From a virus (taxonomy: Duplodnaviria > Heunggongvirae > Uroviricota > Caudoviricetes): a stretch of DNA of 39,725 nucleotides. The translations under genes and the position numbers were made by a program. Under the pieces are notes generated by a model. The model did not search any database. It had not been told where the DNA came from and was given only the letters and a program-made list of their open reading frames with translations. Positions within the stretch are counted from its first letter, which is position 1. Every line of letters starts with the position of its first letter. This document shows, piece after piece, positions 1 through 39,725 of this stretch. The stretch lies in the IMG/VR virus record IMGVR_UViG_638341086_000010. One strand, 5' to 3'.

Positions 1-229
1 TATAATAAACTTACTTTTTTATCATTTTTCCACTTTAACAACATTTTGCTCCACTTTTCCACGACCAAACAACTTGAAATCTGGTTAAAATAACACGCAA
101 CACTATTCTTCTTCCTTGAGTCCGCCCGGAACTCGAAAAACAAACCGAGTTAAGGCCATTTTTCACAAAATCGATTTTGGATCTCACCAAAATTACGGGG
201 TTGCATACGCATTCGTTTATTTTCGAACG

Positions 230-249
230 TGTACATACAAATATGTACA
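230..249. promoter_or_regulatory. Perfect palindrome TGTACATA-N4-TATGTACA about 70 bp upstream of the serine recombinase start; a further TATGTACA half-site at about 286-293. Candidate recombinase binding/crossover or operator site
   Basis: Read directly from sequence: 8-bp perfect inverted repeat with 4-bp spacer, plus a third half-site copy. Function is inferred only from position. Confidence 0.3.
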
Positions 250-318
250 AAAATAATCAAAATTATTTTCTGAGATGCATTATGATATGTACACCAATTT
301 CGTATCGAAGATCTCACT

Positions 319-909
319 ATGTCTCGAATTTATGCTTACTGTCGGGTATCAACTCTGGAACAAACAACCAAAAATCAACGTCGGGAAATCGAAAGTGCAG
401 GTTTTAACATCAAATCTCAGCAAATAATTGAAGAACAAATTAGCGGCTCAGCAGCAACCAGTGAGCGTCCTAGTTTTAACCAGTTGCTTGATCGACTGAA
501 AAGAGGTGATGCATTGATTGTCACAAAACTGGATCGCCTCGGTTGTAATCCAATGGATATCAGTAAAACGGTGGAACAACTGACCAAAGCAGGTATCAAA
601 GTGCATTGCTTAGCATTGGGGGGCGTTGACCTGACCAGTCCACCTGGAAAAATGATGATGCACGTAATTTCAGCAGTCGCTGAATTTGAGCGAGACCTTT
701 TACTTGAGCGTACTCATTCAGGGATATTAAGAGCACGGGGCGCAGGAAAGCGATTTGGTCGCCCACCTGTGTTAAATGATGAACAAATACAGAGGGTACT
801 AGAGCAAATTAAGTCAGGTATAAATATAAGTGACATTGCCCAAGAATTCAAAACCTCGCGGCAAACCATTTTAAGAGCTAAAGCAAAAAATCAGACACCT
901 GATATATAA
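319..909 (+). CDS. Small serine recombinase (resolvase/invertase family), 196 aa
   Basis: N-terminal YCRVSTLEQ motif with catalytic-serine context, 196 aa length and C-terminal HTH-like tail typical of resolvase/Pin-Hin-Gin family enzymes; ATG directly preceded by AT-rich leader. Invertase versus resolvase cannot be decided by eye. Confidence 0.8.
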
Positions 910-1006
910 AAATAATCTCGGTGTGAGATTCCTTACGTTTTCCAAGCCCCCCTTCCTAGCCTTAAATGGAAAGATACTTCTAATTATAGAATTTATATAT
1001 CTTACC

Positions 1007-1582
1007 CTACGGTAGGGCTGGCCATTCAATATCCGGTGCAGTTGATGTATCAACACGATTCAGCAACACCCGATACTTTTTCCAGGCTTCCAGCAACAAG
1101 GTTTCTTTCTCCGTTGCGATCTCCAGATCCACAGCATCCTGAAGCGGCGCTATATGCTCACTGGCTACCTGCATCAGGCTGTTTTTTGTTTCTTCCGCCT
1201 CCCGGATCCGGAACAGTTTTTCTGCTTCCGTATCCTTCACCCAGGCTGTGCCGTTCCACTTCTGAAACTCCCCTTCCGGGGATAACCAGGTGACATTTTC
1301 CGGTAATGAGCCGAGTTCAGAAATAAATAACGCGTCGCCGGAAGCCACGTCATAAACCGTTTTACCCCGATGATCTTCAACGAGATGCCACGATGACTCA
1401 TCACTGTTGAAAACAGCCACGAAACCAGCCGGAATATCTGGCGGTGCAATATCGGTACTGTTTGCTGGCAGACCTGTATGAGGCGGAATATATGCATCAC
1501 CTTCACCAATAAATTCATTAGTTCCGGACAGCAGATTATAAATTTTTATGGTCCGTGGTTGTTCACTCATTCTGAATGCCAT
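1007..1582 (-). CDS. tfa: Tail fiber assembly protein Tfa (lambda Tfa-like), 191 aa
   Basis: Translation [18 protein letters not shown]... matches lambda Tfa as recalled; start ATG overlaps stf stop by 1 nt (TAATG). Confidence 0.9.
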
Positions 1583-4500
1583 TATGCAAGCCTCACAATA
1601 TAGTTAAATGCGATGTTTTTGACGGTGTTTTCCGCGTTACCAGCAGCGTTAACGGTGATGGTGTGTCCATGTGAGCCAATCGCAACCGAGTGCGTATGAG
1701 CACCAATACCGACAGTATGTGCGTGAGCACCTGCAGATGCAGCTGTGCCGCTGACACTATGAGTGTGCGCTCCTGCAGCACTTGTATTCACACTGGCCGC
1801 AGACACTACCTTATGTACTGACCCATTTTGTGACCACTGGCTGACTGCTGATGCGCCTGTGACACTATGAGTATGGTTTCCGGCACTTGCGGCTGTACCG
1901 CTCACACTGTGCGTATGCGCCCCGATGTTATTCGTGGATTTAGTGCCGTAATCAAACGACGATGTGGTTTTCGTCCCCAAATCCGTACTGGATGCGCTGG
2001 CGCTGTGGGTGTGCGATTTAATGCCGTCCTGTTCCTGAGACAATACAGCCCGACCACTGGCAGGTTTGCCCTTAATCGTCCAGCCACGCATATCAGGGAT
2101 CACGCCTGACGGATAAGCGGCTGCAAGTTTCGGGTATGCAGATTTGTCAAAAGTCTGCCCCTGCATCAGGGCATAACCAGACGGAACGGTATCTGATGGC
2201 CACGGGATTGGTGCACCGACTGGATAAAACTCTGCAGGAGGATGAGCCGAGGTGTAAAGCTGCGCCCACGGCGACCAGTTTGCGTCGGTCGTATCCCGTC
2301 GTGAACGAATAAATGCCGGAGCATGAGCACCGCTTGTACCACTCCAGCCGATGAGTAACTCACCTTCGCCAACGGCTGTCATCCCTTTCAGGTGAATGAT
2401 ATTTCCATACGTTGTTGGATATCCGTTGTTATACACCTCGTATAACTCAAGACCTGCTGCCCCCTGCGTATTGTCTGTCAGCGCGGCTACCCGACCTTTT
2501 GAAGCCAGATTAACTGATGATACTGCTGTTCCACCTGACGGTAGCGCCCCGATCTCTGATGCCGTTGGCTTATTTCTGGAGTTATAGTCCCTTCGCCAGC
2601 CAGGTGAATAATCTGTTCCGTGATTAATATAGGTAAACTGGGCGTTGGTTGTTCCGCCACCGCTGGATGTGGTCGGAGTGGTAATGCGGATCGTCATCGC
2701 TGACTTTATCCCCATTACTTCAATGACAGCTCCGGCGAGATGAATATTACCGCAGCCAGTATCAGTAATGATTTTATTATTGCCATAAGACCAGGAACCC
2801 TTGCACATCCAGTATGGATGGTTAAATGCTCCCTGAGAATCCAGCCACTCGATAAACTGTGCAGTCGTCCAGTTTCCTGTTGTTGTGCTTACTGACCCAC
2901 CGAAGGCACGGCAGGCACCAATATTTTTCGTAAAGGTGTCTTTGCCAGGGATATCCGCACCGTTCTGATCTTTCTGCAGACGTTTCTCAGCATTGTCATT
3001 GGCTGCTTTTACTGCCTTTGGCGTTGCCGCCAGCGTTTCAGACGTGCTGTTGGTCGCGCTGCTTAGCTGGATTATCCCTTTCTGTGCTGTCGTTGCATCC
3101 TGTGCGGTGTATTTCCCGTTAGCCAGGTCATACGCGGCCTTAACGGCTTTTGGTGTTGCCGCCAGTGACTCGGAAGTGCTGTTAGTCGCACTACTGAGCT
3201 GTACTATCCCCTTTTTCGTCGTGCTCGCATCCTCAAGCGCCACGGCGGATGCAATATCCTCTGCCCGTTTTGCCGCTGTCTCAGCGCGCGTTGCTGCAGA
3301 TTCCGCCGTACTTTTGCTCTGAGCTGCTGCCTTCGCACTACCAGCAGCCTCTGTCGCCTTCGTGGATGCCGTCGTGGCGCTGCCCTTCGCTGCTGACGCC
3401 TGTCTGGTCGCCTCATCTTTTGAAGCAGACGCCGATGATGCCGATGACGCCGCCGAACTGGCGGACGATGCCGCTGCCGTTTTTGAGGATTCTGCACGGG
3501 TTTCCGACGCTTTCGCGTTCGTTTCGGATGTCTTCGCTGCGGAAGCTGACCTCGCTGCTGCCGTGGCCTGCTCAGTGGCTTCGCCAGCCTTTGTTGTGGC
3601 TGTTGAAGCGGATGATGCGGCGCTTTCTGCCGATTTTCCGGCGGCGGTGGCACTGGCTGAGGCCTGCCCGGCACTTGTTGACGCGGCACTGGCAGACGAC
3701 GCAGCCGCTGTTTTTGAGCCTGCCGCAGCTGAGGCGCTCTGTCCCGCTGCCGTCTCAGAAGACCTGGCGTTCGTCTCGGACGTTTTTGCCGCCTTCGCGG
3801 AATTTCCTGCCGCCGTTGCCGAGGAAGCTGCGCTACTGGCGCTCAAGGATGCGTTCGTTTCTGATGATTTCGCTGCCTCTTTTGAGGCCGCCGCATCCCG
3901 GGCTGAGGTGGCAGCTTCTGACGCTTTCGTGGTCGCGGTGGATGCAGAAGTGGCGGCTGATTGTTCTGACGCTGCGGCATTCGTTTCTGACGTTTTCGCC
4001 GCACCGGCACTGGTAGCTGCCACGCTTTTTGAGGACTCTGCAGCGGCAGCACTTTTTGAGGCTTCAGTGGCCTTTGTTGATGCCGTTCCTGCGCTGGAAG
4101 ACGCTGACTGAGCCGACGAAGCGGCCTGTCCGGCTGACGTGCTGGCTGCACGTGCTGAATCTGCAGCATCAGTCGCATGGGTTGCCGCCTCACGGGCAGA
4201 TGTGCTGGCATCGCCGGCTGACTTCTTCGCGGCTGCCGTGTTCTGTGCCACTACGGACGCGTTACGCGCCACCTCTTCCACCATCAGTTCAAAACGGCGC
4301 AGTGCCTCCGGACGGGCATCATCCTCCGTCATGGCACCGAGAAAATCATTCAGCGTACCGGGTTGAGAATCTTCATACACGGTGATGGTCCCGGCATGTG
4401 ACGGCGGGAATCCTTCCACCAACAGAATAACGCTGTACTGACCGTACTCAACGTCCATGCTGTAACGCCCGGCTTCATCCGGATTTTCTGAGGCCAGCGT

Positions 4501-4608
4501 GTTCACCACCACCGTGGTGCTGTTACGTTTTGCTTTCAGCTGGATTGTGCAGTTCTCTACCGGTTTTCCTGTGCCGTCTTTCAGTACACCTGAAATCTTT
4601 ACTGCCAT
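1582..4608 (-). CDS. stf: Side tail fiber protein Stf (lambda Stf-like), about 1008 aa
   Basis: N-terminus [26 protein letters not shown]... matches lambda Stf as recalled; long Ala/Ser/Thr-rich repeat region, Gly-rich region and His-rich C-terminal repeats ([15 protein letters not shown]). ATG at 4608 chosen over the upstream GTG at 4614 used by the ORF track. Confidence 0.9.
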
Positions 4609-4620
4609 ATTCACCCCACA

Positions 4621-4645
4621 AAAAAGCCCGCCTGAACCGGCGGGC
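4621..4645 (-). terminator. Rho-independent terminator downstream of lom (minus strand)
   Basis: On the minus strand GCCCGCC-GGTTCA-GGCGGGC followed by TTTTTT, sited between the lom stop and the stf start. Confidence 0.6.
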
Positions 4646-4672
4646 TGTCATAACACTGTGTTACCTGGCTAA

Positions 4673-5272
4673 TCAGAACTTATAACCGACACCCACGATG
4701 AAACCGTCAGTGCGCCAGTCGCCACTGCCGGAGCCTTCATAAGCAATATCAATGGCCACGGATTCGGTCGGGTTAAACTGCACGCCAGCCCCCCACGCCA
4801 GAGACGTGTTGCTGTGGCGACCGTCATCACTTCCGGTCAGCACGTCGTGCGTTTTCCCCTTGTTGTCAGTTACGCGGAGATAATCCCCGGAGAAAGTCGA
4901 CACACGGCTGTAAGCCATACCCGCCATCGCATACGCGCTGAACCATTCATTCACGCGCACAGACGGCCCCGCCATTACGCTGAACCAGCGGTTACGAACG
5001 GAATCTTCATGCCAGCGGGTATCGCTGTAACGGGTCAGCTGGCGATTCTTGTCTCCTGCATAGCTGAATGACGTCACCATACCCAGTGTGTCCGTAAACT
5101 CATAACGGTATTTCACGTTAATCCCGTTCAGATCATCGCTGCCGGGAACGTTCGTCGAGGCATGAAGATACCCCGCGCTCAGCGTGGCCTGCTGCTCAGA
5201 CGCCCATGCAGGCGCACCGGATACGGCCAGACAGATGGCTGCGGACAAAATGGCGGCATAAAGTTTACGCAT
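4673..5272 (-). CDS. lom: Outer membrane protein Lom (Ail/Lom family beta-barrel), 199 aa with signal peptide
   Basis: Translation MRKLYAAILSAAICLAVSGAPAWA... matches lambda Lom as recalled and ends in the aromatic residue (GYKF) typical of OMP beta-barrels; bracketed by terminators on both sides. Confidence 0.92.
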   Translation of the reverse strand: MRKLYAAILSAAICLAVSGAPAWASEQQATLSAGYLHASTNVPGSDDLNGINVKYRYEFTDTLGMVTSFSYAGDKNRQLTRYSDTRWHEDSVRNRWFSVMAGPSVRVNEWFSAYAMAGMAYSRVSTFSGDYLRVTDNKGKTHDVLTGSDDGRHSNTSLAWGAGVQFNPTESVAIDIAYEGSGSGDWRTDGFIVGVGYKF

Positions 5273-5296
5273 AATTACCTCTCGCTTTTCTGCAAT

Positions 5297-5320
5297 AAAA
5301 AAGGCGTCATTTCTGACGCC
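5297..5320 (-). terminator. Rho-independent terminator downstream of J (minus strand)
   Basis: On the minus strand GGCGTCA-GAAA-TGACGCC followed by TTTTTTATT, located between the J stop and the lom start. Confidence 0.6.
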
Positions 5321-5338
5321 CGTTCTGGGTTATAAAAT

Positions 5339-8797
<3,459 letters not shown>

Positions 8798-9469
8798 TCA
8801 GCGACCAATCACCACAACCTGACCACCATCCCCTTCGTCTGCCGTGCTGATTTCCTGCGAAATTACCCGTGACCCCACACGCATTTCACCGTACAGAACA
8901 GGCAGAACATTGCCCTGGGCAACCATGTTATCCAGTGATGAGAAATACGTGTTCTGCTTACCGTTATCCGTTGTCTGTGTACGGGGAGTTCTGGCTTTCG
9001 GTGCCAGCATCTGCGCCACACCACCGAGCACCATACTGGCACCGAGAGAAAACAGGATGCCGGTCATACCACCGGCCCCAATGGCTGCCCCCCATGCTGC
9101 AAGGGTGGCTCCGGCGGTAAAGAATGATCCGGCAATGGCGGCAGCCCCCAGGACAATCTGGAATACGCCACCTGACTTGGCCCCGGCGACTCTGGGAACA
9201 ATATGAATCACAGCGCCATCAGGCAGAGTCTCATGTAACTGCGCCGTTAACCCGGACGCGCTGACGTCCCGCCCGGCAATCCGTACCTGATACCAGCCGT
9301 CGCTCAGTTTCTGACGAAACGCCGGGAGCTGTGTGGCCAGTGCGCGGATGGCTTCAGCCCCCGTTTTCACACGAAGGTCGATGCGGCGGCCAAATCGTTG
9401 CAAATTCCCGTGAAGGCAGATGCGTGCCATTCCCGGTGACGCCAGAGGGAGTGTGTGCGTCGCTGCCAT
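8798..9469 (-). CDS. I: Tail assembly protein I, 223 aa
   Basis: Translation MAATHTLPLASPGMARICLHGNLQRFGRR... matches lambda I as recalled; 103-nt overlap with K as in lambda. Confidence 0.92.
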   Translation of the reverse strand: MAATHTLPLASPGMARICLHGNLQRFGRRIDLRVKTGAEAIRALATQLPAFRQKLSDGWYQVRIAGRDVSASGLTAQLHETLPDGAVIHIVPRVAGAKSGGVFQIVLGAAAIAGSFFTAGATLAAWGAAIGAGGMTGILFSLGASMVLGGVAQMLAPKARTPRTQTTDNGKQNTYFSSLDNMVAQGNVLPVLYGEMRVGSRVISQEISTADEGDGGQVVVIGR

Positions 9470-10110
9470 TTGTCGGTATACCTCTCCCGTTTACTCAGTT
9501 GTTCAGGAATATGGTGCAGCAGCTCGCCGTCACCACAGTAAATAGCGGCGTGATTCGGCACCGATGAACCAAAACAGCACAGCAGCACATCGCCCGGCTG
9601 CGCCGCTGACAACGGCACCTGATACAGCCCTGTGGCCTCCAGATTATCCAGATAGAGATTCTGACCGTTACGCCACCAGTCATCCTCACGCACAAAATCC
9701 GGCATCTCAATCTCCGCCAGATGATAAGCATCCCGGAACAGTGTGTAACAGTCCGTCACACCGTGCTCAAAGCGCCGCCCGGTGAGATGCGGCACACAGC
9801 GGAACTTATGAATCTCACCCCGGCAGACCAGCCACCACGGCAAATCACTCTGCACCTGCAGCCGCCGGTCGGCCTCACTCAGCCAGGGCAGACCACCGGG
9901 GTGGCTGTGGACCAGCGCCACAATCTCCCCCTGCATTTCTGCCTGCAGCCAGTCTTCCGGCGACATACGGAAATACGCCTCCGGCTCACCGGAAATATTC
10001 ACGCCGGGAAAATATCTTTCCCCCTCCGGCGTTCTCACCACGAAGCCGCACGACTCCGCTGGCGCACATCGCCGGGCGTGCGCCAGAATCGCTGATTCTG
10101 TCTTTGTCAT
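9367..10110 (-). CDS. K: Tail assembly protein K (JAB/MPN plus NlpC/P60-like domains); long form 247 aa, with a lambda-annotated start equivalent at 9966 (199 aa)
   Basis: Contains the HSHP motif and matches lambda K as recalled. The long ORF starts 6 nt after the L stop; the internal ATG at 9966 corresponds to the classical 199-aa lambda annotation. Confidence 0.85.
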   Translation of the reverse strand: MTKTESAILAHARRCAPAESCGFVVRTPEGERYFPGVNISGEPEAYFRMSPEDWLQAEMQGEIVALVHSHPGGLPWLSEADRRLQVQSDLPWWLVCRGEIHKFRCVPHLTGRRFEHGVTDCYTLFRDAYHLAEIEMPDFVREDDWWRNGQNLYLDNLEATGLYQVPLSAAQPGDVLLCCFGSSVPNHAAIYCGDGELLHHIPEQLSKRERYTDKWQRRTHSLWRHREWHASAFTGICNDLAAASTFV

Positions 10111-10115
10111 GGGAT

Positions 10116-10814
10116 TTACTGCGAAAGTTTGTTAATGGAAAGGAAGCCGCCAAAGTTGCCGACGTTATTGCGGAACTTACAACCGCTCAGGCATTTGCTG
10201 CATTTATCCTTCGTGATATCGGACGTTGGCTGGTCATATTCATCCGCGACCGCCGGACCGTGATAACCGCACTCACCGCCGCGATAGGTCCAGGTGCAGG
10301 TGTTGGCCAGCATGATACGTCCCGGAAAAACAGCGCCGTCCGTTTCCGTCGGCGTGGACAGTACAAAGGAGGCACTGACCGCGCTCAGTTCGCTGCACTG
10401 CTCAATGCGCCAGCGGCTGATCACCTCCTGCTCCGGATCGGCGTCACTGTTTCCGTTGACGAAGTTCACCGCATCCAGAAAACGGGCGTAAACCTTACGC
10501 CGGACCACCGTTCCGCCGACCAGACTCTGCAGATCTTCCGCCATCCCGGTGACCATACCGTACAGGTTAGAAACCGTCAGCGTGGGGCGCGTACTGGTGC
10601 CTTTGCCATTCAGTTCAAAACCACTCCCCTGAATGGGATACGGCTGATACTGTCGCCCCTGCCAGGTGACCGGCTCACCTTTTTCGTTCTGCTCATTACA
10701 GAAAAAATAACGTTCTCCACCGACCTCTGTCAGATCGATTTCCCAGAGCACCACGCTGGCCGACTGCTCCGCACGGGTGCATTCATTCAGTGTTTCCTGC
10801 CGGATATCCTGCAT
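10116..10814 (-). CDS. L: Tail tip assembly protein L, 232 aa
   Basis: Translation MQDIRQETLNECTRAEQSASVVLWEIDLTEVGGERYFF... matches lambda L as recalled; C-terminal Cys cluster present. Confidence 0.93.
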   Translation of the reverse strand: MQDIRQETLNECTRAEQSASVVLWEIDLTEVGGERYFFCNEQNEKGEPVTWQGRQYQPYPIQGSGFELNGKGTSTRPTLTVSNLYGMVTGMAEDLQSLVGGTVVRRKVYARFLDAVNFVNGNSDADPEQEVISRWRIEQCSELSAVSASFVLSTPTETDGAVFPGRIMLANTCTWTYRGGECGYHGPAVADEYDQPTSDITKDKCSKCLSGCKFRNNVGNFGGFLSINKLSQ

Positions 10815-11143
10815 CAGTTCACCACCTGTTTAAACTCTGCGCTGAACTCAACACGCAACATACTGACCTGCGACGACCATTTTGCGCAGGTCACCTTTAT
10901 CTGCCTGTAACCATAAGGCGGCGTCCACAGAAAGGCCTTCCAGCCTCCGTGCTCTGCCAGAAACGACTCCAGCGCCGTGGCCTCCTCACGGGAGACAGAC
11001 AGCGTCACGCTGTACGTTTTCAGGTCAGCGTTCAGCCCGGCAGGCGCACGCTGGGAATAGCCATCACCAAAGCGCACCTCCCTGACGGAAGGAGCCGATG
11101 TCACATCCATCCCGGGTTTCACTTTCCAGCGGAAGGTTTTCAT
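10814..11143 (-). CDS. M: Tail assembly protein M, 109 aa
   Basis: Translation MKTFRWKVKPGMDVTSAPSVREVRFGDGYSQRAPAGLN... matches lambda M as recalled; 4-nt overlap with H. Confidence 0.93.
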   Translation of the reverse strand: MKTFRWKVKPGMDVTSAPSVREVRFGDGYSQRAPAGLNADLKTYSVTLSVSREEATALESFLAEHGGWKAFLWTPPYGYRQIKVTCAKWSSQVSMLRVEFSAEFKQVVN

Positions 11144-13701
11144 CGTCCACCTCCGGAGAACAGACCACCATCGCGCATCTGCCCGGTCACAACATCCATT
11201 GCCGCCTTACGGGCTACGTCATAAAGAGCCTTCAGCGCCTGTGGCCCTATCTGCCCGTTCGTGCCGTCGTTGTTAATCACCACATGGTTATTCTGCTCAA
11301 ACGTCCCGGACGCCTGCGACCGGCTGTCTGCCATGCTGCCCGGTGTACCGACATAACCGCCGGTGGCATAGCCGCGCATCAGCCGGTAAAGATTCCCCAC
11401 GCCAATCCGGCTGGTTGCCTCCTTCGTGAAGACAAACTCACCACGGTGAACAATCCCCGCTGGCTCATATTTGCCGCCGGTTCCCGTAAACCCTCCGGTT
11501 GCAAAATGGAATTTCGCCGCAGCGGCCTGAATGGCTGTACCGCCTGACGCGGATGCGCCGCCACCAACAGCCCCGCCAATGGCGCTGCCGATACTCCCGA
11601 CAATCCCCACCATTGCCTGCTTAAGCAGAATTTCTGTCATCATGGACAGCACGGAACGGGTGAAGCTGCGCCAGTTCTGCTCACTGCCGGTCAGCATCGC
11701 CGCCATATTCTGTGCAATACCATCAAAGGTCTGCGTGGCTGCACTTTTTACCTGCGACATACTGTCCGTGGCGCTCTCTTCCCACTCACTCCAGCCGGAC
11801 TTCAGGCCTGCCATCCAGTTCCCGCGAAGCTGGTCTTCAGCCGCCCAGGTCTTTTTCTGCTCTGACATGACGTTATTCAGCGCCAGCGGATTATCGCCAT
11901 ACTGTTCCTTCAGGCGCTGTTCTGTGGCTTCCCGTTCTGCCTGCCGGTCAGTCAGCCCCCGGCTTTTCGCATCAATGGCGGCCCGTTTTGCCCGTTGCTG
12001 CTGTGCGAATTTATCCGCCTGCTGCGCCAGCGCATTCAGGCGCTCCTGATACGTGACCTTATCGCCAAGTGCAGCCAGCTGGCGTTTGTACTCCAGCGTC
12101 TCATCTTTATGCGCCAGCAGGGATTTCTCCTGTGCGGACAGCTGGCGACGTTGTGCCGCCTCCTCCAGTACCGCGAACTGACTCTCCGCCTTCCACAAAT
12201 CCCGGCGCTGCTGGCTGATTTTCTCATTTGCTCCGGCATGCTTCTCCAGCGTCCGGAGTTCAGCCTGAAGCGTCAGCAGGGCAGCATGAGCACTGTCTTC
12301 CTGACGATCGCCCGCAGACACCTTCACGCCGGACTGTTTCGGCTTTTTCAGCGTCGCTTCATAATCCTTTTTCGCCGCCGCCATCAGCGTGTTGTAATCT
12401 GCCTGCAGGATTTTCCCGTCTTTCAGTGCCTTGTTCAGTTCTTCCTGACGGGCGGTATATTTCTCCAGCGGCGTCTGCAGCCGTTCGTAAGCCTTCTGCG
12501 CCTCTTCGGTATATTTCAGCCGTGACGCTTCGGTATCGCTCTGCTGCTGCGCATTTTTGTCCTGTTGAGTCTGCTGCTCAGCCTTCTTTCGGGCGGCTTC
12601 AAGCGCAAGACGGGCCTTTTCACGATCATCCCAGTAACGCGCCCGCGCTTCATCGTTAACAAAATAATCATCCTTGCGCAGATTCCAGATGTCGTCTGCT
12701 TTCTTAAACGCAGCCTCTGCCTTAATCAGCATCTCCTGCGCGGTATCAGGACGACCAATATCCAGCACCGCATCCCACATGGATTTGAATGCCCGCGCTG
12801 TCCTGTCTGCCCAGGTCTCCAGCGTGCCCATGTTCTCTTTCAGGCGGCGGGTCTGGTCATCAAACCCTTTCGTTGCGGCCTCGTTCGCCGCCTGCAATGC
12901 CCCGGCTTCATCGCCGGAACGCTGCAACTGAGCAACATACGCAATCTGCTCCGCCGTCACGTTATGGAACTGGCGTGCCATCGCCGTCAGCCCCGACGTC
13001 GGGTCTGTGGTCAGCTTCCCGAAGGCTTCAGCGACCTTGTCCACCTCCACGCCGGATGCAGAGGAGAAACGCGCCACACTCTGGCTGATGGACGCAATCT
13101 GAGCCTCACCGCTTACCCCCGCCTTAACCAGTGCGCTGAGTGACTCGCTGGTCTGGTTAAACGTCAGCCCTGCCGCCTGCCCGGCTCTGGACAGGACCAG
13201 CATACGATCTGCCGTCAGTCCCGCCTGATTGCCGGAAAGGACCAGCGTTTTGTTGAAATCGGACAGGGTTGAGTTGCCCTGATACCAGGCATACGCCAGC
13301 GCACCGGTCGCCACCGCCAGCGAGGTGGCCCCCACCATCGGCAGGGTGATCGCACCGGCAAGCCCCCTGAACATGGGGATCATCCCGCCGAAGGAGTCCT
13401 TCACCTGCCCCCCCTGTTGCAGCAGGATCAGCCACGGACTTTGCCCGCCTGCAAGCTGCGTGGCCACGTCGGTGAACTGTGCAGGCAGCATACGCATGGC
13501 GGCTTTATACTGCCCGACGGAAATCCCCGCTTTCTGTGCAGCCAGCGCCTGTCGGCTCAGCGACTGTTCAACGACTGCCGCTGTTTTTTTCGCATCACTT
13601 TCCGTACCGGAAAAATGACGCCTGACTCTGGCCATCTGCTCGTCAAATCTGGCCGCATCCAGACTCAAATCAACGACCAGATCGCCTACCGGTTCAGCCA
13701 T
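11140..13701 (-). CDS. H: Tail tape measure protein H, 853 aa
   Basis: 853 aa, the same length as lambda H, with matching N-terminus MAEPVGDLVVDLSLDAARFDEQMARV... and Gly-rich C-terminal region. Confidence 0.93.
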   Translation of the reverse strand: MAEPVGDLVVDLSLDAARFDEQMARVRRHFSGTESDAKKTAAVVEQSLSRQALAAQKAGISVGQYKAAMRMLPAQFTDVATQLAGGQSPWLILLQQGGQVKDSFGGMIPMFRGLAGAITLPMVGATSLAVATGALAYAWYQGNSTLSDFNKTLVLSGNQAGLTADRMLVLSRAGQAAGLTFNQTSESLSALVKAGVSGEAQIASISQSVARFSSASGVEVDKVAEAFGKLTTDPTSGLTAMARQFHNVTAEQIAYVAQLQRSGDEAGALQAANEAATKGFDDQTRRLKENMGTLETWADRTARAFKSMWDAVLDIGRPDTAQEMLIKAEAAFKKADDIWNLRKDDYFVNDEARARYWDDREKARLALEAARKKAEQQTQQDKNAQQQSDTEASRLKYTEEAQKAYERLQTPLEKYTARQEELNKALKDGKILQADYNTLMAAAKKDYEATLKKPKQSGVKVSAGDRQEDSAHAALLTLQAELRTLEKHAGANEKISQQRRDLWKAESQFAVLEEAAQRRQLSAQEKSLLAHKDETLEYKRQLAALGDKVTYQERLNALAQQADKFAQQQRAKRAAIDAKSRGLTDRQAEREATEQRLKEQYGDNPLALNNVMSEQKKTWAAEDQLRGNWMAGLKSGWSEWEESATDSMSQVKSAATQTFDGIAQNMAAMLTGSEQNWRSFTRSVLSMMTEILLKQAMVGIVGSIGSAIGGAVGGGASASGGTAIQAAAAKFHFATGGFTGTGGKYEPAGIVHRGEFVFTKEATSRIGVGNLYRLMRGYATGGYVGTPGSMADSRSQASGTFEQNNHVVINNDGTNGQIGPQALKALYDVARKAAMDVVTGQMRDGGLFSGGGR

Positions 13702-27235: not shown

Positions 27236-27787
27236 CTACTTTATCTCATAAACTGGTGTTATCTCAGCGGTTGCGATTTTATTAGCATTAAGCATATAAC
27301 CAACTAACGCTCCGCTGGAGTTAGAATCTACAGGAATCTTTTCAGTTTTTAGAGCCCATACTTTAAACTGGTAATGATGTGGTTTATCTCCTTTAGGAGG
27401 ACATGCGCCACCAAACCCAGCATAGCCAAAATCATTTCGGCCTTGAACAGCACCAGTCGGCAGTTTTGTTCCATCACGTCTCCCTGCATCAACGGGCAAA
27501 TATGTTATTGTTGCTGGAATATTAACAACAGTCCAATGCCACCAACCACTGCCTGTAGGTGCATCTGGATCATATACAGTTACGGCAAAGCTTTTGGTAC
27601 CTTCAGGAACACCAGACCAGGTTAATGAGGGCGATGTATTACCACCTTCACACCCAAATCCAGAAAAGACATGAGACGTTGTAAGTTGCTCTCCTGTTTT
27701 TATTTCATTACTAGTGACCTGAAATGCTGCAGCCTGCGCAGAAAATGTTATGAATGCCAATACAGTTGAAACGATAAGTGTTTTCAT
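27236..27787 (-). CDS. ybcL: Secreted PEBP/RKIP-family protein, 183 aa, YbcL-like
   Basis: N-terminal signal peptide MKTLIVSTVLAFITFSAQAAA followed by PEBP-like motifs (…YDPDAP… …GxHHY…); matches DLP12 YbcL as recalled. Confidence 0.8.
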   Translation of the reverse strand: MKTLIVSTVLAFITFSAQAAAFQVTSNEIKTGEQLTTSHVFSGFGCEGGNTSPSLTWSGVPEGTKSFAVTVYDPDAPTGSGWWHWTVVNIPATITYLPVDAGRRDGTKLPTGAVQGRNDFGYAGFGGACPPKGDKPHHYQFKVWALKTEKIPVDSNSSGALVGYMLNANKIATAEITPVYEIK

Positions 27788-28003
27788 AAAAACCTCTTTG
27801 TTATGACCTATCGTTATTTTATTTGATATTCCTTTATCTCATTATGCATAAAGGCGCAATGTTTATGCAAAAGCAATCACAATTGTACCCCCAACCCAAT
27901 TATTTGCCACAATATACACAAAGCACATTGATACTATCTAAAAACTCTGCTTTATTATTAGTAATACCTACGAAAGTCGGTGTTATTTTTTAACCTACCA
28001 TTC

Positions 28004-28053
28004 AAAATACGTGACATACACCATTTTGCTCATAATAATTTGTCACGTATTTT
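28004..28053. repeat. 13-bp perfect inverted repeat AAAATACGTGACA ... TGTCACGTATTTT with 24-bp spacer in the ybcK-ybcL intergenic region
   Basis: Read directly from sequence, in an AT-rich roughly 460-bp intergenic region upstream of ybcL. Function unknown (operator or recombinase site). Confidence 0.4.
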
Positions 28054-28251
28054 CAGTATTTGAATCTGCGACCAAGAGTTCTCACCTAACAAATGATTAA
28101 GATTGTATAGCTCATTTACTACCCCAATACAGCCGTACAAAACTCGCTTGTGGGAGCAAACAAAGTAATTACCCATTAAGTTTCGTCAAAGATAATTAAT
28201 TCTGTCTTGCACTTTATCACCATAGCATAACTTAAAATCCGAGATCATTAT

Positions 28252-29778
28252 TTAGAAATAAATCTCACCATCAACCATATATTTGAGAGCACTTATCGCC
28301 TGCTGGGCGTATATTACTTTCATTAAAGGATAGTGTTTAAAAACAATGCCATTCATAAAATAGATATCACAGGTTTTATTATCCGTATTAATTATGATTT
28401 TTTCGAATGTTTTATAGGCAAGTGTACGGCATAACTCTCGTCCATTTTTACTGGTTAAGTCAATAGCATAAAAATCACTGACTGAATTTACACCTTTACT
28501 CTTCAAAGTTTTCAATGATACCGAAGCCCTTCGTAATTCCTTATCTAATAGTCTTATTTTCTCTGCTATAGCGGTAACTTCAGGCGCGACAGACAATGCA
28601 ACGATTAAATTATTAATTTTCATCTGAAGCTCAATAATTTTTAACTCTAAAGTTTCATTAGCATCTTTCTTGTTTTCAACTGGTTGAATTTTGCTACAAT
28701 TAAAAAGCAATTCATTAATGATATTATAATCAACCAAATCTCTTTTTATTGATGGCCTGTCACATCGATGTAATCTTCTCATCGGACAAACATAATAGCC
28801 ATGCAAACTTCCAGATACCGCATGAACAATCATGGTATTACCACAAGCCTCACACTTCATAACTGTTCGAAGTAGATTTATTAGCATAGGATTCTTGCTA
28901 CTATTGCTAATACCAAAAGGTGCCAACCGAATTTCCTGTACAGCGTAAAACAAATCATCTGATATAACTCTGGGATAATAGCCAGCGATTTCACTTATCC
29001 CTTTCCCTCTTGCACGATATGAAGGTACGCATATACCTATCAGAGCTTTATTCGCTAATAATTTTTCAATTACAGAAGGTCCCCATGCACTTTCTTTTCC
29101 TGAGAAATTCTTTACAGCATGATCATTTAAATACTTGGCTATTGCATTCAATGAGCGCCTTTCCATCCTGAGTTTAAAAATTAGCTCAATAGTTTTCACC
29201 CTGTCGGGGTCTGGAACAAAAGCCGTTCTTTTGTCATCTAAGGAGAGCCATCTCGGACAAGACGCCGTCATAATCGTACCTGATTCCATTGCATCCTGCC
29301 GTTTTTTCTTCCATGATAATTTAACCCTACTTGACTTTATCTCGCTTTCTTCATTTGCCCTTTGTGCTATAAGTATGGCTTTTATTAATGAATATGGCTC
29401 ATTCAAAGAGTCAATATTATAGACTGTATTGTCGCAAAGAGTTATAACATCAATACCGTGATTCAAAATCAATTTCAGACGTTCAATCGCTTCACCGACT
29501 TTTTCTCTTGAAAGTCTGTCCAGACTTTCAACTAACAATGTAGTTCCTGGCAATATATAACCATGCTCTATAGCATCTAAAAATTCCGAAAAAGCTCCTG
29601 ATTGTGCATGCTTTCCTTTGAATGCACTTAATCCTAAATCTTCATATGTTATGGTATCAAGATAATAATCACTATTTACCTTTAACCATTCAGCAATAAG
29701 TCTTCTCTGTCGGTTTAATGAGTCACCAGACATCTGACCTGGTGATGAAAATCGCATATATGCTATGGCTTTTTTCAT
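28252..29778 (-). CDS. ybcK: Large serine recombinase, 508 aa, YbcK-like
   Basis: N-terminal resolvase-type catalytic domain (MKKAIAYMRFSSPGQ…) followed by a long recombinase extension with Cys-rich motif (CEACG…C…C), typical of large serine recombinases; matches DLP12 YbcK as recalled. The gene is markedly AT-rich. Confidence 0.85.
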   Translation of the reverse strand: MKKAIAYMRFSSPGQMSGDSLNRQRRLIAEWLKVNSDYYLDTITYEDLGLSAFKGKHAQSGAFSEFLDAIEHGYILPGTTLLVESLDRLSREKVGEAIERLKLILNHGIDVITLCDNTVYNIDSLNEPYSLIKAILIAQRANEESEIKSSRVKLSWKKKRQDAMESGTIMTASCPRWLSLDDKRTAFVPDPDRVKTIELIFKLRMERRSLNAIAKYLNDHAVKNFSGKESAWGPSVIEKLLANKALIGICVPSYRARGKGISEIAGYYPRVISDDLFYAVQEIRLAPFGISNSSKNPMLINLLRTVMKCEACGNTMIVHAVSGSLHGYYVCPMRRLHRCDRPSIKRDLVDYNIINELLFNCSKIQPVENKKDANETLELKIIELQMKINNLIVALSVAPEVTAIAEKIRLLDKELRRASVSLKTLKSKGVNSVSDFYAIDLTSKNGRELCRTLAYKTFEKIIINTDNKTCDIYFMNGIVFKHYPLMKVIYAQQAISALKYMVDGEIYF

Positions 29779-30032
29779 GGTGACACCTGCTAACGTATGC
29801 TTTTATAAACCTTAGTGGTGGGATATAATTTTTGTTTAATTTTTATTTAAAAAGACAATTAAGGTCACATTATCTTGAATATACAACAATAATCGTATTG
29901 CAATTTTCTTACGCCATAATCTTGAAAGCACAAAAGAATACATAAAAAATAAAGACATTAACAAAAAGCATAAAACGAGGCTCATATAAATATAAGAGCC
30001 TCCATATTTTAGTCGTTTAGAAACAAATTATT

Positions 30033-30365
30033 TTAATGTGGTGTGCTTCGTGACAATAAATTAATAACCAACACACCGGCACAAATCAACATCATGCCTA
30101 TAATGGCTGGCAGGTCCAGCCGTTGGCCGAAAAATCCCCATGACAGTAAACTAATCAGGACAATACCGACTCCTGACCAGATAGCATAAGCAATCCCTGT
30201 AGGAATATAAGCCAGCGTCTGAGCTAATAACCAGAATGATGCACAATAACAAATAATTGTACCAACAGATGGCCATAACCGTGTAAAACCTTCTGAAAAC
30301 TTCATTAAGGTTGTACCAATGACCTCTGCAAGTATTGCACCACCAAGATAAATATAAGGGTTCAT
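30033..30365 (-). CDS. emrE: Small multidrug resistance (SMR) efflux transporter EmrE, 110 aa
   Basis: From MNPYIYLGGAILAEVIGTTLMKFSEGFTRLWPSVG the translation matches E. coli EmrE as recalled (four TM helices, conserved Glu14); internal ATG at 30365 chosen over the ORF-track start. Confidence 0.9.
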   Translation of the reverse strand: MNPYIYLGGAILAEVIGTTLMKFSEGFTRLWPSVGTIICYCASFWLLAQTLAYIPTGIAYAIWSGVGIVLISLLSWGFFGQRLDLPAIIGMMLICAGVLVINLLSRSTPH

Positions 30366-30432
30366 AGCATATTCTTTCCTGTTCAAACTGGAGAGAATTG
30401 TACTACAGTTTGAACTCAACTCACCTGTTTCA

Positions 30433-30735
30433 TCATTGTGTTCCCATTGATGTTCTTTTATATACCCTCAATACCCGTTTCATCGCGGCACTCTGGCGAC
30501 ACTCCTTAAAAATCAGATTCGTGCTCACCTTTCCTTCCCGTTCTTCTCTGGTAGCGAACCGGTAATACACCGTTCGCCAGACCTTACCATCAACGACCAG
30601 GATTCCTGCCCGCGCCATTTTAGCCGCAGCCTGATTTATGCTGGTTACGGTTGCGCCTGTTACCGCGGCAACGTCCTGTGCACAGAAGCTCTTATGCGTC
30701 CCCAGGTAATGAATAATTGCCTCTTTGCCCGTCAT
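30433..30735 (-). CDS. ren: Ren-like protein (Rex-exclusion escape), 100 aa
   Basis: Translation MTGKEAIIHYLGTHKSFCAQDVAAVTGATVTSINQAAAKMARAG... matches lambda Ren as recalled; 4-nt overlap with P. Confidence 0.85.
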   Translation of the reverse strand: MTGKEAIIHYLGTHKSFCAQDVAAVTGATVTSINQAAAKMARAGILVVDGKVWRTVYYRFATREEREGKVSTNLIFKECRQSAAMKRVLRVYKRTSMGTQ

Positions 30736-31433
30736 ACACTTGCTCCTTTCAGTCCGAACTTAGCTTTAATTTCTGCGATCTTCGCCAGAGCCTGTGCACG
30801 ATTTAGAGGTCTACCGCCCATAACAGGAAGTTGTTTTACTGGTTCAGGTATCGTCTCACCACGGTTAATTCGCGCTGTCATACAGGTCAGTTCATCGGCA
30901 GCCTTGCGCCGTAATTCCGCGTCAGTCAGCGCATTGGCCCGCATGTTCTGGTACAAGTTGGTAACCAACCAGTAATGCGCGTTCGATTTCCACGGATAAG
31001 ACTCTGCATCCGGATACAGGCCACGCTTCCGGCAATACTCGTAAACCATATCAACCAGCTCGCTGACGTTTGGCAGCCCGGCGTTAACAGATGCTTCTTC
31101 CCGGCACCAGGCGACAAACTGCCCGGGTGATGGCAGGAATGGTCGATTCTGCCGACGGGCTACGCGCATTCCAGCGTTAACCTGTTCCATTGTGGTGATC
31201 CCGTTTTCCCGGAAAGCCAGAACCCACTGGCGGCGGATTTCGTTCAGTTCATTCTGGTCACGGTTAGCCAGGCTCGCCGGGAAAGTTGCCAGTAACTGGC
31301 TTAACACACCGTTGATGATCTGCGCTACCTGCTGTACCTGTGGCTTTTCGTCGTACTGTTCCGGCATGTTGTTGGCGATCCGGCGCATCTGCTCACAGTC
31401 AAAGTTAACCATCTGTGCGGCGATGTTTTTCAT
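30732..31433 (-). CDS. P: Replication protein P (DnaB helicase loader), 233 aa
   Basis: 233 aa, the same length as lambda P, N-terminus MKNIAAQMVNFDCEQMRRIANNMPEQYDEKPQVQQVAQ.... Confidence 0.93.
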   Translation of the reverse strand: MKNIAAQMVNFDCEQMRRIANNMPEQYDEKPQVQQVAQIINGVLSQLLATFPASLANRDQNELNEIRRQWVLAFRENGITTMEQVNAGMRVARRQNRPFLPSPGQFVAWCREEASVNAGLPNVSELVDMVYEYCRKRGLYPDAESYPWKSNAHYWLVTNLYQNMRANALTDAELRRKAADELTCMTARINRGETIPEPVKQLPVMGGRPLNRAQALAKIAEIKAKFGLKGASV

Positions 31434-32359
31434 AGCTCCACCCCGTAAATCCAGTCAGTGTTCGTCAGGTCGAGTTTTGGTTTGCCGGCTGTCACGCCAG
31501 CCTGTTGCTTGTTTCGGTTGATTTCGAGCTGGGTCCACTTGTCGCGGAGTTTGGCCGGACTTAGCACGTTACCGGACCAGAAGTTGTCCTGGCATGCCCA
31601 GCGGAACAGCACGCACATGTCGCGGTGGTTACGTCCGTCACGTTCACGCATCAGGCGGATATCGTTAGCCCACCCTGCAAAATTCGGTTTTCTGGCTGAT
31701 GGCGCGATGGTCTTCACCATGTCAAACATCCACTCTGCGGCGGTCAGGTCTTCTGCTGTCCCCCACTTGCTGCCGCTCTGAATTGCAGCATCCGGTTTCA
31801 CCACAGGAAGATCGTTTTCTGGTTGGTCAGAGGATTCGCCAGAATTCTCGGACGAAAAAGGTTTTATATTGTCTTTTGTTAGTTTGTCTTTTGTGTTTAC
31901 CTGATTCGGGTAAACGCCTTTACCTGATTTGGGTAAACTTTTTTTACCTGATTCAGGTAAATTTACCTCTTTCAGGTAAACTTTATTTTTCTTACCTGAT
32001 TCGGGTAATGTTGACCATTCACTGACCACATTATTAATGCCGGTATTCCGCCCGCTCTGAATAAAAATCCCACGCTTTACCAGAACACTTTTTGCAGCAG
32101 AACACTTGTGCGGCAATATCCCGGTTAATTCGGAAAGTTGCTCGTTGCTAACCCAATCCAGTTTTTTATTAAAGCCATATGTTTTGCGCATGACAGCCAG
32201 AAAGACCAGAAGCTGGTGCTGTGTTAATCCGGCCAGCATCACAGCTTCCAGCAACTCATTTGCAATGCGCGTATAACCATCATCGAGATCTGCCACGCGC
32301 GGCTCCTTTTGTGCCGCATCCGGCACTGGAAAATTGAATATCTCAGCAGTGTTTGCCAT
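31430..32359 (-). CDS. O: Replication initiator O, about 309 aa, with lambda-like P-interacting C-terminus; an in-frame upstream ATG at 32449 would give 339 aa
   Basis: From MANTAEIFNF…VADLDDGY the N-terminus parallels lambda O (MTNTAKILNF…VADLDDGY); GGGAGGA RBS before the 32359 ATG. The upstream ATG at 32449 overlaps the YdaT-like stop as ATGA. Iterons lie inside the gene. Confidence 0.85.
   Translation of the reverse strand: MANTAEIFNFPVPDAAQKEPRVADLDDGYTRIANELLEAVMLAGLTQHQLLVFLAVMRKTYGFNKKLDWVSNEQLSELTGILPHKCSAAKSVLVKRGIFIQSGRNTGINNVVSEWSTLPESGKKNKVYLKEVNLPESGKKSLPKSGKGVYPNQVNTKDKLTKDNIKPFSSENSGESSDQPENDLPVVKPDAAIQSGSKWGTAEDLTAAEWMFDMVKTIAPSARKPNFAGWANDIRLMRERDGRNHRDMCVLFRWACQDNFWSGNVLSPAKLRDKWTQLEINRNKQQAGVTAGKPKLDLTNTDWIYGVEL
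31897..32010. repeat. ori: Replication origin iterons: five roughly 19-bp copies of TTACCTGATTCGGGTAAAC-like repeats with an AT-rich patch, inside the O gene
   Basis: Five directly repeated units (TTACCTGATTCGGGTAAAC, TTACCTGATTTGGGTAAAC, TTACCTGATTCAGGTAAAT, TTACCTCTTTCAGGTAAAC, TTACCTGATTCGGGTAATG), each internally dyad-symmetric (TTACC…GGTAA); position within O mirrors lambda ori. Confidence 0.8.
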
Positions 32360-32445
32360 AATTCCTCCCGCAATGAGTGTGTTACGATTTGCACCTGAAA
32401 GTCGGCTCTGTTCCAGCAGACCGGCTTTCGCCATTTCTGAACCTG

Positions 32446-32985
32446 TCATATCGCCCCCAGCATGGTAGTAACCATCGCCATCAATGGACCAGCCAGATCT
32501 GGGTCCACACGAAACATCGACACAATACCTTCACTAATTTCCTTCAGTTTCTGGTGGCGTGGTGCGTTGAGAATGACAGCCTGTTTTGCCTCACTGAGTT
32601 CCTTTTCCATTTCAGCCAACCTAGCCATGAAGCTATCCTGCTCAACCAGGTAACCGCGATATTCCAGCGGTAGTACCGCCAGAATTGCCGGGGTCAGTTC
32701 ACGCACGTTATTTCGGTATTTTTCAGAATCGAATTTGTTATCGAGGAAGCGGAACAGCTTCTGGCGTGCACGGCTGACATCATCAGGGAAATCGATGGTG
32801 CCGCCGCCCTGCTCCCGATACTCATTCACAATGAGTGTGGCAACGACATCCTGATTATCTACAGCCGACCAGGCGCGGACGGCATCACGGATTTTTTCGT
32901 GGCCTGGCACCTGTTTTGTTTGAGAACGATTTATCACCGCAGTCGGGCTAAATCCGCTAGTCTGTTGGTATGTAAGTGGTTGCAT
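32446..32985 (-). CDS. YdaT-like (Rac prophage CII-position) regulatory protein, 179 aa
   Basis: Sits in the cII position between the cro-like gene and O; motifs (…EYREQGGG… …LTPAILAVLPLEYR…) resemble Rac YdaT as recalled; AAGGAG RBS. Confidence 0.7.
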   Translation of the reverse strand: MQPLTYQQTSGFSPTAVINRSQTKQVPGHEKIRDAVRAWSAVDNQDVVATLIVNEYREQGGGTIDFPDDVSRARQKLFRFLDNKFDSEKYRNNVRELTPAILAVLPLEYRGYLVEQDSFMARLAEMEKELSEAKQAVILNAPRHQKLKEISEGIVSMFRVDPDLAGPLMAMVTTMLGAI

Positions 32986-33053
32986 AATTGCTCCTTTAGT
33001 TTGAATTGACTGTTAAGTTGATTGCTTATTGTTAAAGAGCGTGAAATGGAAAT

Positions 33054-33284
33054 TTAAGCTGCGTTCTTTTCGGTGTGTGGAAACAACTTCGGAAGATCCG
33101 GGCGAATCTGGTATGCCTTCACTACTCCACCAGTAGCCGTAACAATGCTGCCGACATGTTCAGGGGATACCTTTGCTTTGTTGTGAAGCCACTTATAGAC
33201 GGCCTGCTGTGAAACTTCGCAAGCAGCGCCCAGTTTCTTTTGTGAACCAACGATATTGATCGCTGTTTTGATAGCTGGGTTCAT
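33054..33284 (-). CDS. Cro/YdaS-like HTH repressor, 76 aa
   Basis: Small HTH protein (…KKLGAACEVSQQAVYKWL…) divergent from cI across an operator region; GGAGG RBS. Confidence 0.8.
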   Translation of the reverse strand: MNPAIKTAINIVGSQKKLGAACEVSQQAVYKWLHNKAKVSPEHVGSIVTATGGVVKAYQIRPDLPKLFPHTEKNAA

Positions 33285-33318
33285 AACAACCTCCGTGGTT
33301 AATTTGAATCAAGATTAA

Positions 33319-33379
33319 AACCATGGTTGTTTTTAGTCAACAACCATTTTCGTTTGATGAAATAAAACCTTGGTTGTAC
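33319..33379. promoter_or_regulatory. Right operator region (OR-like): repeated AACCATGGTTG / CAACCAT / AACCTTGGTTG dyad motifs between the divergent cro-like and cI genes
   Basis: Three related palindromic motifs within the 104-bp divergent intergenic region. Individual promoter hexamers were not assigned. Confidence 0.55.
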
Positions 33380-33388
33380 ATTTGGACT

Positions 33389-34078
33389 ATGAAAACAACA
33401 CTCTCAGAAAGACTTAAAGAAGCCAGATTAGCGCGAGGCCTTACACAAAAGGCGCTTGGGGATTTGGTCGGGGTTAGCCAGGCTGCTATTCAGAAAATCG
33501 AAACAGGGAAAGCTAATCAAACAACTAAAATCGTGGAGATCGCGAACGCTTTGGGTGTGCGCGCAGAATGGTTATCTTCTGGCGTTGGAAATATGTCAGA
33601 CAGTACAGTGCAACCAATACAATCAACTGTCAGCCATTCCAAATACTTCAAGATTGACGTTCTTGATATAGAAGTCAGTGCTGGGCCGGGAGTCATCAAC
33701 CGTGAGTTTGTAGAAGTTCTACGCTCGGTTGAGTACTCGTTTGACGATGCTCGTCACATGTTCGATGGTAGGAAGGCGGAAAATATCCGCATCATTAACG
33801 TGCGTGGTGACAGCATGTCAGGAACGATCGAACCAGGTGATCTGCTGTTCGTTGATATCACAGTTAAATCTTTCGACGGTGATGGTATCTATGCGTTTCT
33901 GTACGACGACACAGCCCATGTAAAGCGCCTGCAAATGATGAAGGATAAGCTGCTGGTCATCTCTGATAACAAAAGCTACTCACCGTGGGACCCGATCGAG
34001 AAAGACGAGATGAACCGGGTGTTCATCTTCGGTAAGGTTATTGGGAGCATGCCGCAGACATATAGGAAGCATGGGTAG
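33389..34078 (+). CDS. cI: CI-type prophage repressor (N-terminal HTH plus C-terminal S24 LexA-like autopeptidase), about 229 aa
   Basis: HTH region (…LTQKALGDLVGVSQAAIQKIETG…) and S24 peptidase motifs (…GDSMSGTIEPGDLLFVD… …KRL…); ATG at 33389 chosen because the ORF-track start at 33323 lies inside the operator region. Confidence 0.85.
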   Translation: MKTTLSERLKEARLARGLTQKALGDLVGVSQAAIQKIETGKANQTTKIVEIANALGVRAEWLSSGVGNMSDSTVQPIQSTVSHSKYFKIDVLDIEVSAGPGVINREFVEVLRSVEYSFDDARHMFDGRKAENIRIINVRGDSMSGTIEPGDLLFVDITVKSFDGDGIYAFLYDDTAHVKRLQMMKDKLLVISDNKSYSPWDPIEKDEMNRVFIFGKVIGSMPQTYRKHG

Positions 34079-34199
34079 TACCAATTAAAAATTATCAACT
34101 GGGCATTGTGCTCATTCAGTAAAGAACTAATTCCTATCTTTGCTCTAGGTAGTAATATTAAGCCACCGCAATAATATCTTTACCTAACGGCGTAAGAAT

Positions 34200-34229
34200 C
34201 CCGGTCACCGTGCCGGGTTTTCTTTTGCC
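34200..34229 (+). terminator. Rho-independent terminator downstream of cI
   Basis: CCCGG-TCACCGTG-CCGGG followed by TTTTCTTTT on the plus strand. Confidence 0.6.
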
Positions 34230-34361
34230 CTCCCCTCATCACACACACCGTTAAAAAAACCACCATAACCTCGCTTCAGTTATCGCTATGCGATTCAAGT
34301 CACAAAATAAATCCATCCTAAATACAACCAGTTATATCTAAAGCAACCAATAAAACAACTT

Positions 34362-34396
34362 TTGTTGTTGACGATAAAACAACTATAGTTTTAAAT
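34362..34396 (+). promoter_or_regulatory. Candidate pL promoter with flanking operator-like dyad (AACAAC-N4-GTTGTT)
   Basis: TTGACG followed 17 nt later by TTAAAT; adjacent inverted repeat AACAACTTTTGTTGTT. Assignment is from sequence pattern and position only. Confidence 0.35.
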
Positions 34397-34589
34397 AAGT
34401 TCATCGCAACAACACAACGATACGGCAACTACCTGATTCACCGTTGCGATGACCGCTTAGATCCGCAGTTTGAATTTCAGCAGGCTTCGGGGAGTGCGAG
34501 GGGTGAAACGGACGCGTGAACGTCGGTGTGACCAGCTGAAATTAACTCAACATTTCATACCTTAGTCGCTTCAACGAGGCGGCTTAGTT

Positions 34590-34880
34590 ATGACAACCAG
34601 CGGCCATCCACCGCCTGAATACGCGCAGAAGTCTCTATATGTTCAGCAGCCCAGCTTACGGGCAGGAGTTTTTATGGTTCATCAACATTATGGAACGCAG
34701 ACCGTTAATCGAGGTGCGGTCATGCCAGGAATGCTGGTCAAACACAAAGATGGTACCTGGACTGCATCAGCTAATTTACGCGGACGGCTTTATCTGCATC
34801 GCGGCATCGAGCGCACTTATACCCGTGATTTGCTCGTGGAAGTTTTTCTCGACGGACGCGGTAACGGCCTGAATCACTAA
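34590..34880 (+). CDS. Hypothetical first protein of the early-left operon (96 aa as called; an internal start would give about 68 aa); possibly Kil/KilR-like
   Basis: First ORF after the pL leader, in the position where lambda has kil/cIII and Rac has kilR. Not arginine-rich, so not an N-type antiterminator. Function is a guess. Confidence 0.45.
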
Positions 34881-34955
34881 TCCCCTTTCCTGTTTTCCTA
34901 ATCAGCCTGGCATTTCGCGGGCGATATTTTCACAGCCATTTTCAGGAGGTCAGCC

Positions 34956-35252
34956 ATGAACGCTTATTACATTCAGGATCGTCTTGAGGCTCAGAGCTGG
35001 GCGCGTCACTACCAGCAGATCGCCCGTGAAGAGAAAGAGGCAGAACTGGCAGACGACATGGAAAAAGGCCTGCCCCAGCACCTGTTTGAATCGCTATGCA
35101 TCGATCATTTGCAACGCCACGGGGCCAGCAAAAAAGCCATTACCCGTGCGTTTGATGACGATGTTGAGTTTCAGGAGCGCATGGCAGAACACATCCAGTA
35201 CATGGTTGAAACCATTGCTCACCACCAGGTTGATATTGATTCAGAGGTATAA
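34956..35252 (+). CDS. gam: Gam (RecBCD inhibitor), short GamS form, 98 aa
   Basis: Translation [48 protein letters not shown]... matches lambda GamS as recalled; AGGAGG RBS. Confidence 0.93.
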
Positions 35253-35257
35253 AACGG

Positions 35258-36043
35258 ATGAGTACAGCACTCGCAACGCTGGCAGGGAAGCTGGCTGAAC
35301 GTGTCGGCATGGATTCTGTCGACCCACAGGAACTGATCACCACTCTTCGCCAGACGGCATTTAAAGGTGATGCCAGCGATGCGCAGTTCATCGCATTGTT
35401 GATCGTCGCCAACCAGTACGGCCTTAATCCGTGGACGAAAGAAATTTACGCCTTCCCTGATAAGCAGAACGGCATCGTTCCGGTGGTGGGCGTTGATGGC
35501 TGGTCCCGCATCATCAATGAAAACCAGCAGTTTGATGGCATGGACTTTGAGCAGGACAATGAATCCTGTACATGCCGGATTTACCGCAAGGACCGTAATC
35601 ATCCGATCTGCGTTACCGAATGGATGGATGAATGCCGCCGCGAACCATTCAAAACTCGCGAAGGCAGAGAAATCACGGGGCCGTGGCAGTCGCATCCCAA
35701 ACGGATGTTACGGCATAAAGCCATGATTCAGTGTGCCCGTCTGGCCTTCGGATTTGCTGGTATCTATGACAAGGATGAAGCCGAGCGCATTGTCGAAAAT
35801 ACTGCATACACTGCAGAACGTCAGCCAGAACGCGACATCACTCCGGTTAACGATGAAACCATGCAGGAGATTAACACTCTGCTGATCGCCCTGGATAAAA
35901 CATGGGATGACGACTTATTGCCGCTCTGTTCCCAGATATTTCGCCGCGACATTCGCGCATCGTCAGAACTGACACAGGCCGAAGCAGTGAAAGCTCTTGG
36001 ATTCCTGAAACAGAAAGCCACTGAGCAGAAGGTGGCAGCATGA
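35258..36043 (+). CDS. bet: Bet (Red-beta single-strand annealing recombinase), 261 aa
   Basis: 261 aa, the same length as lambda Bet, N-terminus [41 protein letters not shown].... Confidence 0.95.
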
Positions 36044-36720
36044 CACCGGACATTATCCTGCAGCGTACCGGGATCGACGTGAGAGCTGTCGAACAGGGGG
36101 ATGATGCATGGCACAAATTACGGCTCGGCGTCATCACCGCTTCAGAAGTTCACAACGTGATAGCAAAGCCCCGCTCAGGAAAAAAGTGGCCTGACATGAA
36201 AATGTCCTACTTCCACACCCTGCTGGCTGAGGTTTGCACCGGTGTGGCTCCGGAAGTTAATGCTAAGGCGCTGGCCTGGGGAAAACAGTACGAGAACGAC
36301 GCCAGAACCCTGTTTGAATTCACTTCCGGCGTGAATGTTACTGAATCCCCGATCATCTATCGCGACGAAAGTATGCGCACCGCCTGCTCTCCCGATGGTT
36401 TATGCAGTGACGGCAACGGCCTTGAACTGAAATGCCCGTTTACCTCCCGGGATTTCATGAAGTTCCGGCTCGGTGGTTTCGAGGCCATAAAATCGGCTTA
36501 CATGGCCCAGGTGCAGTACAGCATGTGGGTGACGCGAAAAGATGCCTGGTACTTTGCCAACTATGACCCGCGTATGAAGCGTGAAGGCCTGCATTATGTC
36601 GTGATTGAGCGGAATGAAAAGTACATGGCGAATTTTGACGAGATGGTGCCGGAGTTCATCGAAAAAATGGACGTGGCACTGGCTGAAATTGGTTTTGTAT
36701 TTGGGGAGCAATGGCGATGA
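36040..36720 (+). CDS. exo: Exo (Red-alpha 5-prime to 3-prime exonuclease), 226 aa
   Basis: 226 aa, the same length as lambda Exo, N-terminus [43 protein letters not shown]...; ATGA overlap with bet. Confidence 0.95.
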
Positions 36721-36878
36721 AGCATCCTCACGATAATATCCGGGTAGGCGCGATCACTTTCATCTACTCCGTTACAAAGCGAGGCTGGGTATTTCCCGGC
36801 CTTTCTGTTATCAGAAATCCACTGAAAGCACAGCGGCTGGCTGAGGCGATAAATAATAAACGGGGGCTGTATGACTGA
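36717..36878 (+). CDS. Small hypothetical protein (53 aa), translationally coupled between exo and the methyltransferase
   Basis: ATG overlaps the exo stop (ATGA) and its stop overlaps the methyltransferase start (ATGACTGA); translation [24 protein letters not shown].... Below the ORF-track threshold, read manually. Confidence 0.45.
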
Positions 36879-37428
36879 TTTCACCGGAAGCAATACTCCT
36901 GCCGAACATCGCGACAGCTGGCGCACACCACCAGAGATTTTTGCTGCGCTTAATGCAGAGTTCGTTTTTCAACTTGATGCTGCCGCCAGCGAAAAAAACC
37001 GACTATGTCGGCTTTTTATCTCACAGGAGCAGAACACATTAACCACTTCATGGCCTGAAGCAATGGGATATGCCTCTGGTTATGTCTGGTTGAATCCACC
37101 ATACAGCAATATTTCCCCTTTTGTGAAAAAGGCAGCCACTGAAAACAAATTCAGTAGTGTGGGATGTGTAATGTTATTGCCTGCTGACACATCTGTCGGA
37201 TGGTTTCATGAAGCGATACAAACCGCCAGTGAGGTCAGATTCATCACGGCAGGACGACTGGCATTTATTAACCCACTCACTGAGAAACCCGTCAGTGGAA
37301 ATAATAAAGGCTCGATGCTCATTATCTGGCACCCATACCCCCGTACACACTGCCACTTTACGACCGTTGATCGTGGAGAGTTGATGGCGTTCGGCTCAAG
37401 GATTCTTGCCCGTCGGGAGGCTGCATGA
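36871..37428 (+). CDS. Phage-type DNA N6-adenine methyltransferase (orphan, Dam-like), 185 aa
   Basis: Catalytic NPPY motif (…YVWLNPPYSNISPF…) and overall similarity to the small phage N6-adenine methyltransferase family; no adjacent restriction endonuclease gene. Confidence 0.8.
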   Translation: MTDFTGSNTPAEHRDSWRTPPEIFAALNAEFVFQLDAAASEKNRLCRLFISQEQNTLTTSWPEAMGYASGYVWLNPPYSNISPFVKKAATENKFSSVGCVMLLPADTSVGWFHEAIQTASEVRFITAGRLAFINPLTEKPVSGNNKGSMLIIWHPYPRTHCHFTTVDRGELMAFGSRILARREAA

Positions 37429-37508
37429 CAACCACGGAATGCATTTTTCTGGCAGCGGGCTTCATATTCTGTGTGCTTATGCTTGCCGATATGGGACTTG
37501 TTCAATGA
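37425..37508 (+). CDS. Small hydrophobic peptide (27 aa), candidate membrane peptide, translationally coupled
   Basis: ATG overlaps the methyltransferase stop (ATGA) and its stop overlaps the next start (ATGA); translation MTTTECIFLAAGFIFCVLMLADMGLVQ is one predicted TM helix. Coding status unverified. Confidence 0.35.
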   Translation: MTTTECIFLAAGFIFCVLMLADMGLVQ

Positions 37509-37720
37509 CACCTCAGCAGGAAAACGCCCTTCGCAGCATTGCCCGTCAGGCTAATTCTGAAATCAAAAAAGCCAGACAGCAGTTTCCGGATAAAAACGTC
37601 GATGACATTTGCCGTAGCGTACTTAAGAAGCACCGCGAAACGGTAACGCTGATGGGATTCACACCGACTCATTTAAGCCTGGCGATCGGCATGTTAAACG
37701 GCGTCTTTAAGGAACGGTGA
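37505..37720 (+). CDS. Hypothetical protein, 71 aa
   Basis: ATG coupled to the upstream small ORF; translation MTPQQENALRSIARQANSEIKKARQQFPDKNVDDICRSVLKKHRETV.... The ORF-track version (37406) runs out of frame through the methyltransferase 3-prime end. Confidence 0.55.
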   Translation: MTPQQENALRSIARQANSEIKKARQQFPDKNVDDICRSVLKKHRETVTLMGFTPTHLSLAIGMLNGVFKER

Positions 37721-37818
37721 ACATGAAAAGCAAAATCATCAGGGAGCTACAGGCTCCTTTTTTATTGTTCGCATTCATCCTCAAGCGTATTAACCAACAA
37801 TTCAGGGATTAATGGAAG

Positions 37819-38037
37819 ATGGCAGACATCATTGATTCAGCATCAGAAATCGAAGAATTACAGCGCAATACAGCAATAAAAATGCGTCGTCAGAACTACC
37901 AGACTGTATCCGCAACTCATTGTTGTGAGTGTGGCGATCCGATAGATGAGCGAAGACGCCTGGCTGTTCAGGGTTGTCGGACTTGTGCAAGTTGCCAGGA
38001 GGAGATCGAACTTAAGAACAAACAATGGGGACTGTGA
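37819..38037 (+). CDS. TraR/DksA-family C4-type zinc-finger protein, 72 aa
   Basis: Four-cysteine motif CxxC…(17)…CxxC (…CCECGDPIDERRRLAVQGCRTCASCQ…) and a size typical of phage TraR-like proteins. Confidence 0.8.
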   Translation: MADIIDSASEIEELQRNTAIKMRRQNYQTVSATHCCECGDPIDERRRLAVQGCRTCASCQEEIELKNKQWGL

Positions 38038-38084
38038 TGGCCTCAAAGCAGCAAATTTCAACATCGTCCAACTGAGGTGTAAAA

Positions 38085-38363
38085 ATGTTCAGAATCATTT
38101 TTCCTAACACCTGGTACGTCGACCACCACGGCACTCCCTGCAAAATCCTGCGTTCTACCCACAACAAAGTTCACTACATCCGAAAAGGCAGAACATGTAT
38201 CGCCAGCATGTTCCGCTTTAATCATGACTTTGAACCTGTGAATAAAGCTGATGCAGATCGGATAGCAGAAGAGATCGAAACGGCAGAACACATTAAGAAG
38301 TTACGTGACATGCGTTCAAAAAGCAGAGGTAACCATGGAATCATACAGCCTCACACTCGATGA
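38085..38363 (+). CDS. Hypothetical protein, 92 aa
   Basis: ORF with GAGGTG RBS 5 nt upstream; no recognisable motif. Confidence 0.55.
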   Translation: MFRIIFPNTWYVDHHGTPCKILRSTHNKVHYIRKGRTCIASMFRFNHDFEPVNKADADRIAEEIETAEHIKKLRDMRSKSRGNHGIIQPHTR

Positions 38364-38706
38364 GGCCTGTCAGTTTCTTAAGATATCCAGACCAACCGCC
38401 ACCAACTGGATACGAACAGGCCGCCTACAGGCAACACGTAAAGATCCAACCAAGCCAAAATCTCCTTACCTCACAACACGGCAAGCCTGCATTGCGGCGC
38501 TTCAGTCTCCGCTGCATACTGTCCAGGTGAGCGCGGGTGATGGCATAACAGAGGAAAGAAAATGTCACTCTTCCGCAGAAATGAAATATGGTATGCCTCG
38601 TATTCGCTCCCGGGCGGGAAACGAATTAAGGAATCTCTTGGCACAAAGGACAAGCGGCAAGCTCAGGAGTTGCACGACAAGCGAAAAGCAGAACTCTGGC
38701 GAGTAG
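38335..38706 (+). CDS. xis: Excisionase-like DNA-binding protein (AlpA/Xis family); 124 aa as read, with a C-terminal extension that overlaps int
   Basis: GAGGT RBS; N-terminal 60 aa resemble winged-helix excisionases (…[26 protein letters not shown]…). The frame stays open for 145 nt into int, so the true 3-prime end is uncertain. Confidence 0.55.
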
Positions 38707-39725
38707 AAAAGCTAGGGGATTTACCTGATGTCACTTTTGAAGAGGCCTGCCTAAGATGGCTTGAGGAAAAAGCTGATAAAAAATCTCTCGATTCAGATAA
38801 AAGCCGGATTGAGTTCTGGCTTGAACATTTTGAGGGTATAAGGCTTAAAGATATCTCGGAGGCAAAGATTTACTCTGCTGTAAGCAGAATGCATAACAGA
38901 AAGACGAAAGAAATATGGAAACAGAAAGTTCAGGCCGCCATCAGGAAAGGTAAAGAACTGCCTGTTTATGAACCAAAGCCAGTATCAACTCAGACAAAGG
39001 CAAAGCATCTTGCCATGATAAAGGCCATTCTCCGTGCTGCAGAACGCGACTGGAAGTGGCTGGAAAAAGCGCCTGTCATCAAGATACCAGCGGTCAGAAA
39101 CAAGCGAGTCAGATGGCTGGAAAAGGAGGAAGCAAAACGCCTTATTGATGAGTGCCCCGAACCACTGAAATCTGTCGTCAAGTTTGCGCTGGCAACTGGT
39201 CTGAGAAAGTCGAACATCATAAATCTGGAATGGCAACAAATCGACATGCAGCGACGAGTTGCCTGGGTGAATCCAGAAGAGAGCAAATCAAACCGCGCCA
39301 TTGGTGTGGCGCTGAACGATACCGCCTGTAAAGTGTTGCGTGATCAAATAGGCAAGCATCACAAATGGGTGTTTGTACATACCAAGGCGGCTAAGCGAGC
39401 AGATGGAACATCAACGCCTGCGGTCAGGAAGATGCGCATCGACAGCAAGACATCATGGCTATCAGCTTGTCGTCGTGCAGGAATTGAAGATTTCCGTTTC
39501 CATGACCTCAGACACACCTGGGCAAGCTGGCTGATTCAGTCAGGCGTCCCATTATCAGTGCTTCAGGAAATGGGCGGATGGGAGTCCATAGAAATGGTTC
39601 GTAGGTATGCTCACCTTGCGCCTAATCATTTGACAGAGCATGCGAGGAAAATAGACGACATTTTTGGTGATAATGTCCCAAATATGTCCCACTCTGGAAT
39701 TATGGAGGATATAAAGAAGGCGTAA
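38562..39725 (+). CDS. intD: Tyrosine integrase (DLP12 IntD-type), 387 aa
   Basis: C-terminal catalytic motifs (…[11 protein letters not shown]… …[15 protein letters not shown]…); the whole translation matches the DLP12 integrase as recalled. The gene ends at the window edge, so the att site and target tRNA are outside the window. Confidence 0.92.

Follow-up and report, generated by a model that had tools for sequence, protein, structure and literature searches.

A small serine recombinase encoded immediately beside the tail fibre genes of an Escherichia coli prophage raises the question of whether it acts as a Pin/Gin-type invertase, switching host range by flipping the fibre C-terminus, or is instead a resolvase whose own res site marks a separate module. 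Both possibilities had been put forward in an earlier, sequence-only reading of the locus considered here. Having analysed the window, i.e. the whole 39,725-nucleotide stretch of DNA, together with related loci, we conclude that the recombinase is most likely the resolvase of a decayed, transposase-less mini-transposon of the Tn3 family, with the palindrome upstream of the gene forming part of a worn res site and no fibre switch being present.

The recombinase and its relatives

The gene (319..909, plus strand) encodes a TnpR-type small serine recombinase of 196 aa, an allele of PinQ/PinR, as judged from its Pfam domains and from identity to PinQ/PinR and to resolvases. A catalytic domain (Resolvase, PF00239, 6.5e-37) is followed by a C-terminal HTH_7 domain (PF02796, 1.7e-11), the arrangement expected of TnpR. 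The gene is convergent with the tail fibre assembly gene tfa (1007..1582, minus strand; Pfam Caudo_TAP, 3.6e-44), which comes after the adjoining stf (1582..4614, minus strand); open reading frame and domains thus confirm the initial description of a 196-aa serine recombinase facing tfa on the opposite strand. None of the NCBIfam matches of the recombinase, to Mpi, XisF and similar families, reached threshold, the PADLOC defence models left it unmatched, and Rfam applied to positions 1-1100 gave nothing besides IS009, inside tfa.

At the amino-acid level the protein is 84% identical to PinQ (Qin prophage, b1545) and PinR (Rac prophage, b1374) of Escherichia coli K-12, which share its length of 196 aa and its layout (ynfT/ynaM-ydfK/ynaE-pin, tfa, stf). 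Homologues of the PinQ/PinR type occur in 2803 of 5426 complete E. coli genomes (about half), and the open reading frame is intact in thousands of genomes. The window gene represents a distinct allele, lying in a block of 89-91% nucleotide identity to K-12 pinQ/pinR from about 300 to 1150, and is carried by a seemingly complete 39.7-kb prophage, whereas the K-12 copies reside in cryptic remnants.

Transposon and plasmid TnpR resolvases share 69-79% identity with the window protein; they adjoin either Tn3-family transposase genes or plasmid partition or toxin-antitoxin genes, and all have a three-subsite res upstream. In the phylogenetic tree the window protein is nested within this TnpR clade with 100% bootstrap, apart from Cin, Gin and PinE, which is the outcome that the sequence-only reading had named as speaking against an invertase. 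Its nearest relatives are encoded beside Tn3-family transposase genes. In Shewanella pSbal02 (locus L088, ISSba14 family transposase) and in a transposon on a Klebsiella IncFIB plasmid (L089, Tn3 family transposase), clade members of 73-75% identity are divergent from a full tnpA located about 160 bp upstream of tnpR. The same clade includes plasmid resolvases adjoining ParA/ParG or ParE/RHH, and a further relative (L007) has kept a 30-aa tnpA remnant.

The palindrome and the res-like region

The perfect 8-bp inverted repeat with a four-nucleotide spacer that first drew attention to the upstream region is exact, comprising TGTACATA (230-237), CAAA and TATGTACA (242-249), and the further half-site noted with it is likewise there, as a third copy of TATGTACA at 286-293. 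This 8-mer occurs four times in the window against 0.63 expected, with three of the occurrences inside 64 bp, and three of the nine TGTACA hexamers in the window fall within 230-293. The fourth occurrence, at 39374, was considered as a functional half-site and taken as chance, being inside a tyrosine integrase gene. By itself, a perfect 8-bp inverted repeat is nothing unusual for the window, in which 20 inverted repeats are listed that have arms of 8 bp or longer and loops no longer than 10 nt (about 15 of them independent once overlapping ones are merged). The earlier reading had overlooked another perfect one upstream of the gene, AAAATAAT-CAAA-ATTATTTT (250-269). Moreover, the palindrome is perfect only in the window's allele: at the two positions, the K-12-type alleles, which are the common ones, read TATGCACA and TATGAACA, and the third half-site, perfect in the window, is imperfect in K-12. 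No second copy of the palindrome or of its half-sites was found in the window or in a 17-kb genomic flank (locus L001). A breakpoint exactly at the centre of the palindrome in one related locus (L031) had the appearance of site-specific exchange and proved to be an IS66-family insertion.

On alignment, the region from 204 to 306 appears homologous to the three-subsite res of the TnpR relatives, with which it is colinear base for base over subsites of 26, 32 and 19 bp. The putative site I, the one-time crossover site (204..229, plus strand; CATACGCAT-TCGTTTAT-TTTCGAACG), is aligned to a 26-bp site that in relatives reads TGT(A/C)C(G/A)AAA-N2GACCGG-TTTCG(G/T)ACA when intact; the window keeps 12 of 18 half-site positions (left 5/9, right 7/9) and has lost the conserved GACCGG core. 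Between sites I and II lies a spacer, TGTACATACAAATA (230..243, plus strand), that holds the left arm of the palindrome. The spacer measures 14 bp in all relatives, its length being fixed and its sequence not conserved, and the left arm differs among prophage alleles (TATACATA, TGCACATA). The 32-bp site II, still recognisable, follows (244..275, plus strand; TGTACAAAA-ATAATCAAAATTAT-TTTCTGAGA) with the 9+14+9 geometry of the relatives. The right arm of the palindrome forms its left half, which matches the family half-site at 9/9 positions, the sole strict match in the whole window, while the right half of the site matches at 7/9; the inner perfect inverted repeat at 250-269 falls within site II. 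The 20-bp palindrome itself is no recombination site: it extends across spacer sequence that lacks conservation into the left half of site II. Its arms, 5-10 bp from the centre, are less widely spaced than those of the 26- and 32-bp sites in this resolvase family.

Downstream of site II, TATGAT (281..286, plus strand) corresponds in the alignment to a TATAAT that lies, without variation among seven relatives, between site II and site III, and is probably the -10 hexamer of the recombinase promoter; a promoter scan gave a weak TGTACA-N16-AATAAT match, and shuffled sequences score as well. Site III (TGTACACCA-A-TTTCGTATC; 288..306, plus strand), likewise recognisable and the left half of which is the third half-site of the earlier note, is conserved in the relatives, all of which have (N)GTACAnCC-N-TTTCGTACA directly after the -10 hexamer; its right half matches at 7/9 positions in the window and 8/9 in K-12. 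Identity of the upstream region to Qin and Rac reaches 98-99%, compared with 89.5% in the coding sequence, a difference that was considered as a sign of regulatory constraint. The 98-99% block extends through ydfK and ynfT to -745, however, and resumes after about 1150, which identifies it as an ordinary recombination mosaic.

Terminal repeats, putative target duplication and proposed origin of the element

Three relatives carry an intact 38-bp repeat of the type GGGG...ACGCTAAG after tnpR. Using a mismatch scan, we sought terminal repeats of this kind in the window and recovered only two matches of at least 23/38 in its 39.7 kb, where 0.01 would be expected at 25/38 or better. The left one, TGAGTCCGCCCGGAACTCGAAAAACAAACCGAGTTAAG (117..154, plus strand), aligns in register and matches the intact repeat of plasmid and transposon relatives at 25/38 positions; against the left repeat of pAPEC-O1-ColBM (GGGGTCAG...GTTAAG; L006, 3786-3823) the score is 27/38 by hand count. 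The right one, CTCGGTGTGAGATTCCTTACGTTTTCCAAGCCCCCC (917..952, minus strand), which has a 2-bp deletion and is identified by its position and its match to the intact repeat, also reaches 25/38. It begins 7-8 nt past the stop codon, as does the intact 38-bp repeat CTTAGCGTGGGATATTTTCCGTTTTCCAAGCGGACCCC in L006, L007 and L088, in which the flanks diverge directly after the CCCC of the repeat. GGGG...TAAG-type repeats of about 38 bp are hence present at both ends as decayed relics, with GGGG having become TGAG on the left and ACGCTAAG having become ACACCGAG on the right. The two relics are weakly complementary to each other (about 17/36, hand count) and are recognisable only through their intact homologues. 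Copies of TTCCT, a putative 5-bp target-site duplication of the Tn3 type, abut the outer ends of the left (112..116) and the right (953..957) relic, and do so in all 75 prophage loci; repeat relics, TTCCT flanks and Cys76 (see below) are shared by the K-12 loci.

Together, these features suggest that positions 117-952 quite probably constitute an 836-bp non-autonomous Tn3-family element with the order IR-L, res, tnpR and IR-R (IR, terminal inverted repeat), its end lying 54 bp beyond the stop codon of tfa, a gene outside the element. The non-autonomous character follows from the failure to detect tnpA, as tblastn with the N-terminal part of the ISSba14 TnpA (about 780 aa) returned nothing from window positions 1-5000 or from the 17-kb locus L001. 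We propose that the mini-transposon would have inserted between ydfK and the tfa end in an ancestral lambdoid phage, generating the TTCCT duplication, and would then have been inherited along with the tail-fibre region, including in the Qin and Rac prophages of K-12, where the gene is named pinQ/pinR. Such a fossil would make the recombinase a TnpR-type resolvase by descent, and the palindrome would be a by-product of spacer sequence and the left half of site II. No match spanning a reconstructed empty site, i.e. the ydfK-TTCCT-tfa junction (expected ...CTTCTTCCTAGCC...), was found among 5426 E. coli genomes and the phage collection, leaving the repeats and the duplication as the testimony to the insertion event.

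An intact counterpart of 852 bp, again a short unit with the order IR-L, res, tnpR and IR-R, is carried by pAPEC-O1-ColBM and by about 140 further plasmids. This unit is colinear with window positions 117-952 from IR-L to IR-R and shares 79% protein identity, but where the window is decayed it has repeats that are 30/38 complementary, perfect half-sites and Arg76; it adjoins a ParE/RHH toxin-antitoxin pair, and that copy has no matching 5-bp flanks. In hundreds of plasmids, homology to this intact mini-element ends at position 3897 of L006, just before the central AC of site I, and the same break is seen when L006 is compared with L007; a homology stop at this point is the mark of resolvase crossover. 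The ISSba14-related element of pSbal02 and the transposon of the Klebsiella plasmid likewise have homologous 26-, 32- and 19-bp subsites and TATAAT, and pSbal02 has a 38-bp terminal repeat after tnpR that corresponds to the window relic and is lacking from the Klebsiella copy. Unlike the window, both have a full divergent tnpA, an intact site I with the GACCGG core, and Arg at the R71 position. TIMEs, too, are transposase-less derivatives within Tn3-family repeats; they are flanked by 5-bp duplications and are understood to be non-coding. The window element differs from these in retaining a resolvase gene together with res, and mobility is not to be expected given how far its repeats have decayed.

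Activity of the recombinase and alternative roles

Alignment to Gin and gamma-delta resolvase shows that, relative to the Tn3 resolvase set of Y6, R8, S10, D36, R68 and R71, the window protein keeps Y7, R9, the nucleophile Ser11 and R73. The set is nevertheless incomplete: a Glu occupies the D36 position, as it does in functional relatives, and Cys76 (codon TGT, 544-546; CGT to TGT in the codon comparison) replaces Arg71. Every one of the 75 prophage loci has Cys76, as do the large clusters P0001, P0003 and P0057; Arg is found in 113 of 120 homologues. In Tn3 resolvase, R71A and R71K abolish resolution in vivo and slow cleavage about 1000-fold (PMC2794168); extrapolating from that enzyme, we infer that the Arg-to-Cys change would impair catalysis. 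Selection on the recombinase is also relaxed, with dN/dS of 0.35-0.39 within the prophage clade compared with 0.06-0.08 among transposon and plasmid copies. At the same time, an intact reading frame in thousands of genomes and a dN/dS below 1 suggest that some function has been retained.

In the relatives, dimers of the resolvase bind three dyad-symmetric subsites upstream of the gene. The promoter is overlapped by sites II and III, and two res copies in direct repeat recombine through strand exchange in the middle of site I. The window has a single res copy with a degraded site I, and neither local recombination nor tail-fibre switching would be predicted here. Most plausibly, the remaining role would be binding to sites II and III and hence repression of the gene's own promoter, an autoregulation predicted by analogy with Tn3 and gamma-delta. 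A resolvase in a decayed mini-element, with a worn-out res and a Cys at an essential Arg, accounts for the fact that pinQ/pinR have never been found next to an invertible segment. Since these long-standing K-12 names imply a Pin-type invertase, our findings correct the annotation.

The alternative that first suggests itself, namely a local Pin/Gin-type invertase that flips the fibre C-terminus and tfa at the palindrome or another crossover site to switch host range, has next to no probability in our view. The recombinase does adjoin stf/tfa, as in Mu, P1 and e14, is labelled 'DNA invertase' in databases, finds its best solved-structure match in Gin (100 bits, against 82 for gamma-delta resolvase), and resembles, as a small serine recombinase, Gin, Cin, Hin and PinE in size, domain order and location beside phage tail-fibre genes. 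However, its identity to Cin (36.6%), PinE (37.0%) and Gin (34.8-36.2%) is low where Cin, Gin and PinE share about 75-82% with one another, its clade is separated from theirs with 100% bootstrap, and its relatives, unlike these invertases, act as resolvases. Furthermore, the invertases have 26-bp inverted crossover sites and an alternative fibre module, and the window has neither. A Fis-dependent enhancer in the 5' part of the recombinase gene is another hallmark of these invertases, and its location within cin is marked in the P1 annotation. Sites resembling gix, pix or cix are absent near stf/tfa and anywhere else in the window, as is any match to the pix 16-mer within 3 mismatches. The best matches to the 26-bp invertase consensus TTnTCnnAAACCnnGGTTTnnGAnAA reach 11 of 18 specified positions within 1-5000 and 13 of 18 in the whole window, which is chance level, as shuffled sequences reach 11-13 and genuine sites score 17/18 and 17/18 (e14) or 16/18 (P1 cixL). 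There is one stf and one tfa, both on the minus strand, with no oppositely oriented fibre module; apart from these, just one tfa fragment is seen, which lies in the genomic flank and has the direct orientation. The same single arrangement is seen in 75 of 75 related prophage loci, and Kirigo et al. (PMC12529663) found no Qin/Rac inversions across E. coli genomes. The locus is thereby removed as a candidate host-range switch, and support goes to the other option of the sequence-only reading, a resolvase with its own res, the separate module being a Tn3-family mini-element with terminal repeats and target duplication. It is very improbable, on the other hand, that this resolvase is still active, its single res recombining with that of an incoming plasmid or Tn3-family element (fusing or resolving) or separating circular phage genomes that have formed dimers. 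In its favour, sites II and III have lost little, 7/9 positions survive in the right half of site I, res is complete in a relative carried by an Arsenophonus phage-plasmid, and there are rare chimeric proteins in which an N-terminus of the plasmid type is combined with a C-terminus of the PinQ type. Against this, site I is degraded in its left half and its core, Cys76 is in place, and homology between the window and Qin/Rac is unbroken at site I, the mosaic boundary near 300 reflecting ordinary homologous exchange; the chimera breakpoints, moreover, lie inside the gene and not at res.

Evidence of a different kind comes from the K-12 protein. When PinQ is overproduced, inversion of the e14 P segment reportedly rises from about 30% to 88%, and it falls when pinQ is deleted (Kirigo et al. 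2025, PMC12529663), which implies an activity in trans and runs counter to the explanation as a fossil resolvase. That the protein has been exapted as an invertase of an e14-type P segment elsewhere, yielding an anti-phage chimeric fibre protein, would accommodate these in vivo data for an 84%-identical protein (overproduction, deletion and qPCR of inversion; PMC12529663) as well as the conserved reading frame with dN/dS below 1, yet we regard it as unlikely. For PinQ, the study reports neither recombination in vitro nor a mutant of the catalytic serine nor a DNA-binding test, and deletion of pinE alone locks the e14 segment (PMC12529663), indicating that PinE is required and that PinQ may act indirectly or that the result may reflect selection. 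In addition, the pix half-sites TTCTCCCAAACC are unlike the TnpR family half-site TGT(A/C)C(G/A)AAA, the recognition helix is nearly identical to that of transposon relatives, a Cys occupies the Arg71 position, and the window itself contains no P segment. As the phage-defence mechanism proposed in 2025 rests on PinQ as an invertase, our reading of the gene as the resolvase of a decayed mini-transposon casts doubt on PinQ itself catalysing that inversion. A tentative and rather doubtful variant is that a resolvase deprived of its catalytic Arg and its crossover site has been retained in a new function, as a DNA-binding regulator or a partner that modulates PinE, where modulation might involve, for example, mixed tetramers or control of pinE. 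Were this the case, the published anti-phage effect of PinQ would be real but not caused by PinQ catalysis, and roughly half of all E. coli genomes would carry, within a fossil transposon, an exapted and largely non-catalytic serine recombinase.

Family placement and state of the recombinase

The 196-aa serine recombinase encoded at 319-909 on the plus strand (Resolvase and HTH_7 domains) shares 84% identity with both PinQ and PinR, and was found to descend from the TnpR/res module of a Tn3-type mini-element. Scores against solved structures (Gin, 100 bits; gamma-delta resolvase, 82) are not decisive, and family placement is settled by close relatives. By tblastn, 1849 plasmids carry homologues, most of them 60-80% identical. 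Relatives at 73-75% identity, carried by Shewanella pSbal02 (ISSba14 family) and by an IncFIB plasmid of Klebsiella, are encoded divergently from a complete Tn3-family transposase gene ~160 bp away; further copies adjoin ParA/ParG or a ParE/RHH toxin-antitoxin pair, and another is carried by an Arsenophonus phage-plasmid. A neighbour-joining tree places the window protein together with PinQ and PinR inside the resolvase clade (bootstrap 100 for the clade minus its two most distant members), apart from Cin, Gin and PinE, the true e14 invertase, which are 75-82% identical among themselves but only 35-37% identical to the window protein. The tree thus holds the clustering with transposon resolvases that had been set beforehand as grounds against an invertase, and that assignment is rejected.

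Ser11, the nucleophile, is retained in the protein, as are residues equivalent to Y6, R8 and R68. Cys76 aligns with Arg71 of the Tn3 and gamma-delta resolvases and with the LGR motif of Gin, and its codon differs by a single CGT to TGT transition from every transposon or plasmid copy examined. Cysteine occupies this position in 75 of 75 prophage loci and in large protein clusters (374, 2148 and 1066 members), while 113 of 120 family representatives carry arginine. Either of the substitutions R71A and R71K leaves Tn3 resolvase unable to resolve in vivo and slows its cleavage ~1000-fold (PMC2794168). Values of dN/dS are 0.35-0.39 between prophage alleles compared to 0.06-0.08 among transposon and plasmid copies, which indicates that constraint on the prophage recombinase is relaxed, though not absent. 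Rare recombinases (P0002, P0005-P0008) combine a plasmid-type N-terminal part bearing Arg76 with a PinQ-type C-terminal part, and are either true plasmid-prophage recombinants or assembly chimeras.

The probable res site and the upstream palindrome

The res layout upstream of the recombinase gene was drawn from seven relatives. Site I (26 bp) reads TGT(A/C)C(G/A)AAA, N2, GACCGG, TTTCG(G/T)ACA and is followed by a 14-bp spacer of unconserved sequence, a 32-bp site II that repeats the site I half-sites, an invariant TATAAT, and a site III of ~19 bp, GTACAnCC-N-TTTCGTACA. Site I is a genuine crossover point in these relatives: on its right-hand side pAPEC-O1-ColBM and pSCU-478-1 are near-identical, on its left-hand side they are unrelated, and in a sample standing for hundreds of plasmids homology to the pAPEC unit ends at position 3897 of the pAPEC-O1-ColBM locus (L006), 1 bp short of the AC at the centre of site I.

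The window aligns base for base with this layout. Site I (204-229, CATACGCAT-TCGTTTAT-TTTCGAACG) keeps 12 of 18 half-site positions and has lost its core; the spacer, TGTACATACAAATA, falls at 230-243 where the relatives are unconserved; site II (244-275, TGTACAAAA-N14-TTTCTGAGA) keeps 9/9 positions on the left and 7/9 on the right; a putative -10 hexamer, TATGAT (281-286), aligns with TATAAT; and site III (288-306, TGTACACCA-A-TTTCGTATC) keeps 7/9 in its right half. Across the entire window, the strict family half-site is matched once, by site II's left half. Judged by alignment, the region is probably a worn res site, with sites II and III recognisable and site I decayed, in line with the sequence-only suggestion of a resolvase with its own res.

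The inverted repeat reported at 230-249, TGTACATA-CAAA-TATGTACA, is exact, as is the further half-site, TATGTACA, at 286-293. Its 8-mer occurs 4 times in the window (0.63 expected), and three of the copies fall in a 64-bp stretch; however, a scan listed 20 perfect 8-bp inverted repeats in the window, ~15 of them independent, and thus the palindrome is real yet exceeds chance only in the clustering of its half-sites. Set against the relatives' layout, it consists of the I-II spacer and site II's left half, and the third half-site is the left half of site III. Its left arm differs among prophage alleles, and the common alleles of K-12 type have an imperfect version of it. Directly after it, at the symmetric centre of site II, comes another perfect 8-bp inverted repeat, AAAATAAT-CAAA-ATTATTTT (250-269). 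In one prophage copy (L031), a breakpoint at ~1000-1010, equivalent to window 238-240, was considered as a site-specific crossover and rejected, being an IS66-family insertion at the exact palindrome centre that ends in the IS terminal repeat GTAAGCGTACAGCC.

Element ends and prophage setting

In pAPEC-O1-ColBM, pSCU-478-1 and pSbal02, CTTAGCGTGGGATATTTTCCGTTTTCCAAGCGGACCCC lies 8 nt past the stop codon, and the sequences diverge right after it; read inward it is GGGG...ACGCTAAG, a canonical Tn3-family terminal repeat of 38 bp. The pAPEC copy has a matching repeat on the left as well, 62 bp ahead of site I, giving a unit of 852 bp (IR-L, res, tnpR, IR-R, no transposase) that is found at full length on ~140 plasmids. 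A G+C-rich, seemingly highly structured stretch (L006 3540-3785) lies between the RHH antitoxin gene and IR-L in pAPEC-O1-ColBM.

A mismatch scan of the window for the terminal repeat at 23/38 or better returned two matches, both 25/38 (0.01 expected by chance) and both exactly at homologous positions: the relics of IR-L (117-154, plus) and IR-R (917, minus). TTCCT direct repeats (112-116 and 953-957) directly abut both element ends in all alleles. Tn3-family transposition generates a 5-bp target duplication, which the TTCCT pair matches. No tnpA remnant is present in window 1-5000 or the 17-kb genomic locus, and no empty site was found in 5426 E. coli genomes or the phage collection; we therefore infer, rather than observe, an old insertion.

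The surrounding window is an E. coli lambdoid prophage with a tyrosine integrase at 38562-39725 and stf (1582-4614), tfa (1007-1582), J and lom on the minus strand. Region 1-1010 is matched in 2803 of 5426 complete E. coli genomes, and both a 99.9% identical genome and K-12 share the order ynfT/ynaM, ydfK/ynaE, recombinase, then convergent tfa and stf. Relative to K-12 Qin, identity is 89-91% from ~300 to ~1150 (recombinase coding sequence, IR-R and tfa 3' end) and 98-100% in the flanks; this block is a homologous-recombination mosaic whose edges lie off the transposon ends.

Tail-fibre inversion and a possible role in trans

The proposal that a Pin/Gin-type invertase switches the neighbouring tail fibre did not survive scrutiny. 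No partner site is present: the palindrome has no second copy in the window or the 17 kb genomic context, no 16-mer comes within three mismatches of pix, the e14 crossover site, and the best match to the Gin/Cin/Pin/Hin crossover consensus in 1-5000 reaches 11 of 18 specified positions, on a par with shuffled sequence, compared to 17 and 17 for the e14 sites and 16 for P1 cixL in the same scan. There is one stf and one tfa, with no oppositely oriented alternative, and all 75 of 75 related prophage loci in the viral collection share one arrangement. Site I and one catalytic residue have decayed. The window protein would no longer carry out any recombination at this locus. Sites II and III flank its own promoter and are probably still bound by it; by analogy with the Tn3 and gamma-delta resolvases, such binding may lead to self-repression.

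The protein may have gained a role in trans. PinQ, only 38% identical to PinE, has been reported to act in trans to promote inversion of the P segment of e14, with zero inversions found within Qin or Rac and neither an in vitro reaction nor a catalytic mutant reported (Kirigo et al. 2025, PMC12529663). These data favour some influence on e14 inversion. Yet deleting pinE by itself locks the P segment (PMC12529663), the half-site of the TnpR-type family bears no likeness to pix, and the recognition helix is nearly the same as in the transposon relatives, which together make catalysis of e14 inversion by the window protein doubtful. The gene family and Tn3-derived non-autonomous elements were already known; in the literature searched, no tie of pinQ or pinR to Tn3-family elements was found. 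The origin described here corrects an entrenched pinQ/pinR annotation and bears on the recent mechanistic claim for PinQ.

Several minor features of the prophage were also observed. A C-terminal tfa fragment in direct orientation, 82% identical to the tfa 3' end, lies in NZ_CP148357.1 (L001 6189-6401) ~1.6-1.8 kb upstream of where the window starts, past a methyltransferase gene, ynfT and ydfK, and suggests an earlier swap of the tail-fibre module at the same prophage end. The Rfam family IS009 matches at full length at 1041-1239 (minus; 216 bits, gathering score 117), wholly within tfa coding sequence, and this 'RNA family' may be just conserved tfa sequence. Mid-prophage, an IS3-family insertion sequence (25110-26323, plus) has overlapping ORFs of 108 and 296 aa and contains an ALIL frameshift pseudoknot (25391-25507, 120 bits).

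Follow-up and report, generated by a model that had tools for sequence, protein, structure and literature searches.

Heptad periodicity of an Ala/Ser/Thr tract and two diverged Phage_fiber_2 units in a lambda/Rac-type side tail fiber gene

In a Caudoviricetes virus (IMG/VR record IMGVR_UViG_638341086_000010), the gene stf, which encodes the side tail fiber, carries a long stretch of alanine, serine and threonine codons beside a short duplicated segment, and the question raised by this locus is whether these repeats are unstable DNA that changes fiber length or an ordered part of the fiber protein. An earlier note on this DNA had described a tandem duplication next to a low-complexity tract and had regarded both as hotspots of slippage and recombination. 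In this study, the repeats were analysed in the window, which is the whole stretch of DNA under analysis (39,725 nucleotides), and in relatives of the gene. The region very probably codes for the shaft of a trimeric lambda/Rac-type fiber and for the junction between shaft and tip, namely, a heptad coiled coil and two PF03406 units. The repeats, periodicity, homologies and copy numbers are results of the present analysis, and the trimeric coiled-coil state is taken from published homologs.

The stf open reading frame occupies positions 1582..4614 on the minus strand and contains matches to the Pfam families PF08400, PF03406 (twice), PF07484 and PF03335. It encodes 1010 residues if read from the GTG at 4614; the true start is likely the ATG at 4608, giving 1008 residues as in annotated relatives, and residues are numbered throughout from the GTG. 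The product read from the ATG is identical to WP_024184406.1, which is encoded in the complete genome of E. coli O39:NM F8704-2. Because a complete genome encodes the identical protein, doubt about the assembly is needless, and an assembly artefact was rejected as an explanation of the repeats. The locus has the gene order J-lom-stf-tfa, as in lambda, according to the open reading frames and the Ail_Lom and Caudo_TAP matches. A J-type tail tip gene (5339..8791, minus strand) and a Lom/Ail outer-membrane protein gene (4673..5272, minus strand) lie upstream of stf, and the tail fiber assembly chaperone gene tfa (1007..1582, minus strand; PF02413 Caudo_TAP, E = 3.6e-44) has a start that overlaps the stf stop codon. 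RefSeq annotates gpJ, Ail/Lom, a fiber gene and an assembly protein at the identical locus. A gene for a Pin-like serine invertase is located downstream on the opposite strand (319..909, plus), and inverted repeats of at least 18 nt bounding an invertible segment for this enzyme were absent from positions 1-5000 of the window. Judged by its N-terminal domain, gene order and C-terminal tip, the gene is a side tail fiber gene of the lambda/Rac type; the name stf given earlier was correct, as the lambda gene order, the identity to WP_024184406.1 and the Pfam domains indicate.

Both ends of the protein belong to well-known fiber families. The phage_tail_N domain (PF08400) covers aa 3-136 (4207..4608, minus strand) and matches the whole profile with E = 1.8e-71; the tail fiber protein in PDB 9e7m matches aa 3-96 (E = 1.1e-51), and the first ~94 residues correspond to the collar domain that fixes the fiber to the tail. 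The central distal domain (aa 541-722; 2449..2994, minus strand) aligns to residues 178-359 of the chain 'Tail fiber protein S, S'' in PDB 8ju3 with E = 1.5e-85 and is a close relative of the variable region in the S' tail fiber of phage Mu. A collar domain with a tip of His-x-His repeats follows at aa 796-1010 (1585..2229, minus strand; PDB 2xgf, E = 4.2e-87), with the Pfam Collar family (PF07484) at aa 800-847 and a GAHTHS Phage_fiber repeat (PF03335) near the C-terminus; by sequence comparison, this tip is homologous to the tip of the T4 long tail fiber (gp37) and to the lambda Stf C-terminus. The distal half is a familiar tail fiber mosaic, in which a Mu S'-like domain precedes a T4 gp37-like tip. 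In an alignment of Stf proteins, the fiber families diverge near Phage_fiber_2, lambda inside the unit and two relatives (L003 and L004) ~20 residues past it.

Between these ends, the Ala/Ser/Thr tract forms 50 uninterrupted heptads at aa 115-464 (3223..4272, minus strand), as seen from its periodicity and heptad columns; including the first heptad-phased residues, it extends over aa ~108-464 (window ~3223-4293), and the final ~30 residues in the N-terminal domain (aa 3-136) are already in heptad phase. Ala, Ser and Thr account for 72% of aa 117-460 (128, 79 and 41 of 344 residues, respectively). Residue autocorrelation reaches 0.38-0.43 at each lag that is a multiple of 7, up to 56, compared with 0.215 in shuffled sequences; the corresponding z values are 7.7-10.2. 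At the other lags, z does not exceed 1.6 and the autocorrelation is no higher than in the shuffles. The heptad consensus is A-x-[T/S]-S-A-x-x, and the 46 full heptads of aa 136-457 all have Ala in column a (46/46); 37 of them have Ser in column d, and 34 have Ala in column e. Phase breaks were absent across the 50 heptads, and no multi-heptad super-repeat in the window's tract rose above the heptad-shuffle null. A long Ala/Ser/Thr tract of ~350 codons beside the duplication, as reported earlier, is therefore present, but the description as low-complexity does not hold for what is a strict heptad array.

Published homologs indicate what such an array may form. The Stf protein of Ur-lambda (gpStf) is described as a trimer in which an N-terminal collar (residues 1-91) and a linker precede a proximal coiled coil (102-393), with a hinge (394-422) and a T4 gp37-related distal part after it (PMC12617516). 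That work combined cryo-EM, tomography and AlphaFold3, the shaft model being fitted into tomograms with no atomic map, and the coiled-coil region appeared in the tomograms as a rigid proximal rod; the trimer assembles on the tail with the help of Tfa and speeds adsorption (PMC12617516). The PCoil region of EHEC prophage fibers is an Ala/Ser-rich region behind the same N-terminal domain (Ghosh et al. 2012, PMC3368898); it was found to be alpha-helical and trimeric by circular dichroism (CD), ultracentrifugation, light scattering and rotary-shadowing EM, and its length differs by multiples of seven (PMC3368898). The present tract has the features of a PCoil-type region, that is, a 7-residue period, Ala/Ser core positions and a location right behind the N-terminal domain, and it keeps its register when aligned with the lambda Stf tract, which lacks exactly 105 residues, equal to 15 heptads. 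A single-chain AF2 prediction for aa 95-560, made without an alignment, placed helices at aa 100-391 and 401-476 with low confidence (mean pLDDT 63.7, pTM 0.24); this model suggests helical propensity of the tract and nothing more. For a coiled coil, a core of Ala and Ser is unusual, and this point counts against the shaft reading.

The standard rise of a helix is ~0.148 nm per residue. We infer that a shaft of 50 heptads would measure ~52 nm, compared with ~36 nm for the 35 heptads of lambda, and would thus be ~15 nm longer. In the proposed fiber, the shaft heptads have Ala, Ser and Ala at positions a, d and e, respectively, and the two PF03406 units stand at the end of the shaft, beside the hinge. 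These units form the conserved junction, with exchangeable receptor-binding modules attached behind it; the modules attached here are the Mu S'-like domain and the T4 gp37-like His-x-His tip.

The duplicated segment consists of two Phage_fiber_2 units of 44 residues each, unit 1 at aa 465-508 (3091..3222, minus strand) and unit 2 at aa 509-552 (2959..3090, minus strand), both matching PF03406. The repeat search detected in-register copies at 2995-3101 and 3127-3233 with a spacing of 132 nt and 74% identity, and the earlier claim that stf contains internal repeats was thereby confirmed. The duplication itself and the motif SSATNSTSE[S/T]..., which is present in both units, were correctly recognised; the unit length of ~120 bp was not, the true period being 132 bp (44 aa). 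PF03406 matches stf with E = 5.9e-37 and 125.4 bits (gathering cut-off 22) in two stretches, the better of which covers aa 464-504 and profile positions 1-41 of 42; the conserved core of the units opens with KGI[V/I]. The pair is thus a catalogued PF03406 protein repeat, far beyond chance. The Mu fiber protein S (5yvq, 8ju3) aligns across unit 2. The two units share 28/44 residues and 78/132 nucleotides; 16 of the 28 identical residues are specified by different codons, and in register the DNA of the two matches exactly over no more than 11 nt. On these figures, the pair is old and diverged, kept similar at the protein level, and not the outcome of fresh slippage.

The relatives comprised six phage records, the 80 closest viral contigs (kin, not independent lineages), informative GTDB loci and three E. 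coli chromosomes. The GTDB scan contributed few independent lineages, ~25 of its 38 matches being phage lambda contamination in unrelated assemblies. A protein search with the N-terminal domain returned nearly all partial fragments (113-237 aa), and viral and genome contigs were used for the repeat counts. Units were counted by hmmsearch with filters off; the HMMER composition filters miss single-unit proteins. Among 68 complete relatives, one protein has no PF03406 unit, 39 have one, 22 have two and 6 have three, and adjacent units are spaced exactly 44 aa in all 34 pairs. Unit number differs even among fibers that share a downstream module. At 97.8% identity to the window, PhiR29_1 is short of exactly one 132-nt unit; the one that it has resembles copy 1 on the 5' side and copy 2 on the 3' side, and the switch is located at the sole 11-nt block common to both units, CTGGCGGCAAC. 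Between close relatives, the unit number (1, 2 or 3) shifts in exact 132-nt steps. Unequal recombination between units is the likely cause, and the difference from PhiR29_1 may stem either from a loss there or from a gain in the lineage of the window by recombination with another fiber gene.

Shaft length is far steadier. Fifty heptads were counted in 77 of 86 relatives, including K-12 StfR; a dog isolate that carries three units also has 50, and three of the compared shaft sequences end at contig ends. Lambda and two contigs have 35 heptads, separated from the longer form by an exact in-phase gap of 15 heptads, and the remaining variants include a contig in which 16 heptads are deleted between two SETN heptads (L040) and one with 33 heptads and a different distal part (L029). 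The sole exception to multiples of seven is a 4-residue SAST tandem insertion (L024), which is a classical coiled-coil stutter. More distant fibers from Escherichia ruysiae have ~35 and ~22 heptads, one of them with a nine-heptad super-repeat. Changes in shaft length are thus rare and almost all of whole heptads, because the register of a coiled coil must be kept. The copy-number variation foreseen in the earlier note is real for the 44-residue unit (0-3 in 68 relatives) and only weak for the shaft.

Three other explanations were weighed against the shaft reading. If the repeats were slippage and recombination hotspots, they would comprise a recent 132-nt duplication and a minisatellite-like tract. 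The change in unit number from 1 to 3 among close relatives, the SAST insertion in L024, the 16-heptad deletion between SETN heptads in L040 and the 15 heptads by which lambda differs speak for such events. Against them stand the divergence of the unit pair in bases and codons, the retention of exactly 50 heptads in most relatives and the DNA of the tract itself, in which head-to-tail copies with long exact identity, the mark of a minisatellite, were not found. Tandem Repeats Finder reported only three small arrays of 25-30 nt, no 14-mer occurs twice in the 1071 nt, and exact direct repeats reach 11 nt at most, a length inside the range given by column-wise codon shuffles (10-17, mode 11); the multi-heptad super-repeat is likewise absent. 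We consider the hotspot explanation very unlikely, and for the tract it is largely refuted: the DNA there is non-repetitive (exact repeats of 11 nt or less), the unit pair is diverged and shaft length is stable, so that the earlier assertion of a slippage hotspot was not borne out.

A disordered spacer, serving as a flexible linker or a modification site with no defined structure, would agree with the 72% Ala, Ser and Thr and with the only moderate confidence of AF2, and Ser and Thr are poor helix formers. A spacer of this kind has no reason, however, to keep 350 residues in a 7-residue register with one column always Ala, or to change its length in whole heptads. Moreover, CD and light scattering showed homologous regions to be alpha-helical trimers (PMC3368898), and the corresponding Ur-lambda region is the rigid rod seen in tomograms (PMC12617516); disorder is accordingly given hardly any weight. 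An overlapping gene read in another frame of the tract, such as 3362..4111 on the plus strand, has the least chance of all and is practically discounted. Its attraction lies in the length of the open reading frames antisense to stf, one of 255 aa (3249..4016, plus) and one of 249 aa (3362..4111, plus), which overlap each other, and in the antisense orf206b of the lambda GenBank record in the same region. Positions 2990-4400 hold further antisense frames of 118 and 109 aa and, in the other minus-strand frames, open reading frames of 161 and 122 aa. Stops in the 1071-nt tract number 3, 2 and 1 in three of the five non-coding frames, compared with 8-10 expected from base composition, and 12 and 27 in the other two; the opposite-strand frames contain 27, 2 and 1, with 8.4 expected. 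Of the 357 tract codons, 231 have C in second position. Composition alone predicts the depletion of stops, the depletion affects three of the five alternative frames at once, the translations are simple mirror images of Ala/Ser codons, and RefSeq calls no such gene at the identical locus. The long alternative-frame open reading frames are by-products of tract composition and not genes, in agreement with the earlier remark that the repeats create long spurious open reading frames on both strands.

The preferred reading, a trimeric shaft with its junction to the tip, leaves the repeats real but ordinary: all parts fall in known families (Stf/StfR, PF03406 and PCoil/proximal coiled coil), and no new biology is involved. 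Two further suggestions go beyond it. To our knowledge, no atomic structure exists for such a regular Ala/Ser shaft, and the 50-heptad shaft, with invariant Ala at position a, Ser at d, Ala at e and 350 residues free of any stutter or stammer, may represent a distinct, unusually narrow 'Ala/Ser-zipper' class of trimeric coiled coils. The polymorphism of one, two or three units beside the hinge may be a selected tuning of fiber reach or knee geometry and not neutral mosaic debris; if so, the tuning of unit number would alter adsorption rate or host range. Taken jointly, these two suggestions are rather unlikely. The practical implications are nearer at hand. In annotation, calling a region 'low-complexity' can mask a structural domain of strict periodicity, and antisense open reading frames here, e.g., lambda orf206b, should stay uncalled. 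In 5,426 complete E. coli genomes there are ~15,670 matching places; a complete genome has a median of 2 tract places and up to 15, and the many truncated Stf fragments in databases are probably a consequence of this multiplicity. For phage engineering, whole-heptad steps of the shaft and 44-residue steps of the junction are natural, tolerated variables for the design of chimeric fibers.

Comparison with known systems places the gene among them. The Mu fiber protein S (5yvq, 8ju3) likewise has one Phage_fiber_2 unit and then the junction DNA..RL.KD.NGADIP found here, but it belongs to a contractile-tail phage, has another N-terminus and has no long Ala/Ser heptad shaft. The PCoil regions of EPclA and EPclB, the collagen-like fibers of EHEC prophages, resemble the tract in that their length differences are multiples of seven, and EPclB also carries a Pf2 (PF03406) repeat (PMC3368898); PCoil is shorter and looser in periodicity (88-116 aa), whereas the present tract spans 350 aa in near-perfect register with no collagen domain after it. 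Ur-lambda Stf (774 aa; Yu et al. 2025, PMC12617516) is ~92% identical over the first 120 residues and shares the in-register tract, Phage_fiber_2 at the shaft end and the homologous collar and His-x-His tip; it differs in having 35 heptads, one unit and another segment between the unit and the tip. The StfR protein of the K-12 Rac prophage (WP_000279097.1) differs in having one unit instead of the two found here, another central domain and 1120 aa compared with 1008, and it shares the neighbourhood (lom-stfR-tfaR-pinR), the N-terminal domain, the position of the Phage_fiber_2 unit and the shaft of 50 heptads.

The stf gene (window 1582-4614, minus strand) has two start options at window 4608-4614. 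The ORF list places the start at a GTG codon at 4614 (MNMAVK...), and the annotated start in lambda orf-401 and the RefSeq relatives is an ATG codon two codons 3' of this GTG (MAVK...), from which Stf measures 1008 aa; residues are numbered here from the GTG codon.

The region of the Ala/Ser/Thr-rich heptad tract (window 3223-4293) is evidently a breakpoint of short-read assemblies. Stf fragments labelled 'partial', 113-237 aa in length, number in the hundreds in the protein database (including P0001-P0120), some in clusters of more than 1000 members, and these fragments terminate within or close to the tract. The number of places with sequence matching window 2800-4400, which contains the tract, has a median of 2 and a maximum of 15 across complete E. 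coli genomes. Antisense to the stf coiled-coil tract, the original GenBank record of lambda annotates orf206b (minus strand, 804-1424 of the lambda locus L005, J02459 20147-20767); the annotation of this ORF is probably historical, an artefact of stop-codon depletion like that in the window.

Rare variants of the shaft were observed, among them two IMG/VR loci (L024 and L040) and three loci from Escherichia ruysiae or Escherichia sp. (L106, L109 and L111). The L024 shaft carries a four-residue SAST insertion, which constitutes a stutter, and L040 has lost 16 heptads between two SETN heptads, with a truncated protein after the deletion. The fibers of Escherichia ruysiae possess a different tract of approximately 35 heptads, built from a nine-heptad super-repeat, and also differ in the C-terminal distal module.

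The GTDB scan additionally detected the Stf N-terminus, at approximately 92% identity, in approximately 25 assemblies of unrelated bacteria, including Pseudomonas, Shewanella, Oceanobacillus, Kitasatospora and Bradyrhizobium (L089-L105, L108, L110, L113, L117, L119, L121 and L123). These matches look like contaminating phage lambda DNA; they are located on contigs of approximately 48.5 kb or on short contigs with low coverage, and the translation of L089 equals lambda PaPa orf-401, frameshift included.

An intact gene for a Pin/Hin-type serine invertase (window 319-909, plus strand) is located 98 bp past the tail fiber assembly gene tfa, and pinR of K-12 Rac is likewise placed beyond the tail fiber assembly gene. 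No inverted repeats of at least 18 nt were found in window 1-5000, and an invertible fiber segment is thus not apparent. In E. coli O39:NM strain F8704-2, which encodes an identical Stf, the invertase gene is interrupted by an IS3 element.

The distal half of Stf (aa 541-1010, window 1585-2994) is a mosaic. Alignment revealed other central domains or tip inserts in close relatives of this Stf. Residues 541-722 have a close relative in the Mu G(-) fiber S' (8ju3, E = 1.5e-85), and residues 796-1010 have one in the T4 gp37 tip (2xgf, E = 4.2e-87).

Follow-up and report, generated by a model that had tools for sequence, protein, structure and literature searches.

A perfect 13-bp inverted repeat lies in the spacer between ybcK and ybcL of a DLP12-type prophage of E. 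coli. This dyad is real, statistically unusual, unannotated and lineage-specific, and it is most simply an ordinary hairpin or terminator, or a neutral palindrome. Its predicted fold and its position lead us to prefer, tentatively, a weak terminator or 3' hairpin that would close the ybcK unit, with an AT-rich stem and a short U tract. A selectively neutral quasi-palindrome is a serious, if on balance unlikely, rival to this reading. Sites for the neighboring recombinase, the neighboring AraC-type regulator or some other protein are less probable still, as we discuss below.

The dyad and its genetic setting

The window, by which we mean the whole 39.7-kb stretch of DNA analyzed here, is a DLP12-type lambdoid E. 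coli prophage that reads on the reverse strand, with the minus-strand gene order ren, emrE (30033-30365), ylcJ (29836-29985), ybcK, ybcL and ybcM. The features closest to the dyad are:

28252-29778, minus strand: ybcK, large serine recombinase of 508 aa with Resolvase, Recombinase and Zn_ribbon_recom domains
28041-28053: right dyad arm, TGTCACGTATTTT on the plus strand; AAAAUACGUGACA is the 5' arm of the sense RNA
28017-28040: dyad spacer or loop, 24 nt, lacking dyad symmetry
28004-28016: left dyad arm, AAAATACGTGACA on the plus strand; 3' arm of the minus-strand (sense) RNA, ending UAUUUU
27236-27787, minus strand: ybcL, PEBP family, leading the ybcLM operon
26429-27226, minus strand: ybcM, AraC-type regulator

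Both catalytic motifs of YbcK, YMRFSS and ESLDRLSR, are present. The PADLOC defense models gave no match to YbcK, YbcL, YbcM or YlcJ, and a sequence search of the PDB with YbcK gave none.

The initial annotation had described a perfect 13-bp inverted repeat with a 24-bp gap, unlikely to arise by chance, in an AT-rich, non-coding ybcK-ybcL spacer of about 460 bp, and this description holds in each respect. The spacer measures 464 bp (27788-28251) and has 32.8% G+C, against 51.8% for the whole window. The 13-mer at 28004-28016 on the plus strand is followed, after a gap of 24 nt, by its exact reverse complement at 28041-28053, and the sense-strand dyad starts 198 nt past the ybcK stop codon. Further copies of the 13-mer, which the annotation proposed to look for, are absent from the window: it holds exactly two, the arms themselves (28004-28016, plus; 28041-28053, minus), together with three matches at two mismatches. 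All 13 positions of the arms are symmetric, and the symmetry ends there: the bases next to them are C facing C, and of the 12 position pairs in the inner 24 bp, 3 are symmetric. Of 5,000 dinucleotide-shuffled versions of the spacer, 0.14% hold a perfect inverted repeat that is 13 bp or longer and has a gap of 3-60 bp; repeats of this class arise in 2.7% of whole-window shuffles (n = 300). One further perfect spaced repeat of at least 13 bp is found in the window besides the dyad, at 24074-24133 in a lambda-type cos region.

The dyad corresponds to NC_000913.3 570,627-570,676 in K-12 MG1655, within unannotated spacer. A 48-aa open reading frame (28030-28176, minus strand) overlaps it and is called "hypothetical" in three phage records; it belongs to no Pfam family and has no homologue but itself among 5.8 billion proteins, and we treat it as spurious rather than as a gene. 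The best sigma-70-like match in the spacer, GTGACA-17-AATAAT (10/12) at 28011-28039 on the plus strand, lies inside the dyad, antisense and facing ybcK. It is probably a spurious promoter of the kind typical of AT-rich, H-NS-bound DNA.

Elsewhere in this prophage copy, an IS3-family element at 25057-26363 (a 108-aa HTH_Tnp_1 open reading frame and a 296-aa rve open reading frame, with the end sequence TGAACCGCCCCGGGTTTCC) stands in place of about 5.3 kb that is kept in the RM14723 prophage, which is otherwise 99-100% identical. The replaced stretch carries iss, the lysis genes, ompC/nmpC, quuD, rusA, ninE and ybcN; the copy in the window is therefore without Q and lysis genes.

Distribution of the dyad and remodeling of the emrE-ybcL junction

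Of 5,426 complete E. coli genomes, 677 carry a single copy of the ybcK-ybcL spacer, nearly always at 99% identity or more, with nothing annotated beneath these copies. The 141 bp around the dyad are at least 97.9% identical in all 674 carrier genomes, and every one of these copies spans at least 80% of the 141-bp query. Seven of the 464 positions vary among the five most divergent spacers sampled, and none of the seven is in the dyad. The dyad is intact in 39 of 39 viral contigs in a flank-anchored, unbiased sample, and the same 50 bp are found in all 39 evaluable viral contigs and in all five sampled genomes. Conservation and covariation are uninformative here because the lineage that carries the dyad is too young. 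A distant blastn search of phages and plasmids with segment 27940-28215 returned identical E. coli copies only, and for the dyad-bearing segment of about 200 bp (~27980-28180) the phage and plasmid collections contain no relative. When the arm pattern was relaxed and searched against 2.9 million viral contigs, 39 DLP12-type loci and five unrelated hairpins were recovered, the latter at about chance level. In the sequence collections covered, the dyad is thus confined to one nearly clonal lineage of E. coli prophages.

Comparison with related loci places the dyad in an inserted segment:

27943-30030, minus strand: ylcJ-ybcK segment and 3' flank with the dyad, 2,088 bp, absent from the chromosomal emrE-ybcL-ybcM islet

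The chromosome of ETEC1749 carries a fliE-emrE-ybcL-ybcM islet with an emrE-ybcL spacer of 168 bp. Blastn comparison of this islet with the window gives junctions at 30031 and 27942, and the window therefore carries a 2,088-bp insertion, 27943-30030. The dyad is 61-110 bp inside its ybcL-proximal end; neither terminal repeats nor a target duplication were found at the ends of the insertion. The short, dyad-free emrE-ybcL arrangement occurs in 2,631 of the 5,426 E. coli genomes. It is also seen in E. albertii (YbcM 82% identical), where emrE directly precedes ybcL and there is no dyad. In Plesiomonas, ybcLM follows a tRNA-Ser gene, again with no dyad. The E. albertii junction (L045, 4203-4236) has about 100 bp of filler with a canonical terminator at the place where DLP12 has the ybcK insertion, so that the emrE-ybcL junction has been remodeled at least three times.

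Phage 4A7 encodes a YbcK that is 97% identical, and its homology to the window fades 40-70 bp past the stop codon, with no dyad beyond; a canonical sense-strand terminator is found 324 nt past the ybcK stop. Between ybcK and ybcN, an oppositely oriented esterase gene replaces ybcLM in this phage (L002, 6567-8184). The sequence that follows ybcK is therefore a slot for exchangeable cargo, bounded in the window at about 28180-28211 and 26397. On this comparison of sequences, the dyad belongs to neither neighboring gene. Its absence from homologous loci, which the initial annotation had named, along with a lack of effect on expression of the flanking genes, as what would count against its reading, is what these loci show.

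Two independent IS insertions were noted in other copies of the region. One copy (L023) departs from the window at its position 10745 (window equivalent 28089), 36 bp from the dyad. This break in homology is no real boundary, only an insertion that we take, by our own reading of the end sequences, to be an IS5 end followed by IS1. A separate 1.3-kb insertion lies within ybcL of another copy (L026, 11172-12504; window equivalent 27323-27327).

This distribution bears on the possibility that the dyad is a neutral mutational quasi-palindrome with no selected function, formed, for example, by template-switch "correction" of an imperfect repeat or left behind by recombination, in horizontally acquired DNA that is AT-rich and bound by H-NS. 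Its restriction to a single, almost clonal lineage (674-677 of 5,426 genomes, with 97.9% identity or more in the sequence around the dyad) is as expected on this reading, as are the lack of relatives of the ~27980-28180 segment in phages, in plasmids or through the 48-aa open reading frame, and the absence of the dyad from every related ybcK or ybcLM locus. The poor terminator features described below point the same way. The rarity of such a repeat in shuffled spacers (0.14%) weighs against neutrality, although a template-switch origin would evade that statistic; so does the placement of the dyad exactly where comparator loci carry a terminator. We judge the neutral reading unlikely, yet well worth keeping in view.

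Candidate DNA-binding proteins

The initial annotation had suggested that the dyad could be an operator for the adjacent AraC-type regulator, YbcM. Two mapped features of the ybcL upstream region bear directly on this suggestion:

27882-27910, minus strand: ybcLM sigma-70 promoter GTGGCA-17-TACAAT, transcriptionally downstream of the dyad
27855-27888, minus strand: YbcM footprint, the operator mapped by ChIP-exo; it overlaps the -10 box and is 116 bp from the dyad

As a rule, sites of the AraC family lie close to the promoter and do not take the form of widely spaced perfect inverted repeats. The promoter was identified by genomic SELEX (PMC3946193). The strongest YbcM site in ChIP-exo, with a signal/noise of 357, was reported at 570015-570048 (PMC8464067, supplementary file 5). 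The csrB entry of that dataset shows its numbering to be that of NC_000913.2, for which the local shift is +777; the footprint is therefore at NC_000913.3 570,792-570,825, which is 27855-27888 in the window. No YbcM peak is listed at the dyad (28004-28053). In ETEC1749, E. albertii and the 2,631 E. coli genomes, the conserved block upstream of ybcL stops at about 27942-27978 and does not reach the dyad; the block shared by ETEC1749 and E. albertii contains the footprint but not the dyad. The ybcLM loci of ETEC1749, the 2,631 E. coli genomes, E. albertii and Plesiomonas are all without the dyad, and the arm motif was not found above background beside YbcK orthologues or YbcM homologues. Proximity alone speaks for a YbcM operator at the dyad. 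With the footprint 116 bp away on the ybcLM promoter, this reading is refuted by published data, and we regard it as extremely improbable. The same evidence delimits the ybcLM control region, with promoter and YbcM footprint falling within a conserved 155 bp.

A conserved stretch at 27842-27872, overlapped by the YbcM footprint, reads TTTGCATAAAC ... CATTGCGCC ... TATGCATAAT and is common to ETEC1749 and E. albertii. At the equivalent place in Plesiomonas, GCATGATA occurs twice, 25 bp from start to start.

A second suggestion was a binding site for the large serine recombinase; the dyad would then be a DNA substrate, or an accessory site, of the orphan enzyme YbcK. The attP sites of phiC31 and Bxb1 are the layout with which the geometry of the dyad is to be compared. 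With A118 included, these attP sites share with the dyad a length of about 50 bp, perfect outer inverted repeats and an adjacent gene encoding Resolvase, Recombinase and zinc-ribbon domains. The dyad spans 50 bp overall (13 + 24 + 13), with its arms where the motifs for the zinc-ribbon domain would lie, and it is about 200 bp from an apparently intact recombinase gene, in which the catalytic serine and DRLSR are present. It differs from attP in having no inner symmetry, no co-inheritance with the recombinase, no attL/attR derivatives and no partner site. Characterized attP half-sites have partial symmetry up to the crossover, whereas the inner 24 bp of the dyad are asymmetric (3/12). The 97%-identical ybcK of phage 4A7 is not followed by a dyad, and no comparable dyad or arm motif accompanies a 91%-identical variant or the scanned orthologues of 52-61% identity in nin regions and at prophage ends. 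A second or partner site is missing from the 39.7-kb window, the 674 genome copies include none split in the manner of attL and attR, and the dyad is at neither end of the 2,088-bp ybcK insertion. The recombinase-site suggestion is thus not supported: the dyad is not inherited together with ybcK, its inner half-sites lack symmetry, and no partner or split copy is found. We consider it quite improbable.

Orthologues of YbcK at 40-61% identity are found across Enterobacterales, among other genera in Atlantibacter, Yersinia, Erwinia, Pantoea, Citrobacter and Kluyvera. Those examined in context (52-61% identical) are solitary genes: two (L061, L062) are in lambdoid nin regions, and three (L049, beside ssrA; L051; L053) follow tail-fibre genes at prophage ends. 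The catalytic motifs are intact in the family members examined. Inverted repeats downstream of six YbcK-family genes are ordinary terminators and one LexA box only. The latter is a LexA-box-like palindrome, TATACTGTA-N6-TACAGTATA (L062, 2141-2164), directly upstream of the dinI that follows the YbcK orthologue.

The arms might also be bound as a pair by a different protein, encoded by the host or by the phage. That such geometry occurs as protein sites is indicated by the second perfect spaced repeat of the window, a 16-bp inverted repeat with a 25-bp gap, AGAAAGGAAACGACAG ... CTGTCGTTTCCTTTCT, at 24074-24133, upstream of nohD/nu1. The region is 99.6% identical to the cos region of phage lambda/DE3, and we take the arms to be the cosB R2 and R1 sites of the terminase small subunit, gpNu1. 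Identification of this repeat as lambda tR' was rejected on its position in cos, upstream of nu1, and a repeat in cos is not usable as a terminator precedent. It shares with the dyad a perfect inverted repeat and a similar spacing (16/25 compared with 13/24). CosB is, however, a conserved packaging site beside nu1, common to many lambdoid phages, whereas the dyad is without relatives or a known binding protein. Given the cos repeat, paired protein sites and an RNA hairpin cannot be told apart by geometry alone, and a protein outside the two neighbors is therefore kept at low probability. Against it, no protein suggests itself as a candidate; beyond the two arms, the window holds no exact copy of the 13-mer and three matches at two mismatches; in the papers covered, the published sites linked to ybcK or ybcL (PhoB, sigma-54, RpoD and RpoS SELEX, YbcM ChIP-exo) are elsewhere; and the relaxed arm search of 2.9 million viral contigs returned five unrelated hairpins, at about chance level. 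We hold such a protein to be very unlikely.

The dyad as a possible RNA hairpin at the end of the ybcK unit

The remaining suggestion of the initial annotation, the stem of a structured RNA, fits best as a simple hairpin or weak terminator; membership of a known RNA family is not borne out, since the Rfam scan of the spacer gave chance-level matches only (E at least 1.4, far under gathering scores). The predicted structure is:

27997-28058, minus strand: full predicted sense hairpin, the 13-bp stem plus a weak 5-bp base (28054-28058 with 27997-28001)

The sense-strand dyad folds at -18.9 kcal/mol (z = -4.3), and none of 200 shuffles folds as well. The antisense fold reaches -14.9 kcal/mol; the sense fold is stronger because the loop adds a G-U helix on that strand only, a predicted 6-bp G-U-rich helix with a 7-nt apical loop in the minus-strand RNA. 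When the whole 266-nt ybcK 3' region is folded, the hairpin is present in the MFE structure and is all that the centroid structure retains; the remainder folds like shuffles (z = -0.8). Thirteen perfect pairs followed by abrupt loss of symmetry make a stem-plus-loop pattern, unlike the extended half-sites of proteins.

Position and arm composition are consistent with termination. The dyad is co-oriented downstream of ybcK and precedes the ybcLM promoter, whose -35 box is 94 nt away; a terminator would be placed in such a position. The arms of the dyad have the AAAA...TTTT arrangement of A tract and U tract seen in intrinsic terminators. A consensus scan found no canonical terminator elsewhere in the ybcK-ybcL spacer. 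The SELEX promoter catalogue lists ybcK and ybcLM as separate units (PMC3946193). Support also comes from the canonical terminators at the equivalent position in E. albertii and phage 4A7. The former, TTGCCCGCA-loop-TGTGGGCAA followed by TTTTTT, is on the sense strand and lies about 20 nt ahead of the conserved block that precedes ybcL. By a d'Aubenton-Carafa-type score, which combines modern energies with the old coefficients and is uncalibrated and thus relative only, the best value for the dyad (-27) is in the same range as that for the hairpin after emrE (-31).

The hairpin would nevertheless be a poor terminator by the usual standard of a G+C-rich stem of about 5-14 bp with a loop of 3-8 nt. 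Only 4 of the 13 stem pairs are G-C, and without the weak inner helix the loop comprises all 24 nt. The U tract, UAUUUU at the end of the arm and then GAAUGG, is short beside canonical ones, with a T-score of 3.3 when the last four U are taken as the tail; with GAAU directly after UUUU, the consensus scan passes the dyad over, and a low efficiency is predicted. Neither the Term-seq tables (PMC7815308) nor the SMRT-Cappable-seq tables (PMC6131387) list a 3' end near K-12 570,676. Little weight attaches to this missing end, since H-NS and Rho silence ybcK and the gene is hardly expressed. The chromosomal emrE-ybcLM islet is without any hairpin, and a terminator is therefore not required here.

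Taken as a weak terminator or 3' hairpin, the dyad would act as minus-strand (sense) RNA, in which no other strong hairpin lies between the stop codon of ybcK and the promoter of ybcLM. Its role would be that of a weak factor-independent terminator, of a hairpin protecting the 3' end, or of both, at the end of the ybcK transcription unit. In this model ybcK would be a single-gene "moron" placed between emrE and ybcL, and the hairpin would separate its unit from the independently promoted, YbcM-controlled ybcLM operon. We infer that transcripts end or are stabilized at the dyad.

Two known systems invite comparison. Lambdoid "moron" terminators are likewise hairpins flanked by A and T tracts after a single inserted gene, and ybcK is in the delayed-early (nin) region, oriented with PR transcription, as such genes are. 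The dyad differs from them in its AT-rich stem, its 24-nt loop, its four U and its failure in the consensus scan. The lambda tI/sib retroregulator lies downstream of int. By analogy, the dyad may resemble it as a hairpin downstream of a recombinase gene whose base could be extended only in read-through transcripts; it differs in that the basal extension is merely five weak pairs. If the hairpin is sib-like, expression of ybcK may depend on termination versus read-through at the dyad.

The dyad matters little in itself, and the by-products of its analysis are more useful. At best, an unannotated weak terminator or 3' hairpin would be added to the DLP12 map of E. coli K-12, and the dyad would mark ybcK as a self-contained inserted gene. 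Among the by-products, ylcJ-ybcK is recognized as a 2,088-bp insertion into an emrE-ybcLM islet that is chromosomal in about half of E. coli strains. Another is that enzymes of the YbcK type are widespread as solitary prophage genes without a recognized target site.

Follow-up and report, generated by a model that had tools for sequence, protein, structure and literature searches.

A putative replication origin of lambda architecture but different specificity within the O gene of a DLP12-type prophage

The O and P genes

The window, by which we mean the whole 39,725-nucleotide stretch of DNA analysed here, is that of a DLP12-type prophage with intD, emrE and quuD present. On its minus strand, which is also that of the iterons, joint and AT-rich element described below, it carries an O initiator gene at 31430..32449 and, overlapping the O stop codon, a gene for a lambda-type P DnaB helicase loader at 30732..31433 (PF06992, E=2e-60). 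Read from the ATG at 32449, O has 339 amino acids and falls in the Pfam family Phage_rep_O (PF04492; E=1.1e-33, 116 bits with a cut-off of 28.7 bits). Translation could plausibly begin instead at the ATG at 32359, where there is a Shine-Dalgarno sequence, GGGAGGA; this codon aligns with Met1 of lambda O and gives a protein of 309 residues. Both lengths are found in public databases, within a cluster of 7825 members. A promoter-like site lies antisense to the O start, at 32334-32362.

The two parts of O stand at very different distances from lambda. The N-terminal DNA-binding domain, a predicted winged helix of 115 amino acids counted from the ATG at 32359 (32015..32359), is identical to lambda O at 56 of 117 residues (48%), whereas the lambda-type C-terminal domain (31430..31855) is identical at 138 of 141 (98%) and by homology would be the domain that interacts with P, a protein which itself shares 226 of 233 residues (97%) with its lambda counterpart. 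The switch from divergent to lambda-like sequence falls at a conserved joint between the two parts, GAGAATTCTGGCGAATCCTCTGAC at 31826..31849, also written GAGAATTC, a block that recurs in lambda, phi80 and SEN34; from this joint to its end O remains 98% identical to lambda O. The two misc_recomb features of lambda near the joint carry no notes in the records. A sequence search of the PDB with O returned no match, and an Rfam scan of the window gave nothing within the origin region.

The iteron array and the AT-rich element

Inside the O reading frame, covering residues 148-185 of the 339-residue protein between its N- and C-terminal domains, lie five dyad-symmetric repeats of 17-19 bp (17-nt cores, or 19 nt counting the flanking T and A) at 31897-32008, with the O-sense consensus TTTACCCGAATCAGGTAAA. 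The first-pass annotation had described five such repeats of about 19 bp, and the count holds up against chance: the pattern TTACCYN5RGGTAA, with at most one mismatch, has five matches in the 39.7 kb window, all in a single stretch of 112 bp, while 0.18 are expected from shuffled sequences and five were reached in none of 100 shuffles. In O-sense order, iteron 1 (31992..32008; TTACCCGAATCAGGTAA, the exact consensus) is an "extra" upstream copy 29 bp from iteron 2 (31963..31979; TTACCTGAAAGAGGTAA), which has the most divergent centre and intact arms. Iteron 3 (31944..31960; TTACCTGAATCAGGTAA) is self-complementary at 18 of 19 positions and is followed by iteron 4 (31920..31936; TTACCCAAATCAGGTAA) and by iteron 5 (31897..31913; again TTACCCGAATCAGGTAA), which adjoins the AT-rich element. 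The spacing is therefore 29/19/24/23 bp, with a core of 19/24/23 formed by iterons 2-5. Self-complementarity per iteron ranges from 14 to 18 of 19 positions, and the TTACC/GGTAA arms are identical in all five, the centres alone being variable. The same pattern extends to 80 viral contigs, 79 of which carry all five iterons at identical spacing, with substitutions mostly in the centres and only four singletons touching the arms.

The AT-rich element, presumed to be the DNA-unwinding region, occupies 31855..31896, where the GC content falls to 0.25 with a strong AT skew. Its O-sense strand is A-rich and contains ACAAAAGACAA twice, as a direct repeat (family D3) at 31864-31893. Homologous elements are found in lambda, SEN34, P22 and the Klebsiella phages regardless of iteron type. 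An AT-rich patch had earlier been placed between the fourth and fifth repeats; an A/T-rich spacer of 12 nt does exist there (31980-31991), but the main element lies at the other end of the array.

The peptide encoded by the array is repetitive, as had been noted, although only in part. The codon phases of the five iterons are 0,2,0,0,2, giving LPESGKK twice and LPKSGKG once, while the two copies in the other frame read VYLKEV and VYPNQV; because the repeats are read in two codon phases, their conservation is at the level of DNA and not of peptide. This bears on the proposal that the repeats serve only as a repetitive, LPESGKK-like linker and not as DNA sites. Three copies do encode LP(E/K)SGK(K/G), and the linker region of O tolerates change, as O alleles carrying in-frame deletions of ori within the AT-rich region remain able to complement (PMC6022878). 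The proposal is nevertheless highly improbable, since two of the copies give unrelated peptides, each copy is a palindrome in DNA whose invariant positions are arms rather than codon positions, and other O-family genes have different palindromes in the same place at the same spacing.

Comparison with known origins

It has been established for more than 40 years that the lambdoid origin lies inside O, where the iterons and the N-terminal domain of the initiator set specificity and the C-terminal domain contacts P. The locus obeys this principle exactly, so there is little to be gained from it for the understanding of replication itself, and the origin in the window is an unexceptional specificity variant within a system that has long been known. 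The parallel with lambda ori that had been drawn from the arrangement extends to an initiator of the same family, a P loader, dyad-symmetric iterons at the same place in O with comparable spacing, an identical joint and a homologous AT-rich element with the motif ACAAAAGAC in common. Lambda has four iterons (ITN1-4) with an annotated spacing of 20/24/23, compared with five and a core of 19/24/23 here. The iterons themselves are distinct, as first proposed: TCCCTCAAAACGAGGGA in lambda and TTACCCGAATCAGGTAA in the window share 8 of 17 positions, and three of the five arm positions differ. Matches to the lambda-type iteron are scattered through the window (5 observed, 2.9 expected), with no cluster and none in O. 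With TTACC-N7-GGTAA in place of TCCCTC-N5-GAGGGA and 48% identity in the N-terminal domain, the window falls outside the specificity group of lambda, 434 and the Stx phages.

The likeness to lambda also bears on whether the palindromes, instead of being initiator sites, could be operators of a transcriptional regulator that controls, for example, the expression of P or of an antisense RNA. Dyad-symmetric 17-19-mers are typical of operators, and the promoter-like site antisense to the O start could be taken to fit. The array, however, is 330 bp from that site and within coding sequence; in the number and spacing of its repeats, and in having an AT-rich element beside it, it corresponds to ori-lambda at every point; and it varies together with the N-terminal domain of O rather than with the adjacent cI/cro-type genes, in which the carriers differ. 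We give this alternative next to no weight.

The origins of the Stx phages 933W and P27 have six iterons, the extra ones lying upstream of a four-iteron core as in the window, and their DNA is about 95% identical to that of the window in the C-terminal half of O and in P. Lambda O binds the iterons of these phages, which are of lambda type (TCCCTC...GAGGGA; PMC7466680), whereas those of the window are of another sequence type. The extra Stx iterons bind weakly in vitro, yet are needed for plasmid establishment (PMC7466680). By analogy with them, iteron 1, which is out of the core phasing by 29 bp, is probably auxiliary; its position is missing in four-iteron relatives from Pantoea and Providencia.

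The origin of phi80, in gene 15, has an architecture like that of the window, with four annotated gp15 binding sites and the GAGAATTCTGACGAATCCTCTGAC joint found in both. Its iterons are of the TTCCCGAAAACGGGAA type at a spacing of about 21 bp, so that the repeats of the window differ from these sites too and lie outside the phi80 gene-15 group; the N-terminal domains are 40% identical, and across the whole phi80 genome the window-type pattern has one chance-level match, outside ori. Of the classical phages, P22 has the specificity module nearest to that of the window. Its origin lies in gene 18 (rep_origin annotated in OQ031658), the N-terminal domain is 60% identical, and the (T)TACC/GGTA(A) arms and the AT-rich element containing ACAAAAGACAAT twice are the same. 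The iteron centre of P22 is 2 bp shorter (TACC-N5-GGTA, compared with TACC-N7-GGTA here), which together with the 60% identity places the window outside the gene-18 group as well. The C-terminal domain of gp18 is unrelated to that of the window O, and its partner is a DnaB-type helicase (gene 12), not P.

The Klebsiella phages GZ7 and KO-TP1 and their relatives have the same five-iteron array at the same 29/19/24/23 spacing, with N-terminal domains 79-83% identical to that of the window O, and belong to the same specificity group. Their O C-terminal domains are unrelated to that of the window and their loaders are DnaC-like (GZ7) or lambda-P-like (KO-TP1). These arrays carry no origin annotation. 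Pfam matches to YdaS and YdaT beside O had suggested the Rac/oriJ module as a further candidate, which was rejected because the window is of DLP12 type with an O-family initiator, while Rac of K-12 has YdaU (DUF1376) and YdaV, and YdaU is not of the O family; only the YdaS/YdaT-family cro- and cII-like genes are common to the two.

It is possible, although we consider it rather unlikely, that the origin in the window has already been described, in a classical lambdoid phage for which 82 is the candidate, and that the specificity type is rediscovered rather than new. Phage 82 reportedly has five iterons (Moore, Denniston and Blattner 1981, Gene 14:91, cited in PMC7466680), and Furth and Yates (1978) reportedly made lambda/82 hybrid O proteins, which would imply a lambda-like O C-terminus in 82, as in the window O. 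In the phage collection, small partial records included, no record named 82, 21 or phi80 matched the module of iterons and N-terminal domain. Source names in the protein search indicated no classical phage, and the searchable literature does not contain the iteron string. All three of these results are absence of evidence only. Searches for "five iterons" with lambdoid, and for iteron terms with phage 82 or phi80, gave nothing relevant. Within the searchable literature the iteron type is undescribed.

Pairing of the iterons with the N-terminal domain

The first-pass annotation had held that the iterons and the N-terminal domain of O form a matched pair unlike that of lambda, and comparison across genera supports this. 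In a survey of 80 species-representative genomes in which iteron types were found de novo, N-terminal domains were 72% identical within an iteron type and 50% between types, a difference equalled in none of 2000 permutations. The window type occurs at 64-85% N-domain identity in Enterobacter, Kluyvera, Pseudocitrobacter, Klebsiella, Pantoea, Providencia, Arsenophonus and Sodalis, and other types take over below about 63% identity to this O. Core spacing of the 19/24/23 kind recurs in nearly every type. Iteron type follows the N-terminal domain and not the C-terminal domain or the loader: the same N-terminal domain and iterons are paired with at least five different C-terminal/loader modules, including lambda-P, DnaC/IstB-like and other kinds, with unrelated O C-termini. 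This association could partly reflect physical linkage, as the two elements are less than 100 bp apart; the C-terminal domain, equally close yet decoupled, argues against linkage alone, without thereby proving a functional match. Phage D2 was considered as a natural hybrid for mapping specificity and set aside, as its junction of window-type and lambda-type O is out of frame and annotated as two coding sequences in a partial genome.

An AlphaFold2 model of the O N-terminal domain, built from an alignment of 25 sequences, has a mean pLDDT of 75, which is moderate confidence, and reaches 76-90 at residues 30-115, with helices at 47-61, 72-79 and 83-95 and a beta-hairpin at 99-108; a single-sequence model (pLDDT 41) was unusable. 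The top fold matches are winged-helix domains throughout, and a Foldseek search of the PDB gave generic winged-helix matches only, all at E >= 0.01, with no close solved homologue. Helix 83-95, at 32075..32113 when counted from the ATG at 32359, is the predicted recognition helix. A mutual-information scan of 49 unique N-terminal domains and six iteron types found that residues 82-85, 88 and 91 co-vary with iteron type, being invariant or nearly so inside a type and different across types, and they map to this predicted helix. They are L-P-H-K, A and S here (LPHK..A..S), compared with PVKR..E..L in lambda O.

The proposed origin and its activity

Taken together, an O-family initiator, five dyad-symmetric iterons inside its gene with core copies about two turns apart, an adjoining AT-rich element and P downstream make it probable, at about 90%, that this DLP12-type lambdoid prophage replicates from an origin that has the architecture of lambda but belongs to a different specificity group. 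Binding of O to the iterons, unwinding and firing of the origin are inferred from lambda. Winged-helix dimers of the O N-terminal domain would bind each iteron, one monomer to each TTACC or GGTAA arm, and on the four core iterons, about two helical turns apart, an O-some would form, bending the DNA and melting the AT-rich element next to it. The C-terminal domain of O, near-identical to that of lambda, would then recruit P-DnaB, and host chaperones would free the helicase for bidirectional theta replication. Specificity would reside in the pairing of recognition-helix residues 82-91 (L-P-H-K-C-S-A-A-K-S) with the TTACC arms; were this so, lambda O should not fire the origin of the window, nor the window O that of lambda, while the interactions with P and the host would be interchangeable.

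DLP12 of K-12 is cryptic, and the array in the window might likewise be an origin by descent that is now a dead relic in a defective prophage, as could be suggested by the IS-related RNA elements at 1041-1239 and 25391-25507 and by the IS3 insertion in the porin gene of a near-identical prophage. We think this improbable. O and P are intact, as are the five iterons and the AT-rich element; the sequence is 100% identical over 481 bp to PhiR34_1 and PhiR68_2, for which E. coli hosts are recorded; and the near-identical prophage is annotated with intact cI, cro, int, terminase, portal and lysis genes. Fifteen sequenced phages with E. coli as recorded host carry the origin module at 98-100% identity, so that it probably supports phage growth. 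The present prophage copy, with IS elements elsewhere, may not be inducible.

Distribution and significance

The array is found in 2447 of 5426 complete E. coli genomes (about 45%), in 15 isolated phages and in several other Enterobacterales, which makes the origin much less unusual than the first-pass annotation had implied. Databases give the window-type O no name beyond "replication protein" and annotate no origin. A broader proposal is that TTACC-N7-GGTAA origins and the matching O N-terminal domain define a replication-specificity (incompatibility) group that is unrecognised in the literature and present in nearly half of E. coli genomes, with interactions in trans, a regulatory fifth iteron and a six-residue code; we put it forward tentatively, as more probably wrong than right. 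If it were true, a resident prophage of DLP12 type and a newly arriving phage of the same group could act on each other in trans: O made by the newcomer could set off replication from the origin of the prophage, leading to escape replication or replicative killing, or alternatively the iterons or O of the prophage could titrate or exclude the incoming phage. The out-of-phase fifth iteron may in that case be a regulatory add-on, and the six type-specific helix residues would amount to a simple, re-programmable origin code with at least eight natural iteron types in one fixed geometry.

The practical value is modest, in that a very common type of E. coli prophage replicon is defined. The survey also provides natural, orthogonal pairs of O and iterons with identical geometry, which could serve for compatible lambda-type vectors and for studies of how winged helices read their sites, and residues 82-85, 88 and 91 are those predicted for a specificity swap.

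The iteron array and its AT-rich element

The O gene of the window is a 339-aa open reading frame on the minus strand (31430..32449; Pfam Phage_rep_O, E=1e-33), followed by a minus-strand P gene (30732..31433; Pfam Phage_lambda_P, E=2e-60) whose product is identical to lambda P at 226 of 233 positions. Two start codons are candidates for O: an ATG at 32449, overlapping as ATGA with the stop codon of the upstream YdaT-like gene, and an ATG at 32359 that corresponds in alignment to Met1 of lambda O and has GGGAGGA as a strong Shine-Dalgarno sequence. Both forms, of 339 and 309 aa, occur in databases.

Within O, a 17-nt core, or 19 nt including the flanking T and A, is repeated five times in 31897-32008 (+ strand coordinates 31897-31913, 31920-31936, 31944-31960, 31963-31979 and 31992-32008). 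In the O sense, on the minus strand, they read TTACCCGAATCAGGTAA, TTACCTGAAAGAGGTAA, TTACCTGAATCAGGTAA, TTACCCAAATCAGGTAA and TTACCCGAATCAGGTAA, with start-to-start distances of 29, 19, 24 and 23 bp. The TTACC and GGTAA arms are identical in all five, differences are confined to the centre, and each iteron is self-complementary at 14-18 of 19 positions. The pattern TTACCYN5RGGTAA, with at most one mismatch, has these iterons as its sole matches in the 39.7 kb window; 0.18 matches would be expected by chance, and five were reached in none of 100 dinucleotide-preserving shuffles. The five dyad-symmetric repeats that the first-pass annotation placed inside O are therefore present. It had also placed an AT-rich patch between the fourth and fifth repeats, where there is indeed an A/T-rich spacer of 12 nt (31980-31991), but the main AT-rich element lies at the array's other end. 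This strand-asymmetric element (31855-31896, GC 0.25) directly follows the last iteron, contains ACAAAAGACAA twice, and is followed in turn by a conserved joint, GAGAATTCTGGCGAATCCTCTGAC (31826-31849, minus strand, O sense). The extra iteron at the upstream end matches the consensus perfectly, stands 29 bp from the next one, and is missing in four-iteron relatives.

The iterons fall in codon phases 0, 2, 0, 0 and 2. Three of them encode LP(E/K)SGK(K/G), in keeping with the repetitive LPESGKK linker proposed earlier, but the other two encode VYLKEV and VYPNQV. Since the copies stand in two codon phases and two encode different peptides, conservation acts on the DNA, tracking the palindrome rather than the reading frame. 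The five iterons and their 29/19/24/23 spacing are retained in 79 of 80 viral contigs with an O N-domain 94-100% identical to that of the window; the remaining one, an E. coli-type contig (L018, IMG/VR), has lost a single iteron. Substitutions within the iterons lie mostly in the centres, the arms being touched by four singletons only.

Comparison with lambda and other characterized origins

As in lambda, the array separates the N-terminal part of O from the C-terminal part; iterons 2-5, numbered in the O sense, are spaced 19/24/23 against 20/24/23 in lambda, and the AT-rich elements of the two can be aligned. The iterons of lambda, annotated at 39034-39118, are of the TCCCTCAAAACGAGGGA type, and by manual count the two consensus sequences have 8 of 17 positions in common and are unlike at three of five arm positions; a lambda-type iteron cluster was not found in the window. 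In phi80, the four annotated gp15 sites are of the TTCCCGAAAACGGGAA type, distinct from both of these, and the joint that follows them is the one present in the window. The iterons of Stx phages are of the lambda type (PMC7466680). The window iterons differ from those of both lambda and phi80 and, as they are not identical to lambda ori, the claim of a distinct iteron sequence stands. The O N-domain, the DNA-binding part by homology, is 48% identical to that of lambda (56/117), against 98% (138/141) from the joint onward.

When equivalent positions of the comparison loci L001, L003, L006, L007 and L008 were compared, the ACAAAAGACAA direct repeat, at 31864-31893 in the window, proved to be kept in SEN34, P22 and Klebsiella phages, despite differing iterons and, in P22 and the Klebsiella phages, unrelated O C-domains. 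Lambda has one copy in full and another that is shortened. The repeat may be a signal for unwinding or loading that all of them share.

The O gene of Escherichia phage D2 (L002, OM475427), split into two 'O' CDS in the annotation of this partial genome, has window-type codons 1 to ~82 joined out of frame to lambda-type sequence that includes the lambda iterons, and is either a broken recombinant or an assembly chimera.

Pairing of iteron type and O N-domain

Dyad repeats were sought de novo, with no preset motif, downstream of the N-domain in 80 loci (L094-L173) from bacterial assemblies taken as one genome per species, over N-domain identities from 85% to 41%. This survey gave at least eight discrete iteron types. 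The window type, TTACC-N7-GGTAA, accompanies N-domains 64-85% identical to that of the window, in Enterobacter, Kluyvera, Pseudocitrobacter, Klebsiella, Pantoea, Providencia, Arsenophonus and Sodalis. The P22-like type TACC-N5-GGTA is found at 53-63% identity to the window O, the SEN34-like TAGC-N7-GCTA at 47-56%, GTCAC-N7-GTGAC at 48-52%, and both the lambda type TCCCT-N7-GGGGA and TCTCT-N5-AGAGA at 44-50%; several rarer types include GTGGT..ACCAC and AACCC-N7-GGGTT. The core spacing of 19-20/24/23 bp is kept by nearly all of them: the arms change in sequence but the geometry does not.

N-domains that share an iteron type are on average 72% identical, and those of different types 50%, a difference reached in none of 2000 label permutations. 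Such an association could arise from physical linkage by itself, and the equally close C-terminal side therefore provides an informative contrast. The window-type N-domain and iterons occur with a lambda-type C-domain and lambda P in E. coli, with a divergent lambda-like C-domain and P in Pantoea, and with an unrelated C-domain and a DnaC/IstB-like loader in Enterobacter, Kluyvera, Pseudocitrobacter and Klebsiella phage GZ7. Phage KO-TP1 has the C-domain of the GZ7 group, unrelated to that of lambda, but a lambda-P-like loader, and two more combinations of C-domain and downstream gene are found in Klebsiella sp. (L098) and in Pantoea/Providencia (L103, L105). Partners as varied as these argue for a recombination-tolerant boundary just past the AT-rich element. 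Iteron type tracks the N-domain while C-domain and loader are decoupled from it, and on sequence comparison the N-domain and iterons move together as one unit, which supports the suggestion that they form a matched pair. Joint movement of this kind would be expected from classical lambda/phi80/82 hybrid work.

Iteron number varies within the window type, from four in Pantoea and Providencia to seven in Candidatus Sodalis (L110) and nine in Kluyvera sichuanensis (L096). The Kluyvera spacing (29,19,29,19,29,19,24,23) implies that a 48-bp unit of two iterons was duplicated in tandem. In the window-type O genes of two species-representative genomes, a T5orf172 domain replaces the array in frame (Enterobacter sichuanensis, L097, NZ_POVL01000015, O gene from locus position 1501; Klebsiella grimontii, L100, NZ_FZTC01000015). 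The N-domains of these two are 69-74% identical to that of the window, the insert (~115 aa; PF10544, E=5e-8) follows the winged-helix domain and precedes the TKDK-encoding AT-rich element, and there are no window-type iterons within 3.3 kb.

Lambda's own iterons, with a lambda-like O N-domain 49% identical to that of the window, were recovered in many contigs of unrelated assemblies (L133-L148) assigned to Bradyrhizobium, Pseudomonas, Ruminococcus, Neobacillus, Oceanobacillus, Leeuwenhoekiella and others. Several have titles that give very low coverage or ~48.4 kb, and the group looks like lambda DNA contamination.

Candidate specificity residues

Column-by-column comparison of 49 unique N-domains from six iteron types (numbering from the Met at 32359) identified positions 82-85, 88 and 91 as invariant or nearly so inside each type and different between types. 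Residues 82-85 are L-P-H-K in the window type, with A at 88 and S at 91, and P-V-K-R in the lambda type, with E and L; they are H-H-T-H in the SEN34 type and D-S-T-K in the P22 type. Neighbouring RKTYG-NK and A-K--L positions are nearly constant over all types. An AlphaFold2 model built from a 25-sequence alignment (pLDDT 76-90 over residues 30-115) predicts a winged helix comprising H47-61, beta 68-69, H72-79, H83-95 and a beta-hairpin at 99-108. The type-specific residues map to the N-terminal half of H83-95, which on this prediction is probably the recognition helix, where specificity would be expected to reside. Foldseek matched the model to generic winged-helix domains only (CRP/FNR, MarR and the DnaD N-domain, TM 0.52), all at E >= 0.01, and sequence searches found no solved homologue of O.

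Proposed mechanism of initiation

The mechanism of lambda O and ori is established through the work of Tsurimoto and Matsubara, Zahn and Blattner, and Schnos et al. Summaries are given in PMC7466680 and PMC6022878. The anatomy of the window origin, its family membership, its domain mosaic and its comparative coupling and decoupling are observed directly; its operation would follow that of lambda. O dimers would bind each iteron, and the phased core iterons would generate a bent O-some that destabilizes the adjacent AT-rich element. The lambda-identical C-domain would then recruit P-DnaB, from which chaperones would free DnaB for theta replication, while transcription through O from the cro-side promoter would presumably activate the origin as it does in lambda. 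An auxiliary role is probable for the extra upstream iteron, by analogy with the additional iterons of Stx phages, which bind weakly in vitro yet are required for plasmid establishment (PMC7466680).

Prevalence and prophage setting

Of the 5426 complete E. coli genomes, 2447 contain a 141-bp ori segment, with at least 99% identity in 1701 records. The O protein cluster has 7825 members, and the exact 309-aa sequence occurs on at least 1000 contigs. The module is found at 98-100% identity in 15 sequenced E. coli phages, including PhiR34_1, PhiR68_2, 4A7, Lambda_4C10, Perceval, Turner, 1W and 3W, and at ~80% in six Klebsiella phages. None of the fetched records that carry the array annotates an origin there, whereas those of lambda, phi80 and P22 mark theirs, and no use of the iteron string was found in the literature that could be searched. 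Phage 82 reportedly has five iterons, so the window origin may be identical to a classical one (phage 82 or 21), though we consider this rather unlikely. Classical or not, it represents a variation in specificity on a system that is thoroughly understood.

In near-identical chromosomal copies, the annotation is that of a DLP12-type prophage with intD, bet/exo/gam, ren, emrE, ybcK, rusA, quuD, essD/rrrD and nohD. The multidrug efflux gene emrE is carried as cargo (30033-30419, minus strand) directly downstream of ren (30433-30735) and P, as it is in DLP12. Upstream of O are a YdaT-family cII-like gene, a YdaS/Cro-like gene and a divergent S24-peptidase repressor, so that the cro-like and cII-like genes belong to the YdaS and YdaT families and not to the lambda types. 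These matches prompted consideration of a Rac/oriJ module, which was ruled out because the Rac initiator is the unrelated YdaU. IS elements are indicated by Rfam matches to IS009 RNA (1041-1239, minus strand, 216 bits) and to the ALIL pseudoknot, an IS3-family frameshift element (25391-25507, plus strand, 120 bits). A sigma-70-like promoter at 32334-32362 on the plus strand (TTGAAT, 17 nt, TG-CATAAT) spans the internal O start at 32359 in antisense orientation and occupies the position of lambda pO, the promoter for oop antisense RNA; taken alone it is weak, with one match in that region against 2.3 expected from shuffles.

Follow-up and report, generated by a model that had tools for sequence, protein, structure and literature searches.

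The window, by which we mean the whole 39,725-nt stretch of DNA analysed here, carries a cluster of regulatory genes set between two blocks of lambda-like sequence. To the left, lambda DNA homology found by blastn spans 30460-31896 and includes ren (30433..30735, minus strand; 90% amino acid identity to lambda Ren over 92 residues, with lambda-like DNA from 30460), the gene for replication protein P (30732..31433, minus strand; 97% amino acid identity, Pfam Phage_lambda_P at 2e-60), and the C-terminal part of O. To the right, it spans 34874-36873 at 97.8% DNA identity and covers the Red genes gam, bet, and exo (34956..36720, plus strand; 97, 99.6, and 98% amino acid identity). The mosaic joints fall at 31896/31897 and 34873/34874, and the non-lambda block between them, 31897-34873, takes in the N-terminal half of O, five origin iterons, and, as its last gene, a KilR-like kil. 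An earlier sequence-only reading had proposed a non-lambda immunity region between lambda-like replication and recombination genes, and Pfam and blast against lambda uphold this picture. The same reading had set the joints at the gene boundaries 32446 and 34078; the comparison with lambda moves one into O and the other to the end of kil. Its view of the flanking genes as lambda-like stands for P, ren, gam, bet, and exo, whereas O is lambda-like only leftward of 31896. All open reading frames of the module are intact. An Rfam scan of the whole window and of the region returned IS-related matches only, none of them in the module.

Immunity genes and operators

The cI repressor gene (33389..34078, plus strand; 229 aa) encodes an HTH_3 N-terminal domain and a Peptidase_S24 domain (Pfam), as the sequence-only reading had recognized. 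The open reading frame has two candidate starts, 33323 and 33389, and ends at 34078; the start at 33389 is the one used by PGAP and by the Perceval annotation, the upstream extension has no ATG in Perceval, and some phage records annotate the long start. Translation is probably from a leaderless pRM transcript. The self-cleavage residues are present (Ala98-Gly99 in SAGPG, Ser142 in GDSM, and Lys179 in VKRL), and an intrinsic terminator picked up by the terminator scan follows the gene at 34200..34226 on the plus strand (a 6-pair stem with 5 GC pairs, then TTTTCTTTTG). The cro analogue (33054..33284, minus strand; 76 aa) belongs to the YdaS family, scoring 62 bits against Pfam YdaS_toxin (cut-off 30; 4.1e-17), which bears out its earlier description as Cro/YdaS-like. 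It also falls in phrog_35 and matches a Cro protein, 3BD1, in the PDB.

Between cI and cro lies the OR control region (33285..33388), in which pattern and 16-mer scans predict OR1 at 33316-33331, OR2 at 33339-33354, and OR3 at 33363-33378, with centres 23 and 24 bp apart, and a possible fourth site at 33285-33300. Read by eye, the hexamers of pR lie on the minus strand at 33340-33335 (-35) and 33317-33312 (-10, TAATCT) and those of pRM on the plus strand at 33354-33359 and 33377-33382. The OL control region (34354..34396) holds a predicted OL2 at 34354-34369, a perfect AACAAC-TTTT-GTTGTT, and a predicted OL1 at 34378-34393, together with pL (-35 TTGACG at 34368-34373, -10 TTAAAT at 34391-34396). 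None of the three promoters comes up to the consensus threshold used in the promoter scan. The pL region is nearly a copy of the pR region in inverted orientation (repeat pairs I1 and I2).

The pattern AMAACN4GTTKT has four exact matches in the 39.7 kb, every one of them in OR or OL, and five of the seven 16-mers in the window with at least 10 of 12 arm matches lie there as well. These counts suggest 16-bp operators of the form AACAAC-N4-GTTGTT, of which OR has three and OL two. The sequence-only reading had described the operators as AACCATGGTTG-type dyads unlike those of lambda. The dyads exist (AACCATGGTTG at 33319 and AACCTTGGTTG at 33366), and no lambda-type 17-bp operator of the TATCACCGC type occurs in OR or OL even at 3 mismatches, so the difference from lambda stands. 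The AACCATGGTTG 11-mer itself had to be given up as the operator motif, for it is not enriched (11 matches with up to 2 mismatches against 13.5 expected); AMAACN4GTTKT is the better register.

A natural swap in phage Perceval, a sister phage, delimits the determinant of specificity. Perceval CI is identical to that of the window from about residue 85 onward, whereas the HTH, Cro, and the OR and OL dyads differ (AATAGC-N4-GCTATT type); cII (98%), O, and the pL leader are shared. The OL patch is exchanged for other dyads in both Perceval and PhiR70_1, with near-identity from the transcription start onward. Because in Perceval the exchange affects the operators along with the DNA-binding domains of CI and Cro and leaves cII, O, and the pL leader unchanged, we limit the immunity determinant to approximately 32987-33521 plus OL. 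The distinct immunity specificity proposed earlier for the module is supported, as is the difference of its operators from those of lambda, but the YdaT-like gene, which had been counted as part of the immunity-specific cassette, falls outside it. Salmonella phage S149 and phage Fraca were considered as diverged relatives for operator and boxA conservation and set aside, as they carry Perceval-type operators.

Taken with the domain content, this layout suggests to us how the switch may work, with binding, promoter use, RNA synthesis, and induction at the module all being things that we infer. CI would be a two-domain, LexA-like self-cleaving repressor that binds the 16-bp sites in OR and OL, turns off pR and pL, and controls its own, probably leaderless, pRM transcript. 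Cro would act at the same operators as the lytic counter-repressor. RecA-stimulated self-cleavage at Ala98-Gly99, predicted from the conserved residues, would lead to prophage induction.

Activator, antisense RNA, and early transcription

Downstream of cro, in the order cI / cro / cII analogue / O, lies a minus-strand gene for a 179-aa protein (32446..32985). The sequence-only reading had put a YdaT-like protein in the place of lambda CII and had named its relation to the YdaT family as a point to check; the relation holds, with 103.5 bits against Pfam PF06254 YdaT_toxin (cut-off 21; 8.5e-30) over profile positions 1-90 of 92. The protein also matches phrog_163, "CII-like transcriptional activator" (3.9e-67), and is 67% identical to its counterpart in mEp237 and 52% in HK225 and HK639. 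In an AF2 model with pLDDT of approximately 77-93 over residues 31-110, Foldseek against the PDB gave significant matches only to 3C4R and 8BT1 (YdaT; probability 1.00, TM 0.65-0.67 relative to target), and the model points to a POU-like helical DNA-binding fold. The Arg of QKIFRWLD in 8BT1/3C4R is matched here by R79 (in QKLFRFLD), which in our own alignment corresponds to R57 of Rac YdaT (NIYHRWL); the H56A/R57A mutant of Rac YdaT does not bind DNA (PMC11879457). In CP-933P and Rac, YdaS has been described as an analogue of Cro and YdaT as one of CII (PMC8630535, PMC9986795, PMC11879457, PMC5917428). The 179-aa protein would be an HTH activator, probably a tetramer, and its target would be an establishment promoter that points leftward and lies between cro and cII. 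Near cII and the cro-cII junction there is no canonical YdaT box, TTGATT-N6-AATCAA or its ATGATT variant; the best candidate there (33018-33035) departs from it at 3 positions, and a scan of six phi80-type relatives (phi80, mEp237, KO-TP1, CobraSix, PHB10, and ST846) found no box either. The sole perfect YdaT box in the window lies 6.6 kb away, beside ybcM.

The replication initiator gene O, read from ATG 32359 (31430..32359, minus strand; 309 aa; Pfam Phage_rep_O, 1.1e-33), joins a non-lambda N-terminal DNA-binding half to a lambda-like C-terminal part. Inside the gene, a repeat search found five copies of a 19-bp palindromic unit, TTTACCTGATTCGGGTAAA, at 31896..32008 (family D1, inverted pairs I1-I8). 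These iterons are unlike those of lambda, and the lambda homology ends exactly at the first of them. The non-lambda N-terminal domain of O would bind the five matching iterons in its own gene, and the lambda-type C-terminal part would pair with the lambda-type P.

The promoter scan also places a pO-like promoter, TTGAAT-17-CATAAT with a TG, at 32334..32362 on the plus strand, antisense to the start of O; the O ATG is read from the complement of the CAT in its -10 hexamer. Lambda presumably has the same layout around the O start, where we read TTGAGT-17-CATAAT. A small OOP-type antisense RNA of approximately 70 nt (predicted at 32369..32440, plus strand) may be made from this promoter, which overlaps the O start codon, and end at a terminator hairpin (32397-32429, then GCCAUUUCUG) in the 86-nt cII-O spacer. 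The fold has a z-score of -2.3. Across 10 phages, 98.6% of the cells of the 14-pair hairpin are paired, five pairs show compensatory double changes, and the observed covariation score was reached by none of 500 shuffles. The G.U pairs are valid on the antisense strand only, and the antisense-strand hairpin is the more stable one in all 10 phages. The differences between window and Perceval in the spacer fall in the hairpin loop and bulge and are mostly nonsynonymous for the long O frame. The corresponding spacer of phi80 is annotated with "M3 RNA, homolog of lambda oop RNA". Since what comes after the hairpin is GCC and then a U run that is short and broken, the efficiency of termination is uncertain.

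On the other side of the module, kil (34674..34880, plus strand; 68 aa) encodes a KilR-like FtsZ inhibitor (phrog_294, 1.3e-37; NCBIfam PRK11354, 4.4e-17, below cut-off). No N gene lies between pL and kil. On the minus strand at 33029..33040, 14 nt past the cro stop, is the only exact copy in the window of the 12-mer GCTCTTTAACAA, which we take to be the rrn-type boxA consensus, at what is presumably the position of lambda nutR. It is possible, though we consider it unlikely, that early read-through proceeds via boxA and host Nus factors alone, by an N-independent, rrn-like antitermination, and, separately, that AACAAC-N4-GTTGTT marks an uncharacterized immunity group. Two other candidates were tried and rejected. 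A 31-aa arginine-rich ORF with a TTG start (34470-34565) makes a poor mini-N, with no visible Shine-Dalgarno sequence, mixed substitutions, and a stop that is lost in Perceval. An HK022-like put RNA in a structured pL leader finds no support either, as the leader folds like its shuffles (z = -0.04) and has no second copy in the window; HK022 is not among the 25 phage records that match 34230-34680.

Competing readings of the region

The longest O frame (31430-32449, minus strand) encodes 339 aa, 30 codons more than the frame from 32359, and the TGA of the YdaT-like gene (32448-32446) overlaps its in-frame ATG (32449-32447) in the context ...GCGATATGACAGG..., so the ATGA overlap noted earlier is indeed there at 32449-32446. 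We nevertheless think it decidedly unlikely that the 339-aa protein is the one made, with its translation coupled to that of the YdaT-like gene across this ATGA. The frame is open, with a GGGGG upstream that might act as a Shine-Dalgarno sequence; the long form is the one annotated by PGAP and in several phage records; and in KO-TP1, too, an in-frame ATG has been kept 30 codons upstream, but the KO-TP1 extension has, by eye, no obvious amino acid likeness to that of the window. In eight of 10 related phages the frame is shut 6-28 codons upstream of the conserved O ATG with no ATG between, and lambda, phi80, mEp237, PHB10, SPN3UB, SEN34, ST11-VIM1phi8.2, and Kp6 have either a closed extension or one with no ATG; in SEN34 and ST11-VIM1phi8.2 homology begins 9 nt before ATG 32359. 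The family profile likewise begins at the downstream Met, with residues 1-308 of the short O matching positions 1-317 of the 318 in phrog_277, and blastp aligns residue 31 of the long O to residue 1 of lambda O. A strong GGGAGGA precedes ATG 32359 by 3 nt, and the spacer evolves as an RNA hairpin of the opposite strand. Because the pO-like promoter overlaps the O start and the hairpin occupies the cII-O spacer, we favour ATG 32359 over the ATGA overlap. The comparative evidence favours one of the two starts that the sequence-only reading had held plausible, and the annotated O would be 30 codons too long.

The region as a whole could be read as a racR-ydaS-ydaT module of Rac type that recombination had placed between O and gam of lambda, with joints at gene boundaries. 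Cro, the cII analogue, and Kil do fall in the Pfam or NCBIfam families of Rac YdaS, YdaT, and KilR. Their identity is just 30-36%, however; nucleotide similarity to Rac is nil (blastn against Rac 1414000-1425000 gave no match at E 1e-3), and CI has an S24 domain, unlike RacR (158 aa, without that domain), to which blastp found nothing. Among named proteins the cII analogue is nearest to phi80 CII (66% over its full length), and one joint falls within O and the other where kil ends. We regard this reading as very unlikely and have dropped the label Rac-type. Still harder to credit is a YdaS/YdaT toxin-antitoxin pair in place of phage regulators: database names suggest it (YdaS_toxin and YdaT_toxin in Pfam, "toxin YdaT domain-containing protein" as the product in RefSeq), but family members have been published as Cro and CII analogues and not as toxin-antitoxin systems (PMC5917428, PMC8630535, PMC9986795, PMC11879457), the synteny cI / cro / YdaT-like gene / O is that of phi80, where the gene is cII, and the fold modelled for the 179-aa protein is that of a DNA-binding HTH. 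That the module is an inert remnant of a decaying prophage with no regulation left is also highly improbable. An IS3-family insertion lies beside ybcM in the window's prophage copy and DLP12 of K-12 is defective, but the module's reading frames and the catalytic residues of CI are intact, the module is 99.8% identical to that of PhiR34_1, a phage deposited as grown on K-12, and the cassette is at least 95% identical in approximately 1500 genomes.

We return to the phage-regulatory reading, and hold with good confidence that the region is the lysis/lysogeny (immunity) control of a DLP12-type lambdoid prophage at argU, lambda-like in build with different modules, and probably lambda-like in operation. 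It rests on gene content, families, joints, the operator repeats, which vary together with the HTH, hairpin covariation, and prevalence, all of which were observed or computed. The cassette is present in 1509 of 5426 complete E. coli genomes (∼28%). Phages PhiR34_1, PhiR5_1, Turner, and IdasGreatGrand and RefSeq DLP12-type prophages carry the module at 97-99.9% identity, and the deposits of PhiR34_1 and others name E. coli K-12 or C as the strain on which the phage was grown. Some of the module-bearing phages and prophages differ from the window in having extra cargo between cI and pL (GevT/GevA, HipA/HipD); a literature search for GevT/GevA, for the paper behind the PhiR phages, returned unrelated papers only. 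The region is a mosaic of known parts and is not new, being already annotated in phage and RefSeq records as cI / Cro / cII / O or as S24 peptidase / transcriptional regulator / YdaT domain protein / replication protein. With the module in public records and YdaS/YdaT published as stand-ins for Cro and CII, its value as a discovery is small, and we found no published experiment on exactly this module. Its use lies in correcting automatic annotation, which starts O 30 codons too early and in some records cI too early as well, misses the OOP-type RNA, and calls a CII-type activator a "toxin", and in delimiting the immunity determinant (CI HTH, Cro, and 16-bp operators) of a prophage type this common in complete E. 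coli genomes.

Relation to known phages

Lambda shares with the window its gene order and its promoter and operator layout, with three OR sites approximately 23-24 bp apart, OR1 between the -35 and -10 of pR, OR3 inside pRM, a probably leaderless cI, and a pO promoter that overlaps the start of O. P, ren, gam, bet, exo, and the C-terminal part of O are 90-99.6% identical. In contrast, CI is only 23% identical, Cro (no significant match) and CII belong to unrelated families, the operators and iterons differ, kil is KilR-like, and the window lacks rexAB, N, and cIII. Among solved structures, the CI N-terminal domain is most closely related to the 434 repressor (E 4.5e-9) and 434 Cro (E 2.7e-7), and the ACAA...TTGT outline of the 434 operators also lies inside those of the window, where the arm is AACAAC with a 4-bp spacer. 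Of what we take to be the 434 recognition helix, the window CI keeps only Gln28, with Gln29 changed to Ala and Gln33 to Lys; the likeness is a resemblance and not 434 immunity. HK022 CI was discarded as a close relative, being only 41% identical and without window-type operators.

Rac (racR-ydaS-ydaT-kilR) and CP-933P (paaR2-ydaS-ydaT) have a YdaS-family Cro and a YdaT-family CII analogue in the same positions as the window. The CP-933P YdaT structure (8BT1) matches the modelled fold of the cII analogue, with the recognition-helix Arg conserved (R79 in LFRFL). Against Rac, identity is 30% for Cro (YdaS), 35% over 96 aa for the cII analogue, and 36% for Kil (KilR). The window differs from both in having an S24 CI instead of RacR or PaaR2, a cII analogue longer by approximately 40 aa with extra C-terminal helices, and no ATGATT/TTGATT-N6-AATCAA box at the cro-cII junction. 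Phi80 likewise has an S24 repressor, to which the window CI is 24% identical, and the window Cro has no detectable match to gp30. The operators of phi80 measure 19 bp and have another sequence; an N gene and nut sites are present in phi80, and its gp14 is just 48% identical to the window P, which is of the lambda type. The O-like gp15 is 42% identical to the window O and also has iterons inside its gene, and the cII-O spacer has the same length (∼85 nt) and holds an oop homologue. The cII proteins are 66% identical over 179-180 aa (180 columns, phi80 CII having 180 aa; E 4e-92), and the cII analogue of the window is of the phi80-CII type rather than the Rac type.

Mosaic joints and setting of the control region

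The prophage in the window is lambdoid, of the DLP12 type, and occupies the argU tRNA site; it is oriented opposite to the usual lambda map, with an integrase gene truncated by the right end. Left of ren lie emrE, ybcK, ybcL and ybcM, followed by nin-region genes, quuD, lysis genes and head genes. An IS3-family insertion sequence (25391-26370), containing an ALIL frameshift pseudoknot (25391-25507) and a transposase ORF (25433-26323), adjoins ybcM; a near-identical prophage in strain F8704-2 has no IS3 beside ybcM and carries one in a porin gene instead. Comparison with lambda by blastn returned homology at 30460-31896 (94%), 34874-36873 (98%) and 37425-38014, and nothing between 31896 and 34874 except a 23-nt island. 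Within the otherwise lambda-like DNA, where homology ends at 36873 and restarts at 37425, sits an N6-adenine methyltransferase gene (36871-37428). The left joint falls within O and coincides exactly with the first iteron in a set of five (19-bp palindromes, TTTACCTGATTCGGGTAAA, 31896-32008). The right joint lies at the end of a KilR-like kil (34674-34880), at its stop codon, and kil is the last gene before that joint. The non-lambda block is therefore 31897-34873, and not 32446-34078 as the sequence-only reading had delimited it. It follows from the position of the left joint that the N-terminal DNA-binding half of O and the iterons move with this block; the C-terminal part, the P-contacting portion of lambda O, remains with a lambda-type P. 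The proposed lambda-like flanks hold for P, ren, gam, bet and exo (90-99.6% identical to lambda), but O, which had been taken as lambda-like, is only half so. Pfam assigns the neighbouring genes to Phage_rep_O, Phage_lambda_P, Gam, RecT and YqaJ, and the ORF positions first read in 32446-34078 are correct.

Five deposited phages (PhiR34_1, IdasGreatGrand, PhiR47_2, PhiR5_1 and PhiR26_1) share a 2.5-kb region with the window at 96-99.8% identity, and in their records it is annotated cI, Cro, cII and O; the RefSeq labels are S24 family peptidase, transcriptional regulator, toxin YdaT domain-containing protein and replication protein. The immunity cassette (33040-33530) occurs in 1509 of 5426 complete E. 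coli genomes, nearly always at ≥95% identity. Up to four copies occur in some complete genomes, implying co-resident prophages of identical immunity. Our literature search found no experimental paper on the AACAAC-N4-GTTGTT immunity type. All parts of the module belong to described families, and the control region is a real, correctly spotted and ordinary feature, a standard lambdoid mosaic already in the databases. The usable results are the corrected joints and O start, an unannotated, predicted OOP-type RNA and a defined operator set.

Operators, promoters and the immunity cassette

The repressor CI (229 aa, ATG at 33389) has the S24 domain first read in it (Pfam HTH_3 and Peptidase_S24), with an Ala-Gly cleavage site and a Ser/Lys dyad, and the 434 repressor is nearest to its HTH domain among solved structures. 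The 76-aa Cro is YdaS-like, as proposed (Pfam YdaS_toxin). The repeated operator element is a 16-bp AACAAC-N4-GTTGTT, with candidate sites OR1 (33316-33331), OR2 (33339-33354), OR3 (33363-33378), OL1 (34378-34393) and OL2 (34354-34369, a perfect copy), spaced 23-24 bp centre to centre. The pattern AMAACN4GTTKT matches exactly four times in the 39.7 kb, each time within the OR or OL control region, and neither region contains a lambda-type operator, in line with the earlier claim. The dyad then singled out, AACCATGGTTG, does fall within OR1, but this 11-mer shows no enrichment by itself. At 33285-33300, AACAACCTCCGTGGTT is a fourth operator-like 16-mer: it matches at 11/12 arm positions, ranks second in the window and covers the Shine-Dalgarno sequence of cro, at a distance of 31 bp from OR1. 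Read by eye, pR would be TTGACT-17-TAATCT, with OR1 between the hexamers and OR2 over the -35; pRM would be TTGATG-17-TACATT, with OR3 between the hexamers and a transcript beginning at the A of the cI ATG; and pL would be TTGACG-17-TTAAAT, an inverted near-copy of pR. All three score under the consensus threshold of the promoter scan.

In the sister phage Perceval (with PhiR70_1, 4A7 and others), CI is identical to that of the window beyond about residue 85, whereas the HTH domain differs, roughly half of the Cro residues are changed, and the dyads, in the same places in OR and OL, are of the AATAGC-N4-GCTATT type. This co-variation of HTH, Cro and dyads supports the putative operator assignment. 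The Perceval cII analogue is 98% identical, O is the same, and so is the pL transcript from its first bases onward. At the sequence level, the comparison shows a predicted immunity-specific cassette limited to about 32987-33521 plus an OL patch; it excludes the YdaT-like gene, which is common to both immunity types.

Between cI and pL, where lambda has rexAB, the slot at 34079-34340 is empty in the window; close relatives carry GevT/GevA (PhiR47_2), HipA/HipD (PhiR5_1) or two ORFs (Perceval). No N gene was found between pL and kil (leader 34403-34673). An exact GCTCTTTAACAA, presumably an rrn-type boxA, lies at 33029-33040 (-), 14 nt past the cro stop in the nutR position, and is the sole exact copy in the window; no boxB-like hairpin was seen after it. 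Among the loose ends, only the absent N gene together with this boxA is of some interest. The pL leader also contains a 31-aa arginine-rich ORF (34470-34565, TTG start, …RGVKRTRERR…) that resembles an N-type arginine-rich motif; no ribosome-binding site was seen for it, and its stop codon is missing in Perceval. An element of roughly 60-80 nt 5' of kil (34553-34634), with the hairpin UAGUCGC...GCGGCUUAG, recurs at 77-94% in unannotated stretches of HK225, phi80, Enterobacter phages and KO-TP1; the phi80 copy is near the tL1A terminator. In Rac, the small RNA KilS is encoded upstream of kilR.

The O start and the cII-O spacer

The TGA stop codon of the 179-aa cII-analogue gene (32446-32985, -) does overlap an in-frame ATG of O (ATGA), as first read, and two O starts had been considered plausible. 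Several comparisons point instead to ATG 32359. Its Met aligns by blastp with residue 1 of lambda O, is preceded by GGGAGGA, and is the start of the PHROG O profile. The frame is closed 6-28 codons upstream of the conserved ATG, and the open stretch contains no further ATG, in lambda, phi80, mEp237, PHB10, SPN3UB, SEN34, ST11-VIM1phi8.2 and Klebsiella phage 6. Two of these phages, SEN34 and ST11-VIM1phi8.2, carry different cII genes, and their similarity to the window begins 9 nt upstream of ATG 32359.

The promoter scan placed an antisense promoter, TTGAAT-17-CATAAT, in the spacer, its -10 overlapping the O ATG; from our reading of the lambda sequence, we take pO to have the same arrangement. 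Downstream of the antisense promoter come a 14-pair hairpin and a U-rich tail. Across 10 phages the hairpin is 98.6% paired, with compensatory changes in five pairs; G.U pairs occur on the antisense strand only, and that strand is the more stable in 10/10. Window and Perceval differ at only a few hairpin positions, which lie in the loop and a bulge, and most of these differences would change an amino acid in the long O frame. The spacer is best read as encoding a predicted OOP-type antisense RNA, and O as starting at 32359; PGAP and several phage records give a 339-aa O, which is probably over-extended. In phi80, the same spacer holds an annotated oop homologue (M3 RNA).

The cII analogue in Rac and phi80

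In CP-933P and Rac, YdaT-family proteins form DNA-binding tetramers that activate the equivalent of lambda pRE, and they are not toxins (PMC8630535, PMC9986795, PMC11879457, PMC5917428). The published YdaT box, TTGATT or ATGATT-N6-AATCAA, is absent at the cro-cII junction of the window and was not found in six phi80-type relatives scanned. The sole zero-mismatch box in the window, a perfect CP-933P-type TTGATTTCCCAAAATCAA (26379-26396), lies 33 nt 3' of the ybcM stop, adjoining the right end of the IS3-family element and ~6.6 kb from the YdaT-like gene.

The description of the 179-aa protein as YdaT-like and in the cII position is borne out by Pfam (YdaT_toxin) and by its AlphaFold model (pLDDT roughly 77-93 over residues 31-110), whose only PDB structural matches are the YdaT structures 3C4R and 8BT1. 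These matches, the retained recognition-helix arginine and 66% full-length identity to phi80 CII together make it a genuine member of the YdaT family, in the phi80-CII subgroup; identity is 67% to mEp237 CII and 52% to HK225 and HK639 CII. The label "Rac-type" did not survive comparison with Rac itself: blastn found no DNA similarity to the K-12 Rac region, RacR lacks an S24 domain and has no similarity to the window CI, and identity is 30% for YdaS and Cro, 35% over 96 residues for YdaT and the cII analogue, and 36% for KilR and Kil, whereas the cII analogue matches phi80 CII over its full length. A better name is a phi80-type cII joined to its own CI/Cro cassette.

Follow-up and report, generated by a model that had tools for sequence, protein, structure and literature searches.

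How a lambda-like phage that carries no N gene directs transcription from pL into its early-left operon is the question raised by the interval at 34397-34589 of the window, by which we mean the whole 39,725-nucleotide stretch of DNA that was analyzed. The window is a complete lambda-like prophage in reverse orientation. Its + strand carries cI (HTH plus S24 peptidase; 33323/33389-34078) and the early-left genes gam (34956-35252), bet (35258-36043), exo (36040-36720) and int (38562-39725), and on the - strand lie a YdaS-type cro (33054-33284), a YdaT-type cII (32446-32985), O, P, and a DLP12-like nin region with ren, emrE, ybcK, ybcL and ybcM. The nearest phages are those of the genus Bievrevirus (4A7 and Perceval) and of the PhiR series, and we class the prophage as N-less lambda-like, of the Bievrevirus/DLP12-like type. 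The queried region 34080-34960 is 100% identical to E. coli O39:NM F8704-2, and the 100%-identical genome NZ_CP050998.1 carries a PGAP kil annotation. An intrinsic terminator behind cI (CCCGGTCACCGTGCCGGG followed by a T-run; 34200-34227, + strand), kept in all relatives, forms the upstream edge of the intergenic region. Perceval is an active phage (PMC9928086), and its annotated early region contains Q and no N; N-less relatives of this prophage are, as Perceval illustrates, viable phages. The literature that we retrieved does not deal with how N-less lambda-like phages of this kind run their early operons.

A precise definition of the leader begins with its promoter. The oL operator repeats and pL occupy an immunity-specific block (34312-34405, + strand) that is the sole strongly variable block among 72 unique relatives and that contains operator-like direct repeats of two families. 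Our alignments comprised five phages, and 72 unique IMG/VR and phage variants. The -35 (TTGACG, 34368-34373) and -10 (TTAAAT, 34391-34396) elements of the window align column for column with the strong TTGATA-17-TATTAT promoter of 4A7 and Perceval, from which we infer a transcription start near 34403. The variable block stops at about 34405, with both flanks conserved across immunity types, and the conserved leader starts practically at +1 and is unchanged behind at least four different operator/promoter modules. It has only about 15 common polymorphic sites. The leader is found in 2243 of 5426 complete E. coli genomes (~40%), and occurs as well in active phages, Perceval among them, and in the PhiR series, whose members are listed as phage isolates; all of these are lambda-like and lack N.

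At its other end the leader is bounded by kil, the first gene of the operon (34674-34880, + strand), which encodes a 68-aa cell-division inhibitor of the KilR/Kil family. The open reading frame at 34590-34880 is assigned to the Kil family by PHROG 294 (E = 1.2e-38), PGAP names the product 'phage encoded cell division inhibitor protein' in NZ_CP050998.1 with a start at 34674, and the protein is 100% identical in 80 IMG/VR loci. Judged from sequence features, translation almost certainly starts at ATG 34674 and not at 34590: a Shine-Dalgarno sequence (AGGAG) precedes it, the PGAP annotation starts there, and DNA similarity to distant kil genes begins at the same point. The N terminus, MVHQHYGT, resembles the MIAHHFGT of K-12 KilR. 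Because kil starts at 34674, the untranslated leader, counted from a start near 34403, would be ~270 nt long. An earlier note on this DNA had described a non-coding leader of about 190 nt; its non-coding character stands, and the length needs to be revised upward. The same note had seen no N-like gene between cI and gam, and our inventory agrees, as the only + strand open reading frames of at least 30 aa in that region are the one at 34590-34880 and a 31-aa frame opened by TTG.

This 31-aa frame (34470-34565, + strand) is rich in arginine (…RGVKRTRERR…), and it is the basis of a reading in which the interval is coding, either for a short Arg-rich N-like peptide (34503-34565) or for an N-terminally extended Kil. 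Its KRTRERR stretch is like the Arg-rich motif of lambda N, TRRRERR; a GGGGAG lies 8 nt upstream of a candidate GTG start at 34503; 51 of 72 variants have CAG in place of TAG 34563, and in them the frame runs on into kil; and some phage records annotate a Kil of 128-139 aa, long versions being found in Perceval and PhiR47_2. Set against this are the TAG at 34563, which the isolated phage PhiR34_1 shares with the window, a duplication of 5 nt behind 34541 that shifts the frame in four relatives, a change of the GTG to GGG in one, and a distribution of substitutions over the three codon positions (5, 4 and 3) that lacks any third-position bias. As a candidate relative of N the frame was rejected, since PHROG returned no match and tblastn matched it only in this phage group, and the leader has no boxB or boxA target on which such a protein might act. 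We judge the frame not to be a gene, and consider a coding function for the interval very improbable. The combination that the earlier note had held to be incompatible with its proposal, an Arg-rich N-like frame together with boxA and boxB sites, is not present here, the 31-aa frame being unstable and boxA lacking.

Searches for the known antitermination systems were negative throughout the leader. No boxA (CGCTCTTA / GCTCTTTAACAA, at most two mismatches) was found in it, matches in the window being confined to 30-41, 24519-24530, and an exact rrn-type copy at 33029-33040 on the - strand, which lies in the pR transcript after cro. There is no boxB hairpin common to the pL and pR transcripts, their best local alignment covering 15 nt and falling within the shuffle range; neither the list of open reading frames nor PHROG yielded a gene for an N-like protein downstream of pL; and the leader contains no ops (RfaH) element. 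For put RNAs we built a covariance model from eight sequences (HK022 putL and putR, HK639 putL, and five further), whose alignment is good and whose stem II has compensatory changes. Real putL sequences score 93-101 bits with this model, and the PdC23 put (62) and putR copies score 55-62 bits; as a positive control the model recovered the untrained putR copies of phiEt88 and UPF_BP1 with E ~1e-12. With filters off the model produced no hit in 34397-34680, its best match in the window (E = 0.3) lying in the terminase gene, and it found nothing in any relative of this phage. By these sequence comparisons the leader is not a put RNA, and membership in the put and nut families is refuted. The idea of a put-like analogue, raised earlier together with a suggestion to run this covariance comparison, is supported in part: the position just past pL in an N-less phage agrees with it, as do the non-coding character and partial structure of the leader, whereas a relationship to put is not supported. 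Rfam was equally silent: in E-value mode, 33900-35100 gave chance matches only (E >= 1.3); at the gathering threshold the whole window gave only IS009 and the ALIL pseudoknot, both outside the leader, with DicF and C4 not matched; and nothing relevant was detected in 11 related loci.

More informative is what the 3′ part of the leader resembles. A block at 34553-34673 (+ strand) is homologous to the region behind N and tL1A of phage phi80, and its counterparts in HK225 and HK639 stand behind intrinsic terminators. Over 34553-34613 the identity to phi80 32416-32475 is 82-84%, with matches to HK225 and HK639 as well. In phi80 the homologous block follows directly on N and the intrinsic terminator tL1A and precedes the Rho-dependent tL1B and kil; in HK225 and an HK639-like locus it likewise stands behind an intrinsic terminator, and the HK639 record has terminators annotated at the block and just upstream of it. 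The homology begins at the T-tract of the terminator (TTTCATACC in the window; …TTTTTCATACC… across types), and for this reason the stem of tL1A is absent from the window leader. Further on, a GGCGG…CCGCC hairpin in the window is followed by TGAATACG, without the U-run present in HK639. On the + strand we found no terminator-like site in 34230-34820, and no convincing intrinsic terminator between pL and exo. The best-conserved part of the block is a core, TTATGACAACC(A/G)GCGGCCATCCACCGCC (34586-34615, + strand), that forms the GGCGG/CCGCC hairpin and opens the frame MTT(S/G)GHPPP; within it TTATGACAACCGGCGGCCATCCACCGCC is almost invariant in phi80, HK225, HK639 and the IMG/VR loci. The MTTGGHPPP frame is a 20-21-codon open reading frame in phi80 and HK639, is out of frame with the annotated kil in HK225, and is in frame with kil in the window. 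Downstream DNA, GCGCAGAAGTCT for example, is conserved in different frames in HK639 and the window, which argues that it is not conserved as protein-coding sequence.

Taken with the 5′ end, these homologies and their breakpoints show the leader to be a mosaic of three segments. The first is a 5′ terminus common to other lambdoid pL transcripts, containing the left arm of the 5′ hairpin described below: the first 24 nt (CATCGCAACAACACAACGATACGG, 34403-34426) resemble the pL transcript starts of S9-5 (z = 3.4), HK639 and phi80, so that this end is shared by phages that use N, put or neither. The second, of ~130 nt, is lineage-specific and contains the right arm of that hairpin and a three-way-junction fold, and sequence searches with 34423-34552 gave no match outside this phage group. 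The third begins at 34553 and is the block that stands behind an intrinsic terminator in N-type (phi80, HK225) and put-type (HK639) phages.

The structures predicted for the leader differ in their support. Nearest the promoter is HP1 (34401-34452, + strand), the 10-bp perfect inverted repeat TCATCGCAAC / GTTGCGATGA (34401-34410 and 34443-34452) that had been noticed before, and which we confirm with its 32 nt of intervening, C-rich loop. With transcription starting near 34403, only 8 of the 10 pairs would be present in the RNA. A comparable repeat arose in 34 of 5000 dinucleotide-type shuffles of the 193-nt interval (0.7%), the whole 40-kb window contains 8 such repeat loci against ~2.5 expected, and HP1 folded alone has z = -2.8. 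In other immunity types, positions 8 and 9 of the left arm are A/G and C/U and face U and G, and pairing is thus maintained through G.U. Of HP1, the O157-type module retains only CAUCG/CGAUG, and one relative lacks 34439-34449, which is to say the right arm. Half of an ori-iteron occurs in the loop (TACCTGATTC); being half a site only, it was judged to be there by chance. HP1 is followed by an almost invariant linker, predicted to be single-stranded (CCGCUUAGAUCCGCAGUUUG, 34453-34472, + strand), which is not a boxA, and then by a G-rich fold that we refer to as the three-way junction (34473-34543, + strand; z = -2.1). Its closing helix of 12 bp pairs 34473-84 with 34532-43 (AAUUUCAGC(A)GG / CC(A)GCUGAAAUU) and encloses an irregular inner hairpin at 34502-34533. 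Among 36 unique relatives the closing helix is 100% and the inner hairpin 99.7% paired, and changes are from A-U to G.U only; a further small hairpin at 34485-34501 is not supported, as most relatives have a C.A mismatch there. The junction domain always lies within ~70 nt of the start site, as do put and nut, and neither the pR operon nor any other part of the window contains a second copy of the leader.

The best-supported structure predicted for the leader is HP3 (34556-34592, + strand), a hairpin that would pair an SD-like GAGG and the AUG at 34590. It has z = -4.4, with 0 of 200 shuffles folding as well, and is 99.8% paired in relatives. Its stem is built from three different sequences, GUCGC/GCGGC in the window, GAGUCA/UGGCUC in the phi80 type and GGCAGA/UCUGCC in the HK639 type, with the loop motif UUnnCGAG and the outer CAUA/UAUG pairs present in each. 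Conservation of structure outside HP3 is modest. The 193-nt interval 34397-34589 folds no better than shuffles (z = -0.55), nor does the 278-nt leader as a whole (z = +0.12). All relatives are at least 93% identical, and conservation as such therefore carries little information; 96% of cells in this leader type are paired, at a divergence so low that shuffle controls are uninformative. The leader type shows no two-sided covariation because there is too little divergence, and its conservation may accordingly reflect recent common ancestry. Common one-sided stem polymorphisms that keep a pair (mostly as G.U) outnumber disruptive ones by 5 to 1 here and by 6 to 2 in a leader type from Citrobacter and Kluyvera, or 11 to 3 for the two types pooled (binomial p ~0.03). 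Retention of pairing through G.U points to the + strand RNA as the molecule concerned, and we regard this as weak evidence for selection on its folding.

It is instructive to compare the leader with systems that occupy similar positions. Like putL and putR of HK022, HK639 and their relatives, it is a promoter-proximal, non-coding and folded RNA just past pL of an N-less lambdoid phage. In contrast to these, it lacks the invariant put core GAACGGC…GUCGG…GGCGGG…CAAU, and put consists of two adjacent stems whereas the window leader is predicted to contain a closed three-way junction. With the nutL-N-tL1 region of lambda and phi80 it shares its place in the operon, homology to phi80 from 34553 onward, and a first ~20 nt resembling the phi80 transcript; it differs in having no boxA, boxB, N gene or tL1A stem. 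The lambda N leader has a hairpin processed by RNase III, and T7 early mRNA has RNase III sites; by analogy, the long irregular helices that precede the first ribosome-binding site here may be comparable. An RNase III site would call for a helix of ~20 bp; the closing helix in the window has only 12 bp and could stack on an irregular hairpin of ~10 bp. The leader of Rac kilR is likewise long and untranslated, and belongs to a prophage early-left operon in which it precedes a division inhibitor of the KilR family. In Rac, however, genes and an sRNA terminator lie between the repressor region and kilR, whereas pL in the window is ~270 nt from kil, and to the eye the KilS/kilR leader has no recognizable similarity to ours.

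A further comparison is with the N-less pL-kil leaders of Citrobacter, Kluyvera and Enterobacter prophages. They too have pL, a 5′ hairpin, structured non-coding modules and kil, and no N; their modules include a CGCCAG…CUGGCG element and, optionally, a long-stem domain of 87 nt, which is 99% paired and varies mainly through G.U, including one series from U-A to U.G to C-G. The 3′ arm of their 19-bp helix resembles that of the window (ACCAGC-GAAGTTCACTCA versus ACCAGCTGAAATTAACTCA), a likeness that is not significant (z = 1.6-1.9). Homology between the long-stem domain and the three-way junction was considered and rejected: an alignment by hand gave one compensatory pair and one paired indel and seemed encouraging, but the local alignment is not significant and a covariance model of the long-stem domain misses the window domain. 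The interiors of these leaders are unrelated to ours and they contain no tL1-type block. Across genera, kil relatives in GTDB genomes with 79-87% identity likewise have different leaders.

We propose that the interval is the promoter-proximal part of a ~270-nt non-coding pL leader, a structured 5′ untranslated region that controls kil and the red genes, and we give this reading a probability of about 0.45. Read most economically, N, nutL and the tL1A stem would have been lost or replaced together, leaving an N-independent route from pL to kil-gam-bet-exo. As the antitermination device, N and the terminator stem are all missing, pL transcripts could reach kil-gam-bet-exo without passing any recognizable intrinsic terminator. 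The steps that we infer for the leader itself are directed at the mRNA rather than at RNA polymerase. HP1 may shield the 5′ end, the long helix or junction may serve as a processing or stability element, and HP3 could hide the SD and AUG of the MTTGGHPPP… mini-ORF and in this way gate translation entering the toxic kil. Such translational gating would fit, by analogy, the tight control described for Rac kilR (PMC5793797). Most likely, then, the leader tunes the expression of toxic kil. We view it as an undescribed element, and not as a categorically new one.

Other explanations draw on the same observations. It is possible, if unlikely, that the junction domain, with or without HP1, belongs to a new class of cis-acting antiterminator RNA, put-like in function and unrelated in sequence, that makes RNA polymerase resistant to terminators over the early-left operon. 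A more specific version, to which we attach slightly less weight, sees in the three-way-junction RNA of ~70 nt (34473-34543), alone or with HP1, an unrecognised RNA-polymerase-modifying antiterminator that would replace N/nut and put in a lineage present in ~40% of complete E. coli genomes. The domain lies between pL and the tL1-type block, where phi80 has nutL-N and HK639 has putL. The leader to which it belongs begins at the transcript start and is maintained behind several promoter modules, and the annotated early region of the relative Perceval contains no N. Within the pL operon there is also a terminator-like hairpin (GGAGC-UACAG-GCUCC followed by U6; 37741-37768, + strand, with the hairpin placed at 37741-37759) ahead of a traR-like gene, xis and int, and its conservation in four related loci means that some read-through mechanism may still be needed. 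Against antitermination speak the failure of the put model to match, the lack of a second copy in the pR operon or the rest of the window, the existence of other N-less kil leaders that have no such domain (three of the loci that we compared are examples), and the weakness of the structural support. The missing terminator stem ahead of the homologous block weighs in the same direction, since it leaves nothing to antiterminate before exo and so weakens the need for such a device. An attenuator dependent on Rho and NusG, silencing kil when pL leaks in the lysogen in the way known from kilR of the Rac prophage, appears to us rather unlikely as well. Cardinale and colleagues are said to have described Rho silencing of rac kil in 2008. 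Lowering NusG raises the expression of Rac kilR (PMC5793797), the window has ~270 nt of untranslated RNA ahead of its toxic gene, the Rho-dependent tL1B of phi80 is annotated downstream of the homologous block, and C is abundant and G scarce in both the HP1 loop and 34540-34640 (C/G 1.57-1.71). These ratios are nevertheless below the 90th percentile of the window (1.75), so that the rut-like composition is not exceptional; G-rich, structured sequence makes up the middle of the leader, and the tL1B sequence of phi80 is not conserved in the window.

At the other extreme, the segment may have no function of its own and represent a recombination scar left by replacement of nutL-N-tL1A, its hairpins and conservation being due to chance and recent ancestry. 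Homology breakpoints that fall exactly at module borders, the high identity among relatives, the absence of two-sided covariation, the unremarkable fold of the whole leader and the relative without the HP1 right arm can all be read in this way. The bias of stem polymorphisms toward G.U, the retention of HP3 with different stem sequences across phage types, and the recurrence of one leader behind several immunity modules and in so large a share of complete E. coli genomes argue for a function, and we think a scar improbable. Finally, the 5′ untranslated region could release a stable sRNA, as KilS, annotated in K-12 in the kilR leader upstream of Rac kilR, and DicF, upstream of dicB, would suggest. 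DicF, which derives from the dicB operon of the Qin prophage and targets ftsZ, provides a precedent, but the leader has no intrinsic terminator within it, Rfam offers no match to DicF or any other family, and the lack of visible likeness to the KilS region was noted above; we hold this to be highly doubtful.

The two kinds of function considered here would have different consequences for lambdoid phages. If the leader is an ordinary 5′ untranslated region, as the structured-leader reading that we prefer would have it, then loss of N accompanies loss of the first terminator and yields an N-independent layout of the early-left operon. An antiterminator RNA, on the other hand, would add a second and unrelated case of processive antitermination by RNA only. 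In the Rac prophage, a related FtsZ inhibitor, KilR, has been connected with stress responses and with host physiology. On either reading, the leader would control Kil, a toxic inhibitor of FtsZ.

The N-less pL-kil leaders of Citrobacter, Kluyvera and Enterobacter prophages contain an 87-nt domain whose end lies about 20 nt before kil (positions 596-682 in L113, for instance; found among the loci compared with the window in L091, L094-L097 and L106-L185). The domain includes a 19-bp helix and is 99% paired, and changes pass through G.U intermediates, including a transition from U-A via U.G to C-G. The domain matched no Rfam family, and some relatives are entirely devoid of it. Some leaders from the same three genera carry a further module, CCACCGAGGCAGGACGCCCACGAAGUAGCCGUCCGGGGCAUACGAAGACCGGAAUGAGGUGG, located between pL and the CGCCAG element and closed by CCACC/GGUGG (for example, L097 at approximately 1760-1850, and also L110 and L115); this module, too, is apparently structured.

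In the K-12 Rac prophage (L008), the annotated small RNA KilS occupies the kilR leader at 7406-7503, a position analogous to that of the window leader, but similarity between the two is not visible. Rfam matches to isrB, just over the gathering score, were obtained on the minus strand at 3913-4010 of L004 and 2388-2485 of L095; these two matches, from HK225 and a Kluyvera prophage, are antisense and follow kil. In the window itself, Rfam identifies the IS009 RNA family on the minus strand at 1041-1239, close to the left end.

Upstream of kil we find a conserved mini-ORF that begins MTT(G/S)GHPPP (window 34586-34650; L104 2537-2602; L009 13141-13079, minus strand), whose Shine-Dalgarno sequence and AUG are buried by HP3, a hairpin of the leader. 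In phi80, HK225 and HK639 the mini-ORF is placed between the terminators and kil, and it is not annotated in the records of these phages. It could encode a leader peptide through which translation is linked either with the expression of kil or with access by Rho. Its polyproline stretch is of the type that requires EF-P. Position 34563 is polymorphic, with TAG in the window and in 20 of the 72 aligned variants overall and CAG as the alternative, and four relatives (L021, L028, L038 and L059) carry a 5-nt tandem duplication, TCAAC, after 34541. In several phage records 'Kil' is annotated as an over-long protein of 128-139 aa because the upstream frame is open.

Several further elements of the window deserve mention. 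The early-left operon contains, upstream of xis, int and a traR-like gene, a hairpin that resembles a terminator and is followed by a U6 tail (37741-37768); it is conserved in four relatives. An 85-nt block (34225-34310) separates the cI terminator from the operators and is kept across different immunity types; the adjoining operators are not kept. The O gene contains four ori iterons, TTTACCTGATTCGGGTAAA, at 31898-32010, and one half-site of the iteron, TACCTGATTC, occurs at 34430-34439 in the loop of HP1, the 5′ hairpin of the leader, probably by chance.

An IS3-family insertion sequence (25110-26323), comprising transposase ORFs A and B and an ALIL frameshift pseudoknot (25391-25507), is flanked in the window by ybcM (26429-27226) and Nu1 (23504-24049). 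At this site relatives carry ninB…rusA, Q, nmpC and lysis genes; thus, the late-regulation and lysis module appears to have been lost from this prophage copy, which is probably defective.

On the minus strand at 33029-33040, 14 nt past the cro stop codon and at the position of nutR, the sequence agrees with the rrn-type boxA, GCTCTTTAACAA, in all positions (12/12). No recognizable boxB follows it, and N is also absent from the phage. The boxA after cro is shared with PhiR47_2 and PhiR34_1, which have the same cro as the window, and is missing from 4A7 and Perceval. Through this boxA, Nus factors might be recruited to the pR transcript without N.

Follow-up and report, generated by a model that had tools for sequence, protein, structure and literature searches.

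The window, that is, the whole stretch of DNA that was analysed (39,725 nt; IMG/VR virus record IMGVR_UViG_638341086_000010), matches a DLP12-like lambdoid prophage at tRNA-Arg of E. coli O39:NM F8704-2 with 99.3-99.96% identity. The F8704-2 prophage has cro, O, P, ren and QuuD, together with a YdaT-domain gene at the place of cII; its annotation includes no N gene. The features from cI to exo described here lie on the plus strand. A gene encoding a cI-like S24/HTH repressor (33389..34078; Pfam Peptidase_S24 and HTH_3, RefSeq CDS coordinates) is followed by an intrinsic terminator that ends the cI transcript (about 34200..34227, from a terminator scan). Downstream of it, two copies of the motif AACAAC-N4-GTTGTT are present, a perfect one at 34354-34369 and another at 34378-34393, and four further copies lie in the cro/cI intergenic region (33285-33378). 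Since clusters of this motif were found at these two sites only, the copies are assigned to the oL and oR operators. The promoter pL overlaps oL and consists of a -35 box TTGACG (34368-34373) and, 17 nt later, a -10 box TTAAAT (34391-34396), the same geometry as in the other immunity type. It was not flagged by the consensus promoter scan because its -10 box is without A at position 2.

The start of the pL transcript was located by comparison with relatives of a different immunity. Four loci (L015, L017, L018 and L019) have a different promoter and operator set, with -35 TTGATA and -10 TATTAT; exactly 7 nt past the -10 box, at position 34404, similarity to the window sets in at about 97% identity. 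This indicates that the mosaic joint coincides with the transcription start and that 34404..34673, about 270 nt, is the transcribed pL leader. A mosaic joint at the transcription start is likewise found at HK022 putL.

The reading frame under study is an ATG-started ORF of 96 codons (34590..34880), and 75 nt separate it from gam (34956..35252; Pfam Gam, E=2e-64), followed by bet (RecT family, E=3e-33) and exo in a recombination module that extends over 34956..36720 in agreement with RefSeq. The earlier note had described it as the first ORF after the pL leader, just upstream of gam, and the operators, pL and gam confirm this: the ORF contains the first CDS after the pL leader, and its position in the operon is established. 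A second in-frame ATG at 34674 gives a protein of exactly 68 aa (MVHQHYGT...GNGLNH; 34674..34880), which is the true CDS inside the longer ORF, as indicated by PHROG 294, BLASTP, RefSeq and dN/dS.

Several other features of the region were noted. The gene in the cII position (32446-32985, minus strand) encodes a YdaT-toxin-domain protein and not a lambda-type CII, and is labelled 'cII' in some phage records. The interval between cI and pL (34079-34350) holds the cI terminator alone in the window, and the same interval in relatives carries variable cargo such as GevT/GevA, a HipA-like toxin pair and other ORFs (L002 1648-3076; L016 1-1471; L015 160-1576; L017 138-1492). A segment of 1.3 kb (25056-26365) matches an IS3-family element of the F8704-2 prophage in the opposite relative orientation.

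Profile searches and alignments place the gene in the KilR family. [quoted passage not shown] In BLASTP, the identity to E. coli K-12 Rac KilR was 36% across 61 residues (E=9e-13) and that to phi80 Kil was 41%. NCBIfam NF008465 'FtsZ inhibitor protein', the model of Rac KilR, aligned to residues 1-68 of the short form (E=2e-17) with a score of 61.9 to 63.1 bits, which is below its curated cutoff of 92 bits; the protein is therefore a homologue of the narrow Rac-type subfamily that lies outside it. An older copy of Pfam, predating the KilR model PF27398, gave no match for the ORF. PF27398, which carries the name 'KilR' in a second annotation source, is precomputed on all 120 listed homologues, that is, on at least 120 of the 133 returned by a database search. 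The family is narrow: among 1.8 billion cluster representatives searched with a profile, no more than 79 clusters reached E<=0.001. Intact homologues mostly have 67-70 residues, and their hosts belong to Escherichia, Klebsiella, Enterobacter, Citrobacter, Salmonella and Shimwellia. A beta-core signature (H5, Y/F6, G7, R13, V16, P18, L59 and G63) is kept across the family, Rac KilR included.

The homology search against the Kil and KilR families that the earlier note had proposed thus matched the KilR family, and its placement of a Kil/KilR-type gene in the kil slot is borne out by these comparisons. The pairing 'Kil/KilR' stood in part: homology to Rac KilR and phi80 Kil was found, and lambda Kil fell away, as it gave no BLASTP alignment to the 68-aa protein at E<=100 and is assigned to other PHROGs (3924/2461). 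Membership of the lambda Kil family was rejected on these two grounds. An N-type antiterminator, which the note had also excluded, was rejected as well, as the ORF has no Pfam match and no arginine-rich N-terminus, and N is missing from the annotation of the near-identical prophage. The description of the gene as unknown did not hold, for it is already named in RefSeq as 'phage encoded cell division inhibitor protein' (WP_000233576.1) and is very common.

Lambda Kil is a ZipA-dependent FtsZ inhibitor of 47 aa. The lambda kil gene occupies the same slot, immediately upstream of gam, and is unrelated in sequence. From the stop codon of kilR into gam (34874-34960), a stretch of 87 nt matches lambda and Stx-type phages with lambda-type kil at 97.7% identity. 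Two unrelated kil families thus occupy one cassette position. The role of lambda Kil is presumably analogous to that of the protein in the window; its mechanism is reported to be distinct from that of KilR (PMC12482147). A mosaic junction lies right at the kilR stop codon. In phage D2 (L019 1968-2260), the leader, Shine-Dalgarno sequence and ATG are joined to a truncated ORF resembling lambda cIII (MRKLRDGWK...), followed by a lambda-type kil, and the D2 record labels this leader-ORF fusion 'prophage Kil protein'.

The closest characterised counterpart, Rac KilR (YdaD) of E. coli K-12, shares PHROG 294 and PF27398 with the present protein, and the two have aligned N-termini and lengths of 73 and 68 aa, respectively. 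Each of the two genes is part of a lambdoid prophage's early-left operon and follows a long leader. The gene order differs, being ydaG-ydaF-(sieB)-kilS-kilR-ydaE-racC-recE-recT in Rac and pL-leader-kilR-gam-bet-exo here, and no similarity was found between the Rac kilS/kilR leader and the leader in the window. The phi80 Kil (PHI80_42) shares the C-terminal LDGxGNxLxH tail with the protein in the window. In phi80, kil is separated from pL by N, by tL1A (a terminator) and by one or two small ORFs, whereas in the window kilR comes first and there is no N.

An AF2 model of the protein, built from a 36-sequence alignment, has six strands and a poorly ordered C-terminal tail, with a mean pLDDT of 81 and low confidence in three of the five models. 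In a structure search it resembled SH3/KOW-like barrels; the matches were generic SH3-like barrels, and no solved KilR-like structure was found among them. Rac KilR has been described from AF3 as a beta-rich core with unstructured termini (PMC12482147), and the predicted six-stranded barrel with its tail would agree with that description, again with three of the five AF2 models at low confidence. A beta-rich core and a flexible C-terminal tail are predicted for both proteins. The last 12 residues of Rac KilR are essential for toxicity, and the length of its tail tunes the balance between division and elongation defects (PMC12482147). The tail, which is the active region of Rac KilR, has 9 residues here as against 12 in Rac KilR and differs in sequence. 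The residues G61, G63, G65 and L66 are invariant or nearly so within the present subfamily, which suggests that the tail is functional here too.

Rac KilR inhibits FtsZ and also MreB, thus having more than one target, and its toxicity is accompanied by filamentation or rounding, is suppressed by FtsZ overproduction and depends on the tail (PMC12482147). From homology at 36-41% identity we infer the biochemical target and the phenotype of the 68-aa protein, and 34674..34880 quite probably encodes a 68-residue KilR-family protein that is the first to be translated from pL and is expected to inhibit cell division. When repression is lifted, pL (about 34368-34396) would fire, the structured leader of 270 nt would be transcribed first, and translation would begin with KilR, at a strong Shine-Dalgarno site, and go on to Gam, Bet and Exo. 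By homology, KilR would form a small beta-barrel whose C-terminal tail is flexible and conserved, and would block host division by disturbing FtsZ (the Z-ring), and possibly MreB, as Rac KilR does. The expected outcome would be transient filamentation on induction during the time in which Gam, Bet and Exo act.

It is rather unlikely that the protein belongs to the KilR family by descent and has taken on another target or role, for instance by acting mainly on MreB or cell elongation or on a further host protein, or by serving in defence or in interactions between phages. An identity of only 36% to Rac KilR, the different tail and the score below the subfamily cutoff would fit such a change, as would the report of multiple targets for Rac KilR itself (PMC12482147). 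The beta-core signature is kept family-wide, Rac KilR included, and the same operon slot is occupied, both of which argue against such a change.

The start site of kilR was established at 34674. A Shine-Dalgarno sequence AGGAG (34664..34668), read from the sequence and kept in E. coli-type contexts, precedes this ATG with a spacer of 5 nt. Met1 of the 68-aa form aligns with Met1 of Rac KilR in BLASTP, distant homologues are mostly 67-68 aa long and begin at the equivalent methionine, and in a 100% identical locus the RefSeq CDS of 68 aa has coordinates equal to 34674..34880 (WP_000233576.1). The earlier suspicion that an internal start would give a protein of roughly 68 aa was therefore correct, the alignment with Rac KilR and the RefSeq form both pointing to it. 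The upstream in-frame extension of 28 codons (84 nt; 34590..34673) is most likely untranslated leader.

A 96-aa protein starting at 34590, in which KilR would carry an N-terminal extension of 28 residues beginning MTTSGHPPP, is improbable as the main product. Of 43 distinct E. coli-type contexts, 38 have the longer frame open and in phase, and long versions are annotated in several phage records. However, five E. coli-type contexts, with 82-86 nt between the two ATGs, and locus L028, with 89 nt, break the long frame (the spacings observed in such natural variants being 82, 83, 85, 86 or 89 nt), and the intact 68-codon ORF is kept in every one of them. The ATG at 34590 is paired in the first hairpin of the leader and is without a well-spaced Shine-Dalgarno sequence. 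Elsewhere the same ATG precedes unrelated genes or short ORFs that are not conserved (49 different peptides in 97 contexts), and the first residue of Rac KilR and of phi80 Kil corresponds to the internal methionine. The 34590 ATG is thus a conserved triplet in a leader RNA hairpin and not the start of kilR, and the 96-codon reading frame arises because this ATG sits in a conserved structured leader RNA. As most E. coli-type contexts keep the ORF from 34590 open and in frame, a minor long isoform may be made in addition to the 68-aa protein.

The coding status of the 68-codon frame was established by comparison with 39 other distinct intact homologous CDSs, in which the variable columns numbered 26, 19 and 59 at the first, second and third codon positions, respectively. 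For diverged pairs with estimable dS, dN/dS was 0.04-0.10 in the kilR frame, a level of substitution that points to strong purifying selection. The alternative raised earlier, that the ORF is a non-coding leader, accordingly holds for the first 84 nt of the 96-codon ORF only, and 34674..34880 is conserved and coding. That the whole locus is non-coding, a reading which can appeal to the 5' third of the 96-codon ORF being leader RNA, or that the true gene is the overlapping +2-frame ORF 34639..34872, annotated as a hypothetical protein in phage PhiR34_1, is scarcely credible and is already refuted, as the +2 frame contains stops in all diverged homologues examined, the substitutions are located at the third codon positions of the KilR frame, and the +2-frame ORF has no PHROG match and a sub-threshold, chance-level Pfam match (PHD_P300, E=0.075).

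Of 5426 complete E. coli genomes, 1985 contained the 861-nt segment around the gene at a coverage of 80% or more. In public phage records the gene is annotated as 68, 96, 128 or 139 aa or in a wrong frame, with RefSeq and one other record using 68 aa; this inconsistency is attributed to the conservation of the leader ATG. Examples of divergent annotation are L003 3540-3773, L002 3377-3763, L018 1749-2168 and L016 1896-2186, of which one is in the +2 frame and the others are 128, 139 and 96 aa. Altered copies of kilR were also observed, with the start ATG changed to ATT in L082 and with +2 frameshifts or truncations in P0109, P0119, L088, L031 and L137. These mutated copies fit occasional inactivation of a toxic prophage gene, or sequencing errors.

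The 3' part of the leader, 34555-34673, is a portable structured RNA without an Rfam family. Its first hairpin (34555..34593) has a core stem formed by 34564-34572 and 34576-34584 around an AAC loop, which is supported by covariation, and a predicted outer helix in which CAUA (34556-34559) pairs with UAUG (34589-34592) and sequesters the AUG at 34590. The second hairpin (34599..34615), (A/G)GCGG-CCAUCCA-CCGCC, has a single match in the window and is nearly invariant in the set of contexts anchored on the other motif. That motif, the conserved box GCGCAGAAGTCT (34623..34634), follows a variable-length insert and is present in nearly all contexts. The third hairpin (34649..34663), GCCC-AGCUUAC-GGGC, is a predicted fold that abuts the Shine-Dalgarno sequence, and a small hairpin of different sequence takes its position in other phages. 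The order of the parts is constant: CATACCT, often preceded by an intrinsic terminator, then hairpin 1, the spacer GUUAUGACAACC, hairpin 2, the variable insert, the box GCGCAGAAGUCU..., hairpin 3 with the Shine-Dalgarno sequence, and the ATG.

The structure of hairpins 1 and 2 was examined in an alignment of 20 distinct sequences, three of which were padded with N in the loop to keep register. Hairpin 1 was found with many different stem sequences, and six of its nine core pairs were changed on both sides. Standard pairs occupied 97.9% of the cells over both helices and 97.2% in hairpin 1. When the partner strand was slid by 1-3 columns, pairing fell to 36-60%, and no column shuffle matched the observed covariation score. 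Frequent G.U pairs point to the plus-strand RNA as the structured species. With these results the leader structure is established. The fold of the 3' leader element had z=-2.05, and that of the whole leader (z=-0.29) was not unusual. The 5' half of the leader (34404-34552) is about 97% conserved from the predicted +1 across immunity types, all available copies being at least 96% identical and thus too alike for covariation.

The element is shared more widely and is better conserved than the gene that follows it. Between genera, the DNA identity over 34553-34655 was 78-86%, as against 68-73% for the kilR CDS. At least 120 IMG/VR viral contigs contain the exact 29-nt core GTTATGACAACCNGCGGCCATCCACCGCC (34587-34615), HK639 and phi80 have versions of it that carry one or two changes, and the window differs by one base from the 29-nt core of other phages. 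In blastn, the element consensus derived from other phages was 78-82% identical in phi80 and 86% in HK225. The kil homologues of the phi80, HK639 and HK225 type lie downstream of the same leader element as here, and the tL1 region of phi80 is homologous to 34556-34673 of the window, with the same architecture of hairpin 1, spacer and hairpin 2. The first gene after the element varies, being kilR here and elsewhere unrelated ORFs that begin MSNKTGG, MVNQQQI, MNHDEFDD, MQKFIVIQ and others. No second, nutR-like copy of the element was found in the window. No Rfam family was matched at E<=1 in 33000-36000 or in the phi80, HK639 and Klebsiella loci, a result of little weight as HK022 put is likewise absent from Rfam.

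In phi80 the element is flanked by the annotated intrinsic terminator tL1A, which comes just after N, and the rho-dependent terminator tL1B; in an older phi80 record the tL1 signal covers the whole stretch. In HK639, part of the element was annotated 'terminator' by the depositors. The copy in the window has no abutting intrinsic terminator and no T-run after hairpin 2. Published work attributes the silencing of kilR in the Rac prophage to Rho and NusG (PMC12482147). By analogy with this silencing and with the terminator annotation in phi80 and HK639, the element could plausibly serve for termination, attenuation or processing before the toxic kil gene is reached.

An HK022-type put site in the leader was suggested by eye, and the box GCGCAGAAGTCT resembles the 3' flank of HK022 putL, CATTAGCGAGAAGGCTT. 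This candidate was rejected by both nhmmer and a covariance model. The nhmmer search detected put in 20 of the related loci, including HK639 and the Klebsiella loci, and as putL and putR in HK022 itself, and detected none in the window. The covariance model, built from 11 put RNAs, gave no match in 34300-34700; its best score in the window was a chance-level 14.5 bits at 25354-25422, inside the IS3 copy. In Klebsiella and other prophages, homologues of HK022 put with compensatory changes in stem I were observed a few hundred nucleotides upstream of the leader element (L009 3669-3742, L008 3669-3742, HK639 (L141) 1336-1408 and about 17 IMG/VR loci).

Since stalling at polyproline is an established means of regulation, a leader peptide MTT(G/S)GHPPP acting in this way was considered; it was judged unlikely, given the 49 peptides in 97 contexts. 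Among the 83 distinct upstream contexts of the box-anchored set, one variant frameshifts the leader ORF, and another is without any AUG and nevertheless has a longer hairpin 1. Both variants in the 3' arm of hairpin 2 are C-to-U changes that keep G.U pairing and destroy the PPP motif. Several insert variants preserve the frame ending in ...EVLY and the stop, which counts for a leader peptide. A function of the element at the RNA level is favoured over a leader peptide by these sequence comparisons, because the peptide diverges, frameshifted and AUG-less variants occur, and the C-to-U changes keep pairing.

As a tentative proposal, which we regard as possible and still doubtful, the element would represent an undescribed class of structured cis-acting RNA that gates the toxic kil gene and the recombination genes. 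Such a class may be common to phi80, HK639, HK225 and DLP12-like prophages of Escherichia, Klebsiella, Enterobacter, Citrobacter and Salmonella, and it may work as a Rho-loading, processing or translation-control signal that is read only past the first terminator. In N-less, put-less phages such as the present one, the whole leader (34404-34673), which is conserved across immunity types from the transcription start onwards, may also carry a new RNA-based antitermination or attenuation signal.

For the gene, the result is an ordinary one and mainly fixes the start codon and the family, which is of the KilR type and not of the lambda Kil type. [quoted passage not shown] The structured leader RNA is a modest lead on how the early-left operon is controlled in N-less lambdoid prophages.

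Follow-up and report, generated by a model that had tools for sequence, protein, structure and literature searches.

The window, by which we mean the whole stretch of 39,725 nucleotides analysed here, holds a defective lambdoid prophage of the argU/intD site, and Table 1 lists its features from a putative early-left promoter to the prophage end. The pL-like promoter was identified by reading the sequence (a consensus promoter scan did not list it), and an operator-like repeat, ATAAAACAACT, occurs twice in its region and is matched in inverted orientation close to where the repressor gene begins. Transcription starting near 34370 would pass through kil, gam, bet, exo and the genes that follow, as far as the hairpin terminator. 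An Rfam scan of positions 32500–39725 returned no matches, and a put-like antitermination RNA was considered and found to be unsupported, as the leader from the putative pL to kil has no unusual degree of structure (z = −0.45). The Q and lysis region of the prophage has been lost to an IS element, and the operon may therefore rarely be expressed in this strain.

Table 1 Features of the early-left operon and of the prophage end in the window.
Feature	Position	Strand	Evidence or remark
Putative pL-like early-left promoter	34350..34396	+	-35 TTGACG, 17-nt spacer, -10 TTAAAT
kil-like cell-division inhibitor gene	34674..34880	+	Annotated in the 99.9% identical prophage of E. coli S10
gam (RecBCD inhibitor)	34956..35252	+	Pfam PF06064, E = 2e-64
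bet (RecT-family annealase)	35258..36043	+	Pfam PF03837
exo (lambda exonuclease)	36040..36720	+	Pfam PF09588
orf53, lambda orf60a homologue (DUF1317)	36717..36878	+	Pfam PF07026, E = 5e-32; phrog_1998
Orphan phage Dam-family N6-adenine methyltransferase gene, 185 aa	36871..37428	+	PF05869, E = 2e-56
ORF27, probable single-helix membrane-peptide gene	37425..37508	+	Conservation, codon test, Shine-Dalgarno site, hydrophobicity
orf71, orf61-family gene	37505..37720	+	phrog_303
Doubtful 31-codon ORF	37717..37812	+	GTGA overlap; traverses the terminator hairpin
Intrinsic-terminator-like hairpin, AGGGAGC-TAC-AGGCTCCT and T-run	37741..37768	+	Closes the coupled chain
orf73-type TraR/DksA zinc-finger gene	37819..38037	+	PF01258; phrog_54; aligned with the lambda 73-aa ORF
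DUF4222 gene, in the place of lambda ea22	38085..38363	+	PF13973
IntD/P22-type integrase gene	38562..39725	+	Prophage end; adjoins tRNA-Arg in the matching genome

From bet onward the genes are joined stop to start. Both the bet/exo and the exo/orf53 junctions read ATGA, the 53-codon ORF overlaps the methyltransferase gene by 8 nt (ATGACTGA), and ATGA returns at the methyltransferase/ORF27 and ORF27/orf71 junctions; each ORF of the chain is in frame, with one stop only, at its end. A sequence-only reading of this DNA had described these six ORFs and their overlaps, and all five are indeed present, although it placed the six within 36717–37720, where four of them lie, with bet and exo upstream. 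The same reading ended the chain at orf71, whereas a sixth overlap (GTGA, or ATGA in lambda) joins the orf71 stop to a 31-codon ORF. Codon-level support for the latter is lacking, synonymous changes not being in excess (5 to 12, p = 0.5), and it may correspond to a 31-aa “orf2313” that a review gives from lambda ribosome profiling. Starts that overlap or abut upstream stops are one mark of a translationally coupled chain, and this arrangement is found here; ribosomes ending one gene could re-initiate on the next, a proposal that takes in both the overlaps and the strengths of the Shine-Dalgarno sites, and the combined pattern fits the co-translation suggested earlier.

Comparison with relatives identifies the chain as the well-known lambda exo-xis block (orf60a, orf63, orf61, orf73) and not as a new system. 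Pfam matches across it include Gam, RecT, YqaJ, DUF1317, Dam, TraR and DUF4222, and on either side of the methyltransferase gene the DNA is 95–99% identical to lambda and Stx phages. The conserved core of the region has been described as orf60a-orf63-orf61-orf73, expressed from pL, with ea22 included in the conserved block (PMC8614690). As in lambda and the Stx phages, the block in the window is located between exo and xis/int, with orf60a immediately 3′ of exo across an ATGA overlap and an orf61-family gene followed by an orf73 TraR-type zinc-finger gene, a stretch with 97–99% DNA identity to these phages (95–99% when orf60a, ORF27, orf61 and orf73 are taken together). The ATGA joints at exo/orf60a, orf63/ORF27 and ORF27/orf61 are also common to them, as is the terminator hairpin, whose sequence is invariant in 207 of the 224 loci fetched. 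The 53-codon ORF, previously treated as an unknown small ORF, is lambda orf60a, with a C-terminus that is shortened and altered through the cassette joint and a variable G-run (alignment to lambda and 2G7b). Relative to lambda, the window prophage has a Dam-family methyltransferase gene where orf63 (DUF1382) would stand between orf60a and orf61, an integrase of the IntD/P22 type, and a DUF4222 gene after orf73 in the ea22 position, a genuine divergence from the layout in lambda; it is free of the +1 frameshift that laboratory lambda carries in the orf61 gene.

In alignments to relatives the methyltransferase ATG coincides with the ATG of orf63, and its TGA with the stop codon of orf63, also TGA, so that, read from these alignments, the replacement of orf63 is exact from start codon to stop codon. 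Among the fetched loci this slot is occupied by orf63 in 170, by the methyltransferase in 24 and by something else in 16, and at least three alternative cassettes can be distinguished: orf63 or Dam, each with ORF27, and a 250-aa gene. A Dam 79% identical to that of the window lies in the corresponding region of an Enterobacter prophage; it is bounded by ATGA on each side and shares the CGGGAGGCTGCATGA end, and there the shared 3′ end precedes an unrelated gene. The last codons of the window gene (..CGG GAG GCT GCA TGA) would provide a strong Shine-Dalgarno site and an ATGA for whichever gene comes next. Exchange of modules at start/stop joints is well known from the gene-boundary mosaicism of lambdoid phages, of which the present swap is a clean textbook example with nothing unusual about it. 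The methyltransferase had been presented as coupled to the Red genes; we find no specific link, the gene being an exchangeable cassette where most relatives have orf63, and the arrangement is present, and annotated, in 243 of 5,426 complete E. coli genomes. The block itself is found in roughly 3,400 E. coli genomes. Neither the operon layout nor the methyltransferase adds anything new, both being annotated in hundreds of genomes.

The methyltransferase exceeds the curated cut-offs of PF05869 (190.5 bits vs. 28.1, over residues 6–177 of 185) and of the equivalog TIGR01712 (165.6 bits vs. 97.05). Its NPPY motif stands in the context VWLNPPYSN, and in an alignment with 12 homologues (66–84% identity), where N75-P76-P77-Y78-S79 and an F-x-L-D-A-A-A block are invariant, it deviates at no invariant column. 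Both the catalytic (D/N)PPY and the other family-invariant residues are thus intact, and the inactivating changes in the catalytic motif that the sequence-only reading had named as counting against its proposal are absent. No endonuclease gene was found in the 99.9% identical annotated prophage, nor in the parts of the window that are not collinear with it (invertase, tail-fibre genes, an IS3-family element), and the place of a cognate type II restriction endonuclease beside the methyltransferase is taken by DUF1317 and ORF27/orf61, in agreement with the orphan N6-adenine methyltransferase originally proposed. It is scarcely credible that the gene is a restriction-modification remnant or an inactive pseudogene: this is a general possibility in a prophage that is defective elsewhere via IS insertion, but the protein is full length with every family-invariant residue, it has 537 near-identical database members, no endonuclease-like gene accompanies it, and its family, carried by 2,063 phage records, is typically orphan in phages.

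The enzyme resembles other PF05869/TIGR01712 orphans, among them phage T1 Dam and HP1 Dam, in profile score, length (~170–200 aa), NPPY motif and want of a partner endonuclease; carriers of the family include temperate and virulent enterobacterial phages. It is 37–45% identical to the enzymes of T1-like phages and 47% identical to the Dam of Stx phages, which is located in the nin region whereas the window gene sits in the exo-xis block. No solved structure related to it by sequence was found, and an AlphaFold model built from 13 close homologues was of too low a quality for use (mean pLDDT 52). The non-specific adenine methyltransferases of the Hia5 group were set aside as relatives, since in the published account they form a different family, of classical Dam-like enzymes with DPPY and FxGxG. 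Among 4-nt palindromes GATC is the one most depleted in the window (observed/expected 0.54), an observation that is not decisive for the target. The Stx-phage relative, M.EcoVT2Dam, is reported to be GATC-specific (PMC6602927), and by analogy with it the window enzyme probably targets GATC; the anti-restriction or epigenetic roles suggested for it would be generic for the family. It is most likely produced soon after induction or infection, and would methylate adenines in both phage and host DNA.

An alternative is that the methyltransferase does not act on DNA by itself and instead works with a neighbouring small protein on another substrate, after the manner reported for M.EcoPA8orf6770P with PNB-2 (16S rRNA). 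In that case, described in PMC10810198, the early-left region of Stx2a phages encodes the prophage “DNA adenine methyltransferase” concerned, and the likeness is that of an early-region gene adjoining small uncharacterised proteins, to which the window methyltransferase is likewise tightly coupled. We consider this very improbable, since M.EcoPA8orf6770P is an MT-A70 enzyme with DPPW, and for this reason was rejected as a family match, whereas for the window methyltransferase Pfam reports PF05869 only (with TIGR01712 the other match) and the motif is NPPY; furthermore, GATC in DNA is the reported target of M.EcoVT2Dam, a member of the same family, and in Enterobacter the cassette has quite different neighbours. 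One speculative role for the methyltransferase, which we regard as quite improbable, is that a Dam-family enzyme produced in step with Gam, Bet and Exo would over-methylate GATC sites on DNA undergoing replication and recombination, removing the hemimethylated signal read by MutH and blinding mismatch repair, and so permit Red recombination between diverged (homeologous) phage sequences, the process that builds lambdoid mosaics such as the cassette swap seen here. The idea is raised because Dam over-expression is known to disable MutHLS repair and to raise recombineering yields.

The remaining element of the chain is ORF27, whose 27-aa product, MTTTECIFLAAGFIFCVLMLADMGLVQ, is as the sequence-only reading described it, hydrophobic and, as it proves, conserved. 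The peptide has a GRAVY of 1.62 and a hydrophobic core with a value of 2.33 in a 19-residue Kyte-Doolittle window, values matched by 3% of the window's short ORFs, and its start codon follows a GGGAGG Shine-Dalgarno site (−10.3 kcal/mol). It had also been predicted that automated annotation would miss such an ORF, and it is indeed absent from the RefSeq annotation; no family for it was found in Pfam, PHROGs or NCBIfam. By our estimate an ATGA followed by an open 27-codon frame would arise by chance ~7% of the time, and ORF27 is credible because of conservation and codon-level evidence and not because of the overlap alone. The peptide is identical in lambda and Stx phages, 197 of 212 fetched loci keep ORF27 intact together with the ATGA where it begins, and in 175 phage records a match of 90–100% protein identity extends over at least 80% of the peptide. 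In 138 of 176 phage records the protein is 100% identical, while synonymous sites vary. Of the ORF27 alleles, 13 are synonymous and 10 non-synonymous, where neutrality would give a synonymous fraction of 0.26 (p = 0.0018), an excess comparable to that of the accepted genes orf71 (27 to 30, p = 0.0014) and orf73 and confined to its own frame (p ≥ 0.64 in the other frames), and in a de-duplicated set all seven alleles that occur in at least five contexts are synonymous. The test relies on only 22–23 variant alleles, which are not phylogenetically independent, because the family is a narrow one, limited to Escherichia with DNA identities of 95% or more. A conserved open frame in a conserved context, with a synonymous excess in that frame only, is what is expected of a coding sequence.

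A tblastn search with the peptide gave no match outside Escherichia lambdoid phages, and ORF27, while it resembles other small hydrophobic proteins missed by annotation (27 residues, one predicted helix, unannotated in RefSeq), differs from them in this confinement. Apparent distant relatives of orf71 and ORF27 in the genome collection were mostly laboratory-lambda contamination in unrelated assemblies, and “divergent” protein matches came from indel-ridden assemblies or an IS-disrupted copy; both were discarded. For this region a review citing lambda ribosome profiling gives only two extra peptides, of 7 aa and 31 aa, and none of 27 aa. In lambda ORF27 lies wholly within the annotated orf61, so ribosome footprints on it would be credited to orf61.

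Translation of ORF27 might serve only as a ribosome relay to the start of the orf61-family gene, with a peptide that has no function of its own. An ATGA overlap lies on each side of ORF27, orf71 has a weak Shine-Dalgarno site (−3.9 kcal/mol) that is better in loci without ORF27 (−5.6 kcal/mol, GAGG), and about 16 of the fetched loci dispense with ORF27. A pure relay would need only an open frame, whereas the amino acids of ORF27 are kept as its synonymous sites change, and its composition is that of a membrane helix with a hydrophobicity that few of the short ORFs reach; we therefore hold the relay, as the whole explanation, to be unlikely, yet the most serious of the alternatives. ORF27 as a peptide gene would also hand ribosomes on to the weakly initiated orf61-family gene.

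A different gene model would remove ORF27 altogether and read 37439–37504 as the first 22 codons of an orf61 gene for a 93-aa protein. This is the form given in GenBank for 933W (L0070), Stx2 phage 86 (orf49) and Phi24B (vb_24B_7c), and phrog_303 is built on it; an in-frame ATG is present at 37439, and in Escherichia sp. E1V33 a 14-nt deletion creates a 94-aa in-frame orf61 form behind a GGAGG site. The codon-level data point the other way, as variation in the 93-aa frame is nearly all non-synonymous (3 to 20 overall), and within the overlap, after de-duplication, the 93-aa frame shows 2 to 13 where ORF27 shows 9 to 6 (Fisher p = 0.02). The ATG at 37439 has no Shine-Dalgarno site (−1.5 kcal/mol), RefSeq PGAP calls the 71-aa form (labelled “hypothetical” or “cell division protein ZapA”), and a modelling paper found residues 1–23 of Phi24B Orf61 to be placed inconsistently by AlphaFold and RoseTTAFold. 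The longer protein is accordingly an improbable reading. ORF27 is most likely a true gene, encoding a single-helix membrane peptide of 27 residues common to lambda and Stx phages.

Taken as a whole, we put at about 0.8 the probability that the locus is the end of a lambdoid early-left operon with its exo-xis block, in which orf63 has been swapped for a Dam-family cassette and ORF27 is most likely a real gene. ORF27, a probable overlooked small gene, is the only fresh point in an otherwise ordinary operon. The swap from ATG to TGA, with a built-in ribosome-binding site, makes a neat teaching case of how modules can be expressible wherever they land. If ORF27 is real, lambda and the Shiga-toxin phages have a membrane-peptide gene that went unnoticed within the exo-xis region, for which effects on the lysis-lysogeny decision and on the induction of toxin phages are reported. 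The published orf61 models (61 aa in lambda, 93 aa in 933W and Phi24B) would then be wrong at their 5′ ends, “orf61” deletions drawn from them would also remove ORF27, and structural models of Orf61 should begin at residue 23.

The whole window is a lambdoid prophage, and from position 26364 to its end we found it to share 99.9% identity with a prophage that E. coli S10 carries integrated at tRNA-Arg beside fimZ (the intD site). It carries an IS3-family element at 25110-26323, with transposase ORFs of 108 and 296 aa, at the site occupied in the collinear S10 prophage by iss, the lysis genes, a porin gene, the Q antiterminator, rusA, ninE and ybcN. Because this element has taken the place of iss, the lysis and Q genes and a portion of the nin region, the prophage of the window is defective. 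No N-like antiterminator gene was found between the repressor gene and kil (34078-34674), and the leader upstream of kil showed no unusual structure and no Rfam match. At the other end of the window, a Pin-like DNA invertase gene adjoins oppositely oriented tail-fibre and tail-fibre-assembly genes (319-909, 1007-4614), which suggests an invertible host-range segment.

Pfam searches of the block returned Gam, RecT (bet), YqaJ (exo), DUF1317 (the 53-codon orf53), Dam PF05869 (the 185-aa methyltransferase), a TraR/DksA zinc finger and DUF4222, and in DNA searches both flanks of the methyltransferase matched lambda, the Stx phages and many lambda-like phages at 95-99% identity. In lambda, the equivalent stretch consists of exo, orf60a, orf63, orf61, a 73-aa zinc-finger ORF and ea22. 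The Wegrzyn and Donaldson groups have studied this stretch as the exo-xis region, which is expressed early from pL (PMC8614690) and, according to published reports, affects both lysogenisation and the induction of prophages. By this equivalence, orf53 is orf60a, the 71-codon orf71 (phrog_303) belongs to the orf61 family and the 72-aa zinc-finger ORF is orf73. The sequence-only reading had described six ORFs, from bet to orf71, as a stop-to-start chain, and all five junctions were borne out by reading of the sequence and a script re-check (see table). Its coordinates, 36717-37720, hold the last four ORFs, with bet and exo lying outside, and its interpretation was right in outline but overlooked that the arrangement is known, already annotated and made by an ordinary cassette swap.

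Features of the overlapping gene chain and its upstream control region (window coordinates; junctions from bet to orf71 were read from the sequence and re-checked by script)
Feature	Position	Strand	Remarks
repressor gene	33323-34078		putative pL at ~34370
putative pL-like promoter and operator repeats	~34350-34396	+	inference from sequence
bet	35258-36043	+	stop overlaps exo start as ATGA
exo	36040-36720	+	stop overlaps orf53 start as ATGA
orf53	36717-36878	+	junction to methyltransferase: ATGACTGA
methyltransferase	36871-37428	+	stop overlaps ORF27 start as ATGA
ORF27	37425-37508	+	stop overlaps orf71 start as ATGA
orf71	37505-37720	+	GTGA overlap with the 31-codon ORF here
31-codon ORF	37717-37812	+	sixth overlap: GTGA in the window, ATGA in lambda
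intrinsic-terminator-like hairpin and T-run	37741-37768	+	inside the 31-codon ORF

The methyltransferase is an exchangeable cassette. In an alignment with PhiR30_1 (99.8% identical), 2G7b and lambda, homology ends on the left at AAACGGGGGCTGT-ATG and resumes on the right at ATGA-CAACCAC, so that the start and stop codons of the methyltransferase (ATG and TGA) coincide with those of orf63. Among ~210 fetched loci, whose tally gives proportions rather than counts as some contigs were fetched twice, the slot held orf63 in 170, the methyltransferase in 24 and other content in 16. The block was present in 3,376 of 5,426 complete E. coli genomes and the methyltransferase form in 243 of them, RefSeq naming the enzyme ‘phage N-6-adenine-methyltransferase’. 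A third cassette accounts for some of the other content among the fetched loci: at locus L109 (9795-10547) and some 12 IMG/VR loci like it, a 250-aa gene of unassigned function takes the place of orf63, of ORF27 and of the opening codons of orf61, which then has its own GAGG ribosome-binding site. An Enterobacter prophage (L230) encodes a 79%-identical enzyme at the equivalent exo-xis position, with ATGA at both ends; its gene has the same 3′ end as in the window, but an unrelated HNH gene comes next. These last codons, R-E-A-A-stop (CGGGAGGCTGCATGA), are invariant across genera (window 37410-37428; L230 3545-3558), and are retained before an unrelated gene; the cassette therefore brings its own strong Shine-Dalgarno site and an overlapping start for any downstream gene.

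The enzyme itself exceeds the PF05869 and TIGR01712 equivalog cut-offs and keeps every family-invariant residue, NPPYS included, with no inactivating change in the catalytic motif, and no endonuclease gene was found anywhere in the prophage. These results agree with its earlier description as an orphan N6-adenine methyltransferase with an NPPY motif and mark it as an intact, routine orphan phage Dam-family enzyme, from a family of 2,063 phage records. Its identity is 47% to the Stx-phage nin-region Dam and 37-45% to enzymes of T1-like phages. Our best guess for its target, by analogy, is GATC, as reported for M.EcoVT2Dam of the same family (PMC6602927). Of the 4-nt palindromes in the window, GATC is the most strongly under-represented (95 observed vs. 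175 expected, observed/expected 0.54), followed by GGCC (0.60). Phages of this kind generally show such GATC depletion, and it does not decide the methyltransferase target. No relative by sequence was found among solved structures, and the predicted structure was too poor in quality for use. A prophage ‘adenine methyltransferase’ was recently reported to act on 16S rRNA together with a partner protein (PMC10810198); we rejected kinship with this enzyme, which belongs to another family (MT-A70, DPPW) and serves as a caution only.

Where all natural alleles and the window have six A's, laboratory lambda has seven (GAAATCAAAAAA(A)GCC; lambda NC_001416 locus L003 ~1640-1650, i.e., lambda ~30,865 and window ~37565-37575). 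The seven-A allele is a +1 frameshift that breaks the 71-aa orf61-family gene, which makes the annotated lambda orf61 (61 aa) a chimeric remnant of an out-of-frame upstream ATG and the real gene's first 22 codons, and explains why Orf61 is said to ‘appear truncated’ in lambda. The allele was seen nowhere but in lambda itself and in unrelated genome assemblies contaminated with it. Such assemblies, labelled Shewanella, Bradyrhizobium, Pseudomonas, Paenibacillus, Kitasatospora and others (L088-L101), hold contigs that match laboratory lambda exactly, seven A's included, presumably from control DNA. In the 31-codon ORF the codon test gave no synonymous excess (5 to 12, p = 0.5); orf71 overlaps it as GTGA in 92 loci and as ATGA in 73, and the terminator hairpin within it is nearly invariant. 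This ORF has the size of ‘orf2313’, a 31-aa peptide reported from lambda ribosome profiling according to a review's account, and it is the sole 31-codon ORF listed for the lambda stretch L003 1100-2150; it may be ‘orf2313’. Its translation would cross the terminator hairpin and could oppose termination.

The 27-codon ORF27 had been called the kind of ORF that automated annotation tends to overlook, which holds for RefSeq, where it is absent; nor does any Pfam, PHROG or NCBIfam family cover it, and older annotations list it sporadically as ‘hypothetical protein’. The ORF is conserved among relatives: lambda encodes the identical 27-residue peptide (31008-30925, complementary strand), there too between two ATGA overlaps, and 175 phage records contain the peptide, with 100% protein identity in 138. 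The family is narrow, confined to Escherichia, and few variant alleles were available for the codon test. GenBank entries for 933W and Stx2 phage 86 (and, judging by size, the one for Phi24B) instead annotate the stretch in a different frame, where it supplies the initial 22 residues of a 93-aa orf61. The account of the exo-xis region in a review of lambda ribosome-profiling work gives only 7-aa and 31-aa extra peptides. RefSeq locus tags in E. coli S10 skip from RG66_RS01045 to RS01055 exactly at ORF27 (L226, NZ_CP010229, 3729-3806), suggesting that a gene was once called there and later dropped. In Escherichia sp. E1V33 (L087, ~2420-2500), where a different gene lies upstream, a 14-nt deletion inside ORF27 destroys it and brings an ATG that has a GGAGG site into the orf61 frame, giving a 94-aa form.

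The codon test covered 203 loci with 24 haplotypes and 23 variant alleles, at a neutral synonymous fraction of 0.26. The ORF27 frame showed 13 synonymous to 10 non-synonymous alleles (p = 0.0018), similar to the accepted genes orf71 (27 to 30) and orf73 (26 to 28), while the other two frames of the stretch showed no synonymous excess in these loci (6 to 17 and 3 to 20). After de-duplication to 105 distinct 1-kb contexts, all 7 alleles found in at least 5 contexts were synonymous in the ORF27 frame, and in the part shared with the putative orf61 extension the ratio was 9 to 6 for ORF27 vs. 2 to 13 for the extension frame (Fisher p = 0.02). The ORF27 start has a GGGAGG Shine-Dalgarno site (−10.3 kcal/mol), the second-strongest in the operon, and the ATG of the 93-aa form (37439) is without one (−1.5 kcal/mol); the site of orf71 is weak (−3.9 kcal/mol) and better in loci without ORF27 (−5.6). 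The peptide is strongly hydrophobic (GRAVY 1.62; best 19-residue window 2.33, top 3% of the window's short ORFs). Taken together, presence, codon variation, initiation signals and peptide make-up are best read as those of a small membrane peptide that is translated and under sequence constraint, and that also acts as a relay to orf61. ORF27 is the one result worth pursuit: lambda and the Stx phages probably have here a small gene that has been overlooked, and it would also correct the orf61 gene model.

Follow-up and report, generated by a model that had tools for sequence, protein, structure and literature searches.

Conserved out-of-frame overlap of the excisionase and integrase genes in a P22-type phage module

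Introduction

The excisionase (Xis) of phage lambda, a winged-helix directionality factor of 72 aa, is encoded just 5' of int by a gene that overlaps it; the C-terminal tail of lambda Xis comprises about 17 residues and the xis–int overlap about 20 nt. Phage P22 integrates at the thrW tRNA gene and has the same order of xis and int, with an overlap of 124 nt. Mattis et al. reportedly described P22 Xis as a protein of 116 aa with a pI of 9.42, and both values are reproduced by the P22 record and a pI calculation. P22 prophages deleted for xis are unable to excise (PMC8575938), and P22 Xis binds att DNA cooperatively and bends it (Mattis 2008, as quoted in PMC7498355). For lambda, the C-terminus of Xis is needed for cooperativity with Int and dispensable for DNA binding, according to the title of Numrych 1992 (listed in PMC2951348), and a Xis–Int interface within the excisive complex is described in PMC7498355.

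Other described systems resemble one or another part of the locus studied here. Phage epsilon34 encodes an excisionase of 123 aa (gp24) and an integrase (gp23) whose genes overlap by 145 nt, and its attP resembles the 3' end of argU. In E. coli K-12, the prophage DLP12 carries xisD (b4633, a pseudogene) and intD at the argU site, again with a 145-nt overlap of frames; xisD is a defective gene from which about the first 44 codons, and with them the helix-turn-helix, are missing. The excisionase of mycobacteriophage Pukovnik, known as a solved structure (PDB 4j2n), has 56–58 residues and no long C-terminal tail. Here, we analyse the xis–int pair at the end of a 39,725-nt stretch of viral DNA (IMG/VR record IMGVR_UViG_638341086_000010), hereafter called the window.

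Results

Layout of xis and int

Read from the sequence, the xis open reading frame begins with an ATG at 38335 on the + strand and extends over 123 codons to a TAG stop at 38704–38706, whereas int, on the same strand, begins with an ATG at 38562 and encodes 387 aa up to a stop that ends at 39725 (38562 + 1164 − 1). The two genes thus share 38562–38706, out of frame, and the 145-nt overlap of an excisionase-like frame with int that a preliminary description had reported is correct in its coordinates. The int frame is +2 relative to that of xis, such that each xis codon consists of the second and third positions of one int codon followed by the first position of the next; consequently, any silent substitution at the third position of an int codon also changes a xis codon, at its second base. 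The module comprises the following features.

38326–38329, + strand: Shine–Dalgarno sequence GAGG of xis, 5 nt 5' of the ATG (read from the sequence)
38335–38706, + strand: xis, P22-type excisionase, full-length, 123 aa (open reading frame; PHROG 2907; identity to P22 Xis and epsilon34 gp24)
38347–38517, + strand: Xis residues 5–61, DNA-binding winged helix-turn-helix (AlphaFold, Pfam HTH_17, structural matches)
38518–38601, + strand: Xis residues 62–89, low-confidence linker (pLDDT about 50); includes the VSAGD motif and the ribosome-binding region of int
38551–38555, + strand: Shine–Dalgarno sequence GAGGA of int, 6 nt 5' of the ATG, within xis codons 73–74 (read from the sequence)
38562–38706, + strand: dual-coding stretch of 145 nt, Xis 76–123 and Int 1–48 (open reading frames; low int-synonymous variation, codon fixation)
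38562–39725, + strand: int, P22/DLP12-type tyrosine integrase (intD type), 387 aa (Pfam Phage_integrase, PF00589, E 5e-47; ATG conserved in 110 of 110 loci)
38602–38664, + strand: Xis 90–110, predicted amphipathic helices (90–101 and 107–110) with invariant L98, L102 and T106 (AlphaFold, 49 homologues, hydrophobic moment)
38683–38703, + strand: Xis 117–123 (EKQNSGE), a 7-residue extension found in the 145-nt class only (P22-class stop, TGA or TAA, at 38683–38685)

In the alignment, the methionine equivalent to the xis ATG is the start in all homologues. The last 41–48 codons of the Xis tail share their DNA with Int residues 1–48 in the other frame, and the part encoded in the overlap, residues 76–123, is basic, with 10 Lys and Arg against 4 Asp and Glu and a pI of 10.2. 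The prophage is lambda-like, and its leftward early operon carries the module at the far end. Because the window ends on the int stop, the att site and argU lie just outside it; in copies that extend further, the tRNA-Arg(UCU) gene argU is found 15 nt past the int stop. Most matching IMG/VR contigs likewise end on this base, 39725 in the window (locus length 3391).

Immediately 5' of xis is a DUF4222 gene (38085–38363), which overlaps the xis start by 29 nt (38335–38363) in another frame; in P22, eaC occupies this place. Rare database proteins of 206 aa are DUF4222–Xis fusions that arise from a 1-nt deletion in the CC run at 38350–38351 of ACAGCCTC (38346–38353) (P0005), and in other rare database proteins, Xis from residue 7 onwards follows a truncated N-terminal part of a serine recombinase (P0007, P0008).

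Xis is a two-part protein of the P22 family

Xis matches the PHROG 2907 'excisionase' profile with an E value of 5.9e-46, its residues 1–116 aligning to positions 2–117 of 117. The 48-residue overlap segment on its own also finds this profile (E 4.5e-8, positions 77–117); the tail aligns without gaps, and the 7-residue extension falls beyond the profile end. Identity amounts to 76–78% with P22 Xis, end to end, and to 80% with epsilon34 gp24 over the full length. A translated search (tblastn) of 50,697 phage records matched 162, all but one of which (161) cover at least 80% of the query; the matches in these 161 span Xis residues 1–122/123, and P22 appears there with 76% identity over residues 1–122. 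The integrase is named intD in RefSeq. The xis–int pair is very probably an intact and ordinary P22-family module of the argU-integrating kind, in which both gene and overlap are normal.

In Pfam, HTH_17 is matched by residues 6–36 at 35.5 bits (cut-off 27), and the TIGR01764 'excise' model scores 27.7 bits, just below its cut-off of 28.8. The other Pfam entries listed at E up to 0.1 are HTH_23 and HTH_29; Phage_AlpA (PF05930) is not among them, and the earlier label of an AlpA-type domain gives way to HTH_17. The lambda Xis family is likewise absent from the Pfam scan and from a PDB profile search (E up to 1), in keeping with no detectable sequence similarity between the two excisionases.

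An AlphaFold model of Xis built with 49 homologues places residues 5–61 in a confident winged helix (pLDDT about 80–90), whereas the tail as a whole is modelled with low confidence (46–62), including its helices 90–101 and 107–110 (50–62). The hydrophobic moment is maximal in 11-residue windows that start at residues 92–94. Foldseek returned as the best solved matches of the domain the Pukovnik Xis (TM 0.72–0.74, rmsd 1.6 Å over 51 columns, 24% identity), BldC, RacA and P2 Cox; lambda Xis is absent among the 50 matches listed. Pukovnik Xis was also the best match, though a weak one, in a PDB sequence search (E 0.011). The tail matched nothing in the structural search of solved structures. Xis hence consists of an N-terminal winged helix (residues about 5–61) followed by a C-terminal tail, basic and about 60 residues long, an arrangement shared with P22 Xis. 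The preliminary description had the frame open for about 48 codons past the winged helix; 48 is the number of codons that overlap int, but the domain ends near residue 61, which leaves about 62 codons beyond it.

Among the described systems, xisD of DLP12 is the same allele with one substitution, S107N, and its frame also ends in EKQNSGE, but the window copy is intact. The epsilon34 excisionase has an equal stop position and differs at several variable positions of the tail, and the window module is likewise of the argU type; the phage itself has a P22-like podovirus backbone, compared with the lambda-like siphovirus of the window.

The overlap ends at one of two positions across the family

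We compared 110 loci with Int identities of 54–100%, drawn from phage records, one-genome-per-species bacterial assemblies (among them Pseudocitrobacter, Siccibacter, Raoultella, Erwinia, Pantoea and Edwardsiella) and IMG/VR contigs. In all 110, int retains its ATG and the overlap is free of earlier stops in the xis frame. Aligned with one another, these excisionases end at only two places: the xis-frame stop lies exactly 124 nt past the int ATG in 18 loci, including P22, SfI, HK446 and ENT47670, and 145 nt past it in the other 92, including the window, epsilon34, APSE-1, POCJ13 and prophages of Pseudocitrobacter, Siccibacter, Raoultella and Erwinia. Annotated records give the same overlaps (locus coordinates).

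P22: xis 1501–1851, int start 1728, overlap 124 nt
SfI: xis 1836–2186, int start 2063, overlap 124 nt
HK446: xis 1501–1848, int start 1725, overlap 124 nt
ENT47670: xis 1501–1851, int start 1728, overlap 124 nt
epsilon34: xis 1501–1872, int start 1728, overlap 145 nt
APSE-1: xis 1489–1869, int start 1725, overlap 145 nt

Homologue lengths in a collection of 5.8 billion protein sequences also cluster at two values, 115/116 and 122/123 aa. The difference between the classes was traced to Int residue 41 and involves no indel. Where Int has Leu41-Lys42 (CTG or CTA followed by AAA), as in P22 with its CTG A, the xis frame reads TGA or TAA and stops. Arg at this position (CGA in the window) turns the xis codon into GAA and so removes the P22-position stop, and translation of xis runs on for 7 codons to the TAG formed from Int Val/Ile48 and the first base of the next codon, which in the window is GTA G of Val48-Glu49. 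Int-synonymous variation over these 7 codons is near background within the 145-nt class (0.49 compared with 0.54). Given this slight constraint on int silent sites, and the position of the extension beyond the family profile, we infer that the extra 7 residues are a near-neutral by-product of Int Arg41.

The two-class pattern bears on what the long overlap is. The preliminary description had offered either a genuine long overlap with a basic C-terminal tail on Xis or a xis 3' end changed by frameshift or point mutation, the 48 codons then being an aberrant extension that would affect excision control. In favour of an altered gene, the window frame exceeds the classical P22 Xis of 116 aa by 7 codons, and RefSeq labels the same gene in E. 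coli E2865 an incomplete pseudogene 'missing C-terminus'. The length difference, however, is accounted for by Arg or Leu at Int 41, the tail fits the family profile gap-free, an identical stop position recurs in 92 loci, and in the shorter class, too, the two genes share 124 nt; RefSeq's pseudogene label is an artefact of annotation, as set out below. Intact relatives with the overlap and a conserved C-terminus include P22, epsilon34, APSE-1 and the PhiR phages, such that functional phages share both the overlap and the conserved tail residues. A truly frameshifted xis looks very different: in SEN22 (Salmonella phage, locus 1501–1638) and GE_vB_TR (unverified record, 1501–1605), the products are 45 and 34 aa, owing to either sequencing errors or excision-defective isolates. 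An altered 3' end is refuted by the functional relatives and is extremely improbable, and no effect on excision control is indicated; the genuine overlap with a basic tail holds across the 110 loci.

A short overlap would also result if the int start were mis-assigned, for example if translation really began at the TTG codon 37. Int residues 3–45 give a weak, sub-threshold Pfam match to DUF6538, which might hint at such an error. Against it, the ATG occupies the same aligned position in every one of the 110 loci, preceded by GAGGA 6 nt upstream (GAGGA or a one-base variant in 18 of 18 aligned sequences), and residues 2–41, with 70% identity across the family, match the remainder of Int in conservation. 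Curated records for P22, SfI, epsilon34, HK446 and K-12 intD all use this start. A later start is therefore hardly credible, and we retain the ATG at 38562.

Constraint on int silent sites at conserved Xis residues

An open frame can arise by chance, and the tail might be translated but functionless, the xis frame being merely stop-free and the conservation of the tail mirroring that of Int. With the Int protein fixed and synonymous codons drawn at random, the probability of meeting no xis-frame stop up to and including int codon 40 is 0.44 for the window sequence and 0.41 on average, although elsewhere in int stop-free windows are few in this frame (6.4% of those of 40 codons and 3.5% of those of 47 codons). 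Openness of the frame is thus a weak statistical argument once conditioned on the Int protein, and the case for the tail rests on constraint at silent sites and on stop positions across the family.

We measured this constraint in 23 non-redundant integrases as the fraction of same-amino-acid pairs that use different codons. The value is 0.398 in int codons 2–41, the lowest of 35 sliding windows, compared with 0.571 in codons 52–387; within the 145-nt class, the corresponding values are 0.283 and 0.543. The non-overlapping xis codons 2–61 have an ordinary synonymous diversity (0.505), and recent shared ancestry of the region therefore does not explain the low diversity of the overlap. In the xis frame, identity reaches 0.516 in the overlap, compared with 0.34–0.43 in int segments of comparable Int identity, and stops number 0 compared with 2–3 per 40 codons in other int segments.

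The reduction is concentrated on particular int codons, each of which fixes a residue of Xis.

Int Phe4, TTC in 19 of 19: Xis Ser80
Int Tyr11, TAC in 18 of 19: Xis Thr87
Int residue 22, NTT in 22 of 23: Xis Leu98
Int Ser25, TCT in 20 of 23: Xis Leu101
Int Leu26, CTT in 23 of 23: Xis Leu102
Int Asp30, GAC in 22 of 22: Xis Thr106
Int Asp39, GAC in 21 of 23: Xis Thr115

By contrast, Int Gly19, Ala34 and Leu37 use 4–6 codons each, and the matching Xis positions vary freely. At alignment columns where the Int residue is conserved, one codon accounts for at least 90% in 5 of 22 within the overlap compared with 7 of 165 elsewhere (Fisher p 0.0065, Mann–Whitney p 9e-4). Xis C77, G86, L98, L102 and T106 are invariant in the 49 homologues.

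Some of these data fit a functionless tail: each sequence would stay open with a probability of about 0.41, the invariant C77 and G86 are forced by Int (Met1-Ser2 and Trp10, respectively), the tail is less conserved than the DNA-binding domain (identity 0.50 compared with 0.655), and its model has low confidence. Such a tail, though, does not account for silent sites that are frozen at Xis L98, L101, L102, T106, T115, S80 and T87 and free at Int G19, A34 and L37, for the significant enrichment of fixed codons in the overlap, or for xis stops at just two positions in 110 loci. Moreover, the fixed sites extend over int codons 22–39, past the usual range of translation-start effects. A functionless tail is accordingly improbable. 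Since int is frozen exactly where it specifies conserved Xis residues, codon comparison among aligned relatives shows purifying selection on the tail at the protein level; the position-specific pattern, with leucines at i, i+3 and i+4, points to selection on a helix rather than to a general nucleotide-level constraint. The constraint on int is moderate (a reduction of about 30–50%), and nucleotide-level functions near the int start could account for part of it.

The window and DLP12 share an allele with Met83, Met87 and Ile90 (38581–38604), positions occupied in most relatives by Val, Thr and Thr/Ser; the latter two residues of the allele stem from int-silent TAC to TAT changes at Int Tyr11 and Tyr14, codons otherwise nearly fixed as TAC. 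To judge from these substitutions, selection on the tail may be slightly relaxed in this lineage.

Nucleotide-level features near xis and int

The 15-mer GTGAGCGCGGGTGAT (38527–38541; xis codons 65–69, encoding VSAGD), 21–35 nt 5' of the int ATG, is unchanged in 100 of 115 loci; P22, SfI, epsilon34 and an Erwinia prophage with only 60% Int identity are among them. Over xis codons 62–75, synonymous diversity is very low (0.084). RNA structure was considered as a cause of the conservation at 38527–38541 or of translational coupling between xis and int, and was set aside, as no conserved fold emerged: a single-sequence fold round the int start gave z = −0.84, and a consensus fold of 18 diverged sequences yielded essentially nothing (3 pairs, −2.4 kcal/mol).

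A lambda-style, cII-activated promoter inside xis was also rejected. The cII-type box TTGC-N6-TTGC does not occur in the 39.7-kb window (2.7 expected), and no sigma-70-like promoter was found in 37700–39000; TTGCGG-17-CATACT at 38492–38520, seen by eye, is weak (7/12), and we make no promoter claim for it. With no cII box and no promoter near xis–int, the source of Int without Xis during lysogenization is not evident from the sequence.

At the other end of int, silent sites of codons 367–376 (39660–39689) are frozen across the 23 integrases, with a single codon at V372 and S376 and more than 90% use of one codon at I367 and N374; the last 40-codon window of int has a low synonymous diversity of 0.46. 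As argU/attB lies just 15 nt past the stop in longer copies, the coding sequence of int probably contains att arm-type binding sites here.

The allele is common and poorly annotated

Of 5426 complete E. coli genomes, 2639 have a match to the xis allele, with an identity of at least 99% in 1516, and the identical protein is encoded by at least 55 IMG/VR contigs; a scan of IMG/VR returned 80 near-identical copies, indicative of a common allele, with no added diversity. In the lambda-like phages PhiR26_1, PhiR30_1, PhiR34_1 and PhiR68_2 and in 2G7b and ev243, the xis–int region is 99.7–100% identical, and the last 24.7 kb of the window match PhiR34_1 at 98.8% identity over 92% of its length. PhiR68.2 has been used as a plaque-forming temperate phage (bioRxiv 10.1101/2025.11.03.685801). 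Such near-identity to plaque-forming temperate phages supports, indirectly, that the window allele would work in excision as P22 Xis does.

RefSeq reduces the identical xis in E. coli E2865 to a 66-nt pseudogene (locus 1536–1601), 'incomplete, missing C-terminus', and xis is unannotated in the records of PhiR26_1, 2G7b and ev243 (the records examined include NC_049954 and NC_049955). Prodigal allows a same-strand overlap of 60 nt. Gene callers likely miss xis because they limit same-strand overlaps, and its missing or shortened annotation is likely an artefact of the long overlap, one that parallels the damaged xis suspected in the preliminary description.

Discussion

The xis–int overlap described here is of a kind already known, and the finding is an ordinary one: the curated P22 annotation has carried a long xis–int overlap for decades, the window copy represents the DLP12/argU module of E. 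coli in its common, intact state, and the overlap has little biological import. P22 and the window agree in gene order, in the relation of the two frames and in the int start; P22 Xis ends 7 codons earlier, and the window element belongs to argU rather than thrW. Relative to lambda, the family is set apart by the size of the tail (about 60 residues) and of the overlap (124–145 nt).

By the mechanism published for P22 and lambda, Xis would bind tandem sites in one att arm, bend the DNA and steer Int to excision. The tail would then act as a flexible arm, in which a short amphipathic helix (L98, L101, L102, T106) probably folds on contact, and it would supply cooperativity between Xis and Int, between Xis protomers, or both, in the manner of the lambda Xis C-terminus; the likeness to lambda in tail function is by inference. 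Such a specific role of the tail in contacting Int and/or Xis, proposed by analogy, has in our estimate about an even chance of being right. A literature search made without the original texts of Leong 1986 and Mattis 2008 found no tail experiment for any P22-type Xis.

The dual-coding stretch invites a bolder reading, which we think rather unlikely. The Xis tail might contact the N-terminal arm-binding domain of Int, encoded by the same 124–145 nt, and form with it a locked, co-evolving specificity module; in addition, ribosomes translating xis, which would cross the int ribosome-binding site and end far inside int, could determine how much Xis relative to Int is made from the early transcript.

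For the analysis of related prophages, an element judged from annotation alone could look 'excision-defective' though its xis is intact. The codon analysis also offers a small but clear case of dual coding: the protein read in one frame freezes silent sites of the gene in the other. Should the tail and the Int arm-binding domain indeed engage each other, directionality factor and integrase would be inseparable and would evolve together as one specificity module.
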